Shown: positions 1 through 62,361, numbered from the stretch's first letter. The stretch: 62,361 nucleotides of DNA from Histomonas meleagridis 2922-C6/04-290x (GCA_020184695.1 JAANOX010000181.1:1-62361); one strand, 5' to 3'. A program made the numbers and translations. Notes: generated by a model not told the origin, from the letters alone.

Positions 1-659
1 GCATCCGAGAACCCGATTTTCGAAAATAACTCCATTCGATCAAATTTCGGAAGTATCAATTTGCGTATTTAGATTCTATGGATGTCAGAGTTCCTCGATC
101 ATTTGAATTGCTTTGTCCAACCCGAAATCGGTCGCTTCGTTACATTCGTTTCTCATTTCTTCTTACAGTCGGATATCATAACAGCGAAGAAGAACTTTCG
201 AATGAAATAAAACGATCGCAAAACATAAAAACGGAAGAAACGCAACATGAAGATGATGACGAAAGTTGACTCAATGATTTCCAAAAGCCAGAGTTCAGTT
301 TCGAAGACATTGGGACGCAAATGGCTGAACGCGTTGGTGAATTCATGAAAGAGATTTCGCAATTTGACTCTGTTGAAGCAGACGGTCCGATAAACTTTGA
401 TTTCGACTCGTACAAATCGAAACTTGAACATTTCCTTGACAGTAGTAGTGATGAAGAAGAAGAAGAAGATGCCTATGAAGAAGACGAACTTTTGAAGCAT
501 TTGAAAGACAAATATGAGAAAATACTCCGGAAAGTCGCCGAAGGGAAGATGAATGCGAACGAATATGTTTCGAGTTTTCTTGAGCAGTCTTATGAAACGC
601 AGCCAATCGATAGCGGGCCCACTAGTGATCTGATGCAATTATTTAATTTTCGAAAATAA
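1..659 (+). pseudogene. Degenerate or partial ORF of the tRNA-adjacent family (acidic protein; open segment 321-659)
   Basis: Nt 2-34 encode HPRTRFSKITP, matching RPRTRFSEITP at the start of the 804-aa ORF (30/33 nt identical to the reverse complement of 3119-3151). ORFs 78-269 and 321-659 are in the same frame, separated by one TGA (267-269). Left end is cut by the window. Confidence 0.4.
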
Positions 660-753
660 CGATTTTGTGCGTGGCTGAAATTCTTTTGTTGGGTTATGTA
701 TTGTAATTGTTGATAAATCTTTTTGCTGACGAGTTATAATGTTTGCTTTGTCT

Positions 754-3168
754 TCATTTTATATGGAAAATACATTTAATTCTATCATAAACTGAATGAA
801 TGCCTTCAATATTAATTAATTCATGTTGTTTTTTCGCATGATTTAAAATTCCTTTTGCATCTGAACTCCAACAGACTTTACAATGATTACACATATAACC
901 TTCTCTATGTGATAATATATCTAAGCAACTAGGAATTTTATTATTAAGCTTAGTATAAGCTATAATAGTAGACCAAAACCAACCTATAGTATTTATATTT
1001 TCATCAAATTCTTGATGTTTATGTGAAATATGAGAAATTAACGATTTATGTGCATTAGTGAAATAATCACAATTAGGGAAAGGACAAACTATAACATTGT
1101 TCCTATAAATGTCTTTCTCTAAATTATTCGAATTATTTAATATTAACCAAATTAAGTCTTTCTCTATTAAGTTTTTAATACAACCATATAAATGATTTTT
1201 ATCAGGTTTTAAACCATGTATTTTGTTCATATGATTATTTAAAGCATTTCCTGTTTTAAATTCATTCTCACATTGACATTGACATGGGAATTGGCCTGGT
1301 ACACACCATTTCCCTTCTCTAATCATTATATGGATTAATGGTTGTTTAGCTAATGGTAAGTTATCATATTTCCAATTATTAAGTTCTTTTGTTGGTCTCC
1401 ATTTATTAATTAAATTATAAATATCTTCTTTACTGACACATTTTTTAATATCTTCAATTAATTCATCATTCATGTCTACAGTTTCTTGAACTAATTCATG
1501 TTCATCTTCTTCTTCATCATTATTAGTTAAAGTATTAATATTTCTATGAAGTGGAATATTAGTGTCTGAACTTGATTCTTCTTCACTAAGATTATCTTCC
1601 ATATCTGATTTATCTGAAGTAGAAATTGTGAAATAGTTACTTAAGTTTAAGACTTTAGGAGTATGTTTATACATAATTTCAAATTCAGGAATATCAATAT
1701 TTATCGTTCTTTTAATTGGGTTAAAACAAATCTCATTTTCTTCAATATTAACAATTTGAGTCTTCAACGTTTTGTTTACATCTATTTTAAGTTGTTCAAT
1801 TAACGCTGTTTCTGTTTTATTCCTAAATAAACTTTCTACAAAAAGAGATTCAACAATAGGTTTTGTGGTTTTCTTAATAGCTTCTGGTATAATATGTAAA
1901 GATTCTACATCTGGGTTAATAGTTTTATTATTTAAATTCGGAATAATTTGTAATGAATCAACATTCGAATTAATAATTTTATTGTTCATAACAGGTTTAA
2001 CATTCAAAGAATCAATATTAGGATTAACTTCAACATTATTATACACAGGGTTTGCTTTTACTGAATCTATTCCTGTATTTACTTGTATGTCATTAAATTT
2101 GGGAATTGCATGTACAGAATCAATGTTAGTTGTAATTATTTTCTCATTAAATTTTGGTTCTGCTGTTAAAGAATCAATATTAGTTGAGATTGTTCTTTCA
2201 TTAATTATCGGATTAACTTCTAAAGAATCAACCTGAGTATCTACTGTTTTCTCATTTTGTATTTGATTCACATGTAACGATTCAATAACTGGATTTGTAG
2301 TAATTGATTTCTCGATTGGTGTAACTGAATTGATTGGAGATTCACTATAATTAACTTGATTAAGTTGATTAAATTGATTTCTCGGCATATCTGTGAATTG
2401 TAACTCATTATGTATCATGTTGTGGTTAATTTGATTAATTGATCTTAAATCGATCTGACCAATGTTATAGAAATGACATGTCGCCCATATATTTTGTGTG
2501 TTGTTATTAACTATTTCAACATTTAAATTAATAGCTTTCTGGATAAGATACTTATTTGCAACATTAAATATATTTTGAACTTTTGGATTATCACTATTTA
2601 ACCGAAATGGTAATTCTCTAGGTCTGGTTGGTCCTACGAAAGTTCTTAAATCAAACACACCTCTCTCAATTTCGTCGGACGATGTGAGTCTTGGTGGAAA
2701 ATTAAGGTTGATTAACAGGTTTCCTTCTTGAATAATGCATTGATTTCGGCATAAAACTAACCCTCTTTCTTCGTTGATAAATATTGGTAGTAAAAACGAA
2801 ATATGTGGATCTGATGAAATAATTACCCATTGAGGTGGGACTCCTTCTTCTCCATATAAATCGGGGTTTGGGTTTGGATTATAATGAATACCACTAACAA
2901 GAAGGAATTCTTGTTGAAGTGGTTCACTAAAATTAAAATCAATTTCGTTATCTTTTTTCTCGCAAATCTGAGGGGTTTCAGCAGGTGAAGGACATCGTCG
3001 TAGGTGCTTCTGTATAATAGGAGATCGTTCAAGTCGTTTACGCATTTCCGAATCGTCGATATAATTTATTGATCGAAATTTCGATTCGCCAAAAAGGGTA
3101 TCATTAGAGTGCCCTGGGGGAGTTATTTCCGAAAATCGAGTTCTCGGACGCAAAAAATCAATATTCAT
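754..3168 (-). CDS. 804-aa protein: unrecognised N-terminal domain, 18-aa repeats, acidic linker, three C-terminal C2H2-like zinc fingers (possible mobile-element protein)
   Basis: Long uninterrupted ORF. Fingers: CQCENEFKTGNALNNHMNKIH, CPFPNCDYFTNAHKSLISHISHKH, CNHCKVCWSSDAKGILNHAKKQH. The N-terminal domain is shared with ORF 5099-5866. No RT or transposase motifs seen. Confidence 0.8.
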   Translation of the reverse strand: MNIDFLRPRTRFSEITPPGHSNDTLFGESKFRSINYIDDSEMRKRLERSPIIQKHLRRCPSPAETPQICEKKDNEIDFNFSEPLQQEFLLVSGIHYNPNPNPDLYGEEGVPPQWVIISSDPHISFLLPIFINEERGLVLCRNQCIIQEGNLLINLNFPPRLTSSDEIERGVFDLRTFVGPTRPRELPFRLNSDNPKVQNIFNVANKYLIQKAINLNVEIVNNNTQNIWATCHFYNIGQIDLRSINQINHNMIHNELQFTDMPRNQFNQLNQVNYSESPINSVTPIEKSITTNPVIESLHVNQIQNEKTVDTQVDSLEVNPIINERTISTNIDSLTAEPKFNEKIITTNIDSVHAIPKFNDIQVNTGIDSVKANPVYNNVEVNPNIDSLNVKPVMNNKIINSNVDSLQIIPNLNNKTINPDVESLHIIPEAIKKTTKPIVESLFVESLFRNKTETALIEQLKIDVNKTLKTQIVNIEENEICFNPIKRTINIDIPEFEIMYKHTPKVLNLSNYFTISTSDKSDMEDNLSEEESSSDTNIPLHRNINTLTNNDEEEDEHELVQETVDMNDELIEDIKKCVSKEDIYNLINKWRPTKELNNWKYDNLPLAKQPLIHIMIREGKWCVPGQFPCQCQCENEFKTGNALNNHMNKIHGLKPDKNHLYGCIKNLIEKDLIWLILNNSNNLEKDIYRNNVIVCPFPNCDYFTNAHKSLISHISHKHQEFDENINTIGWFWSTIIAYTKLNNKIPSCLDILSHREGYMCNHCKVCWSSDAKGILNHAKKQHELINIEGIHSVYDRIKCIFHIK
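1780..2298 (-). repeat. About 10 degenerate 18-aa tandem repeats within the 804-aa ORF
   Basis: Recurring [VI][DE]S[LV]xxxP motif at an 18-residue period (VIESLHVNQ, QVDSLEVNP, NIDSLTAEP, NIDSVHAIP, GIDSVKANP, NIDSLNVKP, NVDSLQIIP, DVESLHIIP, IVESLFVES). Confidence 0.85.
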
Positions 3169-3176
3169 GAAAAATC

Positions 3177-3183
3177 AAAAAAA
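3177..3183 (-). terminator. T7 run directly after the displaced tRNA 3' end (probable original Pol III terminator)
   Basis: Minus strand reads CCACACGGGAGGAGA-TTTTTTT. Confidence 0.6.
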
Positions 3184-3198
3184 TCTCCTCCCGTGTGG
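3184..3198 (-). repeat. Displaced copy of the tRNA-Asn 3' end (15-bp perfect direct repeat of 5867-5881)
   Basis: Plus-strand TCTCCTCCCGTGTGG occurs at both 3184-3198 and 5867-5881; flanking bases differ on both sides. Confidence 0.95.
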
Positions 3199-3254
3199 TT
3201 TATTCATTAAATATCATTATAATTAGGTGTTTTAAAGATCAAAAGGAATTAAAA

Positions 3255-3782
3255 TCAAAATGTGTGAACCTTGAGGATTTGTTGCCAACGGAAGGGGCCA
3301 ACAATCCAATTGGAAACTGGCATCATGAACTTACTGAACCTAGTGAACCCACTGAACATATTGAACATATTGTACCAATTAAGGACTGAACAAAATAAAG
3401 GGATTAACTTATGTCGCAAAACGAGACCTGTGTAGCCAACGGAACCAAATTCATCTTCAATCTTCTTTGTTTCCAAATTTCTCAATACTGAAATTAATAA
3501 AATATTTAAATTAAAGAAAATGTTTGACGAGCGGAGACGCGAAGGCTGATAAGGGTTTTTGTTCCTTCTGATCGTTCCGAGTACAATCAAAATATTTCTT
3601 CGTTTTAAATATTTATTAATACTTTCTGTTGATAATTTATTCCTTGTTACACTTACATTTGAATACATCAAATAAATATACAATATGTTCTTATCTAAAA
3701 ATATATAAATTTCAATAAGCAATAATAATAAACTATTAAGATTGAGATTGAGATTAAGATTAAGAATTGTTAAAATCTTCAA
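3255..3782 (-). CDS. Hypothetical hydrophobic ORF fragment in the 3' part of the element
   Basis: Open frame with a non-ATG start and low complexity (LNLNLNLNL from ATTGAG/ATTAAG repeats); contains one copy of the RRNKNP motif. Confidence 0.2.
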   Translation of the reverse strand: MKILTILNLNLNLNLNSLLLLLIEIYIFLDKNILYIYLMYSNVSVTRNKLSTESINKYLKRRNILIVLGTIRRNKNPYQPSRLRSSNIFFNLNILLISVLRNLETKKIEDEFGSVGYTGLVLRHKLIPLFCSVLNWYNMFNMFSGFTRFSKFMMPVSNWIVGPFRWQQILKVHTF

Positions 3783-4205
3783 ATTAATGAGATCTAAAAC
3801 AAAGAAGTTGTTTGATTTACAAATACGCGAAGGCTGATAGGGTTTTTCTTCCTTCTAAACATATTTGATGAAAACAAAAAATTACTATGTTTAAGAATGG
3901 TAAACAGATATGAAGATTGAATAAAATAAATGCTTATTAAAAACTAATAAATTGAACAATTTTTATAAGTGAGTAAAATAGTATAGATAAGAAATAAGGG
4001 ATAATTGATGTTATAAAGTTAATTCCTAAGATAATTATATTTCCAATTCGAATTGTCTGAAGAATTGATATGTCGAGAAGTGAATTATTTAATAAAGTAT
4101 ATAATAATAATTGAGGTAAAGCGATGAAATTGTCTAATATCAAATAGAATAATGATTTACTAAATCTACAATTACCTGAAGGCTTAAGGGGTTTTTGTTC
4201 CTTCT
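3537..4205. repeat. Three dispersed copies of a ~30-nt motif GAAGGCT..AGGGTTTTT.TTCCTTCT (3537-3569, 3825-3856, 4178-4205)
   Basis: Read directly: ACGCGAAGGCTGATAAGGGTTTTTGTTCCTTCT; ACGCGAAGGCTGATAGGGTTTTTCTTCCTTCT; GAAGGCTTAAGGGGTTTTTGTTCCTTCT. Confidence 0.9.
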
Positions 4206-4311
4206 ATAAGTAATATGTAGAATTAATGATAACCAAATATTCCTTTTAATGTTAAACAATTTCATATATTTTGAATTAATTATTATTAAATACTTCGAAT
4301 TCAACATATGA

Positions 4312-5115
4312 TTAAAAAGCTTGAATCGAATAATCAATAAAATTATTAGTTAAAGGATCTGGATCAAGATCGAATATATTAATAAAGGCATCCAGATCCT
4401 TAACTAATATTAACTTCTCTTTTAATTTAACTCTAGCCACGCCGTCATCAGTAAATAAGAAACAATAACTTTCCGGGTGTTGATAATGATAAGTTAATGA
4501 ATTAAGTAAGTTAAAAGTGAATAATATATTATGAGATTTGAAGTTTTGATAATTAATTATAATATTGAAACATTTTAACATATCAGTCAAATTTTTAATA
4601 TTTGTAATTTCATTGTCGTTATAATTATTATTGTCATTAATATTATTTATCATATGATTCTCATCAGAATTTTCATTAACTTTCATTTTTTGATTTTCTT
4701 TAATCTCTGCTTTATTAGACTCCAGATCTTTATGCTCATCATTGTCCTTAATATCTAAAGAACTATTGAACTGCGACCTTACTGTCAAGTAGCATTGTAG
4801 ATATAAAGAAATTAAGAAAGATATTGATTCATTAGATGTAAAAGATCCAAGAACATCTCTTTCATATAAAAACGATGAATAAGTCTTTTCAGTTTGTCTT
4901 TCATTAATCATCTTGATTACAGCAAGATTCTTTTGTTTAAGGTTCACATGTTCGTTATTAAAAATATCTTTAATTTCCTCATCAATATTCTCAAATAAAT
5001 TTGGTGTATTAGCAAATATTTCTCGGAAAGATTCAATATTCATGTTTGAACTAATTGTATATTTAATCGAATCATGTGTATCAAATAAATATCTTGAGTT
5101 ATATTTCAAACCCAT
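4312..5115 (-). CDS. Element ORF2, hypothetical protein (~267 aa from the ATG at 5115)
   Basis: Open frame overlapping the stop of ORF1 by 17 nt; Asn-rich linker; no family recognised. Confidence 0.55.
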   Translation of the reverse strand: MGLKYNSRYLFDTHDSIKYTISSNMNIESFREIFANTPNLFENIDEEIKDIFNNEHVNLKQKNLAVIKMINERQTEKTYSSFLYERDVLGSFTSNESISFLISLYLQCYLTVRSQFNSSLDIKDNDEHKDLESNKAEIKENQKMKVNENSDENHMINNINDNNNYNDNEITNIKNLTDMLKCFNIIINYQNFKSHNILFTFNLLNSLTYHYQHPESYCFLFTDDGVARVKLKEKLILVKDLDAFINIFDLDPDPLTNNFIDYSIQAF

Positions 5116-5866
5116 GTAAATAATCAATCAAAAGTCTTGAAACATTAATGATTTTAGAAATAAAATCATAATCTTCACTTAAATTAATAATAATATTTGA
5201 ATAAGTAATATAAAATTTAGCAATGCTTCTATAATATTTCGTTTTATGATTAAAAATGTTAACTGGTTGAAAATTCTTATAATATAATAAATTTTGGTTA
5301 AAGAAAAGATTAAGATTTATAACATTATTATCAATTTCATATTGTGTAAGTTCAAATGGTTCTAAACTAACATCTAATCTAAGACATTTATCTTGATCAA
5401 TAATACAATGACCTCTCTGAATAATTAAGCAATCTAGATTTGAAATATAAACAGGTAAATGGACACTAATATTCGGGTCAGCACTAATTATAATTGATGA
5501 AGGTAATGGTTTGTTGCCAACATTAAATGGGTACCATTTGTCAGGACGATAATGTAAACCTTTTAAAAGTAGGATTTCGTATTGAAAAGGACGGCCATGG
5601 TCGATGGACCGAAAAGGGTAAAATCTTTGTTCTTCTATCTCGACTCCTGAGGGTAATCCTGAGACATTAAGCATATGATTAATGAGTAATGGCTGAGTAT
5701 AGTGTGGCAAAGGGGTAGACTTAATGAATTGTGGTAAATAATTAGGTATGCATTTCGAAGAATTTGCTATGTTTTGATCAAAAAGTATATTATCTTGTTG
5801 TGTAGATGGTCTTGAATCATATTTTCGATTTTCAGCGTGTAAAAATGACTGTGTAAAAAAATTCAT
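5099..5866 (-). CDS. Element ORF1 (MNFFTQ..., ~255 aa) sharing a ~95-aa domain with the 804-aa ORF
   Basis: YEILLLKGLHYRP...IIISADPNISVHLPVYI...RGHCII...LTQYEIDNNVINL aligns by eye with QEFLLVSGIHYNP...VIISSDPHISFLLPIFI...RNQCII...LTSSDEIERGVFDL. The first ATG outside the tRNA is at 5866. Confidence 0.7.
   Translation of the reverse strand: MNFFTQSFLHAENRKYDSRPSTQQDNILFDQNIANSSKCIPNYLPQFIKSTPLPHYTQPLLINHMLNVSGLPSGVEIEEQRFYPFRSIDHGRPFQYEILLLKGLHYRPDKWYPFNVGNKPLPSSIIISADPNISVHLPVYISNLDCLIIQRGHCIIDQDKCLRLDVSLEPFELTQYEIDNNVINLNLFFNQNLLYYKNFQPVNIFNHKTKYYRSIAKFYITYSNIIINLSEDYDFISKIINVSRLLIDYLHGFEI
5855..5861 (-). terminator. T7 run (Pol III terminator for the intact tRNA), lying inside the first codons of ORF1
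   Basis: Minus strand: ...GGGAGGAG A ATG AAT TTT TTT ACA. Confidence 0.6.
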
Positions 5867-5867
5867 T

Positions 5868-5941
5868 CTCCTCCCGTGTGGCTCGAACACACGACTTCCA
5901 GATTAACAGTCTGACACTCTAACCAACTGAGTTAGGGAGGA
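5868..5941 (-). tRNA. tRNA-Asn (GTT)
   Basis: Full cloverleaf: acceptor TCCTCCC/GGGAGGA, D stem ACTC/GAGT, anticodon arm TCAGA-CTGTTAA-TCTGG, T arm GTGTG-TTCGAGC-CACAC, discriminator G73; no encoded CCA (eukaryote-like). Confidence 0.96.
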
Positions 5942-6126
5942 AGCCTGTAGATATTTAAATAATTATTATATAATAATTATTTTAATTATCATTTTTTAAA
6001 AAATCATTTTATTTATGAATTTTAACAATAATTTTTTTTGTTAATAACGCATTTTTATTCCAATGAATTTTTTGATATATTAAAAATTATGATTAAAATT
6101 TTAATTATGTTGATTTTTAAATTTAT

Positions 6127-6606
6127 TTATCTTAATGCACTTGCAATTTTTCCTCTAAAACTCTTTATTTCATTTAAAATTGTTTTAATGCTTTCTTCAT
6201 CGTTCTTTATACAACGAGAAACAGCACGATCGCAAATAACACAATTTGTTTGTTCATCTATTTTAGCATCGATTAGGTTTGAAGCCATAAGATCTATAAC
6301 CAATGATTCTATATCAATGATGTTATCGATCTTTAATTCTTCTTTGATTTTTCCAAATGAAATTTTTGATCCTTTCGCAAAAAGAGATAATAGTGTTAAT
6401 TTCTTGAGTTTTTTGGCAGCTTCACTGTTTGGATACAAACGAAGTTGCTCAGGAAGTGATTTCTCAATAGATAGATAATCATTCCAAGAACCATATGCAA
6501 ACAAGGAGATTAACTTATGTTCATTACTACCTTCTTCGAAGTCATTTAAGTAAACGTCTAAAAACATTTCATTTGGATTATTGAGAATATCTTTTATGTT
6601 GCTCAT
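6127..6606 (-). CDS. PCI-domain protein, COP9 signalosome subunit 7-like
   Basis: LFAYGSWNDY, KLKKLTLLSL, IESLVIDLMASNLIDAKIDEQ match the CSN7/eIF3m PCI pattern. Confidence 0.75.
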   Translation of the reverse strand: MSNIKDILNNPNEMFLDVYLNDFEEGSNEHKLISLFAYGSWNDYLSIEKSLPEQLRLYPNSEAAKKLKKLTLLSLFAKGSKISFGKIKEELKIDNIIDIESLVIDLMASNLIDAKIDEQTNCVICDRAVSRCIKNDEESIKTILNEIKSFRGKIASALR

Positions 6607-6676
6607 GTTTTATTGGCGAACGTTAACCAAAGTGTCGTTTATAAATGTAAACGATAGAATTTTTTTTGGGTTAGAA

Positions 6677-7786
6677 ATGAATGAATCAGAAATATTTATT
6701 TCATCAGATCTAGATGACATGTCTTTTGAAATGAAGCAATTACAAAACAAAATAAATAGGGTCAAAATGGAAATTTATTCACCAAATTCCAATTCATTTC
6801 CGAATTATAAATATATAATAAAGTCATTAACCAAACGTAATCAACGTCTCAAAGAAGAGGTTCACACACTCAAGAGGCAACAAAAGAAAATTTTTGATTT
6901 ATTCCAAATAAATGATTTTCAAACTCTTTTTGAAAAATTAAAAAAGATTTGTTTGGATTACAATGGCGAATCTTCTTTTCAAACTGAGAATCAAAATCTG
7001 AAAAAGAAAAATTATCAATTACATCTTTTGCTTAAAGATCTTCAAACTAAAAACTACAATTTATCAATTGATAAGATGAACATTCTAGGTATAACTGATA
7101 CTCTTAAATCACAAAATGAACAACTTTCTCAGGAATCCAATTCTCATATACAAAAAATTACTGAATTGCAAGACACAATCCACAGGTGCGACAAAAAACT
7201 TTCTCAACTCATCAAAGCCAATCAGTCTTATGAACAACAAAACAAATCCTTGACGACAACAATTTCATTACTTGAATCAGATATCAATTCCCTCAAATCA
7301 CAAAACGCCGAATTAAACGTCGTTATCTTTGATTTAAAGAATGCCAACTCACAGCTGAATGAAGACAATCAAGTAATGAAGCAAACAATTAATTCGTTAA
7401 CTTTAAGTGCAAAACAAACAAATCAAAATAATACAAATTTTAATCACCAACAAAATATAATTAAATTTTCGCAATTAATTTATAAATTAATTTATAAATT
7501 TAAAAATGAATTTAATTCAAGAACAAAAAAATTAATTCAACAAATGAATTTAATCAATATGAAAATGAACGAAATTAAAACTAATGTAATATTTCAATAT
7601 GTAAATGTGCTTAATAATTCACAAAAACTTATCGATGCAACATGGAAACTATTTGGTGAGCAAAGGCCCCCGAAACTGAGAAATTTTGCAAATGATCCAC
7701 AGAAACTTCAGTTCATTGTAAATGGGCTAATACAACTGCAGAACGCAGGTGTGCAAGCAATGAGAATTAAGGCAAGAAAAGAGTAA
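6677..7786 (+). CDS. Coiled-coil protein of unknown function
   Basis: Heptad-rich ORF; likely start at ATG 6677, divergent from the PCI gene across about 70 bp. Confidence 0.7.
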   Translation: MNESEIFISSDLDDMSFEMKQLQNKINRVKMEIYSPNSNSFPNYKYIIKSLTKRNQRLKEEVHTLKRQQKKIFDLFQINDFQTLFEKLKKICLDYNGESSFQTENQNLKKKNYQLHLLLKDLQTKNYNLSIDKMNILGITDTLKSQNEQLSQESNSHIQKITELQDTIHRCDKKLSQLIKANQSYEQQNKSLTTTISLLESDINSLKSQNAELNVVIFDLKNANSQLNEDNQVMKQTINSLTLSAKQTNQNNTNFNHQQNIIKFSQLIYKLIYKFKNEFNSRTKKLIQQMNLINMKMNEIKTNVIFQYVNVLNNSQKLIDATWKLFGEQRPPKLRNFANDPQKLQFIVNGLIQLQNAGVQAMRIKARKE

Positions 7787-7954
7787 AATGTTATTTAAAT
7801 AGTTTTTATTTTAATAATTTTATATTGTTGCTGTAGAATTACAAGATATTGCGTTTTATTCGAAAAAAAAAGTAATCACTTAAATCTTTTGTGATTAATT
7901 AATTATTATAAATTTATATAGAAATAAGTTGTTTATGCAAAAGTGAAAAGTGTG

Positions 7955-7960
7955 TCACTT
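7955..7960 (+). promoter_or_regulatory. Initiator (Inr)-like TCACTT 12 nt upstream of the phosphatase ATG
   Basis: Matches the trichomonad Inr consensus TCA(+1)Y(T/A); a similar TCACTTT precedes the V-ATPase c ATG on the minus strand (about 9895-9901). Confidence 0.6.
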
Positions 7961-7972
7961 TTCCGATAGAGA

Positions 7973-8902
7973 ATGAAGAGCGAAGAAATCGAATTCGACC
8001 AAATCTTTTCCACAATCGAAGAAGGTAATCACCTCTCTGAGCTAACTGTTGTAAAGCTCATGAAAGTGCTCCAAGAGATTCTTTATCAAGAACCTAATTG
8101 CTTAGAACTTCAAACACCGATCACTATTTGCGGCGATATACATGGGCAACTTTTTGATTTACTTCAGCTATTCGAAACAGCAGGTCGAGCTACTGATGAC
8201 AATAATAAGAAATTTCTCTTTCTCGGAGATTATGTTGATCGTGGCTATTTTTCACTTGAAACCTTTGTTTATCTTGCCACACTTAAGATCAAATATCCAA
8301 ATCGAATTTTTCTTCTTCGAGGAAATCATGAATCACGCCAACTCAACACTAGCTATGGTTTCTACAATGATTGCCTTCAAATATATGGACACATTGGTGT
8401 CTGGTCACTCTGCAATGAGATTTTTGATCTTTTACCGATATCTGCCATTATTGATAAACGCGTTTTTTGCGTTCATGGTGGTCTCAGCAGAGAACTCCCA
8501 CTCATCGAGCATATAGATCTTCTCCAGCGTCGTATGGAGCTACCATTTGAGGGACCTCTTTCTGATTTATGTTGGTCAGATCCCGATAACGTACGTGACT
8601 GGACGAAAAGTCAACGCGGTGCCGGGTATATCTTCGGCTATGCTCAAGTTGAGCAATTCCTTCGCGTTAACAGACTCCAATTAATTGTGCGATCGCATCA
8701 GCTCGCACAAGAAGGATATAAATACTTCTTTGACCAGAAATTAATCACAGTTTGGTCAGCGCCGAACTATATGTACAGGTCTGGTAACAAGGCATGCGTA
8801 ATGGAACTCGATGCGAACCTTTCGCCAAACTTAAAACAGTTCTCTACACACCCAAAAAGTGATACGAAGCCAAATGATGTTGTTTCGCCTTATTTCGCAT
8901 AG
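7973..8902 (+). CDS. Ser/Thr protein phosphatase catalytic subunit (PP2A/PP4/PP6 family)
   Basis: GDIHGQ, GDYVDRG, LRGNHE, VHGGLS, WSDP, RSHQL, WSAPNY motifs. Confidence 0.95.
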   Translation: MKSEEIEFDQIFSTIEEGNHLSELTVVKLMKVLQEILYQEPNCLELQTPITICGDIHGQLFDLLQLFETAGRATDDNNKKFLFLGDYVDRGYFSLETFVYLATLKIKYPNRIFLLRGNHESRQLNTSYGFYNDCLQIYGHIGVWSLCNEIFDLLPISAIIDKRVFCVHGGLSRELPLIEHIDLLQRRMELPFEGPLSDLCWSDPDNVRDWTKSQRGAGYIFGYAQVEQFLRVNRLQLIVRSHQLAQEGYKYFFDQKLITVWSAPNYMYRSGNKACVMELDANLSPNLKQFSTHPKSDTKPNDVVSPYFA

Positions 8903-9398
8903 ATTTGATCGATGTATAAACACAATGTTTGAGGGAATGATTTGTTTGATATTTATGTATGAAACGTTGACTCAAAAGAAATTAATTCCTTGAGTGACAC
9001 TTAAGCATTGCAATTTTATTATTCGACTGTCACTTTAATAATTAATAAATTAACGATTTGTTTCATATGACAAAGAATCAATATTAAAACTCATGAAGCC
9101 CAATAAATTTAAACACTTTTCAAGTACAAATTTAACTAATAGAGATGTTTAAAAATTTAATTAGAATAAAAAAATAAATTTATTTTCAGATTATTTAGCT
9201 ACAAAACAAATTAAGCATGGGCTACTTGGTAATTATAAATAAGTAATATTTAATTTTTAAAATTTTATATCTAATTGATTCAAATAATTTCCATTTTCAA
9301 AATTAAACTCTATTTGGTTAACAAAAAATAAAAGGCTTGGAATAAGAATTAATTGAATTTAAGTAATTTTTATGATATTGATCAATCTTCTGTAATAC

Positions 9399-9878
9399 TT
9401 ATTCGCATGTTGCGGTTTTTGTGCTTAAGATGATTGAAACAATGAATCCATAAAGACCCAAAACTTCACCGAAAATGAGAATAAGCATTGCTCCCATGAT
9501 CAAACGTGGTTGTTCAGCCATAGCACGAGCGGCAGCGTCACCGGCAACACCAATACACATACCTGAAGCAAGACCTGTTAAAGCGACGGAGAGACCACCT
9601 GCAAGATTTGCATATCCTCTGAAAAGTGGATATGGTGGTCTAACGCTTGGTGCAATAATAACTGCTGTAACTAACCCATAAATACCAACGATACCAGCCA
9701 TAATGATTGGCATTAAACCACGGTAAATGAATTCAGGATGCATGGAGCAAACAGCAAAAACACCAATAGCAGATTTGGCTGTGCCATAACCAGAGCCAAT
9801 AGCTGTGAAAGCGAGTGCGATGGCAACGCCCAAAAATGAGAAAAATGTAGCGACAACAGGGCAGTCTTCGTTTGACAT
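9399..9878 (-). CDS. ATP6V0C: V-ATPase V0 proteolipid subunit c (16 kDa)
   Basis: GSGYGTAKS, IMAGIVGIYGL, LILIFGEVLGLYG with the catalytic Glu; four TM helices. Confidence 0.95.
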   Translation of the reverse strand: MSNEDCPVVATFFSFLGVAIALAFTAIGSGYGTAKSAIGVFAVCSMHPEFIYRGLMPIIMAGIVGIYGLVTAVIIAPSVRPPYPLFRGYANLAGGLSVALTGLASGMCIGVAGDAAARAMAEQPRLIMGAMLILIFGEVLGLYGFIVSIILSTKTATCE

Positions 9879-10447
9879 CGTGGATAGTAAACTAAAAGTG
9901 ACAAAACTACTTTTTTGAATTGCACTTTTTATGATACAACAAAATTTATCATCCTTTGGTTTCTTTTTTGTAATAGTTTTGGTTTCTTGTATACCAAATA
10001 ATTATGGACTAATTTAAAGAAATATGCTAAAAACTTGTTGGGAAACCTTTTTTTCATCAACATATTAATTATAATTGATTTTTGATTGTTTTAATTAACA
10101 AATAATAGCTCTTGCCTTATGTGCCACCAAAAAGCATTTAATATTTGAGCATTGGTACGTCGAAAAAAATTTATTAATAAAAAATTGAAAATTAAATTTA
10201 TTTTAAATTCTAATATTAATAGAAAGCAAATCTAATGGTTTAAAGTTAAAATAACATATTTTAATCTCTTTGTCATGTTTTGAATAAATCTAATTTTAAT
10301 ACTTAAATCTTTCCATAATACGATTTATAAATCAAAATTAATTTTAAATTTAATTAACTTATCATTTAACTAATATTTAACTAAACATTTTCATGAAATA
10401 TTTTGGAAACACAAATTTCTGCCGTTTAAATTAATAAACGTACATTG

Positions 10448-12013
10448 ATGAGGAGGGCGAGGGAAAGTGTTGGTGTTCCAAGGACCCACATACCAACTCG
10501 AAGTACTACAGCTGCATCTCGCCGCCAATCTACATCAGGGCGTGACCGAGAACGTCCAATAGCACAATCAAGAACACAAAAACCAGAACCTCCATCAGGA
10601 CAAGGGGATCCCTTTAGATGCATAAATAATTTTTTTAAAGAAAGGGAAGGTGAGCCAGCCTTTCCAAACCGAGTTCAGTCATTAACTCAAAAAAAGTATC
10701 AATCAGTTGCATGCAAACTTCTCCACATTATCGACAAAGATTTCAATGACTTTGGAGTTACTTCCAAACTCGAACATGATTTTCGTGATCTAATGAGTGT
10801 ATTTGGATATCCTTATCAAATTCGGCCAACTGATCTTCAATCTACAATTGGTGCTCTTAATCGTTTAGGCCCCACACTTTATCCTCTTAATTGGCTTTGT
10901 CGTCTTATCAAAAGCGATGAAACTCTTAAACCTCAACAACAAGCATATTTAACGAATAATCCAAGTTTCCGCAATCGACTGATATTTTTCAACTGCATTA
11001 AGCGTACCTATGAAATTTGGCTTCAAGGTGATGATAGATCCATTTCCCGTTTCGAGAAAGATTTATCAACATTTTATCTTGACTTGAACGATATCCAACA
11101 AACACATGAAAAGCTTCAATCTGACCTTAAGGCTCTTCAAAAGGAACTAGATTCTTTACAAAGAAATGAAGATCCTCGACAATCATATGCTGAAGCAAAT
11201 CGTCAAATTGAGCGCGTTATCGAACAACGGCAACAAGAATTCGAAAACCTTCATAAGACGAATTCACAAAAAGCTGAAGAACTTGATGAATTAAAGCGAT
11301 TAGAAGAAGAAGAAAAGGAAAAACTTAAAATTGCCGAAGAAGAAATGTTACAATTAGAGCGACAAATGGAAACAATGAACGTAAGACCAGATCAATTAAT
11401 GGAGATGATTGATACGATTAACAAATATGACTTAGAGAAAGAGCAACAGAATAACATCAAAGAAGAACTTGAAAAAGAGATTAAAGAAATTAATGAAAAT
11501 TGTAAGAACGAATTTGATGCGATTTTTTCATTAGCAAATGATATCAATGGAATAATTACACAATTAGGGTCAAGTCAAATGTTAAAAGTTAATACGAATG
11601 GAACAAATCAAAAAGAAATTTTAGGTGTTGATCTCGAAAATCTTTTAAATGAAATATCAAATAATCGAATGAAATCATTACAAATAGAAGTCGAACAAGC
11701 ACAGATCGAAGCAGAAAGAAATAGCATCGCATTGGAATTGGAAGAACTTGAAAAGGAAAAAGTTAATCTAGAAAAAGAAATTAAAGCAATGGCATCAACA
11801 AAGAAAAAGGATATCAACGTGCTAAGGAACGAAGCGGATAATTTACAAAATGAAGTTAAACAGAAAAAGGTAAAAATTAATGAAGAAGAAAAAGATGCAA
11901 AAATGCAACTTCAGTTTGCAAAGGAATCATTCGAAAACTTAAATCAATATATAGAAGAAAAATTACAAAATTTAATCGGTGAACTAAAAGCAGTGAAAGG
12001 AATAATGAATTAA
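10448..12013 (+). CDS. NDC80: Kinetochore protein Ndc80/HEC1
   Basis: Basic N-terminal tail, CH-domain motif VFGYPYQI...IGA...LNWL, long C-terminal coiled coil. Confidence 0.7.
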   Translation: MRRARESVGVPRTHIPTRSTTAASRRQSTSGRDRERPIAQSRTQKPEPPSGQGDPFRCINNFFKEREGEPAFPNRVQSLTQKKYQSVACKLLHIIDKDFNDFGVTSKLEHDFRDLMSVFGYPYQIRPTDLQSTIGALNRLGPTLYPLNWLCRLIKSDETLKPQQQAYLTNNPSFRNRLIFFNCIKRTYEIWLQGDDRSISRFEKDLSTFYLDLNDIQQTHEKLQSDLKALQKELDSLQRNEDPRQSYAEANRQIERVIEQRQQEFENLHKTNSQKAEELDELKRLEEEEKEKLKIAEEEMLQLERQMETMNVRPDQLMEMIDTINKYDLEKEQQNNIKEELEKEIKEINENCKNEFDAIFSLANDINGIITQLGSSQMLKVNTNGTNQKEILGVDLENLLNEISNNRMKSLQIEVEQAQIEAERNSIALELEELEKEKVNLEKEIKAMASTKKKDINVLRNEADNLQNEVKQKKVKINEEEKDAKMQLQFAKESFENLNQYIEEKLQNLIGELKAVKGIMN

Positions 12014-12315
12014 TTGTATGAAAAATATTTGTTGTAACTTTAAATATGTTTCATTAATAATTTTTTTTTAGATATAATTCTTTATTAATTATATGCGATA
12101 AAATTCTTTAGAGTTATTCAATCTCTATCAAAAATTATACAAATATTTTGGTGAGTTATTTAGAAAAAAGCACATTATTATAGAAGATTAATTGATTCAT
12201 TTGATTTTTATCAATAGAAATTGAATAGTTTATGCATACAAATTAATTGATCCACCTCTCTTAAAATCAAGTACTTTATATTTACGATACGTTGCCTTGT
12301 TCGATCCAGAACCAA

Positions 12316-15300
12316 ATGCAAACCCTTGAACAACTATATGGCCTTCTCCAAAACCCAATTTGTCACAGTGTTACAGAAATTACAAATGCAATTCTTTCAA
12401 TATATTTAAATAGCGAGTCTATTTTAGAAATATTAAGAATATTATCTTCAAATTCTTCACCTTTTATTAAACAGCAAGCGGCAATAGGGCTTTCTCAAGT
12501 TATTTCAAGGCATTGGCAAAATATAATGGGATCACAACAAGCTGCAGAAGAGATTAAGGCAGCAATTTTAAATCTTCTTCATGAAGAAGCAGACCCTCTT
12601 GTACAAAACTCAATTATTTATGCAATTGAAAAGCTGCTACAAAAAACATGTGAATTATTTGGAGAAGACTCTCCACATACCATTGCTGAATTATGGCCAC
12701 AACTATTTGACTTTCTACAAGTACTATTTTCACAAGAAAACCAAAGAAGCCATCAAGTAGGGCTTGAACTTTTATCTGTAATGGTTCCTATGTTAGGAGA
12801 ACAAGCATTCAATTCAAATCTCCCACAATTTATAAATCAAATTATGATTTCTTTAACATCCCCTGATGAAGATTACCTTCTTTCTGGTCTAGGTCTATTT
12901 GTTTCTTTAAATTTGTGGATTGATGATAATAATTTGCAATTAATTCAACCTAATTATTCATCAATTGTTGAAAAGTATTTTGTTATTTTCCATCAGTCGT
13001 TACTTTCTGGTCGTAATTGTACCTATAAAATTGCAAATCATCTTTCATCGTTTATAAGTTCATATCAAAATTCGGCCATTCCAATTTCACAACTTTTGTT
13101 GTATCTCATAAACATGTTAAATGATCCTAATATCCAACCAACTCTTCATTATTTCATTTATCTTCCATTAATAGAAATCATCCAAAACTTCACCGATGAT
13201 GTAAAACCACATATTGAGCTTCTTATTGAAACCATTTTTAAGTCATTGGCCATTGGCTTTACTGATGAATGTTATCAAGAGAACTCCAGCGCATGTTTCA
13301 TATCCACTTCAATCGAATACCTTTGCTATCGTTTTAACGGCGAAAAACTGTTTCCTATCGTTTCCCGTTTTTTGTCAGACGATAGCCCCAATTCAACATT
13401 TGCAAGTATATTAATATTAGACAAATTCATATATAATGCACCAAACACAACAATTTCCCAATCATCCACTTTTGCAAAATTTTTTATTAATCATTTAACA
13501 CCAAATAATCATCATTCAATACGAGAAGTTTCATTAATATCATTACAAAAATTTATTAGTTTTATGTCAATTGGATTAAATGATTTCTTTCAGCCTATAA
13601 TTGAAGGATGTATTTGTGCTATAGATTCTAATGATGTTGAATTAATTTATCAAGGAATTAAAACATTAAATTTCGCTATACAATATATCGAATATGACGA
13701 TAAATTTAATGGACCAATATTCGAAAAACTTTTTTCGATGTTACAAGTTAACTCACCATATGTAAACGAAATATTTGAAGCCATTTCTATGTTAGTTGAA
13801 GTAGCTGAAGATGATATCTCAATATATGTTCCACAATTAATGCCATATTTACTTCAATCGATACAAATTGATGATAATATGAATCCTATATTAAAAGGAA
13901 TATCATTTGAAATCATATCAAAAATTATCAAAATATTACCTAATGAAACACAACAAATATCCGAACAATATATTGCATTACTTATACAAAACACAAGTTC
14001 AAAAGATACATTTATAGTATCACATTTATTAAAATCATTTACAAATCTTGTTAATATTAAACATCCATTAATTCAAAACATATTAATAAAAATTGCGGAA
14101 TATGCAGTTAATGAACTTGATTGTAGTCATATACTATCGGATATACAAAACAATGAAAACTTCCAAAATGAAGATAATGTAAATGATGAATCACAACAAT
14201 CAATACTTTTAGATACAATAATTAATTCGACTAAATTAATTCGTTCAATAATTAATAATTTTCCAATTGTATTTCAATCGAACATTGAACAAATAATAAT
14301 TAAAATGAAATCATTTTCATATATTCCATTGATAAATATAATAAAACAATCATTGAAAACTTTGGCAGCAATATTTATAACATATCAAATAGATCCTAAT
14401 CCACATATGGAAGAAATTAAATCCATTTTCGAATTACATGAAGCCTCATTAAGCGAACAAGCATTTATATTTTATACGAAAATGATTTATAAATATTCGA
14501 ATACGTTATCACAAGACATATATAAAATTGCTTTTAGTTATTCAATTGCTGCAATTAATAATGAATTGCCTTGTTTACAAGAGGATGAATTTGGTGGTGA
14601 TGAAGATAATAGTGCAAAAGTTTCATTGATGATGCACGTGTTTGATTGTTTAACTGGAATCGCTTTAAATGTTCCTCAATATTTCGATAAGGGTAAATTT
14701 ATACAATTATTACAAAAATTATTAAAAGAAAATAGAATTCAAGAAATTTTACTCGGAGTTTCTATTCTTGGAAAATTATTTAAAGTTGCTGCAAATGAAA
14801 TTTCTGGTTTAATACTGAAGTTTATGATAAAAATTATTTTGGAAACATTAAAATATTGTGACGGAACAAACCAACCTTTCCCAATAATAGCTTTAAGGGA
14901 TATATTAGAAACTAATCCAAACGTTTTAGCAAATTATATTAATGGAATTTTCCAAAAAATTGATGAAATCCTTCAGTTAGAAAATGTGGGGCAGCCCTAT
15001 TACCACCAAACGGTCGCAGCGGTGGTTTCACTTTTGTTTTCGTTCTTGAAAATTCAAAAGGAGCAGTTCCCTCTTCAGAAATATTTGAATGTAATGGTAT
15101 CGGTTCTCCCAGAAAAAATCGAGGCAGAAAACATTTATTCATCAATTATTATCGTGTATGAACAATTTCCGCAAGCACTCTCACAAGTAATACCACAGAT
15201 AATTGTTGGGTTTGCAAAAACATTAGCATTGAAAGATTCAAAATTGAAAAGTTATGGATTTTCGGATGCTTTATTAATAAAAATCGTTGGAACACTCAGA

Positions 15301-15399
15301 TCGATATTAAGTGCATTCCCTGATGGTATGGCACTGATTCAACAGTCAATCACCGACCAAAAATCTCTTTTAAGGTTGAATCAGCGTGTTTTTCAATAA
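12316..15399 (+). CDS. Importin-beta family HEAT-repeat protein (importin-4/5-like)
   Basis: IBN_N-like N-terminus (IKQQAAIGL...HW...IKAAILNLLHEE), about 1030 aa all-helical with acidic loops. Confidence 0.75.
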   Translation: MQTLEQLYGLLQNPICHSVTEITNAILSIYLNSESILEILRILSSNSSPFIKQQAAIGLSQVISRHWQNIMGSQQAAEEIKAAILNLLHEEADPLVQNSIIYAIEKLLQKTCELFGEDSPHTIAELWPQLFDFLQVLFSQENQRSHQVGLELLSVMVPMLGEQAFNSNLPQFINQIMISLTSPDEDYLLSGLGLFVSLNLWIDDNNLQLIQPNYSSIVEKYFVIFHQSLLSGRNCTYKIANHLSSFISSYQNSAIPISQLLLYLINMLNDPNIQPTLHYFIYLPLIEIIQNFTDDVKPHIELLIETIFKSLAIGFTDECYQENSSACFISTSIEYLCYRFNGEKLFPIVSRFLSDDSPNSTFASILILDKFIYNAPNTTISQSSTFAKFFINHLTPNNHHSIREVSLISLQKFISFMSIGLNDFFQPIIEGCICAIDSNDVELIYQGIKTLNFAIQYIEYDDKFNGPIFEKLFSMLQVNSPYVNEIFEAISMLVEVAEDDISIYVPQLMPYLLQSIQIDDNMNPILKGISFEIISKIIKILPNETQQISEQYIALLIQNTSSKDTFIVSHLLKSFTNLVNIKHPLIQNILIKIAEYAVNELDCSHILSDIQNNENFQNEDNVNDESQQSILLDTIINSTKLIRSIINNFPIVFQSNIEQIIIKMKSFSYIPLINIIKQSLKTLAAIFITYQIDPNPHMEEIKSIFELHEASLSEQAFIFYTKMIYKYSNTLSQDIYKIAFSYSIAAINNELPCLQEDEFGGDEDNSAKVSLMMHVFDCLTGIALNVPQYFDKGKFIQLLQKLLKENRIQEILLGVSILGKLFKVAANEISGLILKFMIKIILETLKYCDGTNQPFPIIALRDILETNPNVLANYINGIFQKIDEILQLENVGQPYYHQTVAAVVSLLFSFLKIQKEQFPLQKYLNVMVSVLPEKIEAENIYSSIIIVYEQFPQALSQVIPQIIVGFAKTLALKDSKLKSYGFSDALLIKIVGTLRSILSAFPDGMALIQQSITDQKSLLRLNQRVFQ

Positions 15400-15776
15400 A
15401 TATTAAATGTTATCAATTTTCAGAAGACCGTTTATCCTGTATTCAAATTTGGTGTAAAAAATGCTTTTTGAATGTGTCGTAAAAATGCCACGTTTTTGAA
15501 CAAACGATGATTTAGTTTACAATTTTGACGCTGTTTGCCAAATTTACATGCAGAAACTATTGAATTACCGGAGTTTTGACAGTCGGCTGTTTTGTAAACT
15601 TCATAATTATCAAGTTGTAAAAAATATATTTATATGAAATTTTTTGTCAAATATGACGGTTATTTGAGCGTAAAATTCTGTGACGTCACTTTTGGCCAAA
15701 TAAAATTGATTCTAAAAACAACAAAATTTTGAAAACAGATAATTTCGACTAGGTAAAAAATTTACTAAAATGGAAA

Positions 15777-17003
15777 TTAGAACCGGTAGTGACGTATAGG
15801 TTTAGGGGTGAATGTTCGAGGAATATGTGCACCCGCCTGTAATAAATTTTCAGGCATTGGTCCTTGAAGCGAGTTGAATCCTTTTGGAATAGGCTGAGGG
15901 ATCCTTTTTCTGGCCATTCTTGGGTTGTATGAATGACCCATGAAGCTATCTGATGATCGGACCAACTTCAATGCACTTGCCTTTAACTCTGCTGCTATTT
16001 GTGAAAACTTGAAGTTATTGTCACATTTAACAAAATCAATAAAATTGATTTCACGATTTTTCTCAAAGTCTGTTGGGATAAGAGTAGTTGTTCTAATGTT
16101 GAAGTCTGTGATAAAGTTATCTGCATCTTTGATAAATGGATGAGATAATATCTGGTCAAGATTAAGCCTCTTATGAGGATCTATCTCTAAAATTCCGCGT
16201 ATAAGATCTTCTGGAACCGGGAATGAAGCTTTTGGTATAACGAGTTCATTTTCTTTTATGTTTTTAACTATATTGTATAGGTTTTCTCCAGTATAAGGAA
16301 GTTGATCGAAGAGCATCTGATAAAGAGTAATACCTAGAGCCCAAACATCTTCCTTTATTTGAGGGCATTGGCCATCAATGGGCGGTAATTCATCGTCATC
16401 ATCTAAGGCTTCTGGAGCTTGGAATGCAGGTGAACCAACAACCATCGATGCACTATTAATACTGTGACTAATTCCGAAGTCTCCTAAGATTGCTTTTCCA
16501 GTGGAATCTACTAATATATTAGCAGGTTTAACATCTTGATGAACAAATCCTTTAGAGTGCATGTATGAGAGAGCTATTGCAACCTGCTTGATGATTGATC
16601 GGATCGAATCATAAGTTAATTTTCCTTTTTGAAGCAAATTTAAAACAGAACCTTTGTCAGCATACCCAAGAACTAAATAAGCATACTCATGGTCACCTGA
16701 AAGGAACACATCGTAAAGCTTAAGGATGTTATCGTGGTTTAAAAACTTCATAAGTCTTATTTCTCTGTCAAGTTGATTTGCACCATCAGGCATTTTTAGC
16801 ATTGTTCTTAGCTTGATTTTCTTGACAGCATAAGTCTTATGCGTTTCTTTGTCTATTGAAAGAAATACTTTTGAAAATGTTCCTTGACCAATTTTACGTA
16901 TTAAGAGGTACTTATCAATCTGATCTATTGGTCTCTGTTGAACTACAGTTGGTTCTGGTGTTGAAATATGCTTGATGAAGCCTAGTTCGTGGGTGTCTAA
17001 CAT
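15777..17003 (-). CDS. Ser/Thr protein kinase (CAMK/LKB1-like)
   Basis: IGQGTFSKV, AVKK, HQDVKPAN, DFG, GSPAFQAPE, DVWALG; likely start MLDTH. Confidence 0.92.
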   Translation of the reverse strand: MLDTHELGFIKHISTPEPTVVQQRPIDQIDKYLLIRKIGQGTFSKVFLSIDKETHKTYAVKKIKLRTMLKMPDGANQLDREIRLMKFLNHDNILKLYDVFLSGDHEYAYLVLGYADKGSVLNLLQKGKLTYDSIRSIIKQVAIALSYMHSKGFVHQDVKPANILVDSTGKAILGDFGISHSINSASMVVGSPAFQAPEALDDDDELPPIDGQCPQIKEDVWALGITLYQMLFDQLPYTGENLYNIVKNIKENELVIPKASFPVPEDLIRGILEIDPHKRLNLDQILSHPFIKDADNFITDFNIRTTTLIPTDFEKNREINFIDFVKCDNNFKFSQIAAELKASALKLVRSSDSFMGHSYNPRMARKRIPQPIPKGFNSLQGPMPENLLQAGAHIPRTFTPKPIRHYRF

Positions 17004-17458
17004 TTGGCTGTCTAAAATGATCTCAATTTTGGTTAGAGAAAATCTGTAGAAATCAAATGCAAATATTTTCATATATCTTCAAGATTTCATTATAAAATTT
17101 TAAATATAAATTGTTCCGATGATATTAAATATATATAACAATAAAATTAGAACGAATAAATTAGATTATAAAAAATATTCCCTTTTTGGTTTATGGGAAC
17201 GTCCAGAAGACGCTGAGAATATTCAATGCTCTCAATTTTGAATAAACTTCATTCAAAATTTGTAATTTTTTCAATAATGGCAAAAACACTACGTTCCCAA
17301 AAATCACATTACGGTTATTGTCAAAGTCTAAAACGGTTAAACTGTGTACGACCACATTAAAAAAAATTTTTTTGTCAATCGGTTGTAAACACGACCGATG
17401 AAAAAAAATCATTTCACATGTCGTCGATAAAAAATAAGATTTAACGTTCGCATAGCCG

Positions 17459-18100
17459 ATGCAGGAAACCCTTATAAAAACAGTTTCAGGGAAGACTTTT
17501 AGTATAAAGTGTAGTCCTGAAGAGCCTATCCACAGCCTAATCGAAAAGGTTCGTAACTTACTTCAAAGTAAAGGCGAAATTCAATTAATATATCAACAAA
17601 AAATTTTAGATGAAAACTTAACAATAAAAGATATAGGCTATGAACCTCCAAATTTCTTTGTGGTTTGTCCTAAATCGAAACCAAGTCCACGTCCTAAAGA
17701 AATCACAATATCAAATAGAATTCAATCAATTGAAATACCTCAACCACAAAGCCTTAAGCCCCCGATTCATGTTGCTATTCTAACACAATCATCGAGTGAT
17801 AGTAGCTTTGATGAAGAAGATTATGATGATACTCAAACATCTTCTTCTTTTGTATCACAAGTTGACAGCTTTCAAAATGATTTTGAATCAAATCAATCAG
17901 ATTTATACGAAGAAGATGAGGAAGAAGAATTTGAATCATCATTAAACTGCTATGACAATTTCACTGATGAACAAAAGCAAGATATTAAAGAAATACAAAA
18001 TGAAACCGGACTTGATTTCAAGAAAGCTGTTTTGATATATGTGTCGTGTCAATGCTCAAAAGAAAATGCCATTCTTAGTTTGCGAGAGATGAGCAAATGA
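17459..18100 (+). CDS. Ubiquitin-like domain protein with acidic linker and UBA-like C-terminus (Rad23-like)
   Basis: IKTVSGKTF...QLIYQQKILDENLTI (UBL fold); C-terminal helical domain. Confidence 0.75.
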   Translation: MQETLIKTVSGKTFSIKCSPEEPIHSLIEKVRNLLQSKGEIQLIYQQKILDENLTIKDIGYEPPNFFVVCPKSKPSPRPKEITISNRIQSIEIPQPQSLKPPIHVAILTQSSSDSSFDEEDYDDTQTSSSFVSQVDSFQNDFESNQSDLYEEDEEEEFESSLNCYDNFTDEQKQDIKEIQNETGLDFKKAVLIYVSCQCSKENAILSLREMSK

Positions 18101-18298
18101 TGGAACAAATATTTTCTTTTTGTTTGTATTGAATTAAAAGTAAAAATAAAAAAAAATTAAAGTAAGGGAATATTTTTCAGATCCTTTTAAGAATGTTTAT
18201 TATATTGTACTTTTTCATTGAAGCTTTATTTTAGTCTAAAATAGATTATACATTAAAAAATTGATCACGTGTGATGCATATGCATTAAAAATATTTAT

Positions 18299-18877
18299 TT
18301 AGAAGACAGTACAAACTTCTTTTTTTGTGCTTTTTTGTTCTTTTGGTGGTGTTTGGTTAACTGTTGGATGATTTCTTTGATAAATCTTTTCGACAAGTCC
18401 GTAAAATAGTTCGTGAACATTTATGTTGTTCTTAGCTGATATTTCCATGTAAAAAGCGCCTATTTGTTTGGCAAGTTCTTCTCCTTCTTCTTGGCTAACT
18501 ACACGTTCTTCAACGAGATCACATTTGGAAGCACAAAGGTAAACCAAAGGGTTTCTGTAACAACGGGTAATGTCTTGATAGCATTCGTTGACATATTCAA
18601 ACGAATCACGTTCAACCATCGAGTAAAGAATAATAAAACCTTTTCTTGGTGCATCTGGTCTTGGAACTCTCATTGGTGCAAAATCATCTACAAAATTTAC
18701 TGTGATATTGGTTGTAATACAAATTCCTTGATAGTTAATTATGGACTTACATTCAAAAAACAGATCAGTGCCATAATCAAGTCCGCCAATCTTAGAAATA
18801 AGCATAGATTTCCCAGTGTTGTATCGTCCATAAAGATCTATATAATATTCTTCTGAACTGGGTTTTTCTTGGTTCAT
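18299..18877 (-). CDS. Divergent Ras-superfamily small GTPase with CaaX (CTVF)
   Basis: GRYNTGKS P-loop, GFIILYS, SKCDL, EISAK, C-terminal CTVF. Confidence 0.85.
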   Translation of the reverse strand: MNQEKPSSEEYYIDLYGRYNTGKSMLISKIGGLDYGTDLFFECKSIINYQGICITTNITVNFVDDFAPMRVPRPDAPRKGFIILYSMVERDSFEYVNECYQDITRCYRNPLVYLCASKCDLVEERVVSQEEGEELAKQIGAFYMEISAKNNINVHELFYGLVEKIYQRNHPTVNQTPPKEQKSTKKEVCTVF

Positions 18878-19186
18878 ATCAAAACCGTTGTTGATAGCGG
18901 TCAACCTGGAATGATCATTCCATTTTACGAAGCGAAAAAAGTATGAATATGAAAAAGGATTTGTGGAAGTTTATCCTTGGCTAAGAGTTCTTGTTTCTAT
19001 TTTAGCTATGGAAATTGCACAGAGATCATATGAAGACGCATAAGTTAAATTGATCAAAAAAGTAATATCTTTCACTTTAAAATGAGTTGCTTTTATGTTT
19101 TTCTGTGTATTCTTTGGTTATATTGATGGAAAAAAGAGGATTTTGGATTTGGCGGGGAATTAAAATTTTTGGCGGGATCAACGTTG

Positions 19187-19849
19187 ATGGAAGGTAATGC
19201 GCCTGAAGTCAGCCTGAAAAGTTTATCAAAAGTGGTAGCAGACAAAATAAAAGTAGCCCGAATTTCAACGCCAAGAGAAATTGCAAACTCAATTGTTACG
19301 AATTATTCATCAAGATCAGAAAATAAAACATTTGTAAAATCTCTCAACAGAAGGATCTACGATGTTATAAATGTTTTGAGTGCACTTGGTTTTGTTGAAA
19401 AAGATGATAAATCAATAAAATGGATTGATAATCCATCGTTAATAAAAAAAGATCAAGAAATAGACCCTGCTATTACAAAGGCAGAAAACAGAATAATGGA
19501 AAAAGAAGAAAATCTTAGAAATAAAGTAAGGCAATTATTGTTATACAAGTGTTTGATTGAATTAAACAAAAATACTTCATATGAAGGCCCTCGGGTGTCA
19601 CTACCAATGACAATCGTTTGTTTTCAAAACCTTGATTTTTCAATTAATGTTCAAGATAAACATCTAATTGATATTACATCAACTACAGAACCTACATTTA
19701 TTACACAGCTAGATATACTATCGCTGATGAAGTTCCCTGTAAAGTTGATTAGACATGTAATTTCATGTTCACCAGAAATAGTATCATGTCAAAAATATCT
19801 TCCTTTTTCTGATGAAGGAGAAGATCCAGATACGTTGGTTTCGTTCTAG
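19187..19849 (+). CDS. E2F/DP family winged-helix transcription factor
   Basis: RRIYDVINVLSALGFVEK...IKW signature. Confidence 0.85.
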   Translation: MEGNAPEVSLKSLSKVVADKIKVARISTPREIANSIVTNYSSRSENKTFVKSLNRRIYDVINVLSALGFVEKDDKSIKWIDNPSLIKKDQEIDPAITKAENRIMEKEENLRNKVRQLLLYKCLIELNKNTSYEGPRVSLPMTIVCFQNLDFSINVQDKHLIDITSTTEPTFITQLDILSLMKFPVKLIRHVISCSPEIVSCQKYLPFSDEGEDPDTLVSF

Positions 19850-20135
19850 AATTTGTTTAAAATTAAATAATTGTTATTCTTTAATTAATAAATTTAAACT
19901 CTAAATTCTTGTGTGATGCAATCAGATTCAGTCAGTTCTTGCATACTTTTGCCATGGTTTAAACAATTTTTTGAAAAAAAAAATAATCCATCCTTTATAA
20001 AAAAAAATGTGGAAGTGCTGATACGAACAAATCTTGGGGAGCCAGTATGTATAAGTTTTGATGTAAATTATGAAATTTACACATATTCATTAAATAAGAA
20101 TGACTTCAAACATATTTTACAAAACCTGATGTTCA

Positions 20136-20447
20136 TCATCTCTGAAGTTTAGCTTCTATTGCTTTGAATCTTTTGTCCAATAAGTCAATTCGCTTTTGAA
20201 CATTTGATATCCTATCTTTGATAATTTTTAATGTTTGGAAGCACTCTTTGTATTCAAAAGGATGATATAATTCATTTAGTTCTTTGAACGAATTTTCAAG
20301 CTCAATAATTTTTTTGGAAATCTGCTTTTGACTTTGGAATGCATTCTCTAGTGCATCTTTTGAAGCACATGCAAGATCACACAATATTTTACTGACTTCT
20401 TTTGCTTCTTTTTCGATATTTTCTTCTGTCAAAGGATCCATATGCAC
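20136..20447 (-). CDS. Small coiled-coil protein, Snapin/BLOC-1 subunit-like
   Basis: About 100 aa, two coils (FQSQKQISKKIIEL; LKIIKDRISNVQKRIDLLDKR); family call is by impression. Confidence 0.45.
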   Translation of the reverse strand: MHMDPLTEENIEKEAKEVSKILCDLACASKDALENAFQSQKQISKKIIELENSFKELNELYHPFEYKECFQTLKIIKDRISNVQKRIDLLDKRFKAIEAKLQR

Positions 20448-20534
20448 GAGAGTCTATCGTCCGCACTTTTTCGAACTCAGCGGTTATTTAATACCCACAA
20501 ATTAAAAAACGTTAAAAACAGTTTTATCGGTTTT

Positions 20535-20554
20535 AGCGGTTATGGCTGACCTTT
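20535..20554 (+). promoter_or_regulatory. M3 (AGCGGTTA) plus M5 (CCTTT) type core promoter of RPS16
   Basis: AGCGGTTA at 20535-20542 and CCTTT at 20550-20554, 3 nt before the ATG; resembles the Trichomonas M3/M5 elements. Confidence 0.6.
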
Positions 20555-20557
20555 CGG

Positions 20558-20980
20558 ATGAAAAGTGTTCAAGTCTTTGGACGCAAGAAAACAGCTACAG
20601 CCGTCGCTTACTGCAAGGAAGGTTCTGGCCTTATCAAGTTAAATGGTGTTCCCCTTGGCCTTGTTGGAACTGAAACACTTAAAGCCAAACTTATGGAACC
20701 ACTTCTCCTTATCGGTGAAGATAAGTACAAGAACCTCGATATCCGCCTCCGCTGCCATGGTGGTGGTAGCGTTGCCCAAATTTATGCTATTCGTCAAGCT
20801 ATCGCCAAAGCTGTAGTTGCATATTATCAAAAGTATGTTGACGAACAAGCCAAAGATGAAATCAAGAAGGTTCTTTTAGATTACGATCGTACACTCCTTG
20901 TTGCAGATCCACGTCGTATGGAACCAAAGAAATTCGGTGGTCAAGGTGCACGTGTACGCAGACAAATGTCATACCGTTAA
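20558..20980 (+). CDS. RPS16: 40S ribosomal protein S16 (uS9)
   Basis: [53 protein letters not shown]. Confidence 0.98.
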
Positions 20981-21143
20981 AGAAGTCTTCTTTATTACAT
21001 TGTTTTTACTAATTTCTGTGTTTTTAATGTATTTTTCTTTGAGATCCCTTCATTCAGAAAAAACGTTTAAAATGTCTTTGGAAACCGTTTAAAAACGTTT
21101 ATTGTAACGTACGTTAAAAATTATATTTTCATAGTAAAGTTCC

Positions 21144-21551
21144 ATGGAACCAAAAGAGTCACCTGCACACAAGACACACCAGAAAAGGAAGAAGGAAAAG
21201 AAGGACCCAGCAACACCAGAAGAACTTCTTAAGGAAATCAATGAAATTCGTCAAAAATTAAAGTTGCCTCAAATCAAACAACAAGATGCTTTTGTCAACT
21301 ATGCAAGTGCACTTGCAAATGGTGACCTTGTAGATCTAAATAACGGTACATTTGTTGTCACATCTTTACTACACTTTTACGAAGCTTTTGATGGAAAAAC
21401 TCCAACATCTAATCTCGTTAAAAAGTGGTTCAATAGCTCTCAAAAACGCAGTGTTCTTTTGGGCCCTGGCAACATGGGATGTGTTGCTTTCATTCAAGGA
21501 TCAGACGATGGAATTTATATTTATGTTATCGTAGCATCTTTATTCCACTAA
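21144..21551 (+). CDS. Hypothetical protein, possible CAP/SCP-like domain
   Basis: KKWFNSSQKRSVLLGPGNMGCVA weakly resembles the CAP C-terminal motif. Confidence 0.5.
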   Translation: MEPKESPAHKTHQKRKKEKKDPATPEELLKEINEIRQKLKLPQIKQQDAFVNYASALANGDLVDLNNGTFVVTSLLHFYEAFDGKTPTSNLVKKWFNSSQKRSVLLGPGNMGCVAFIQGSDDGIYIYVIVASLFH

Positions 21552-21668
21552 AATATTTTTGATCGTTTTCATTTTCCCTGTGACCGTTAACGTGTGTATT
21601 CAAAAATTTATATCGTTTATTCAATAAGTTCCATCGTTCATTAATACCCAAAAATTAAATCCAAGTTT

Positions 21669-22376
21669 TTAGTTTTCATCAATGTAACAGCGAAGTTGTT
21701 CACCTTCAAGAATTTCGAAGGGTTCATCAATGCCAACAACTCCAACGGCGAGTGATTCAAGATTGATCTCTTCTTTGGAACTACAATCGTTGATTGCCTT
21801 CAATGCATGTCTGATCAATCCTTCGCGATCACAATCTTTGAATTCGGCTAAGTGTTGCTCTAAATATGTTTTTCCTGCTTGTGCCCTTCTTCCTATTGCT
21901 TGAGCATTAAACTCCCAATTCTGGCCACTTGGACAGGTTTCGAATAAACGAACACCGTCTGACCCAGAGCCAATCATTAGCAAGCCAACACCATATGGTC
22001 TTTTATCATATTTTTGTGTTTTCTTTTGTGACCTTTCTGCAACAATATCTGCAAGCTCTACAACTCTTATTTCGCTCCCGTAAGCAAATTTATGTTGAAT
22101 ACATTCGTTTCTTAATAATTTGCAAAGACCTCTTCCATCTGCTGTTAATCCAGAAATGGAAACACCAATGTGATCATCTATTTTAAATATTTTTGGTTGG
22201 TATGATGAAAATTCGGATGGATTATGCATAATGCAAGCAAGAACTGCATGAGTTTTGGAACGGATTGCAACTGTTGGCATTCCTTGTTGAACAGCTTTCA
22301 TAGCATTTTCTACTTGGAGAATACGTCCTTCTGGTGAAAAGGTTGTAGCATCACCATCATATCTTGACCTAAACAT
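21669..22376 (-). CDS. PSMA1: 20S proteasome subunit alpha type-1 (alpha6)
   Basis: MFRSRYDGDATTFSPEGRILQVENA, RPYGVGLL, CPSG, AIGRRAQ. Confidence 0.92.
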   Translation of the reverse strand: MFRSRYDGDATTFSPEGRILQVENAMKAVQQGMPTVAIRSKTHAVLACIMHNPSEFSSYQPKIFKIDDHIGVSISGLTADGRGLCKLLRNECIQHKFAYGSEIRVVELADIVAERSQKKTQKYDKRPYGVGLLMIGSGSDGVRLFETCPSGQNWEFNAQAIGRRAQAGKTYLEQHLAEFKDCDREGLIRHALKAINDCSSKEEINLESLAVGVVGIDEPFEILEGEQLRCYIDEN

Positions 22377-23823
22377 TTTTTTATATTTTAATAATTGAAT
22401 ACCTTTGTTCGAACAATCTAATAAAGACCGTTTACTCAATGAAATATTTCCCGTCACATCACATGTCACAGAGAACTTGGCTTTAAGCACTTTTTACTAT
22501 TTTACCCTTTTTGTCATGTAACTCCTAATGTGAAAAGTACAGAAAACTAATTCAATAGTCGAACGATAAAAGTTTTGAGTAATAATGTAAATCATGGTGA
22601 ATTTCATCAAAAGAAAACAACAACATCACAATGCACAACTTGAGTACCAATACTTACTTTACATAGTAACCAATGAAAAAATGAATCATACACACATAAA
22701 AATATCAAAACCGTATCAGAAAGAAGGAAGTTACATACGTCTTATGTACATACTCAAAATGTAGAATTTTTCAACACATTCTGGCGAAAGATAAATTCAC
22801 CATAAATATTAAATCATATCATTTTGAAAACACCTCAAGGCTTTGATTTCAGTAATGACGATAGAAAAATTTGTGTCGTCCATCTGTTTCTGCGTATGAA
22901 TTAATGCTTACTCATAAAAATTGAGTGTGCGAATTACTTTACTTTCATTTCTATCGTCATTTCTAAGATCAAAGATATATTTCTCAAATATGTAAAAATG
23001 TGTGGAGAGTGCAAAAAGATTATTGAAACATTAAACAAACCAAAACCATAAATCCGTAGGTAGTGCTACACAGCGCTTCGACATGTCGATGGCAGTAGAA
23101 CTTTTTCTAAACGTTTTCATCGTTTATTTGCATCAACTTTTTAAACGTATTCCTACAAGCACAAAAATAAATTCTAATTTTACAAAAAAGTGAACATTTC
23201 CGATACAAATTTCTATTATTTGTATTTGTATTGGAAATCTATTTTGAGATAAATAATTTTGATTACATTTTTAATAATATTTAAATATTCGCATAAAGCA
23301 ATAGAAATACCGAATCAGTATTCAAATAAGTTTATTGTTTCATCTTCTGTTTGTTTAAATCTGATTTTAGGATGTAAAAAGACAATTTCTACATGCATAA
23401 ATCAAAGTCAAAGCAAAAGCAAGGTGAACATAATTCATTGGGCATCTGATCAAATTGTAATTGGCTTTTAATTTTTGATATGAATCTTAATTAAAAGTGG
23501 ATCATCACATAAGTATTCAAGTTATTTTGAATTCAATTAATTCCCATTAATAATTCTTTTTTTTTCTTCAATTACTTTTTTTGAATATTCTTCCATCAAT
23601 GTATTCATTTCCTATTTTCATTAATCAATAGTTGATTATGTAGGTGGTATTAATGTAAAGAAGTTTAATAAATGGTCGCTATGATATGTCAATATGTTTT
23701 TTGGTCAAAAATGACATGTCATAATTAAATAAACGGTTGCTGAAATTTCTTGTCTTTAAAACCGTTTGCAAAGTTCAGAAAATTTGTGAATGGATTCGGG
23801 TCCTATTGCGATTAATAACAACC

Positions 23824-24453
23824 TTACACAGATCCACCAATTTGTGGCGTTTGAAGTTGCTTTAAGGAGCCACCATCTGCATCACTTGGACTGTATGGAG
23901 GTGCTTCTGTGCTTTCGATGCAGTTATTTTGTGGTGTTGTATTTGGAATGTCCCAAAATGAGGGTAATGCTTCTGTACTTGGCATGGTTGGCCTTTCATA
24001 TGAGATATTTGTGGTGGATTGTTGAGATTTTGCTGATTCACCAATTCTTGACATTTTAGCTGAACATAATTTTCTGAATGCCCTTGGTTTTCTTTCCATT
24101 CTGATCAGCTGAAAGTCACGGATTCTGGCAGCCTCACGAGATGTTTTCTGGTTAATAATTGAAGATATTCTGTCTGAAAAAGTGTCTGTATCACGAGTTA
24201 AATTCAGCCATTTTGAAAAATCTCCTGACTGATTCGATTGAACGATTACCAGCACATCTCTTGGCTTAATACCGTAGAATTCAAATGAAAAAGTTTCAAT
24301 GAGGTATTGTCCATTATAAAGAAAAGCCACTGAATCATATGGAGCTAATCTCTTTAAATTTGCTATTGCAGATGTTGGGTAAATACTTACCTTGATAACG
24401 CAACGGCCTGGGAAATAAACAAGGAGGGGAAACTTCTTCGGGATGGAATTCAT
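23824..24453 (-). CDS. Hypothetical protein with an N-terminal ubiquitin-like segment
   Basis: FLYNGQYLIETFSFEFYGIKPRDVLVIV resembles a UBL C-terminal half. Confidence 0.6.
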   Translation of the reverse strand: MNSIPKKFPLLVYFPGRCVIKVSIYPTSAIANLKRLAPYDSVAFLYNGQYLIETFSFEFYGIKPRDVLVIVQSNQSGDFSKWLNLTRDTDTFSDRISSIINQKTSREAARIRDFQLIRMERKPRAFRKLCSAKMSRIGESAKSQQSTTNISYERPTMPSTEALPSFWDIPNTTPQNNCIESTEAPPYSPSDADGGSLKQLQTPQIGGSV

Positions 24454-24788
24454 GAATGTAGAAAATTTTCTGTCAAAACCAGCGGCTTATCACAAATTTG
24501 ATTTCACAACCGTCGATTTATTTAATTTCAGATTGCCAATAAAAATTCCAGCGTTTTTCCCCATAAATTGATTTATTAAACTTATTTTATTACCTTTAAG
24601 AGCTCTCATTTTAGAATATAAAACTATAAATATAAGTAGGATAACATAAAAATTTATAGAAAAAGAAAAGGAAAAAAAATTTTTTGTCAATCTTTCTGTA
24701 ACGGTTAGATTTTCGTTTTTGGACGGTTTGTCAAGCCAAATAATTATGACCGTCATTCAAAAGGTCATTTGCCTCATGTCGGGCGGTT

Positions 24789-26438
24789 TTGACAGGTCGT
24801 AGAATCTTGTTTTTTCTTTTTGGATTCTTCTTTTGTCTATCCCAAACAATATACTTAGCAATTGATTTAGGGTCACAATATTACAGAGTTAGTACTAGCA
24901 CTTTCTCTGGTCATCCAAAAATGATTGAAAATCATCAAAATAAAATTTTGACGCCATCCGCAATCGCAATTAAAACTAATAACTATGATGGAGAGCATTT
25001 GATTGTGAAAGGATTATCTCAAGTTGAGATAAAAATTGGGAATGATGCTTTGAAGTATCTGAAAATTCACCCCGATTCGGGTGCCCCATTTTTGCCTCGA
25101 ATAATTGGACGATCATTTTCAACTGAATTTGAGATCCCAAAAATTTTGAACGCAACTGAATTCCTTTCAATTTTGCTTCACAAAATCTATGAACGATGCA
25201 AAACAACTAATATTGAAGGAGTTGCAATAACTGTACATGATTATTTCACAATATCTCAAAGGAAATCAATCATTCAAGCAGTGTCTATTTCCAAAATTCC
25301 ATTGATTAATATTCTTGATGAAACATCTGCAATTATTCAATTTTACGCAATCCGTTTCTCCAAAAAATTTATTTATGATACGCACCGTGTTCTTTTTGTT
25401 GATGTTGGTGCTTCAGGAATTAGATCATATCGAGTTGAATTTAAGTTAGATGGAAATAATCCGATTGGAACGCAGACAACATATGAATGGAGTGAGAAAA
25501 CTGGAGGTATTAGTTTTATTCGCAAAGTTGCTGAAAAAGAAAATTGTTCAATTTCCAAAGCACAAAAACTACTTATAAATAATGGAGATTCCTATGAAGA
25601 ACTACTTTGTGATGATTTAGATGAGATTTATCGTGTTGTAGAATCGTCACTTGATGATGAAATCGACGAAGTTCAACTCATTGGAGGTGTGACACTTTTC
25701 CCTTTTATCAAACGATACATTCAAAAAGTGGTCGGTTATATTGATGTTTATTGGGATCTCCCACAAATGGAATCCGTAGCACTTGGGTCAATATATCTTT
25801 TACAATCCTCACTTAATGAAAGTCAATATCCAATGATACCACTTACCAAGCCACCCATTTATACATCTTCATGTAAATGTGGGAAAAGTGAATTTGAATA
25901 TTGTAATCATCGGAAAGGTTGTCAAGAATATATTGTCTTTCAAGACTTTAATTGTACCAAAATCTTCATCACAGCGAATAAAAAAGAGATTCCAGAAGGC
26001 GCCGGAAATATTATTGGTTCATATACACTCAAAAATATAACGAAACGTCGTAATGATGATAACAAAGTTCGGAATTTACTTCTCATTATGCAAAGTCCTT
26101 CACCTGTAATACGAAGTGCATTAATGTGTAAAGGGAATTCAAGAAATTGTCTGCAAGTCGAATATGAAATGCAATCATTATATGATCGAATGTATGAAAC
26201 GAAGAAATTAAATGTAAATAAAATAATACAAATAGAAGAAGAAAGAAATCGGAAAAATGAACTTAAATCAAAGCTGAGTTTAATTGTAGAAAATATGAAC
26301 AAAGTCGAAATTTATAATGATGAAGTTATGGAAAAAGCTAAAAAAATAATTTCGGGAGAAAGTGACGCAAACATAAACGAGATAAGAAGAGTCATTAAGG
26401 ATTTGGAAGATATGAAAAAACATTGGGATGAGATATAG
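24789..26438 (+). CDS. Divergent secretory Hsp70/Hsp110-like protein
   Basis: Hydrophobic N-terminus, LAIDLGSQY, LTPSAIA, VAITVHDYF...QRKSIIQA, VLFVDVGAS, VQLIGG. The start codon is uncertain. Confidence 0.75.
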   Translation: MTGRRILFFLFGFFFCLSQTIYLAIDLGSQYYRVSTSTFSGHPKMIENHQNKILTPSAIAIKTNNYDGEHLIVKGLSQVEIKIGNDALKYLKIHPDSGAPFLPRIIGRSFSTEFEIPKILNATEFLSILLHKIYERCKTTNIEGVAITVHDYFTISQRKSIIQAVSISKIPLINILDETSAIIQFYAIRFSKKFIYDTHRVLFVDVGASGIRSYRVEFKLDGNNPIGTQTTYEWSEKTGGISFIRKVAEKENCSISKAQKLLINNGDSYEELLCDDLDEIYRVVESSLDDEIDEVQLIGGVTLFPFIKRYIQKVVGYIDVYWDLPQMESVALGSIYLLQSSLNESQYPMIPLTKPPIYTSSCKCGKSEFEYCNHRKGCQEYIVFQDFNCTKIFITANKKEIPEGAGNIIGSYTLKNITKRRNDDNKVRNLLLIMQSPSPVIRSALMCKGNSRNCLQVEYEMQSLYDRMYETKKLNVNKIIQIEEERNRKNELKSKLSLIVENMNKVEIYNDEVMEKAKKIISGESDANINEIRRVIKDLEDMKKHWDEI

Positions 26439-26854
26439 TAAAATGTTTGAATTGTGTTATCTTAAATAATTTTTTTTTTTTGTTAAACAGAATGAAAACA
26501 TAAATTTGTTTATAGATTTATAATATTGGGAACTTAATGTACAATGTAAAATTTTTATTTTTTAACTTACATACGTATTAAATGAAGTTATATGAATGAT
26601 ATATATCATTTTATAGGAATGAAATAAAGCATATTCGATGTTTTATGTGCTTGAAAATTTTAGTATCCATATGGTATGTGGTAGTTGTCATATGTATAAT
26701 GATTTATGTAAATGTTTGATTCTCAAAATGATTTTTTATGTAATTTTCAAATCATTTATCAAAGAACTAATGAATTTAGACATTTATGGATTAATAACCA
26801 AAATTTGAATGCAATATGATCACCTTTCGGACTTTTTTAAGTAAAAAGTGATAA

Positions 26855-28150
26855 ATGTTCAAAACCAAGGATTCCACAACATATAATTTATCAAAAATCA
26901 ATCCTATAGCATTATTTTCCTTTATTTTTATAGTATGCTTTTTTGGGTGTTATAATACATGGAACAGCAAATTTTATCAAGTCAGTCGAATGAGTGTAAA
27001 TCGTACCGAAAATTCATTAATTCGTTCAATGAATTTTAGTATCAGCTCTAACACAATTAGATTTGCATACGAAAGTAGGTGTGTCTTTGAAATTACTTGT
27101 CGAAGCGTTCAATCGTCAATAACCATTGCAGTTACAGAAGGTATATTCACAACCAAATACAGAGGATCTGGAAATAGTTTCAATTTCGACAAGAACTCAA
27201 CCAAAAATCATATATCATTTTTTGTTCTATCTAGTTTCTATGGTAGACCAACAGTTTCATTTTATTTTGCAAACACAATGATATTCAACAACACTGTTGA
27301 AATAAATCATATTAGTCTTTTCTACCCTGGTAACAGTCTTTATACAATTCGTGAAGAAGAAGATCATCAATTTTCATCTGTTATCCTTGACCACAAAAAT
27401 CTCCAGACGTTTTTCATTTCAGAAAATGTTATTAGCTCTTCAAAACTTGAGTTTTCACATGGAAGATATTTCAATGTTTTGGAGAATATTGACAACAAAG
27501 CTGATAATTACCTTAAAGAATCTAAGCCTAAGTGTGTTAATGATGATTCATATATTCATATGTTCATTGCTCCTCCTGATGGAAATCCATATCTATTTTT
27601 TACAGATGTTATAAACCCACTTGCTAATCTCCTTCGTGATGAAGGCAATGCCTTAACAATGGTTTATTATGATAAGAGTAATCAATATTTCGATTTTCTT
27701 TCCAAGTTCCAAAACGTACGTTTATTTGATGCGAACAAAAACTGCCAAAAATTCAGTGAGCTCAGAATTAGGGCAAAACCGTCAAATGACTTCACAAATA
27801 CAAGAAATGCTTTTGGCGAGTTCAATATTGAGAATAAAGTTATTTTTCTTGTGGAATCTAAAAACATAAGTTATACAAAAGAAATTTCTCAATCAGTTTG
27901 TGTTGAATGTGTTGATGAAGTGTTAACATATCCACAAGATTTTAACGTAATATCAACTGCGATACATGGTTCACGTGCATTGTTTGTCGACAATGTAAAT
28001 AACGCGGGATATATGGCTCTCTTAAATGAAAATTCTGTTTTCGGATTATTAACAAAAGACGAACCACAAAATGATAAATGGGTAAAGGAAATGGCGAACG
28101 ACCTAAAACTGAAATATGTTTGGAAAAACTATACACAAGAAATAATATAA
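26855..28150 (+). CDS. Hypothetical type II membrane protein
   Basis: Single N-terminal TM segment (IALFSFIFIVCFFGCY) followed by a long luminal domain. Confidence 0.7.
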   Translation: MFKTKDSTTYNLSKINPIALFSFIFIVCFFGCYNTWNSKFYQVSRMSVNRTENSLIRSMNFSISSNTIRFAYESRCVFEITCRSVQSSITIAVTEGIFTTKYRGSGNSFNFDKNSTKNHISFFVLSSFYGRPTVSFYFANTMIFNNTVEINHISLFYPGNSLYTIREEEDHQFSSVILDHKNLQTFFISENVISSSKLEFSHGRYFNVLENIDNKADNYLKESKPKCVNDDSYIHMFIAPPDGNPYLFFTDVINPLANLLRDEGNALTMVYYDKSNQYFDFLSKFQNVRLFDANKNCQKFSELRIRAKPSNDFTNTRNAFGEFNIENKVIFLVESKNISYTKEISQSVCVECVDEVLTYPQDFNVISTAIHGSRALFVDNVNNAGYMALLNENSVFGLLTKDEPQNDKWVKEMANDLKLKYVWKNYTQEII

Positions 28151-28559
28151 GATATAGGCGGTATAAAGTCTAAACTGTCTGATGATGTTTGATATGATTT
28201 AAACAATAAACTTTATATATAATTTAAAATATAATTTTTGTTTGTTTGATAATGTTTCAAGAAAAACAAGTCGATTATGCAACTATGTTGTTATATCAAC
28301 GTTAATAGCCCATATTCATGCTACATTCCACCAAGTGTTTTACCACATACAAATTCAGATGCTGCATTTGGTGAAATTTGGGCGGTATTAGGTGAACTTG
28401 CAGATTTAAATATTTATATTACTCATGTCTTTAAACCTTACTCTATATATCCTCATTTGATTTGATTTTTTTAATGATTCACATATAATATCAATAACGT
28501 CCAATTATATATTATAAAAAAAAATAATAACAATTCATAATTACAAGAAAAAATATATT

Positions 28560-29060
28560 TTCTTGTTGACATATTAAAATTAGGAACTCGGAGAAATTTG
28601 TTTCCATAAATATAATCAAAAATATTATTTCGATGAAGTTCTATTACAATTTCAAGTGATTCTGTAAAAGATGAATGATGTCATTCACACAAATGAATAA
28701 TTTCAAGATTCCCACCAGCAATTGCATATTTCCCAGTATTCCTTAAGTGAGAATTATTTTAATAATATATGTTTAAAACATTTAATTGAACCAAAAAATG
28801 CTCCATAATCAATAAGTTTAACACTATTTTTATTAACAAATGACCATCTTTCATAATGTGATGACTGAATTAGTTGACTAAAATTTTCTTGTGACAATAT
28901 TTCTTGAAGTTTTTAGATTTCATCATTTTGCGTTATTTGTGTGATTGGGTTTGGATTAACTCCTTCTTTAACATATTTCTAATGATTTATATCATCATTT
29001 CTTGAAAGATCATTAAAAAAAATCTTTTTTATATATTTCGATATATCTAGATTAAGTATT
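28560..29060 (-). pseudogene. Decayed copy of the trichomonad ankyrin-family N-terminal domain
   Basis: Minus-strand pieces EGVNPNPITQITQNDEI*KLQEI and YERWSFVNKNSVKLIDYGAFFGSIKCFK match gene 39704-41873 (EGHNPNEIAKTIQNDEVEKLQEI; YERCSFINEVDVTLIDYAAFFGSGKCFK), with stops and frameshifts. Confidence 0.8.
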
Positions 29061-29073
29061 TATATAATTCAAT

Positions 29074-29658
29074 GATTATTCATAAACAAAATTTCATTCA
29101 TATCAAACATATGATATAACTTTCAATGATTATTCATAAACAAAATTCCATTTATATCAAACATATGATATATCATTCAAAGATTATTCATAAACAAAAT
29201 TCCATTTATATCAAACATATGATATATCATTCAAAGATTATTCATAAACAAAATTCCATTTATATCAAACATATGATATATCATTCAAAGATTATTCATA
29301 AACAAAATTCCATTTATATCAAACATATGATATATCATTCAAAGATTATTCATAAACAAAATTCCATTTATATCAAACATATGATATATCATTCAAAGAT
29401 TATTCATAAACAAAATTCCATTTATATCAAACATATGATATATCATTCAAAGATTATTCATAAACAAAATTCCATTTATATCAAACATATGATATATCAT
29501 TCAAAGATTATTCATAAACAAAATTCCATTTATATCAAACATATGATATATCATTCAAAGATTATTCAGAAATAAATTTACATTTATATCAAACATATGA
29601 TATATCATTCAAAGATTATTCATAAACAAAATTCCATTTATATCAAACATATGATATA
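29074..29658. repeat. 54-bp minisatellite, about 11 copies
   Basis: Unit GATTATTCATAAACAAAATTCCATTTATATCAAACATATGATATATCATTCAAA with starts at 29074, 29128 ... 29614; internal copies identical, edge copies variant. Confidence 0.97.
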
Positions 29659-29719
29659 ATATTTCGTATACAAATTCAAATTAATTTTTTTTATTTATTT
29701 ACTTTTCTTTTCATCGCAT

Positions 29720-32700
29720 TTATTGGATTGACATTTTCCTTTTTTTCTTTTTTCCTTTTTTATCATTACTTTCGTCATCGATATGCAAAATATTTTGTTC
29801 CTTATTAATTTCCATATATCTATACGCGTCTGTTATAATATTACTTGGGAACGACTGCGTTGTTCTTCCATATTCTATCGATTTAATATATTGTGGTATC
29901 ATATCTACGAATATTATGAAACTATTAATAGTTTTTGCGCTAATTGTAGTATCCGTTCTATATTTTGCGATAATATGTTGTAACACGTCGAAGAAGACTT
30001 GCATTCCTTCATTAATTATTTGGATACCTGAAGACACAGAGAAAGTGTTTAATAATTCGATGAAATAATTTAATGCGATTGGGAACAAATGTAAATTCTT
30101 TGTAATTATTTCATGTTCAGAAGAATATATACATTCTTTAAACAATGGTACACCTAATAACATACCGAAATAAAAGAAGAACATTATTGCGTCTGAAGTT
30201 TTTGTAATTTTATAATTATTAATTAATGAAATTTCGATAAAATGATAATTATTCAAATTAGTAAATAATTCTGCTATAAGGAATTCTTTTTCATTAGAAT
30301 TATCTACTTTTCGTTTGTTATAAGATGATGATATTATCGATGTAAAACCTGGTAAACATTTCTCAGTAATATTCATTATAGAAGTACGTAACATATCTCT
30401 AATAACTAATATATTACCTAATTTGATCATTTCATTTGCTGCTTTTTGGATTTCAACTTTATTAAATGATTCAATCCATTTAACACCATCAATATGAAAG
30501 TCTTGTAACCATAATGCGATTTCACTTGATAACTTTGTATAGATATCAAAGATTTGATACATAGTTTTACTTGCATAAGATATTAAGATAATATCTAATT
30601 GATAACCTGAATGAATACCAAAACTTGAAATTAAATGTTCAAATGAATCTAATGAAAATAATTGTGACGCAGGTTCTGTACTAAATGATTTAGAATGTGG
30701 TAAATATAATGAATTCTTATAGCCTTGTTGTAAGAATCGATGTAATTGTTCTTCTAAATTCTCAATAACTGAATGTCCAACATTAACTTCTTCTGTTAAT
30801 TTAAAATCACTATGATCTAATTTTAATTTAGAGATTAAATCTAAATAATTCACATTCTCTGTCGAACAACTATTTTCAAATATTGCTAAATATAATTTTT
30901 GAGAATATGATATACTTAAGAAGTTATAAATAGGCCAAACTAATTGTGTAGCTGCAGATATACTTGAATCAATACTATAACTATTAGGTTTACTCTTCTT
31001 AAATAAGATTTGATTTGTATTATTCGTAATATTTTCTGCAATATAACTCCTAAATTTAATATTACTATCTCCAATATCAATTGTATCTGGTATATGACCT
31101 AAACATATTTGGATTTGTCGAATTTCATTATTAAGATTTGTAAATGTTTCCATTTGTTTATCATTAAACGTTTCAATCGAATGAATAAATGGTAATGGAT
31201 TAAATAACGTTTGAAATCGATTTTGTTCAATAATTTTTGTAAATGGTGAATCTGTTAAATATGTATTTAATACTTTATTCAAATGTGTCATGATATCTGC
31301 TCGAATTGTAGTTATATTATCACGCATACCTTTTAATACTCCTTGATGTATAGACATTGATATAATATCTAAATTAAAGATCGAAAATAATTCAATAATT
31401 ACTATGTATAAATCTTTTTCACATTTCCCTTCTTTTATAAATTTGACAAAATTAGATGTAAATCGCCAAAATGTATGAATAGGACAAAAACGTAATAATG
31501 ATTGTATTGGTGATTGTGCTATTTCCATATGGAAACGAATCGTTTCTAAATGTTCAAACACTGGTTGTAAATAAGCAATTCGTTTTGTACGCTTTAATAA
31601 GTTAAAATAATGAACTAATCGTCCATGCGTATATAAAAATGGAGTAAAATCATATCGTGTACCTTTATCAAATTCTTCTAAATCTACTGTAGTTTGTAAG
31701 TCATATAATAAATCTCCTAAATATGCTGTGAATGATTGTTGCCAAGGTAATGAACCTGATGAAAATTGTTGATTAAGTTGCGCTAAATATGAACAATCAA
31801 TTGATCCTAAATTAAAGATTAAAAATCGTGAGAAATCAGTCGAATACATTATATATACTTTGACAAGTGTAACTAACATATTTAAGAGTTCAATGGATTC
31901 ATTAGTAATAGTATTAATGTTTTCAAATACAATGGATAATTCATATGATGAAAATGATGTTAACGCTGTGATTTCATGCGTTAATTTGGGAGCATACATT
32001 GGATTAAACTCAACTATACGAACAACACCTTTAAGTAAAACTAATAAATGTGTTATACGTTGTGGATGTGAAATTTGTTCTTTGATTTCTAATTGATATT
32101 TGATTTGTTCTAAGTTAACTAATGGCGCATTTTGCCATTTCTGATAAGCTTCATGTAATTCAATAAATGGGATAATGACAGTTCGTGATAATGAGATTCC
32201 ATAACTTTCAGAAAATAGTTCATTCATTAGGGCTTTGAATTGTAAATGCTTCTTAACAAAGTCTGGATATGATAATAAGAAGAAATATGACATTTCTGTA
32301 AGACATGTAAGATTTGATAATATGATATGTTCAAGATTTGGTAAGGTGGAATCTGGTTGGGTTTGAGTCTGCGTGAAAATATCAAAGTCTTGCCAATCTA
32401 TTAATGGCCATTGTCCTAATACTTGAATTAAGAATGGACCAACTTGTGATATAAGTTGACCTAAATGTGATGCAAAAATTCCTTCTTTGGTCTCAAGCAT
32501 TTGGAATGGAGAAGTGGCACATGATGAACCAAATCGATAAACTTCTAAAATATTATTAGTAAGTTGTGGCTTGGGATCAGTAATAGCTCCTAGAACAGCA
32601 ATAGCTCGAAGGTGTGAAAAGTGGAAGAAGAAAAAGATAATCTTTGAAAGCATATTAAATAGTTGACAAAAACGAATTGAAAAAAGATAGTTCCAACGGA

Positions 32701-33040
32701 TATCTAATTCAACCGAATTTTCACATAATTTAAGAAGAATTTCTCTTGTACTACGTGCCCAACTAACAATATAATCAGAATTTTGTGCAACGACTGATAA
32801 TTTAGCCTTGTATTCAGCTAAAAACTTTTTTACATTACTAGGGTATTTTTGAGTGCCTTTTCCTGTAAGGATTTTGATGTTATCTCTCACATAATTAACA
32901 ATTTCTTGGCCACGTTTTGATTTAAATTCTTCTTTTATTGCAACCTGGTTAAGAAACATACCAATCTGATCCAAGCGAGCTGTCACTAAATCGATATGAT
33001 TAAAAAGAACTTCAGCTGTGTCGAAGGCTTTCGATGTCAT
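29720..33040 (-). CDS. Nck-associated protein 1 / Hem (WAVE complex)-like protein
   Basis: 1106 aa, all-helical; size and N-terminal pattern fit NCKAP1. Family call by impression. Confidence 0.5.
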   Translation of the reverse strand: MTSKAFDTAEVLFNHIDLVTARLDQIGMFLNQVAIKEEFKSKRGQEIVNYVRDNIKILTGKGTQKYPSNVKKFLAEYKAKLSVVAQNSDYIVSWARSTREILLKLCENSVELDIRWNYLFSIRFCQLFNMLSKIIFFFFHFSHLRAIAVLGAITDPKPQLTNNILEVYRFGSSCATSPFQMLETKEGIFASHLGQLISQVGPFLIQVLGQWPLIDWQDFDIFTQTQTQPDSTLPNLEHIILSNLTCLTEMSYFFLLSYPDFVKKHLQFKALMNELFSESYGISLSRTVIIPFIELHEAYQKWQNAPLVNLEQIKYQLEIKEQISHPQRITHLLVLLKGVVRIVEFNPMYAPKLTHEITALTSFSSYELSIVFENINTITNESIELLNMLVTLVKVYIMYSTDFSRFLIFNLGSIDCSYLAQLNQQFSSGSLPWQQSFTAYLGDLLYDLQTTVDLEEFDKGTRYDFTPFLYTHGRLVHYFNLLKRTKRIAYLQPVFEHLETIRFHMEIAQSPIQSLLRFCPIHTFWRFTSNFVKFIKEGKCEKDLYIVIIELFSIFNLDIISMSIHQGVLKGMRDNITTIRADIMTHLNKVLNTYLTDSPFTKIIEQNRFQTLFNPLPFIHSIETFNDKQMETFTNLNNEIRQIQICLGHIPDTIDIGDSNIKFRSYIAENITNNTNQILFKKSKPNSYSIDSSISAATQLVWPIYNFLSISYSQKLYLAIFENSCSTENVNYLDLISKLKLDHSDFKLTEEVNVGHSVIENLEEQLHRFLQQGYKNSLYLPHSKSFSTEPASQLFSLDSFEHLISSFGIHSGYQLDIILISYASKTMYQIFDIYTKLSSEIALWLQDFHIDGVKWIESFNKVEIQKAANEMIKLGNILVIRDMLRTSIMNITEKCLPGFTSIISSSYNKRKVDNSNEKEFLIAELFTNLNNYHFIEISLINNYKITKTSDAIMFFFYFGMLLGVPLFKECIYSSEHEIITKNLHLFPIALNYFIELLNTFSVSSGIQIINEGMQVFFDVLQHIIAKYRTDTTISAKTINSFIIFVDMIPQYIKSIEYGRTTQSFPSNIITDAYRYMEINKEQNILHIDDESNDKKGKKKKRKMSIQ

Positions 33041-33368
33041 TTGATATAAAAAATTTTTTATTCAAAAATTTGCGCACTTTTATTTATAACCGGTTATTTT
33101 CGGTGAATATCAAAACCGAAAATTCAGCCGAAAAATTACATTAATTGATCGCTATTTTATCCAATAAAAACTATTATTTTATTTAATCAAGGTAAAACAT
33201 AACAATTATCGAATAAAAGAATAAATGATTAAACAAATAAATTTTTTTATACATAAAAAATGCGATTTTATTAAAAACAAAACAATGTCAAAAAATTACA
33301 ATTTTTTGAATGCTTTTTGATCGAAAATACTCAGAAATATATGTATCGTTGCAATGATACTAAAATTT

Positions 33369-35534
33369 TTATTCATGAAATTCCTTACTAATTTTATAAT
33401 ATTTATGTGAGATATTTGCCAAATTATTAGCTTTTGCCTCCAAATCATTTAGTTGCTCGCCTCTTTTCTGAGCGTTTACCAACAATTGTTGCATATTTTC
33501 TTCTAATTCACTTAATTTACTATCGACTTTTTTCATTCTTTGATATTGAAATGCACTGTCCATATCTTTCATAGTAATTTCTTTTGATCCGAAGAATTTC
33601 ATGAAAGAATTTATTTTCGGCTTTTCAATTTGAGGCTTATTTTCGAAAATTGTTCTTTTTTGTATATCTTTTTCAGGGAGATATAAATAAATTTGTTCTT
33701 TTTCGAACATTAAAAATCCTTTGAAAGGGATAAAAACGATTTTAACTTCATTTTCAAGTGATAAACAAGCAATTCTTTTCTGGGATATATCAGGCAAAGG
33801 AATTATTTGTATTGTGTCATGTAACTGAAGAATTAAAGAACCCCATTCAGTAACCATTGCATTAACGATTCCATTCATTTGAATACATTTTAGTTTCTTA
33901 AATTTGGTATCATTCGGAACAAATATAAATATATTTTCATTAGTTACAATTAATATATAATTTCCTTGATTAGTAACTTTACCTTGTTCATTAATGACTT
34001 CAAATAATATAATGTTTTCATTCATTCCACAAATTTCTTTATCTGCATTCCCTAAAATTAAATGATTCTTAACAGAAATCGTGATTTTTTGATCAGTGCC
34101 ATAGTCACGCCACATTATAGTACCTTCTGGTGGATAATAACTTTGTGAACTTTCATAAAAAAATGAATCTTGACTTAAGTCTATGAAAATTAAAATATTC
34201 CCTTTGCAACAAAATGTTAAAATTGGACGTGAATAATTAATTAATTCGAAATCTAATTTAATCATTGGTTGTTTTGCTTGGTTTGTTATATTAACAACAT
34301 TTAAATACATCGGATCATTTTGAGTGATTAACATTTGTCCATTTTTAACATGTAATGGAATTCCTGCTTTATTATCATAACATCGATAAAATTTATAATC
34401 TTTAAAATCTAAAATCTTTTTATCACTAAATATATACAAATGATTTCCATCAAGAAATGCTTTTTTAGGATCAAATAATTCCGTATAAAAATGTATATCT
34501 GGATTTAATGTTGTATCTAAGTACATTATTTTTCCTGTATGTGTAACAATTGCTACGAATTTCGGTTCCGTTCTTTGGAAGAAATTCTTATAACATATTA
34601 ATACTCCGGGAACAATTAATTCATCTTTACCTAATGAAAGTTTTTCCATGTTATTAATATATACTTTATCTCCCATTTTAGTATGAACAATTGTAATCCA
34701 ATCATTCTCAGTAATCATTCCTGTATAAATAACAGTGGAATCATTTTGTACATCTAATTTTTGTAGAATTTTATTTCCATATATTTTACATGGAAGTCCT
34801 TCATCTGTTGTTACTGATGCAGTATAATTTATAATATCAAATGATTTGGATGAAATGGAACAGTAATCTTTGTTTACCATTGTTTGGAGATTAACTTCTT
34901 CGATTTTATCATTCAAAGTGATATAAAATTTGGTGTCGCCGGATGAAAAGATTGACCGTGGATTTAAGCCTTCAAATGAATCAACATATAATTTGGTGAA
35001 TGAAAGTTCTTCAATGGAAAAACCATAAATTGATCCTTTGTCTGTGAGAATCAAGGCAAAATTGGGATAATCTGGTGGAATTGCAATGTCAACAATGTTG
35101 AATGATATGGTGGTAGCACGTAATTCTATGGAATCTTGATGAACAACCCAATGAGAAATTATTGAAGGAACTTTTCGAAATTCTGAGTTTTGTAAAAGAT
35201 CAAATGATTCACTTCCTTTGTATTCATATTTACGGAATGGATGATTATCAACAAGATATCGACTACAAGCTGATAAAAAAGTTGATGTATTGGGAAGTGA
35301 AAATAGTTTACAGATTGGCGAATATGTCGACTGATCGGAAACAAAACAATCTCCGCTTGAATTAATTACGTGGAGTTCTCCAGAAGCTGTTCCTAAAGCA
35401 ATTAATTGAAAACGTGGTTCATAAGCAATTGATACAACCTGAGTTTTAATTGATAAAGTAAGCGATTTAAGGGAAGTAGTTAATTGTTCTTCTGTTGGTG
35501 GTGGTAGATTGGCTGCAAAAAATCGCGAAATCAT
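33369..35534 (-). CDS. Tomosyn/Lgl/Sro7-like WD40 protein with C-terminal R-SNARE motif
   Basis: IAYEPRFQLIALGTASGELHV (Lgl/tomosyn N-terminus); C-terminal NAQKRGEQLNDLEAKANNL (synaptobrevin-like coil). Confidence 0.8.
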   Translation of the reverse strand: MISRFFAANLPPPTEEQLTTSLKSLTLSIKTQVVSIAYEPRFQLIALGTASGELHVINSSGDCFVSDQSTYSPICKLFSLPNTSTFLSACSRYLVDNHPFRKYEYKGSESFDLLQNSEFRKVPSIISHWVVHQDSIELRATTISFNIVDIAIPPDYPNFALILTDKGSIYGFSIEELSFTKLYVDSFEGLNPRSIFSSGDTKFYITLNDKIEEVNLQTMVNKDYCSISSKSFDIINYTASVTTDEGLPCKIYGNKILQKLDVQNDSTVIYTGMITENDWITIVHTKMGDKVYINNMEKLSLGKDELIVPGVLICYKNFFQRTEPKFVAIVTHTGKIMYLDTTLNPDIHFYTELFDPKKAFLDGNHLYIFSDKKILDFKDYKFYRCYDNKAGIPLHVKNGQMLITQNDPMYLNVVNITNQAKQPMIKLDFELINYSRPILTFCCKGNILIFIDLSQDSFFYESSQSYYPPEGTIMWRDYGTDQKITISVKNHLILGNADKEICGMNENIILFEVINEQGKVTNQGNYILIVTNENIFIFVPNDTKFKKLKCIQMNGIVNAMVTEWGSLILQLHDTIQIIPLPDISQKRIACLSLENEVKIVFIPFKGFLMFEKEQIYLYLPEKDIQKRTIFENKPQIEKPKINSFMKFFGSKEITMKDMDSAFQYQRMKKVDSKLSELEENMQQLLVNAQKRGEQLNDLEAKANNLANISHKYYKISKEFHE

Positions 35535-35642
35535 ACGATACTTAAGTTGTATGCTTTACAAATAAACATGTCAGTGTGACAACTGTATTTGAATGATTTA
35601 TTTTTTTATGGCGGCACGACCGTTAGATTTCAGGTACAAAGA

Positions 35643-37541
35643 ATGAAAAGTATACACAGAAATAAACTTCTTATGGAATACCCAAGGGAAGAATTAGAAG
35701 GGGAATTCCTTAAGAATTGTGAAATTTTAGATAAGAAGACAGCAAATGTTCATAAACTCGAACAAAAAATTCAATATTTATCTTTAAGACTTTCAAGACT
35801 CAAACAAAATATGCAATTTGCAATTACAAATCAAGGTGTTTTTGTTCAAAGTCAAACACCATTTGCATTTCGAAAATCACAAATGAATGTAAAAGAACTT
35901 CAAGAAAAAAAACTCGAATTAGAAAGTGAAATATCACATAAAAAAACGCAACTTGAAACATTAAATCGTCAAATTATTTATTTTAAATCTCTTCAAAATT
36001 TTTCATCAACAAGAAAACAAAACAAAATTTCTAGAGCACCCCAAAGTAAAGTTATCAATCTCACTTCACAAGATATTCAATATGCAATCGAAGAATTAAT
36101 AGAGAAAAACTCACTTAAACAAATGAGAAATCGCTTAATTGCTGCTAGTGCAATTTTACAAGAAGATTATAAATCTGCAGAAGAACCTTTAAAATCATTA
36201 ATGGATTCAATTGGAGAAGATATGAGTCTTTTCGATGTTCTAGAAAAATGGAAACAAATTCATGATAAAGAATCAAAAATTAATCTTTTAACAACACGTC
36301 TTAATGCGTTAGAAGAAAGATATGAAGAATTAAAGGATATTCATGAAAAGCAAGAACAACAATATGAAGAAGAACATAAAATTATTGAAAGATACCATCA
36401 AGAAGCAGCTGAGCTTGAAAGGCAGAAAGAAATCAAAGCAGCAGAAATTCAAAAAATTAAGGAATTAAAATCATATTCTGAAAAATTACAAAAAGAAGTT
36501 AATGAATTGACAAAAACAAAAGAAAAACTCCAAGATGATCAAAAAGAAAGAAATGAACAGATCAGAAAACAATTTGAAGAAGGATTTTCCAATATGAAAG
36601 GAGAAGTTAAATCACTTGAGGATGAATTATCTGATACAAATAAACAAAATGAAGCACTTGAAGAAGAGTTAAACAACATTAAACCTCAATATGAAGAGAC
36701 AAAATCTGATAGAGAAAAGGTTGAAAATACATTAAATGAACTTCAAGAAGATTATAAAAAAATATTAGAAACATTCTCAGCTATGGCTGATAGTCTTGAT
36801 TATGATCCTTTTGAAGATCAAAGGTTTTTAGTGTTCTTGTCACAGATGTCAGAAAAAAGTTGGACACCGGAGACCGTTAAAAAGTATTCAAATTCAATTG
36901 AGAAGTTAACCGCCATGCTCGATGAGCAAAAAGAAAAATTAGCAAAATATGAATCAACAGAGGATATTTTAAACAAACGCATCACTACCAAACGTCAGAA
37001 AATTTCGACGTTAGAAGAACAACTTAAAAATCTTTCACAAAATCTTGATCAAAATGATAATGATAAAAGAAAGAATTCGGATTATACAAGATCTGCCATT
37101 CACATTAAATCCTTCGAAAGTCCAAATAAGGTTGGTCAAGGTCTTGTTGAAATTGTAATATATTTTGGAAATTTCAAACCATCTCCTTCTATTGCGAAAA
37201 AAGACTCAAAGTTTTTCATTTCGTTAAGTCTTTTTGATCAAGATCCCAAAGAAACACAGTACATAGATCCTACTTTAGGTTTTTTTGATAGCAAATTATC
37301 ATTTATTTGCAAAAATGATTTCGTTCTTAAGGTTTACATAGAAAAAGGTTCCATCTTTGCCCAATTTTGCAGAGTTGCGGATGGCCGAACCTCCAAAATT
37401 GGTCAAGTCGAACTAATCTTATCGCCATTCATCGAAGGGACACGAAAGTTCACATCAACTGCAAAAATAATGAGCAACAGCGAAAGGGAAATTGGTGAAG
37501 TAACATTCGAAGCAGGAATCTCAGCTGCTCTTGCCCGGTAA
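35643..37541 (+). CDS. Coiled-coil protein with C-terminal C2 domain (RPGRIP1-like)
   Basis: Long coil followed by a beta-rich domain (FISLSLFD...FDSKLSFICKND...IGEVTF). Confidence 0.65.
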   Translation: MKSIHRNKLLMEYPREELEGEFLKNCEILDKKTANVHKLEQKIQYLSLRLSRLKQNMQFAITNQGVFVQSQTPFAFRKSQMNVKELQEKKLELESEISHKKTQLETLNRQIIYFKSLQNFSSTRKQNKISRAPQSKVINLTSQDIQYAIEELIEKNSLKQMRNRLIAASAILQEDYKSAEEPLKSLMDSIGEDMSLFDVLEKWKQIHDKESKINLLTTRLNALEERYEELKDIHEKQEQQYEEEHKIIERYHQEAAELERQKEIKAAEIQKIKELKSYSEKLQKEVNELTKTKEKLQDDQKERNEQIRKQFEEGFSNMKGEVKSLEDELSDTNKQNEALEEELNNIKPQYEETKSDREKVENTLNELQEDYKKILETFSAMADSLDYDPFEDQRFLVFLSQMSEKSWTPETVKKYSNSIEKLTAMLDEQKEKLAKYESTEDILNKRITTKRQKISTLEEQLKNLSQNLDQNDNDKRKNSDYTRSAIHIKSFESPNKVGQGLVEIVIYFGNFKPSPSIAKKDSKFFISLSLFDQDPKETQYIDPTLGFFDSKLSFICKNDFVLKVYIEKGSIFAQFCRVADGRTSKIGQVELILSPFIEGTRKFTSTAKIMSNSEREIGEVTFEAGISAALAR

Positions 37542-38305
37542 TCACCTTAACAACTATTTGTATTTGTAAATTTGTTTGTAATATTAATTTGTTTTAATTG
37601 AAGTATTACTTGTATTGATTGTTAACCAAGAAAATCAATGGTCGAATCTAATTAGAAGCTATTTAATAATTTTAATGATTGGTTAAATGTAATAATTGTC
37701 TTTTCATGTTTAATGGATGTGGCAATTGCAAAGGAAAATCAGATTTTCATTTTGGAGATTCTGCAATATTTAGAATTTGTTGGAAATAACTTTATTTTTC
37801 AACAATACGCATTTTCCCCAAAGCTTTATATATAGAAGATAATATATTATTTATTTCATTTTCCAAAAAAAGCATTTCATTTGCTTTATCAAAACGATTA
37901 TTATCATCATTGCTAACATATGTTAGTATCTGGATTTTACTTTTACTTTTTTACTTGTGCTTGTCTTTTGTACTTTGTGTGGAGCTATGAATGATAAAAA
38001 ATGCATTAAAAAATGGCCAGCGTGAAGCCTTGGTGAAATTTTTTCCCTATATCATGTCAACCGGCGAGTTCCTACATATACTAATTTGTTTACCTATTTT
38101 TTTAATTTTTTTTATAAATCATTTTTTTTTTTCTTTTTTTCATTCTTTTATTATGATAAAATTCTCTTTTATTTATTAATTTTTATCCTTATTATTTAAT
38201 AGTAACTCATTTTTTATATATTCGATATTTTGAATATTCCCTAAAAATCATTCCCCTTTAAATTTATAAATCAAAAGTGTTCTAATTATTTTGATTTAAT
38301 TAGTC

Positions 38306-38330
38306 TATATATATATATATATATATATAT
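38306..38330. repeat. (TA)n microsatellite
   Basis: About 12 TA units. Confidence 0.9.
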
Positions 38331-39070
38331 TCTTAAGAATATATATTTTTTCATACATTATTTATTATATCTTTCACAAAAATTAGACATATTGTAAATA
38401 GTTATAATATTTATGTTTTAAAAGTTAATAATATTATTTCATTAATTAATGTTTTTTTTCAAGTTAATGAAGATCAACATGTAAATTACATCATTAATTA
38501 ATGTATAATGTTCGAAAAAAAAATATATTTCAGCTAATTTATGTAATATATTTAATACATGTTAAATTATATTAGAGAACCGATGAATTGCATATTCAAG
38601 AAACAAGACACAATAAGGTATCGTCTTTATCAAAAAGTCGTCATTTTATGAGAATTTGTATCGTTTCATTAAGAGTCAACCCTTATAAAAAAATTAAAAT
38701 TAAAATAATTTAGTATTTAACAAATAGCATTAATAATTATAAATATTTTTTTGGTTTACAGATTAAAATTATTATAAATGTGTATCGATTTATTAACAAA
38801 ACAATATTTTTTTCGACGGTCACTGCATCTATTTATGTCCAATTAAAGGTTTATAATTTAATCATATGAATGCGTCTTTATCTTGACGGTAAATCCACAT
38901 ATTTCACTTAATAATTTAATAATTTTCTTTGTTTTGTTTGTTTGATGATTTTTTCATTTTTATGTACAACTTTAATAATAAAAATACTTGAAAAAAATGT
39001 AACAAATTTCTCAAAGAGATTTTTTTCAAAATATGGGAAAATAATGAATATGCAATGAATTAGAGTATAT

Positions 39071-39544
39071 TCAGTTATTGTGATTTTGGGACGCTTGATT
39101 CATAATATTTTTCATAAGGTTTGATGGAGGCTGTGACATAAATGTTCCTTTTTGAAGGTTTTCGATTAATTCGGGTGGGAGGCATCCATGGGTTGAATAA
39201 TATTGACTAACAATTTGAGCGCCTAACCAATTTACATATGATGCCATATCCGTTGGTTGTGGGAGTGTTGATATGTCATTTGCAGCGTTGATAACTGCTT
39301 CACATAATGGGTTATAATCATTTTGTTTTTGCTTGTAAGGTTCCTCAAATGAGTAACTAGATTCTTCGTTATACAAAGCTCGTTGTTCAGGAGTGTATGA
39401 AGCCCATTCTGCTGCTAATTTTTGTGATATCATTATTGGTGTTAAGTTTGGGTTTTCAATCGCAGTACGTTCTCTATTTCTGGAAATAAAAATCGTAAAT
39501 GGAGTATCTCTTGGTGGAAATCCACCTGCATCTTCTGGGATCAT
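39071..39544 (-). CDS. HMG-box protein
   Basis: TPFTIFISRNR...ENPNL...ISQKLAAEWASYTPEQRALY. Confidence 0.85.
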   Translation of the reverse strand: MIPEDAGGFPPRDTPFTIFISRNRERTAIENPNLTPIMISQKLAAEWASYTPEQRALYNEESSYSFEEPYKQKQNDYNPLCEAVINAANDISTLPQPTDMASYVNWLGAQIVSQYYSTHGCLPPELIENLQKGTFMSQPPSNLMKNIMNQASQNHNN

Positions 39545-39703
39545 GTGAAAGAAACAAAATTTCTGAAATTTTAACGTGCGAAAAAATCATTAATTCATAA
39601 ACGGGCTCCTGCCTTAAGGGTACCCTAAAAGTTGTACGTGAAATAGGAAAAGTTTATCTTATTTTATTTAAGGATAAGGTTTATTTTGGTGAGCATTTTT
39701 CGC

Positions 39704-41873
39704 TTACAAGACTTTGTGTGCTTTATTATGTTCAAGAAGTAATTGAACTATTTCTGTATTACCTTTTTCAGATGTTAATGTAAGTGCTGTTCTAAATATT
39801 TTTAATAATTTCCAAATGCTATATTTAAATATTAAAACACCAAAAAAAATATTAAATAAAATGAATAAATATCTTTAGCGTTAATATCAATTCCTTTTTG
39901 TTCAAGAAGTAATTGAACTATTTCTGTATGACAATTTAAAGATGCTTCCATAAGTGCTGTTTTGAATATTTTAAATTATTTCCAAATATTATTTTGAAAT
40001 CCAAAATTATTAAAATAAATATTAAATAAAATGAATAAATATCTTTAGCGTTAATATCAATTCCTTCTTGTTCAAGAAGTAATTTAACTATTTCTGTTCT
40101 ACCATAATAAGATGCTTTGATAAGTTCTGTATAAAATAATTTAAATAATTTCCAAATATTATTTTGAAATATCAAATTATTATAATAAATATTAAATAAA
40201 ATGAATAAATATCTTTAGCATTAATATCAATTCCTTCTTGTTCAAGAAGTAATTGAACTATTTCTGTATAACCATTTGAAGATGCTTCCATAAGTGCTGT
40301 TTTGAATATTTTAAATTATTTCCAAATATTATTTTGAAATATCAAATTATTAAAATAAATTATAAATAAAACAAATAAATATTTTTAGCATTAATATCAA
40401 TTCTTTTATTTTCAAGAAGTAATTTAACTATTTCTGTATGTCCATTTTCAGATGCATACATAAGTGCTGTCCAAAATAATTTAAATAATTTCCAAATATT
40501 TTTTTGAAATATAAAATTATTAAAATAAATATTAAATAAAACAAATAAACATCTTTATCATTCACATCAATTTCTTCAAGAAGCAATTTTACAATTTCTA
40601 TGCATCCATTAATAACAGCCCATAAAAATGCTGTCATAAATAATACATAAAAATTCCAAATATTTTATTAATACATCAAAATATTGAAAAGAGTTTGATC
40701 TTTGACATTAACATCAATTCCTTTTTGATCTAAAAAATAATAAATAAGTTCAAGATTATTTGATTTAGCTGCATATACCAAAATATCTTTAGGACGCTGA
40801 TTGGTTTCAAGGAAATATTTTACAAGAAATATATTACCGATTTCAGCTGCTTGATTAATAATGAAATTATTAATTTTCATTCCGTTTTCTTGCAAAAATT
40901 TAAATGTTTCATAATTATGATATTTAATACATTCCATCCCTAATTCTTCTAAATTGTCAATTTCAATAATTTTATTATCATAAAGATATTTAAAGATAGA
41001 ATTATGATGGAATTCAATTGCTATTTCATATGCTGCATTAAATGATGAATTATTTTGTTCGCATAAATGAATGATTTCAATATTTCCACCTGCAATTGCA
41101 TACATACCTGTATTATCTATTTCAGAACCATTCATAAGTAAATATTTAAAACATTTTCCTGATCCAAAAAATGCTGCATAATCAATTAATGTAACATCAA
41201 CTTCATTAATGAATGAACATCTTTCATAAAGTGATGGTATAACATATTGATTAAAATCAAAATCACTTTGTGATGATATTTCTTGAAGTTTTTCTACTTC
41301 ATCATTTTGAATTGTTTTTGCTATTTCATTTGGATTATGTCCTTCTTTAATTAGTTTTTTATGAAGTTCCCAATCATTCTTGGAAAGTTTTTCAATATTT
41401 TCTTTGATTTTTCGTTCAAAAAGAATACAATCATTTAAGTTTTTAAATGCTTTTTCTGACATATGATGTACGAAATATGGATTATCGTGTTGAGATTGAA
41501 TAATTTTTGGTTCTAACAGTTCATTTTCTATTAGCATTTCAAGAAGATAATCTGATTCTTGTGTTCCACGAATGAGTAGAAAACGAGTGAATATATTTAA
41601 AAAATTTGATTTAATTTTATTACTTTCTAATACCAATTCCTTAATAAAATTAATATAGATTTGTGAGTCTTGGATTTTTATGGCAAAGGAATTGTATAAA
41701 ATTTGACTAACAACTGTGTTATAAGATATATTATTGATATATTCAAATTTGTTAATTATTGATTTTACTGATTGAGAAATATTTTCTTTGTTCAAATTAA
41801 AAATTATCTTTTCAATCGATGTAAGGAAATTCCATTCATTTTTGGTTTGATTTGTCATTTTCTTGCTTGACAT
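39704..41873 (-). CDS. Ankyrin-repeat gene A: 401-aa open 5' part followed by six ankyrin modules, each preceded by an AT-rich insert
   Basis: ORF 40668-41873 stops inside the first insert. Intact modules at 40551-40634, 40381-40470, 40211-40300, 40041-40130, 39871-39960 and 39704-39790. Inserts at 40635-40697 (63 nt) and five of 80 nt. Confidence 0.75.
39791..40550 (-). repeat. 170-bp tandem array (90-nt ankyrin coding block plus 80-nt insert)
   Basis: Insert starts at 39791, 39961, 40131, 40301 and 40471: exact 170-nt period. Confidence 0.95.
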
Positions 41874-42936
41874 TTCTTTGCAAAAATCTCATAAACAAGA
41901 TGCTGTCAACCAAATAAACGGTCGTTTCAAATCAGAAAATCAATTTTTTTCATTTTCCACTTAACTAAATTTAAAAAATATAAATAAATATACACGTTCT
42001 ATTCAATAAAATTATCTTAGCCAAATTTTGTTATCATACTTTTTTATGAGCAATCTCCAAAATTTCAAAATACTTTTTTGGGCTTTAGGATTAAATACAG
42101 AAGTTCAAATTCAATAAATATATAGAACTAATAATAGTCAATATTAATTGATATAATTTTTATATAGTTTTCATTCTGCTTTTAAGTTATACAAGATTTT
42201 CAATATATATAGATCAGAGCAAAAATTCAAAAATCTGTCTTTGCAATTTTATATAATTTATGTGTTCTATATATAGGATAATTCTTGAAACAATTTATTC
42301 ATTATTGGAGGCTCTGGACAAAGAAGAAAAAATAACTTTTTGAATTAATTTTGCGGTTACAAATCCATCAAGATCCGTTCCTTAACGAGTGAGAGATACT
42401 CACAATAAGAAATCACAAAATTAAACAGAAAATAAAAATATTCTAAACATTTTTTGAGCAATACTTGTATATACTGGTTTAGATGTGGTAATTGGTACAT
42501 TCAGTCTTTACTTAAATGACCGTTTGTGTATTGTATCGTACACGAATTCAAATGGAAAGTGACTAAATTCAAAGGAAATTTTAAAAAAATTATTATATAT
42601 TCATAAAAATTTGTCAACTGTTCTTATATGTAAAAATCTGATATGTATTAAATTCATCACAAATAATTTCAAAATTAAAAAGAAATCTATAAGAGGGAAA
42701 GTTTGTTGACAGCGTCTTTTATAAATTTATAACGGTCATTCATACGGGAAAATGAATCATATGATAAAAAAGAAAATAATTTTTACAAAATGTTTATAAA
42801 TATTTATAGTACAGTACCGAACACGAAAATCTGTCCATCGGCCGGAAATTTCCGGTTCCAAATCATGGATTTGATCGTTTTATATTCAATTTAGTGTTGT
42901 GCAACCCTAACATATTGGTATTACTTGTTGAAACAA

Positions 42937-45528
42937 ATGCCTGATGGTGAACCGCCAAATTATAAAAAAAAATTCCAAACACTCAATCCTAGCTGTCCCA
43001 AAATTGATTGAACTTGAAAGGCTTATATTCGCTTAACCCAAGAAAATTTTGGGGAATCGTTTTTTGCTACAGACAAACCTTGTCAATTTTAGTAGCAAAA
43101 AAATTGTTAGAATATTATCATCAAGATTAATAGGCGGGGAATTCCCCGGGGTTTTTGGAAATATGATATAAAAAATTGTTCTGACCATTCACCAACAAAC
43201 ATCGAATAAACAACACCTGTTCTCTTTACCTTTTTTATATACTTTTTCGACATTTTTGTTTTTAATTTCAACTTCCAGTGCAGCTCATTAAATCATTTAG
43301 TCTCTCTCATTTGTGATTTAGTACACCTAATTTATTAATATAGAAATTTAATCATTTTATCCATCACATTTAGGCTTTCAATATCCACATATAGTTTCGT
43401 TTCTTATTTAATCATTACTAACTCATTTATCTCTCTCTTTCAAACATCTGTGATTCACTTAATCATTTTTTTGCATTTTTGTCTATTTTGTTTAATTTTT
43501 TAGTATGTATTTAAAATAGTTTTTGTGTTTTTAAATCTTTAGTTATATGTTTGTATTTGCTGTTTAACTTCCCCAGTTTATTGCTTCAGTTTTTGAATAT
43601 AAATCCGATGATTTTTCATTCATTTGATTCTATTGTTGGAAATCTGCATTGAGTTTATTAAAAATATCCTTATTCTAAAATGTACACCCTTTTTCCCCTC
43701 CAATATTATTTTATTATTATTCCCCCAATAGATATGTGGGTTTAAATATATTATAATGTTTTATTAATAATGATTCATCATAAATCTTTGATTCTCTTTC
43801 TTTTTCAGCATATGTTATTTATAAGATTTTTCATTAAAGGCATTCACCAGAATATGAAACTCAAAAAATGTGAAGAAATTCTAAAAATCAATAATTTATA
43901 TGTTTTTGTTAGCTTCTCAATAATTTTTTCATCAAAATCTGACGTTTTGCTCCATCTATTTTTTATCTAACAAATTTAATTACAGCAAAATGACATCTAA
44001 ATTATTTTTTAGCTACTAAAATTGACAAGGTTTGTCTGTAGCAAAAAACGATTGCCCTAAAATTTTCTGGCAACGGTTCAAGACACAGTGAAAATATTCA
44101 ATTCAAATCTTCCCAACACATTTAATATTATTACATGCAAATTAGTATTTAATGCATTTTCATCACAAAGAAATACATTTGATATTTACTTAATTTTTTT
44201 ATAAACACTTAAAAAAAAAAAAAGAAGAAATTAATCAAAATACCGGTAATCTAATTTCAATTTTTATTAAGTATATATCTGGAATCATTACACAAGAATC
44301 TTATTATGTGATAGCACAAATGATTAAACAAAATTTAATTGATTTAAATATCACTAAAAATTCAATCATTATATTTTGCTCATTATAAAACAGAAGAAGA
44401 AAACAAAAAAAAAACTAATAGAAATCAATATGGCTTTGAAGATGCTTTTTTCAAAAATTATGAAGAATTATCAAAGAATGATTGGGAGCTTCATAAGAAG
44501 TTAATTATAGAAGGAGTTAATCCAAATGAAATTGCGAAAATAATTCGAAAAGATGAAGTAGAAAAACTTCAAGAAATAGCAACACAAACAAATTTTAATT
44601 TTAATCAAAAAATTGAACCATTGCTTTATGAAAGAATTCATTTGTTAACAAAGAAGATGTTAGATTAATTGATTATGCAGCATTTTTTTCATCAGTTAAA
44701 TGTTTTAAATTTTTACTAATGAATGGTTCAAATGTATTAAACACAGGTAAATATGCAGTTGCAGGTGGAAATGAAGAAATCATTCATTTATGTGAACAAA
44801 ATCATTCATCATTTAAAGGTGCATATGAAGCAGCAATTATGTTTCATCGAGATGATATCTTTAAATATATTTTTGAGAATAAAATAGAAAAAATACAATC
44901 AATAGCGAAAACGTCTGAAGATAAAACGAATGATTTGGTAAGTTTTTGTATTAAAAAAGATAATTATGAAATTTTAGCATTTTTGGAAGAAAATGGAATT
45001 AATGTTAATGCTGGTAATATAAATGAAACAGCAATGAATGGAAATTTATATCTCGTTAAATATTTCCTTCAAAATAATCAAATACCAAAAAATATTTTGT
45101 TATTTGCTTCAAAATCAGGAAATATTGAACTTGTGAAATATGTTTGGAACAAAAAGGAATTGATGTTAATGCAAAAAAATTTCATTTGAATAATTTAGAA
45201 TATGTTTTAATCATTTGAAACAGCACTTCATATAGCAGTTAGAAATAATAATATAGAAATAGTAAAATTACTTTTAGATAAAGAAGGAATTGATGTTAAT
45301 CCAAAAACTATTCATTTGAATAATTTAGAATATGTTTTAATAATTTGGAAATTATTTAATTAATTTTATACAGCAATTCAAATCGCACAACAAAATGGTT
45401 ATACCATAATAGAAAATTTACTTCTTGCTAAAGGTGCAAAAGAAAATTCTAATTCAGAATCTTCTTATATGAATGTCACTTCTTGGCTTTCGATAATGTA
45501 TAAATATATATTGATTCTGTCTTGTTGA
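42937..45528 (+). pseudogene. Ankyrin-repeat gene B (paralog of gene A), broken by a MITE and several 1-nt frameshifts
   Basis: LIELERLIF..TQENF left of the MITE joins in frame to LATVQDTVKIF on the right (cf. gene A IEKIIFNLNKENISQSVK). Then EELSKNDWELHKKL, LIDYAAFF and YAVAGGNEEIIHLCEQ, followed by two ankyrin modules with inserts. Confidence 0.8.
43051..44057. mobile_element. Non-autonomous TIR element (Mutator-like MITE), about 1007 bp
   Basis: About 60-bp TIRs (GGG[G/C]AATCGTTTTTTGCTACAGACAAACCTTGTCAATTTTAGTAGC...) at 43051-43111 and 43996-44057; 9-bp flanks GAAAATTTT/TAAAATTTT (8/9); no coding capacity. Confidence 0.85.
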
Positions 45529-46056
45529 TCAGTATAAATAAATACAATTTGGGTAATGAAAAATTGTTTTATTTACAAAAATAGTAAATATAATGAATAC
45601 TGTATTGATCAATATATCTCTCGAAAATTATTGATTTTGTATAAATTTTTCCTAACGATCGTTTGTGTGACCAAAATTTATTCATTTTCTTAAAAAAATT
45701 TTTTCGAAATATTTCGAATTGTTTAAAAAACATTAAAAAGTGGACAATTTGATCAACAAAGTTTTATCTTCTTAAAAACATTTCATTTTTCACTTGTTTT
45801 AGATGACATTAAATACTTTTTTTTGTAAATTTATATGATGTTAAATGATTTGATTTTAAGTATTTTCCATACTAAAATGAACCAATGTATGCTTCTCAGA
45901 TTTTGTAGTTTTTATGTTTAATTTATAAATTTACAGAGGTTTTGACCCTATTTCGGACAACCCGATGACCGATTCATACCTTTTTAGGGCCCCCCACGAT
46001 CATGGTAATGGAGCACCCCAAGTGATACTACGACGGTTATTGACGACAAATTGCAA

Positions 46057-47751
46057 ATGAAAGCACTTGAAGATGCTGATTTTTTCAAGTATAAATCCAA
46101 AAAACAAACTGAAGAAAAAACTCCTTATGTGAATATGTATGCAACTGTGTATCAATATGATCCTACAACACGTGAGAATAAGCAACAAGGACAATTTCTT
46201 TTTACGATATTACAACAAAATGGAGTTGCCACCGTAACAATTTGTAGGCCTGGTGCTACGCCACTTCTTAGTTTCAATTTAACAAAAAAAATTAATTGGA
46301 ATTACCAAAATCAAGTTTTTTGTTATTTTACAGATACCAAAAATGTACAATGGCTTCTTCAATTCAACGATGCTGCTTCTGCAGCACAAGCTACAGCAGC
46401 TGTTGCTGCACTTCTATCCGTTACTTCACTTAAAGATGTAGGTTGCTACGAATATCCACAAAGGCGACCTGACAAATTCCTTCAAATTGGTGATAGAATG
46501 CTTCTCTCTTACTACGCTTTTCAAATTACCAAATTCCCATACATTGGTAAATTAGTTTCAAGCAATACCAAGCTCAAGACCGATCTCGACCGTAGTAAAA
46601 TCCCTACTGGTTGGGTTTCAGGTATTCTTGGCATGTCAATTGGTAGTACCCGATCAATATTTGTTCCAGCCCAATACACATGTTTAGAAAATGGTTCACG
46701 TGATCCACAGTTTCCGAATTCGCATTTAATGATTGTCACCACATTGCTTAAAGCTCGATTCAAGAATGATCAGCCACCACCAAAAGCTCCATCAACAGCT
46801 CCGATCAACAACAACGCGAATTTGCGAAACTTTTCCGACATTTCCGACGCAGATATCCAAACTAAAGCGCCGATTGTCCAAAACTTAGCGCCGCCGCCAG
46901 CAGAACCCGAAGAAACAAAATCCACAAACAATGAACCAGTTCAACAACAGCAACAAGAGCAAACGCACGATGAAGAACCCGAACTATCACATGAAGAACT
47001 CGAGCGACAACAAAAGTTAAACAAAATCAAACGAATTGGTGTTGCGTCAGCATTTGCAGTTCCAATGTTTCCGCTTAAACCAGTTGAAAGTACTAATAAG
47101 CAATCGAACAACGAAGTAACAACGCAGCCAAAGCAAAATGCGCGTCGTAGTTCCGAAATTCCTTTCACGCGTAACAATAACATTGTACCTCAACAACAGC
47201 AACAACAACAAAAGCCAATTAACACAAATGCAAAAGTTAATAATCTCGAAACAAAACTCGAAAACATCGAAAAAGAGTTAAAAGAGAAACTCGAAATATT
47301 GAACAATAACATAATATGCGATTTAATATCAATGATAACACGTGTTGAAGCGCAAGAAAAAGAAATTAATGAATTACGAAAGCAAATTAATAACACAAAA
47401 ATTTCCTCTTACACAACGAATTCGATGGATTCGATCATGCAAATCGAAAAGATGAAAAAAGACGCGGAAGAAATTAATATAATGAATGAGCAAAACGAAA
47501 AGCGATTAATGGAAAACAAAACGCGAATTTCAAAGTTGAAATCGAGTTTGAGTCAAAATGAAGAAAAGGCGAAAAACAAAATGAAACAAATAATTAAGGA
47601 ATTAATGAACAACGTTTTCAACGAAGTGAACGAATGTTTGGACGACAATAAAAAATATTCGGGAAAAGAGGTCGAAAAAATATTGTACGAAATGCTAAGG
47701 AAGAATTCGTTTGGCGTGTTCGATGAAATAGATGAGAACGGACTGTTTTAA
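46057..47751 (+). CDS. FKBP15-like protein (N-terminal PH-like domain, FKBP-type domain, Pro/Gln-rich linker, coiled coil)
   Basis: IPTGWVSGILGMSIGSTRSIFVP resembles the FKBP GWxxGxxGMxxGxxRxxxIP motif; overall layout fits FKBP15. Confidence 0.6.
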   Translation: MKALEDADFFKYKSKKQTEEKTPYVNMYATVYQYDPTTRENKQQGQFLFTILQQNGVATVTICRPGATPLLSFNLTKKINWNYQNQVFCYFTDTKNVQWLLQFNDAASAAQATAAVAALLSVTSLKDVGCYEYPQRRPDKFLQIGDRMLLSYYAFQITKFPYIGKLVSSNTKLKTDLDRSKIPTGWVSGILGMSIGSTRSIFVPAQYTCLENGSRDPQFPNSHLMIVTTLLKARFKNDQPPPKAPSTAPINNNANLRNFSDISDADIQTKAPIVQNLAPPPAEPEETKSTNNEPVQQQQQEQTHDEEPELSHEELERQQKLNKIKRIGVASAFAVPMFPLKPVESTNKQSNNEVTTQPKQNARRSSEIPFTRNNNIVPQQQQQQQKPINTNAKVNNLETKLENIEKELKEKLEILNNNIICDLISMITRVEAQEKEINELRKQINNTKISSYTTNSMDSIMQIEKMKKDAEEINIMNEQNEKRLMENKTRISKLKSSLSQNEEKAKNKMKQIIKELMNNVFNEVNECLDDNKKYSGKEVEKILYEMLRKNSFGVFDEIDENGLF

Positions 47752-49549
47752 ATTGACGCGTTTTATGTGTCAATGATTAAATGAAACTATTTCAAATAAA
47801 TTTTATTTTATTGTGAATTTGGTAATTTATTAATTTTTTTGTAATTTACAAAATCTTCGAATGTTATATTTGATTTCAACTTTGAAATCCAAATGTTGAA
47901 TATCTTTCGGTTTTAATATGTTAGAGTAAGAATAAGTAAAATGAAATAAAAAAAAAAACGGATGAAATTGACAAAAGAAAGTTATTTTAAAGTATTAATT
48001 TAAGACACAACTAGTTTATAACATTGTTAAAACAATGAATTCAATCAAATTTACAATTTTTTCTCAACTAATCATTTCAAATGAAAAATTTGAAATAATT
48101 TAAAGATTAAAACAAAAATTAATAACGACAACCTTAAATAACTAACACATAGATAAAATTTAACGACAATATTAATGTCAAAATCGACATTTAAAATGAA
48201 TGATTTTTATGTACTAAAATAATAATAATTTCCACAAAATGAATCAATACACACAAAAACAATCAAGTAATAAATAATAATATCATTATTATGAAAAAAA
48301 TTAATGTTTATTGAGTTCAAAATCTTCGAATTTCCATCCAAATAAAAATATCAAAATTTACTAATAAATTGAAAAATGAAATCTACAGAGTCAATTAAAC
48401 AATGTTTTAAAGTATCAAAACTCATAATTTCCAATATTTTTCTGACATTTCTATATTTGACAAAATTATTCAAAATATAGTTTTTTTAGACAATACAATT
48501 CGAAGTAAACAAAATATTCTTGCAAAATCCTAGTTTTTTTTCTTCCATTAAATTCAAAATTTGTCATGGATTTACAATCTTTGACATATAAATATGAACA
48601 CCATTACAGATGTTGTGTTGCAAATTATATTCGTTAATGACAATCTTATGAAACCAATGTAAAAACAACACGTTTAAACCAGATGTTGATTGGGTTAACA
48701 ACTAAAAGGTTGGAAAGAAAAATAATGACATCTGGTGATGATCTTTGATTGCTAAAGAAAGAAAATCGAAAGAGTAAGAACAGGCACTAGAAAATTAAAA
48801 TTTAAATTTTTTATTTTTCAAAAATATCTCCAGTGATTCGAACTGAAGTATCGCATTCAATTCCTATTTCTTTTAAAGATATTATCTATTATACTATCAC
48901 CATATTTATATATATTAGATATATTAAAATAAATTCGTTCAACTATCTTTGTCGAGTTATAATCAAAAATAGACTATGAAAAAAAGATTTTAAAAATTAC
49001 AATATTATATATTTTACATGTATCGTCATTGAAATAATGTTTTTTATTTTATTTATAACTGGCCCTATAAATTCTTTAGATATTATGTGTTTAGATTTGC
49101 AAAATATCAAAATTAATATAAATGTTTCGTAACAAGATATTTTTAACACAAGATTTCACTAAATTATTATTTATAATTTAATTTTTTAACAAATTGTGTT
49201 TGAATTAATAGAACGACGATACCACATAAACTTTCTCTGATGGTTAAAAGCAAATCAAATTTCATTACTAATAATATTAGCTGGACGTGTTAATCTTGCA
49301 ACAAGAATATTAAATGAATATTCATATGATTCATCAACTAATAATTATTTTAAAAATTGAACATGATTCTCACTCCTGTTTCAAATATTCATAAACCCCA
49401 CAAATAATTAGGTCTTTTTGATTAACGTCTTGTCATTTAAACCAAAACTCAAAAAATCGTTTTGCTTTACCATTTATTTTTAAAATGTGGCTTTTATTGA
49501 TTTCACCTGAAGCCTCATATCGATAAGTTAATCCTGGGTCATCCCTAAT

Positions 49550-51957
49550 TTATATGTTTATCTCTTGGTTTGTTGTTGATCTTTCATCTGAAACTTTCTT
49601 TTTCTTCATGTAAAAGATTATTCCAACAACAATCAGTACTACAACTATAATGACCACAATCACCACCACAACAATGAGCCAAGGCTCCATTCCTTCGTTT
49701 CCCTCATTACTTCCCACGATGATTTCATCCTGCATCTTGTACATATCGTCTTTAAGTCGAGTTCGAATTTTTCAGGTGCTTTCGATGTTGTTAATGCACT
49801 GAATGGTGCAATGAATGATGAGCATGGATCTGTTCGCGATTCCAATACAGGTGTAACAGTAAGAACGCATCTTACACATTCTCTATCAAGTCTAATAGTT
49901 GCAGCTCCAATGTCGGGTCCAGTCAACATTTCTTGTGATGCAATCGTTTCCATATTATCAATATCAATTACATCCATTACAAATTTCTCATTGTATAAAC
50001 CATATTTTAGTTGTGTATCATTACGAGTCCATTGTACTTGTAATCCATCATTTAGATTAATGACATCATAAGGCTTTGGTTTGATAAGTTGATTTGGTTC
50101 AAATTTATTTTGGAATGTAACTTTAGTTTGTAAATAATCAATAATACCTGAAGAGGGATTATGAAGATGTGCAATTAATGTATAACTTGAATTATCAGCA
50201 AATGCACATGGCGCTAACATTCGATATGGATTTGATGTCATTGTCGCTATATTAAATGTTTTGCTTCCATCCCATAATACTAATGGAACAGGATTTAATG
50301 CATTAATTGCACCACGTGAATTATTAAGTGTTAATGTTACAGTCATTGTTTCACCACATATTGGGTTTTCGACTTTTACAGATTCACCCTCACTTGTTGA
50401 AGTTTCGGAATAATGAATCATTGTATCTTCTGCTGCATTTCGACGTGTAATTGTTGGTAATGTTGGTTTAGATGCTGTACCCCAAACTTCTATTGATGGA
50501 TGTAATAATTTCTCATTTGGATAATATGATTCCATTTTATATTTAAGTTTCCATTTTCCTGTTGGATTTTCACCAAAGAACGCACGACAACCAAATTGCA
50601 AATGTTCTGATGACATAAATGATTTAGTTAATGTTGTAAGTATTGATGCAGGATATTTTAATATGAATTCAGTGCCTTGTGGAGATGTTAATATAAAATG
50701 TAAATGTGATGCTGCTAATCGTGTAACACCAAATTTAAAGACAAGAAATTCAATAAATTGTATTCCAGATGGAATTTCAATTTCGATTTCAGCAAAGTCT
50801 TCAAGAATTTTCGGCATATTATATTCCGAATTAAGTTCAAGCGACTTCAAATGTACTTCTTCTGCTATATTTGTCCAATTTTTAGCTACACTTGTCGCAA
50901 GTCCTGCATCAAGTCGTCCAAATCCTTGTGTATAATGATAATTATAACCTGCAGCATTTTTGATCCACATTGGATGTTTAGGATCATTAATTGTTGCAGT
51001 TAATGCAAGAATATATTGAACATCTCTCCATGTTAAATTTGGATTAGCTTCAAGGACTAATGGTCCTACACCTGCTGCGATTGATGTTGCTGCAGATGTA
51101 GCTGTGAAAGATCCGTATGAACTGTTTGAATCACTGGTTGCAGTATAAATATATGGATCAAAATGATATGGATGCATTGGTACTTCACTGCCGCCTGATG
51201 GAGTGTTAGCAAAGATACATCCAAGTTCTGAATAACCAGCTGGTTGTCCACGTCGTGTAGATGCACCAATATATATAACTTGGCGATTACCACCCATTAA
51301 ATCTACACCAGAATCTTCACCTAAATGACCAAAATTACCCGCAGCATGGAAGAAAATTTGGCCAAGGCCATTACGCTTTTTCATTGATTCATTAAAGTAT
51401 GACTCAATTTCCGGAATTTCACGAAATGAATTTAAACATTTTTTCCCATCTTGATGAATACCAAGTAATGCAAGTGACATAGCTCGAATATCAAAGTCAG
51501 TCTTTCCATATAAATCTAATGTGATATTGAGATCTTTAACTGCTGTAGCAATGTAATCATTGTCAATAACAATTCCCCATGATGAATTATAAGCGACTCC
51601 AACACCACCTTTGTTATTCCATGCTCCTGCTGCAAGGCCAACAACAGATGTTCCATGAAAATCAAATGGTGTGAGTGGTTCGTTCGTTTGGTTGATGATA
51701 TTCCACGAATTTTCACGATCAAAATTATCAATAAGATCTTCATGTGTATAAAGTACACCCGTATCAAATATTGAAATTTTTATTCCTTTGCCTGTGTAAC
51801 CATTTTCCCATGCAGGCTTAACATTAATATCTTCATTGTCAATACCTCCATTATGCCCTTTGTTAAAAAGGTGGAATGTCCCATAGTATGTGGTTTCGCT
51901 ATCGTCAGGAATGGCTTTGGTCAATAAGAGAAGATGTGAGGGAAACAAGAACATCAT
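49550..51957 (-). CDS. Membrane-anchored kexin/furin-like subtilisin (S8B) with P domain; 1-nt frameshift before the TM tail
   Basis: DINVKPAW, IFDTG (Asp), FHGTSVVG (His), AAGN (oxyanion), ATSAA (Ser), NPNLTWRDVQY, GFGRLDA, P-domain GENPTGKWKL. The TM segment and basic tail lie in another frame (49550-49744). Confidence 0.88.
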
Positions 51958-52083
51958 GTAAAATTAATGGCATTCAATTTTGAATATATTTAAAAACAAA
52001 AATGAATGCACATAAATGGAGGCTCAATTTCTACAGTTGGAGGTTTAGTTTTTATTAATTGAAAAAATCAACGATTTGAATTG

Positions 52084-52844
52084 GAAATTCCGATCAAAAC
52101 TCAGAATAGTGCTTTTTCTGAACTTCGGGAACATGTTTCCTCAGGAAAATTCAAAGCTCAACTTGCTTCTGTGAACGGAAAACAATTTCGAAAATGACAT
52201 ATCATGCCGACTGAAGTGACCGAAACATAACAAGATTTCTCTGACAAGTTATTTCGAGACATGTAAGGGAAAAATTTCACAATGAAATTTTTATGTCACT
52301 CAAGGGTATTAATTAACGTATAGTTGAAGCCACATGTTGCACCTTTTCACTTGAATTCATTCAACTGTTTTCTCAATATTTTTATTTTTAAATTCAAATG
52401 AAAAGTTGTGACTTTTTGTTACTAATTACAAAAAGTCAACTCAGAAACCTCATTATTTACACAAAAACATATTGGAACAATAATTTGTTTATTTTTATTT
52501 CTTTAATTTAATTGTTTTATTTAAAAAATAATCAACATGTAGCTATTTACATAAATTCGAGCATACCCACTGACAGCTCGCATTCATATTGCTTCCTTTT
52601 TGACCAAATTATTGTACTATTAGTGAATAAAACAAAATGTATTTGAATTAATATCAATTCATTTTTCTAAAAGTAATTTTTTTTTCTGCATTATTATTTT
52701 GATATGCTATATGAAATGCTGTTTCAAATTATTATAATAATTACTAAATTATTCAAATAAATCCAAAATTGTGAAAATAAATTTCATTTTTTTTATATAA
52801 ATTATCAATATAAAAGCGCTATTCTGAGTTTTGATCGGAATTTC
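52084..52844. repeat. 33-bp inverted repeat pair (52084-52116 and 52812-52844; 32/33 identical)
   Basis: GAAATTCCGATCAAAACTCAGAATAG[T/C]GCTTTT in opposite orientations about 760 bp apart; no TSD seen. Confidence 0.8.
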
Positions 52845-53400
52845 ATACACTCCTTCTTTATAATCATTCACTGTAAATGGACCAAATCTTGTATCTTCAA
52901 ATGTTGGATATGTAAGAACTGTTGTATTAACTGATGAAAATGAACTTTCTCCAAACGATGGTTGTGAAATACCATAATAATAAATGCATTGAAGGTTATA
53001 AAATTGCGAAAATGCACCATTTGCAATCATTGATAATCTTGTGCCAAGTGTTAATATCTTTAACCCATAACAACCTGAAAATGCTGAGGATCCAATGTTT
53101 GTTACTGAGTTTGGAATTGTAATATTTATTAGTGATGTACAATTTGCAAATGCCTTTTCTCCAAAACTTGTTAATCCTGTGCCAAGTGTCAAAATTGTCA
53201 AATTATAACAATTTGAAATTGCTGAGGATCCAATGCTTGTTGCTGAATTTTTAAATTTAACACAAACAACTAATGATCATTCAATAAATGCGCTACTCGG
53301 AATTAGAGTAATGTTTTCATTAATAATAATATTTTCAGTTATATTTATATAATATAAATTTCACCAAAATCATTAAAATTTTCGATTAAAAGCGTTGAGT
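52749..53400 (-). pseudogene. BspA-like (TpLRR) gene fragment
   Basis: FGEKAFANCTSLINITIPNSVTNIGSSAFSGC repeats; upstream pieces (ITLIPSSAF, SATSIGSSAISNCYNL) in other frames. Confidence 0.75.
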
Positions 53401-53844
53401 TATTATCATTGAAAATTATTTGATATGAATTCATGAAAAATAGAACAAAAACAAAACATTTTCATTTTTGTTTTCTTTTGTTTTCAATTCGTCATCTTTT
53501 TGATTCTCTTTTTTATGAATCAGCATTGAATTTGATTTGGTACATTTCATTCTAAATGTTCATCAAACGATAAACAAATATTTGTGGCTAGAAAAAAAGA
53601 ATTGAATAATTTGAACCGTCATAAAAGGATGTTTTGAGGAGTGTAATTTTCAAACAACAATGACTCCTGTTTTTCTGCCTCATACCGCCATTATTTCTGA
53701 AAAATTTGAACGGATTTGTTTCGAAAAAAGTGCTAGTTTTTTGACTTATGGTCTCAAATTTGAGTTTGCGAAACCTCATAGAAAATTTTGAATTAAATTC
53801 ACATGGTGACAACCTAATTTTTGATTGTTTTCTTCAAATATTAT

Positions 53845-56800
53845 GATTCAGCAACAAGCAGTCCCTCAGCTGTTCAAATTGTTATAATTTGTTCAATTCT
53901 TTATAACACAGAGATAACTGAGATTTTGAAAATCATTGCAAATGACCACATCATAATAAATATTACAATTCAAACTCAGCAACAAACATTGGATCCCTCA
54001 GCCTGGAGACATTATGGGTTAAAGATGTGGCACTTGGCACAGATGATGCAGTAATTACATTTCTGATTTATAACTTCAACCATTTATTATTATGGTATTT
54101 CACAACCATCTGAAGACCATTTCATGGTGCTCTAACGGTGCCCATATCCAACATTTGAAGGCTACAGGTAGTCCATTTACAAAGAGGTGTATGGCTTCGA
54201 TCAAGCTTTCAGAATACTATTGATGAGCCATATAAAAAATGAGAATTTATTTTCACAATTTTGAATTTATTTAAGTATAATTTAGTGGTAATATAATAAT
54301 TGAAACTTATTTATATAACGCAAAACTCAATAATGCAAGCACTGAAAAATGAATTATTTTATTTATTTATTCACTAATAGTACAATAATTTGGTCAAAAA
54401 AACTTAATACAATACAACTGTCATTAATTTTCTTCAATTTATAATAACCCATTGTTGGTATTTTAAATAAAACAATTAGAGTAAAAATAAAGTAAACAAC
54501 GTGTTCAATACTGTGTAAATAATGAGGTTTCTGGTTGACTTTTGTATTAGTAACAAAAGTCACAACTTTCATTTGAATTTAAAAATAAAAATATTGAAAG
54601 GCTGGATGAATAGTGAAAGGCCTTCAACTACTACGTTAATTAACTACCCTTGAGTGACATAAAAATTTCATTGTGTTTCCACCTATGTCTCGAGAAATAA
54701 CTTGTCGAAATCTTGACCGCATGTCTGTGTTTTCGAGAACCACGAAGCGAGACGAGCTTTTAATTTTCACAATGTTAGTTCTTATTCTGAGTTTTTGATC
54801 AGATTTCCAATTCCAAAATCGTTTTCAGTGTAAAACTAGGCCTCAACTATGAACTCCCATTTATGTGCATTCATTTTGTTTTAAATATTCAAAGTGAATG
54901 CCGTGAGCCACATGATGTTCACATCTTCTTTCTTATTGACAAAGCCATTTGATAACAGGCATGGGACATTCCACCTTTACAACAAAGGGCATAATGGGGT
55001 GTGACAGCTGAAGATATTGTGTTAATACGTAAGGAAAATGATTTACACGAACACAGATAATTTCAATATTTGTTACGGTGACTATACACGTGAAGATCTT
55101 GTGATAATTTGATCGTGAAAAATGGAGATAGTCAACCAAACAGTACTCACACCATTTGATTTTCGTGGAGACATGTTGTTGGCTGCAGCTGAAGGCAATG
55201 GGTAGAAGGTGGTGTTGAGTCGCCTGGTGGTGACTATTGTTTTCAATAAATTATTGCAGCAGTTGTTATATGGAAAAACGACATGATATTCGAGCTTGTA
55301 TTCGGAGCCAGATCTGCACTGTGAATCGTGAACGTAATGGCTGACCCAGAACACTTCCATGCACTGAGTGGCCATTTAGGTAGCAGAGATTCTGGTGTGG
55401 TAATGAATTGTGTCGCCAAGGATTATATTGGTGCATCTGCGACGTGAACAACTGGTGTCAGAACGCTGAACCTTTATCTTTGCCAACGCCATCGAGCAGT
55501 AATACCAATGCATCCATACGTCCATATATTGCTGCAACCAGTGAATCTTCTGTTCAACATCAATCACGGCAGACAAGACCATTAGTCCTTGAAGCTTCAA
55601 ATTTAACGTGAGGTGTTCAATATATTCTTGCATAACTGCGGCAGTGTGATACAAGCATCAATGTGGATCAAATCTTGCAGTGCAGTATCGTGCTCCTACG
55701 GAAGTTTGGTTTGTGCGGGACTTTGCGACAAATGCAACTTAAAAAAATTGGACAGATAACGAAGAAGTTTGTCGCTTATTAATTCCCGGAATATAATATG
55801 CCGAAAGTGCTGAACTTTTTGAAATCGGAAATTGAGAATACAATTTATTGAATTTCTTGTCTTTAAATTTGGTGTTACAGGTGGCAACTCATTTTATGTG
55901 CATCTCCTGAGCACTGAGTCATATTAAATATCCTGCATCAATACTAACATTAACTAAATCATTGCGCATCATCAGAGGCTGTCATTACAGTTCTTGATGA
56001 AGAAAATGGAAACTTAAATATAAAATGGAATCATATTCATCAAATGAGTAAGCCACAATCCATCAATGGAAGTTTGAGGTACAGCTGTCTATTCCAACAT
56101 TACCAACAGTACGCGTCAATGCGGCAAGCTACGTGATTCATTATTCCCTTCAACAGTGAGAATTAGTAGTCGAAAACTAATATGTGTTAGCAACAACAAC
56201 AAATCAACATAATAATTCACGTGGTACAGTAATGCATTAAATCCTGTTCCGTGTATAAGGATGACTGCTTTGCTAATGACATCAAATCCATATCGAGATG
56301 TTAGCACCATGTGCACATGATAATTCAAGTTAGTATTAATTACACATCTTCCTCTTTCAGCTATTATTGTTATTTACAAACTAAAGTTTTGTTAAAAATA
56401 AATTTGAACCAACTGACAAGCCTATCATTAATCTAAATGATGGATTACAAGTACAACAGACTAAACAATATTCCCACCCAACTAAGCGCACTAATGAAAT
56501 TTATGTAATTGATATTGATAATAGGCTGACCATCACAGGCTGTTGACAGACATTAGGCTACTGCAACAATGGAGCTTGATAAGAAGAGTAAGATACGTTC
56601 TTACTGTTACACCTGTATTGTTGAATCAATGCATCATTCATTATTGCACCATTCAGCTGCATTAACATCAGCACTGAATAACAAATGTATGTAGATACGG
56701 ATGAAATCATCGTGGAGTATGAGAAACGGAATGGAAACTTGGCCTCATTGTGTGGTGGTGATTAATGATCGTATGAACAACCGTACTGATTTTGTTGAAT

Positions 56801-59800
56801 AATCTTTACATGAAAAGTGAGATGGCAACAGAAGACAAACATATAAGAACAGAGGATGACAAACTTTTATCGATATGAACTTCAGGTAATCAATAAAGCC
56901 ACATTTAAAACAAATGTTCGTAAGCTTTTTCATTCACAACAATGAACGTTAATCAAAAGACCTAATTATTTATTGAGACTATGAATATTTGAGCAGGAGT
57001 GAATCATGTTTTTAAAATAATTATTGGATGATGATCATATGAATATTCATTGTATTCTTGTTGCAAGCCTTTTGTCCAGCAATATTATTGTAATGAGAAT
57101 TTGATGCTGCAATACATCGAGAGAAAGTTTATGTGTATCATCATTCTAGCTTCAAACACAATTTGTTAAAGTAAGTATAAATAATATTTGAGTAATCTTT
57201 GTGTTAAATCTTGACCTGGCTATTTATATTAGTACGATATTTGCAATCTACTTTTTGCATAATATCTAAAAGGAATTTATAAGGAGCAGTATAAATGGAA
57301 AACGTGGCTAATGACGTACATGTAAATATATAATATTGTATTTTAAATTATTAGTTTTAATACTTTAAAACATTGTTTAATTGACTCTGTAGATTTCATT
57401 TTTCAATTTATTAGTAAATTTTCAAATTTTTATTTGGATGGAAATTCGAAGATTTTGAACTCAATAAACATTAATTTTTTAATAATAATGTGTGTATGTT
57501 AATTCGTTGTGAAGTATGGTAGTGTAAAAATTATTCATTTTCATTGTTATTTGTTATTAATGTGTCGTTAGAAGCTATCTATGTGTTAGTTATTTGGGTT
57601 GTTGTTATTTTGTTTTAATCCTTTAAGAATTATTTCAAATTTTTCATTTGAAAAATCGAGGAATTTGTCTTAACTGTGTTGCAAAGCTGGACCCGATGAT
57701 CTTAAATAATACTTTCAAAAATAGCTTTCTTTGCAATTTCATCCGTTTATTTCATTTACTTATTCTTATACAACATATTAAGAAGATATATTCAACATTT
57801 GAATTTCAAAGTTGAACAACATTCGAAAGACTTGTAAGTACAAAAAATCAACAAAATTTTCAAATTCACAACCAAATAAGAGCTGACTGAAATAGTTTCA
57901 TTTGTGACACATAAAGCGCGTCGGTAAAACAGTCCGTTCTCATCTATTTCGAACGCACCAAACGAATTCTTCCTTGGCATTTCGTACAATATTTCGACCT
58001 CACTTCCGAATATTTTATTGTCATCAAGCATTCGTTCGCTTTCGTTGGCACGATTGTTCATTATTCATAATTATTTGTTTCATTTGTTTTTCGCCTTTCA
58101 TTTTGACTCAGCTCGATTTCGGCTTTGAAATGCGTTTTTATTCCATTAATCTTTCATTTGCTCATTCATTGACAACTCGCGTCTTTCTCGTGTGTGCTTG
58201 TGTTGGCTGAGCGCTTGTGTGTTTCTTTCTTACGCTGCTTGTGTATCGACGATATTAAATCGCATGTTATGTTATTGTTCAATATTTCGGCTCTCTTTAA
58301 CTCTTTCGATGTTTTCACTGTTCGGATTATTAACTTTGCATTTGTGTAGTACAATGAGCCGGTGACCCCACGCGTGAAGGCTTCGGAGACACGACATTTC
58401 TGGCGTGACACTGGGTGTTCGGTAACTGTCTTTTCTTTGGCGAGTAGTACAAGCTCTTAACACCAATTCGTTGATTTTGTTTGGCTTTGTTGTCGCTTTC
58501 AGTTCTTCATGTGATAGTTCCGGGATTGCTCATCGTGCGTTTGCTGCTGTTGCTGTTGTTGAGCTGGTTGTTTTTATTTCTTCGGGTTCTGCAATAAGAC
58601 TGGACAATCGGCACTTTCTGCATCGAGACATTCGCGTTGATGACTGTTGTCTTTAATCTTCTTGAATCGAGCTTTAAGCAATGTGTCATGCAATTCAGCT
58701 AATGGTCTAAACATGTGGTGGGCTGGAACGTCGGGTACTACAATTGACGTAAACTGAAACCCAGCTGCAGTAGTGAGCAATTTATATGGGTAATTTGAAG
58801 CAGTAACGCCAATTTGAAGAGGAATTTGTCGGGTCTGCTGATAAACGGCCTACGTGAGTAACGGACAGAAGATGCAGCAACTACTGTATGTGTGAAACTG
58901 AGAAAAGCCATTGTATTTTAATATAAAATAACAAAGAAACTGATTTTAGAGATATTTTTTGTTAGAATTGAGAGCTAGTAGCGTAGCACCAGGCCACCAC
59001 AGTATTTTTGATGGCAACTTCCATTTTGTTGTAATAAACAAAGAAATTTGTCCTTGGTATATTACTCACGTGTTGTGGGTCACTATTGATACACGGTTAA
59101 TACATGACAAGAGAGTTTTTCTTCAGTTTGTTTTTAGTTGCTGCGAAAAATCGGCATCTTCCAGTCGTTACTGGTATCGTCAATGGCGTCGTAGTATCGC
59201 AGGGGTCTTTCCATGATAAGTGAGGAGCCTAAAATGATCGATCATCGATTGTCCCGAAAACAGAGGTCAGAAACCTCTGTAAGTATAAATTAAACATGAA
59301 AACTACAAAATCTAGTTTTCATTTAGTATGGAAAATATAAATCAAATCATTATTTATATAAATTTGCAAAGAAATTATTTAATGTCATCTAAAACAAAGT
59401 GAAAAATGAAAATAATTTAAGAAGATAAGGCAAGTATTTTTGTGTTTTAAATATTCAGCATTCAGAAAATTTTTTGAAAGTAGATAAGTGATGCAAACGT
59501 CGTTAGAAAAATTATGCAAAATCAGCAATTTTCGAGGATATATTGACTCAATAAATGATAAATTATATTTGCTATTTTGTAAATAAAACAATTTTTCATT
59601 ACCCAAGTATATTTATTGATGGGCTAAGAATCGGCTCATTATGCATTATCAGCCAGAAATGACATTCATATGAAGATGCAATTACTTTTCTTTGCACCTT
59701 AACAGAAGTAAGTACTACAACCCATGTATAACCGTACGTTTGACGACTGAAACCCTTTGTAATAAAATTAGTAAATATTTCAAGTATTAAAACATATTCT

Positions 59801-62361
59801 AGAATATTCAAATGAATAGTTTGGATTGGCATCCTTCCTTCTATCTAAAAGTAATTTTACTATTTCTATATTATTATTTCTAACTGCTATATGAGGAATA
59901 ACTGTTTTCAAATGATTAGAGCATATTCTAAATTATTCAAGGAAATGAAATTTTTGCGTGTATCAATTCCTTTGTTCCAAACATATTTCTGATTCAATTT
60001 CCTGATTTTAAATAACAAGTATTTTGGTATTGACACGAAGGAAATAAATTTCCATTCGTACTGTTTCATTTATATTACCAGCATTGGCGCAGTAATTCCA
60101 TTTTCTTCCAAAGAAATGCTAAGAGCTAAAGCAATTATCTTTTTAATAAACTTCCAATCATTCGTTTCTACCAATTGACGCTATTTTGTCTCAAAAAACT
60201 ATGACCAAGATATCATCTCGATAATTGTAATTACTTTGCTTCATATGCACTGCTTAATGATGAGACAATTTGTTCAAAATGAATGATTTCCACCTGCAAC
60301 TACACCTGTGTTTAGCCACATTTGAACCATTCATTGGTAAAAATTTGACTTAACTGATAATGCTGCATATCAATAATCAACATCTTCTTTATTAACAAAT
60401 AGTCTTCTTTCGCCAAAGCAATGGTTCAATTTTGATTGAAACAAGAACTGTTTGTGTTGCTATTTCTTGGTTTTTCTACTTTAATCTTTCAATTATTTCA
60501 CTGTTCCTTTAGTTAACTCATCTACTTCTTATGAAGCTCCAATCATTCTTTGATAATTCTTCATAATTTTGAAAAGCATCAAGCAATTTCTATTAAATTT
60601 TTTGTTCTTCTGTTTTATAATCATAATGATTGAATTTTAGTGATATTAATCAGTAAATTTTGATAACATCACATAATAGATTCTTTGACAATAATATTCA
60701 GATATATACTTAATGAATTGAGTAGTACCGGTATTTTGTTAATTTCTTTTTTTTAGTGTTTATAAAGAATTAAGTAAACCTATCAAATGCTGTTCTTTGT
60801 GAATAATGCATTAAATACAATTTTGCACCAATAATATTAAAATGTGTTGAGGCATTTGAGTGAGATGTGTCTTTGAGTGTTATGACATCGTTTTGCTACG
60901 AACAAACCTTGTCAGTACAGTAGCTAAAAACTAATTTAGATGTCATTTGCTGTAATTAAACTGTTGAATAAGCAGATGGGCAAGCGAAGAGAGCTTAACA
61001 AACATATAGAGTAAATTTCTTCACGTGTCAGTTTCTATTCTGATACTGCTACAATGAAGTCTTATAAGAAATAGCATATGCTGAAAAGAGGAATCAACAT
61101 GATCATTATTAATGAAAACATTATAATGTTGAAACCCATATGTGAGTGTAATAAGGCTGTGTTGGAGGAAGAGTGTACATTTAGAGCAAGGATATTTTAA
61201 CAAACTCAATGCGAATTTCCAACAATAGGAAATCAAATGAAAATCAATCAGTTCTCATTGAAACGAAAGCAACAGACAAACTAACAAGAAATACAAACAT
61301 ATAACCCAGATTTAAAAAACACAAAACCACACATACTAAAAGTAAGAAACAAATAATTTTAAAAATACAATGATTAAGTCACGGAAAGAGTTATTGTATT
61401 AAATAAGAAACGAGAAACTATATGTGGGCTATTGGCTAAATGTGATAGTTTTGCTGATTAAATTTCTATATTAATAAATTAGGTGTACCATCATCAAGAA
61501 GAAACTAGAAACATTAATGACTCCACTGAAGTTGAAATTAAAAAACAATGTCGAAATTATTAAAAGGCAGGTGTTGAGATGACAGTGAGGCAATTTTTAT
61601 GTATTGAAAACCCGCCTATTAATCTTGATGATTCTAACAATTTTTGCTACTAAGGCGAGGTTTTGTCTGTAACAAAAAACGATTTTCTTGGGTTAAGCAG
61701 TCTCAGAGATTCTCGAGTGGCAGCTAAGTGTTTGGAATTTTTATGGTGGCGGTTCACCGACGTAATACTGTAGGGTTGCACAACATAAATAAAAATCCCA
61801 ATGATTTGTTTCATTCCGGCCGATGTGATGTTCAATACTACTATAAATATTTATAGAGCATTTTGTAAAAATTTATTTTTCTTTTTGTCATATGATTCAT
61901 TTTCATATGGTGACAAATTATAAATTATAAAAGATTTCACTGATAAACTTCCTCTTATGAACTCTTTAATTACAAGTATTTGTGATGAATTTAATACATA
62001 TCAATTTTTATAAGGAACAGTTGACAAGCCTATGAATATATGTAATTTTTAAATTCATGGAAGCTAGTCACTTTCCGACTGGTCGTGTGCGACCACACAA
62101 CAGTCATTGGCAAAACAGTGTACCAGTACCATCTAGGCTCATTGCTCTCCCCAGTATTGCTCAATGTTTGGGAGTATTTTTATTTTCTGTTGTTTCTGTG
62201 TGTATCTCTCACTCGTTAGGGAGGCTGGATGCTGATATTTGTAACTGCAAATTCGAAGTTTTCTTCTTTCCAATAATGAGCAAATTGTTTCAGGCCCATC
62301 TATAGAACACATGGGAATATAGGCACGAAACAGTTTGCTTTCTGATCTGCAATGGCAGCCA
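53845..62361 (-). other. Degraded inverted copy of about 42290-53250 (probable foldback assembly artifact, or old inverted duplication)
   Basis: Colinear reverse-complement matches: BspA about 53845-54200, kexin about 54900-56900, FKBP15-like about 57800-59230, ankyrin B about 59800-60760, MITE about 60880-61700, 42290-42570 at about 62060-62330. All ORFs are destroyed. Confidence 0.9.

What the first reader, a model, noticed from the sequence alone, without database searches (positions are those of the whole stretch)
3184..5941. 2.7-kb element integrated at the 3' end of tRNA-Asn with a 15-bp duplication that leaves the tRNA intact and re-terminated
Seen: the last 14 nt of the tRNA plus one trailer base (CCACACGGGAGGAGA) recur perfectly at 3184-3198. 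The displaced copy is followed by T7, the expected original terminator, and the element supplies a new T7 within 6-12 nt of the intact tRNA. The element ends in AATAAA at the junction. Known: tRNA 3' ends are classic att sites for prokaryotic integrative elements, and 7-20 bp TSDs are typical of target-primed non-LTR retrotransposons, some of which target tRNA genes. Inference: a tRNA-targeted element in a parabasalid, with no recognisable RT or recombinase (non-autonomous, or novel enzymology).
Basis: partly seen in the sequence, partly recalled or inferred. Interest (0 to 1): 0.85.

Follow-up and report, generated by a model that had tools for sequence, protein, structure and literature searches.

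The report
RT-less partner of tRNA-Asn retrotransposons
The 2.7-kb insert behind the tRNA-Asn gene is a real mobile element: a partner without reverse transcriptase of an R2-like retrotransposon family that inserts only at the 3' end of tRNA-Asn genes and rebuilds the tRNA as it does so, a known kind of element with a few unusual features.

Summary
The 15-mer CCACACGGGAGGAGA (minus strand) lies at 5867-5881, as the 3' end of an intact tRNA-Asn(GUU), and again alone at 3184-3198. Chance expects 0.01 copies.

The 2,668 bp between the two copies (element "B") belong to a genome-wide family. The genome holds 24 exact 15-mers, 12 in tRNA-Asn genes and 12 orphans. Orphans are almost always preceded by ...AATGAATAAA. 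Ten of 11 assessable tRNA-Asn genes carry an element.

Full-length relatives encode one ORF with C2H2 fingers, reverse transcriptase, a CCHC knuckle and a restriction-like endonuclease. Their best solved-structure matches are R2 proteins (E 2e-50). Four metagenome contigs from other organisms carry intact elements in tandem between the same 15-mer.

B has no RT or nuclease, so it is non-autonomous. It is not junk: its copies tile one ~873-codon frame that shares the family's N-terminal domain. A 735-aa homologue (39% identity) is flanked by the same target elsewhere. B also carries three conserved stem-loops.

The "gene" at 754-3168 is the 5' part of another copy. tRNA-targeting RLE elements are already published (NeSL-1_TV, tRNA-Pro). 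This scan had already noted the family on other DNA of this genome.

The parts
5868..5941 (-). Intact tRNA-Asn(GUU), the target gene
   Evidence: ARAGORN. Rfam RF00005, 61.7 bits, model positions 1-71 of 71.
5867..5881 (-). Upstream copy of the 15-bp target duplication: the last 14 nt of the tRNA plus trailer A
   Evidence: Exact pattern match. The same 15-mer ends 12 tRNA-Asn genes in the genome.
3199..5866 (-). Element B, 2,668 bp: an RT-less, protein-coding, non-autonomous member of the tRNA-Asn-specific R2-like family
   Evidence: It is 99% identical to two tandem copies on contig C174 and 92% identical over 1.88 kb to a copy on C175. No Pfam RT or nuclease. No LTRs or terminal inverted repeats.
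5855..5866 (-). B start: ATG directly after the duplication, with T7 inside codons 2-4 (Met-Asn-Phe-Phe). It can serve as a replacement Pol III terminator 6-12 nt after the tRNA
   Evidence: Read directly. Every element 5' end in the family has a run of at least 5 T within about 12 nt of the 15-mer. The terminator function is inferred.
5222..5605 (-). Family-specific N-terminal domain (~110-130 aa) of the B protein
   Evidence: 33% identity to the A-family ORF, E 1e-12. Collinear with the N-terminus of the full-length P0001, E 9e-13. Aligned with 8 full-length metagenomic ORFs (A1). AlphaFold2 gives pLDDT 67 and a beta-rich model. No PDB fold match.
3255..5866 (-). One underlying B reading frame of about 873 codons, broken in this copy into open pieces 5102-5866, 4315-5127, 4143-4349, 3940-4203, 3797-3943 and 3258-3854
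   Evidence: Open segments of the three copies tile the whole element and end at one common stop. The last 447 codons have 0 stops, against 27-58 in the other five frames. Shuffles reach at most 127 open codons. The five frame breaks coincide with indels that short-read contigs show against the window at 5111, 4314, 4191, 3938/3960 and 3842 (table 4).
4164..4206 (-). Conserved stem-loop motif, copy 1: inner stem GAAGG/CCTTC, conserved 17-19-nt loop, variable outer stem
3815..3857 (-). Conserved stem-loop motif, copy 2
   Evidence: z -2.26; flank duplex p 0.004.
3527..3569 (-). Conserved stem-loop motif, copy 3
3199..3233 (-). B 3' tail ending in AATGAATAAA, shared with an autonomous subfamily (C38/C167 type). 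Presumed recognition and priming end for reverse transcription
   Evidence: 89.6% identity over 48 nt (tail plus 15-mer) to the C38 element end. Tails compared. AATAAA lies 0-10 nt before the 15-mer in all relatives. The function is inferred.
3184..3198 (-). Downstream (orphan) copy of the 15-bp target duplication
   Evidence: It is one of 12 orphan exact copies in the genome. With up to 3 mismatches allowed, at least 15 junctions of the AATAAA+15-mer form are found.
772..3183 (-). 5' 2.4 kb of a second, older element (family A): leader T7GAT5C 3169-3183; ORF 754-3168; N-terminal domain 2524-2931; three C2H2-like fingers at 1216-1284, 1015-1086 and 823-891. It is cut off at about 772, before the RT
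   Evidence: The same 5' end follows 7 tRNA-Asn genes and 6 or more orphans. It matches contig C20 at 98.5% up to window 772 only, whereas on C20 the frame runs on into RT and endonuclease. Finger motifs found by pattern.

Best explanation
Window 3199-5866 is a non-autonomous member ("B") of a family of R2-like, restriction-like-endonuclease-bearing non-LTR retrotransposons. The family inserts only into the 3' end of tRNA-Asn(GUU) genes.

Likely mechanism, inferred by analogy with R2:
- The protein of an autonomous member carries an N-terminal family domain, C2H2 fingers, RT, a CCHC knuckle and a PD-(D/E)xK nuclease.
- It nicks the bottom strand opposite the boundary between the T-loop and the T-stem.
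- It uses that 3'-OH to prime reverse transcription from the element RNA's ...AAUGAAUAAA end.
- It cuts the top strand 15 nt further on, just after discriminator G plus A.
- Repair then leaves the 15 bp on both sides. The tRNA gene upstream stays complete, and the element's own T-run a few bases in replaces the Pol III terminator.

New insertions go into the intact tRNA and push older copies downstream. This gives head-to-tail arrays separated by orphan 15-mers. In this window the order is tRNA, then B, then the 15-mer, then a truncated family-A copy.

B lacks RT and nuclease and must be copied in trans. It keeps the family's 5' start, N-terminal domain and 3' tail. It also carries its own ~873-codon frame and three conserved stem-loops.

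Shown: the anatomy, family membership, target specificity, and the lack of RT and nuclease in B. Inferred: the nick positions, trans-mobilisation and the terminator role.
For: Target specificity and arrays
- 24 exact 15-mers in the 43-Mb genome against 0 in the reversed control. 12 lie in tRNA-Asn genes and 12 are orphans.
- 11 of 12 orphans are preceded by (A)ATAAA. 15-mers of both kinds are followed by element 5' ends.
- 10 of 11 assessable tRNA-Asn genes are occupied. The one empty site, on C87, has a host gene 44 nt downstream.
- Arrays end in unique DNA with a T-run trailer (C38 and C42).

Enzymology of full-length members
- RVT_1 at E 1.9e-33 and 1.8e-27.
- The C20 frame reads fingers, RT (YADD), CCHC, then KPD...IEVT...K, and the element ends in AATGAATAAA plus the 15-mer.
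- PDB R2 proteins 9nl3, 9dou and 8gh6 match at E 2e-50 to 3e-35, nuclease domain included.

Independent contigs
- L065, L066, L068 and L069 carry intact ORFs of 2,101-2,395 aa. Their RT is 36-71% identical to that of C20, and they sit in tandem between the exact 15-mer.

Element B
- Its N-terminus is collinear with full-length ORFs.
- Its 3' tail is shared with the C38/C167 subfamily.
- Copies lie on C174 (two, in tandem) and C175.
- A 735-aa homologue, P0121, is 39% identical (E 3e-49) and is flanked by ...AATGAATAAAAAA plus 14 of the 15 bases of the 15-mer, in tandem.

Literature
- tRNA-gene-specific RLE elements exist, including NeSL-1_TV for tRNA-Pro in Trichomonas vaginalis (PMC4640811).
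Against: - No empty allele of this particular site was found. The public runs are contigs that break at the repeat.
- The window copy and the C174 copies share 208 bp upstream of the tRNA at 99.3%. These loci are therefore related by DNA-level duplication and are not independent insertions.
- Only about 4-5 B copies exist.
- dN/dS between B and the C175 copy is 0.77, so there is no clear purifying selection within this genome.
- The nick positions and trans-mobilisation are untested.
- The 15-mer could be carried in by the element RNA rather than made by staggered cuts.
- Placement in a clade (R2, NeSL or other) was not possible without reference sequences.
Confidence: 0.85

Rival explanations
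1. The family identification stands, but this particular copy did not retrotranspose here. A tRNA-plus-B unit that already existed was copied to or from contig C174 by segmental duplication, gene conversion or unequal crossing-over.
For: The window and C174 share 208 bp upstream of the tRNA plus the tRNA at 99.3%, then B at about 99%, and they diverge abruptly further upstream. C174 has two B units in tandem, which unequal exchange between 15-mers could also make.
Against: The elements downstream of B differ between the two loci after about 94 bp. B-type copies also occur in other contexts: C175, and a read-contig junction with a different upstream tail (table 7). A B-type lineage with the same flanks exists in another organism.
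Confidence: 0.35
2. The 15-bp repeat is not made by staggered cuts. Transcripts start in or upstream of the tRNA 3' end, so the element RNA carries the 15 nt at its 5' end, and the copy is pasted in at a near-blunt break.
For: In B the ATG follows the 15-mer with no leader at all, so a capped mRNA has to begin in tRNA sequence. 5' junctions are strikingly precise. R2 is known to use co-transcribed target sequence (my own knowledge, not tested here).
Against: A T7 run within 12 nt would stop Pol III read-through. No ribozyme or processing signal was found by Rfam. The two models give identical DNA, so sequence alone cannot separate them.
Confidence: 0.2
3. The repeat is a relic of a tandem duplication of a whole tRNA-plus-gene unit, with no transposition.
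For: Two paralogous ORFs each start right after a copy of the tRNA 3' end.
Against: Orphans keep exactly 15 bp, never more of the tRNA. They abut a conserved AATAAA tail. They occur at 12 or more places and in four unrelated metagenome contigs. The paralogues belong to RT-encoding elements.
Confidence: 0.03
4. Integration by a site-specific recombinase, as in prokaryotic tRNA-att islands, or by a DDE transposase, as in Dada elements, or by a new enzyme encoded by B itself.
For: The geometry, duplication of a tRNA 3' end that keeps the gene intact, resembles prokaryotic att sites. The B protein has no recognised domains.
Against: No recombinase or transposase domain occurs in any family member. 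RT and R2-type nuclease are present in the full-length ones. No inverted terminal repeats. B's only shared protein part is the N-terminal domain of the RT elements.
Confidence: 0.03

Closest known systems
R2 elements (R2Bm, R2Tg): 28S rDNA-specific non-LTR retrotransposons with a restriction-like endonuclease
   Same: The full-length family members have the same single-ORF layout: N-terminal zinc fingers, RT, CCHC, PD-(D/E)xK nuclease. They match solved R2 proteins over both RT and nuclease (E 2e-50). They share strict site specificity, a precise 3' junction without a poly(A) tail, and tandem or stacked insertions in a multicopy RNA gene.
   Different: The target is the 3' end of tRNA-Asn, not 28S rDNA. 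The 15-bp duplication restores the target gene, whereas R2 inactivates its rDNA unit. An extra N-terminal domain of unknown fold is present, no Myb domain was detected, and Rfam found no HDV-like ribozyme.
NeSL-1_TV (Trichomonas vaginalis, tRNA-Pro) and LIN15_SM / LIN25_SM (planarian, tRNA-Arg / tRNA-Glu), from Kojima & Jurka 2015, PMC4640811
   Same: They are RLE-bearing non-LTR retrotransposons specific for tRNA genes, and one of them is from a parabasalid.
   Different: The tRNA species differs. The paper's text as held gives no insertion position or duplication length for them (one search found nothing in the supplements).
Non-autonomous derivatives of LINE-like elements: R2 SIDEs (short internally deleted elements) and HAL1 (ORF1-only half-L1). 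Both recalled from my own knowledge
   Same: B lacks RT, keeps the ends of the autonomous family, uses the same target site and must be copied in trans. Plain internally deleted copies also occur here: a 2.5-kb deleted A copy on C175 and a 1.17-kb non-coding unit in L068.
   Different: B is not a simple deletion product. It keeps only the N-terminal domain, has about 640 further codons unrelated to the autonomous ORF, and carries 2-3 conserved stem-loops. It exists as a separate lineage in another organism (P0121).
Dada DNA transposons (PMC3706591, PMC8869645) and Dictyostelium TRE elements (TRE recalled from my own knowledge)
   Same: They target multicopy small-RNA or tRNA genes as safe havens.
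   Different: Dada uses a DDE transposase with short duplications and interrupts the RNA gene. TRE elements have an apurinic-type endonuclease and land beside tRNA genes, not inside them. Neither type of enzyme is present here.
Prokaryotic integrative elements at tRNA 3' ends
   Same: The outcome is the same: the element carries or creates a copy of the tRNA 3' end, so the gene stays whole.
   Different: Those use tyrosine or serine recombinases and an att core. Here the enzymology is RT plus a restriction-like nuclease, and no recombinase gene is present.

Membership tests
R2-group (RLE-bearing) site-specific non-LTR retrotransposons, tested on the family as a whole | Reverse transcriptase domain of non-LTR type | tested here: met
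   RVT_1 at E 1.9e-33 (C175 ORF) and 1.8e-27 (C235). YADD box in the C20 frame. R2 structures are the best PDB hits.
R2-group (RLE-bearing) site-specific non-LTR retrotransposons, tested on the family as a whole | C-terminal CCHC knuckle followed by a PD-(D/E)xK restriction-like endonuclease | tested here: met
   CPYC...H...C, then KPD...IEVT...K in the C20 frame. This region aligns to the R2 nuclease region of 9nl3 (domain 2, i-E 7.5e-06). Weak PD-(D/E)xK-type Pfam hit L_protein_N.
R2-group (RLE-bearing) site-specific non-LTR retrotransposons, tested on the family as a whole | N-terminal zinc-finger DNA-binding region | tested here: inconclusive
   Three C2H2-pattern motifs in the window's A ORF. 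Pfam C2H2 models hit only below their cut-offs.
R2-group (RLE-bearing) site-specific non-LTR retrotransposons, tested on the family as a whole | Insertion at one defined sequence with a constant 3' junction | tested here: met
   All junctions lie at the same 15-mer of tRNA-Asn, both in the genome and in 4 foreign contigs.
R2-group (RLE-bearing) site-specific non-LTR retrotransposons, tested on the family as a whole | Placement within a named clade (R2, R4, NeSL, Hero, Utopia) by RT phylogeny | not testable with these tools
   No reference sequences of NeSL, R4, Hero or Utopia were on hand. Only R2 proteins from the PDB and database hits named R2DM were available.
Autonomous retrotransposon, tested on element B itself (window 3199-5866) | Encodes its own RT and endonuclease | tested here: not met
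   No Pfam family at E <= 0.01 in any B ORF piece. Only a chance-level hit at E <= 1. No similarity to the RT or nuclease parts of C20.
Non-autonomous partner of the tRNA-Asn family, tested on element B | Shares the termini and target duplication of the autonomous elements | tested here: met
   Same 15-mer on both sides. The 5' ATGAAT-T7 start is like the second C235 element. The 3' ~35 nt are like the C38/C167 tails. The N-terminal domain is shared.
Non-autonomous partner of the tRNA-Asn family, tested on element B | Copies at independent target sites (evidence of mobility) | tested here: inconclusive
   There are three 99% copies, but at two loci that share their upstream flank. One 92% chimeric copy lies on C175. 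One further junction appears in read contigs. A B-type unit with the same flanks exists in another organism.
Recombinase- or transposase-driven elements (prokaryote-type integrative element, Crypton, Dada) | Tyrosine or serine recombinase, or DDE transposase, and terminal inverted repeats | tested here: not met
   No such Pfam domain in any ORF. No terminal inverted repeats.

The most novel reading that the evidence does not exclude
B-type elements are an old, conserved lineage of protein-coding retrotransposons without reverse transcriptase that hitch-hike on the tRNA-Asn-specific R2-like elements. Their protein keeps the family's orphan N-terminal domain, perhaps the part that docks on the tRNA-Asn gene or on the partner's ribonucleoprotein. 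Their RNA carries 2-3 copies of a covarying stem-loop with a conserved 17-19-nt loop, which may act as the handle for trans-mobilisation. Together with sister families at other tRNA 3' ends, this would be a radiation of 'tRNA-sparing' site-specific retrotransposons that has filled nearly every tRNA-Asn gene of the host.
Probability: 0.4. Interest if true: 0.65.

Novelty: new variant of a known kind. Interest (0 to 1): 0.5.

Why it matters
- Site-specific R2-like retrotransposons are under study as tools for targeted gene insertion. A lineage that reads a 15-bp tRNA 3' end and leaves the gene working is a natural example of harmless insertion into a multicopy gene.
- The family shows how target specificity shifts between tRNAs within one genome: Asn here, Arg(ACG) verified nearby, and other candidate tRNA-like ends.
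- It shows that an element can occupy 10 of 11 copies of a tRNA gene family without destroying them.
- The RT-less but coding partner with its own conserved RNA stem-loops is an unusual kind of non-autonomous non-LTR element. It gives a handle on what the autonomous machinery recognises.
- For annotation, the "genes" at 754-3168 and 3255-5866 should be masked as transposon ORFs. Several frame breaks here are probably assembly errors.

Tried and rejected
- Rfam at E <= 1 over window 1-7000 found only the tRNA. No HDV-like or other ribozyme lies at the 5' junction.
- The AlphaFold2 model of the N-terminal domain (pLDDT 67) had no match in the PDB by Foldseek (best E 0.6) or by VIA-align wide (best Z 2.3). 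The fold remains unassigned.
- The AlphaFold2 model of the whole B-type protein P0121, from a 7-row alignment, was unusable (pLDDT 32.5).
- ESM Atlas feature search of the B C-terminal half gave no usable hit.
- Pfam found nothing in any B piece.
- Read laying: all runs are stored as contigs that break at the 15-mer, so neither an empty allele nor transcription could be shown. It gave only relative depth (B about 5x and the A 5' end about 50x the unique flank) and indel differences.
- I looked for a paralogous empty site through the actin gene upstream of the C174 locus. The similarity to C87 is limited to actin itself, so it is not an orthologous empty site.
- Supplement search of PMC4640811 for the NeSL-1_TV insertion site returned nothing.
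- dN/dS on B against the C175 copy (0.77) is uninformative, because the C175 copy is a dead chimera.
Only natural ORF pieces were used.
Full report
**1. The observation**

The window holds one tRNA, tRNA-Asn(GTT), on the minus strand. ARAGORN places it at 5867-5942. Rfam matches 5868-5941 at 61.7 bits, full length.

The 15-mer CCACACGGGAGGAGA occurs exactly twice, at 5867-5881 and 3184-3198, both on the minus strand. Shuffles expect 0.01 copies. Read against the cloverleaf, it consists of:
- the last T-loop base;
- the 3' strand of the T stem;
- the 3' strand of the acceptor stem;
- discriminator G;
- one trailer A.

The 2,668 bp in between start with ATG directly after the tRNA copy. A T7 run lies 6-12 nt in. 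The stretch ends in AATGAATAAA directly against the orphan copy.

**2. It is a family, not a local accident**

The 43.1-Mb genome, of which this window is the first 62 kb of contig C181, has 24 exact copies of the 15-mer and none of the reversed control.
- Twelve are the ends of intact tRNA-Asn genes and twelve are orphans.
- Eleven of the twelve orphans are preceded by (A)ATAAA, mostly ...AATGAATAAA.
- The bases after a 15-mer, whether it belongs to a tRNA or is an orphan, are in most cases one of a few conserved element starts.
- The commonest start is T7-GA-T5-C-ATGAATATTGAT..., which is the start of the 804-aa ORF at window 3168-754.

That "gene" is therefore itself a repeat. I call it family A. 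The 2.7-kb insert is family B.

There are 14 tRNA-Asn genes in all. At least 15 junctions of the form AATAAA+15-mer are found when up to 3 mismatches are allowed. Of the 11 tRNA-Asn genes whose downstream side can be read:
- 7 carry an A element;
- 2 carry B;
- 1 carries a third type;
- 1 is empty (contig C87). There a host dehydrogenase-like gene starts 44 nt after the tRNA, and nothing resembles the elements.

Upstream flanks of the tRNA genes are mostly unrelated, so many different loci are occupied. Arrays end in unique DNA that begins with a T-run, as expected of the original trailer (C38 and C42).

**3. What the family is**

Contig C175 has an 841-aa ORF just upstream of an orphan 15-mer. 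It hits Pfam RVT_1 at E 1.9e-33. A C235 piece does so at 1.8e-27.

On contig C20 an open frame of more than 1,372 aa is available. Its order of parts is:
- the last C2H2-like finger of the A ORF (98.5% identical to the window at 772-900);
- a long linker;
- RT with a YADD box;
- a CPYC...H...C knuckle;
- KPD...IEVT...K.

The search gives this frame as 1,935 aa. The C20 element ends ...AATGAATAAA plus the 15-mer at the contig end.

phmmer against all PDB chains finds only R2 retrotransposon proteins: 9nl3, 9dou, 9nl2, 8gh6 and 8ibw, at E 2e-50 to 6e-34. A second aligned stretch covers the CCHC and restriction-like nuclease region. The family is therefore an R2-group, RLE-bearing, single-ORF non-LTR retrotransposon.

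A search with the C20 RT finds at least 59 RT matches in the genome, in several sub-families of 36-100% identity.

**4. Independent confirmation from other organisms**

The closest database proteins are unnamed metagenomic ORFs of 2,100-2,400 aa. I fetched their contigs.
- L065 carries a 2,101-aa ORF whose RT is 71% identical to that of C20.
- L066 carries 2,344-aa and 2,317-aa ORFs, about 36% identical.
- L068 and L069 carry further intact elements.

All of these lie head to tail, and each is bounded by the exact 15-mer CCACACGGGAGGAGA. AATAAA lies 0-10 nt before it and a T-run lies after it. Target and duplication are thus conserved over deep divergence of the enzyme. This excludes a local duplication artefact.

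A more distant relative, L067 (42% identical), ends against a different tRNA-like 3' end.

**5. Element B in detail**

Copies:
- Two further copies, 99% identical to the window copy, lie in tandem on C174 in the order tRNA, B, 15-mer, B, 15-mer, A.
- A 92% copy of B's first 1.88 kb sits in the C175 array, fused to an RT remnant.
- The stem-loop motif that marks B occurs nowhere else in the assembly.
- Short-read contig depth over B is about 5 times that of the unique flank.

B has no Pfam domain and nothing resembling fingers, RT or nuclease. It is non-autonomous.

What B shares with the autonomous elements:
- the target duplication;
- the ATGAAT-T7 start;
- about 35 nt of 3' tail, closest to the C38/C167 sub-family;
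- the first ~230 residues, which include a ~110-130-aa domain found at the N-terminus of A (33% identity, E 1e-12), of P0001 (E 9e-13) and of eight other full-length ORFs (alignment A1).

That domain gives a moderate beta-rich AlphaFold2 model with no match in the PDB.

**6. B is coding throughout**

- In all three copies the open segments overlap end to end and stop at the same column. The underlying frame has about 873 codons, with no 5' leader and a 56-nt 3' untranslated tail.
- Over the last 447 codons the frame has 0 stops, against 27-58 in the other five frames. The longest open stretch in 1,000 shuffles is 127 codons.
- The window copy has five frame breaks. Each coincides with a place where short-read contigs of the same organism show an insertion or deletion relative to the window: 5111, 4314, 4191, 3938/3960 and 3842 (table 4). 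These breaks are most simply long-read assembly errors, although contigs collapse copies and cannot prove it.

An exhaustive HMMER search with a natural 493-aa piece found P0121 at E 1.2e-13.
- P0121 is a 735-aa intact protein from a metagenome.
- It is collinear with B from the N-terminal domain to the C-terminal repeats.
- It is 39% identical to B over 321 residues, E 3e-49.
- Its 2.36-kb contig is a tandem unit flanked by ...AATGAATAAAAAA plus CCACACGGGAGGAG(T).

B-type, RT-less coding partners are therefore a lineage of their own. They are not a one-off deletion.

Within this genome, dN/dS against the chimeric C175 copy is 0.77. This is uninformative.

**7. A conserved stem-loop**

The three 43-nt direct repeats in B's 3' third lie at window 4164-4206, 3815-3857 and 3527-3569.
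- They contain AGAAGGAAC-A(4-6)-CCC-N(5-6)-GCCTTC.
- The same motif occurs in the C175 copy, twice in L070 and once in L071.
- It occurs in no autonomous element.

Folded alone, all six instances tested give the same shape: an inner GAAGG/CCUUC stem, a 17-19-nt loop, and an outer 6-8-bp stem made from different sequences in each instance.

Summed over seven instances, the flank-to-flank duplex energy is -43.3 kcal/mol. Shuffled flanks average -19.5, and the best of 2,000 shuffles reaches -37.1. The flanking codons vary in just the way that keeps pairing. The constraint is therefore on the nucleic acid, not on the peptide RRNKxPxxPS. Its role is unknown. A handle for the partner's protein is my guess.

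**8. How it most likely works**

By analogy with R2 (established for R2, inferred here), the steps are:
1. The autonomous protein binds the tRNA-Asn gene.
2. It nicks the bottom strand opposite the T-loop/T-stem boundary.
3. It primes cDNA synthesis on the RNA's ...AAUGAAUAAA end.
4. It cuts the top strand 15 nt downstream, after discriminator G plus A.
5. Fill-in duplicates the 15 bp, so the tRNA gene is left whole.
6. The element's T-run replaces the Pol III terminator. In B this run is the Phe-Phe codons. In A it is the leader.

Arrays grow at the tRNA end. Consistent with this, on C175 and C174 the units nearest the upstream (tRNA) end are the best preserved, and downstream units are deleted or degenerate. 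In this window the near-intact B lies ahead of a truncated A.

An alternative that the sequence cannot exclude is that the 15 nt travel at the 5' end of the RNA. The leaderless ATG in B hints that transcripts start in tRNA sequence.

**9. Caveat on this particular copy**

The window and C174 share 208 bp upstream of the tRNA at 99.3% and then diverge. These two loci are therefore related by DNA-level duplication or conversion of a tRNA-plus-B unit. No empty allele of this site could be shown, because the public runs are contigs that break at the repeat. I put about one chance in three on this copy having arrived by duplication rather than by its own retrotransposition. This does not affect what the element is.

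**10. The rest of the neighbourhood**

The A copy at 772-3183 stops matching C20 at 772. On C20 the frame runs on into RT, but window 1-771 is unrelated. The exception is bases 1-33, which resemble an A 5' coding region in the opposite orientation. This suggests a rearrangement or an assembly problem at the contig end.

**11. Comparison with what is known**

tRNA-gene-specific RLE retrotransposons are published: NeSL-1_TV of Trichomonas vaginalis (tRNA-Pro), and LIN15_SM and LIN25_SM of a planarian (tRNA-Arg and tRNA-Glu), in PMC4640811. I found no paper on a tRNA-Asn-specific family, or on such elements in this organism, in the searchable library.

This scan had already noted the same system on other pieces of this genome: an array of tRNA-Asn elements, the orphan N-terminal domain shared with a shorter coding partner, and sister families at other tRNAs. 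My results were obtained independently and agree. That note names the host as Histomonas. I did not test the organism's identity.

**12. Verdict**

It is a non-autonomous member of a site-specific R2-like family, which is a known kind of element. It has three uncommon traits:
- a duplication that restores the tRNA, with near-saturation of the tRNA-Asn genes;
- a conserved RT-less coding partner lineage;
- a covarying stem-loop specific to that partner.

Noticed in passing
L046 (G000:C227:112758-118223), about 4150-4600: A sister RT family (36% identical) ends ...GCTAATAAAC and is followed by an orphan AGTCCTGGGTGGTACA plus T7. That orphan is the 3' end of the tRNA-Arg(ACG) gene lying 360 bp further on, which is in turn followed by a similar T7-N-A-T6 start. 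This family has the same geometry at a different tRNA.
   Followed up: partly
L042, L054, L058 (C11, C269); L055 (C19); L056 (C61); L062 (C251); L067 (metagenome): Further RT sub-families end in ...TAAAC(A). Each is followed by a different GC-rich 16-19-mer shaped like a T-stem plus acceptor 3' strand, and then a T-run. Examples are AATCCCTGCGGGACCA, TTCCGGCTTGCCCCTC and TCCCGTCGAAGGTGAG. They are probably the 3' ends of other tRNAs. I could not identify the tRNAs because no more genome sequence could be fetched.
   Followed up: partly
window 1-771: The A copy stops matching its full-length relative at 772. Bases 1-33 resemble an A-type 5' coding region on the opposite strand, and 34-771 match nothing fetched. 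This points to a rearrangement or misassembly at the contig start.
   Followed up: partly
window 3842, 3938, 3960, 4191, 4314, 5111, also 5962 and 5998: Short-read contigs of the same organism differ from the window by 1-2-base insertions or deletions at these places. Six of them explain all five frame breaks of the B copy. The long-read assembly probably has indel errors here. An actin gene upstream of the C174 locus is likewise split over three frames.
   Followed up: partly
window 5261-5840 (run X5, record 18): One 2,104-nt contig of a 2023 run (guessed to be RNA) covers B from 3184 to 5260 and then continues at 5841-5866, skipping 580 nt of the 5' coding part. The ends are not GT..AG. It may be a deleted B variant in another sample, and it was not listed as a supported joint.
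   Followed up: no
L068 6981-8146 (metagenome contig ERZ13404983): A 1.17-kb unit without a long ORF sits between two copies of the tRNA-Asn 15-mer and alternates with full-length 7-kb elements. It looks like a short non-coding partner in another organism.
   Followed up: no
L031 (G000:C175:5020-15019), read on the minus strand: This is an array of at least four units separated by 15-mers: one with an intact 841-aa RT ORF, a 2.5-kb internally deleted A, a B-like 5' half fused to an RT remnant (its upstream 15-mer degraded to TTACAC...), and a degenerate A. The third unit may be a template-switch chimera.
   Followed up: partly
protein P0029: An RT protein of this eukaryotic family (31% identical to the C20 RT-to-nuclease region used as query) is filed in NCBI under a Mycoplasmoidaceae metagenome-assembled genome. 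This is probably eukaryotic (parabasalid-like) DNA binned into a bacterial MAG.
   Followed up: no
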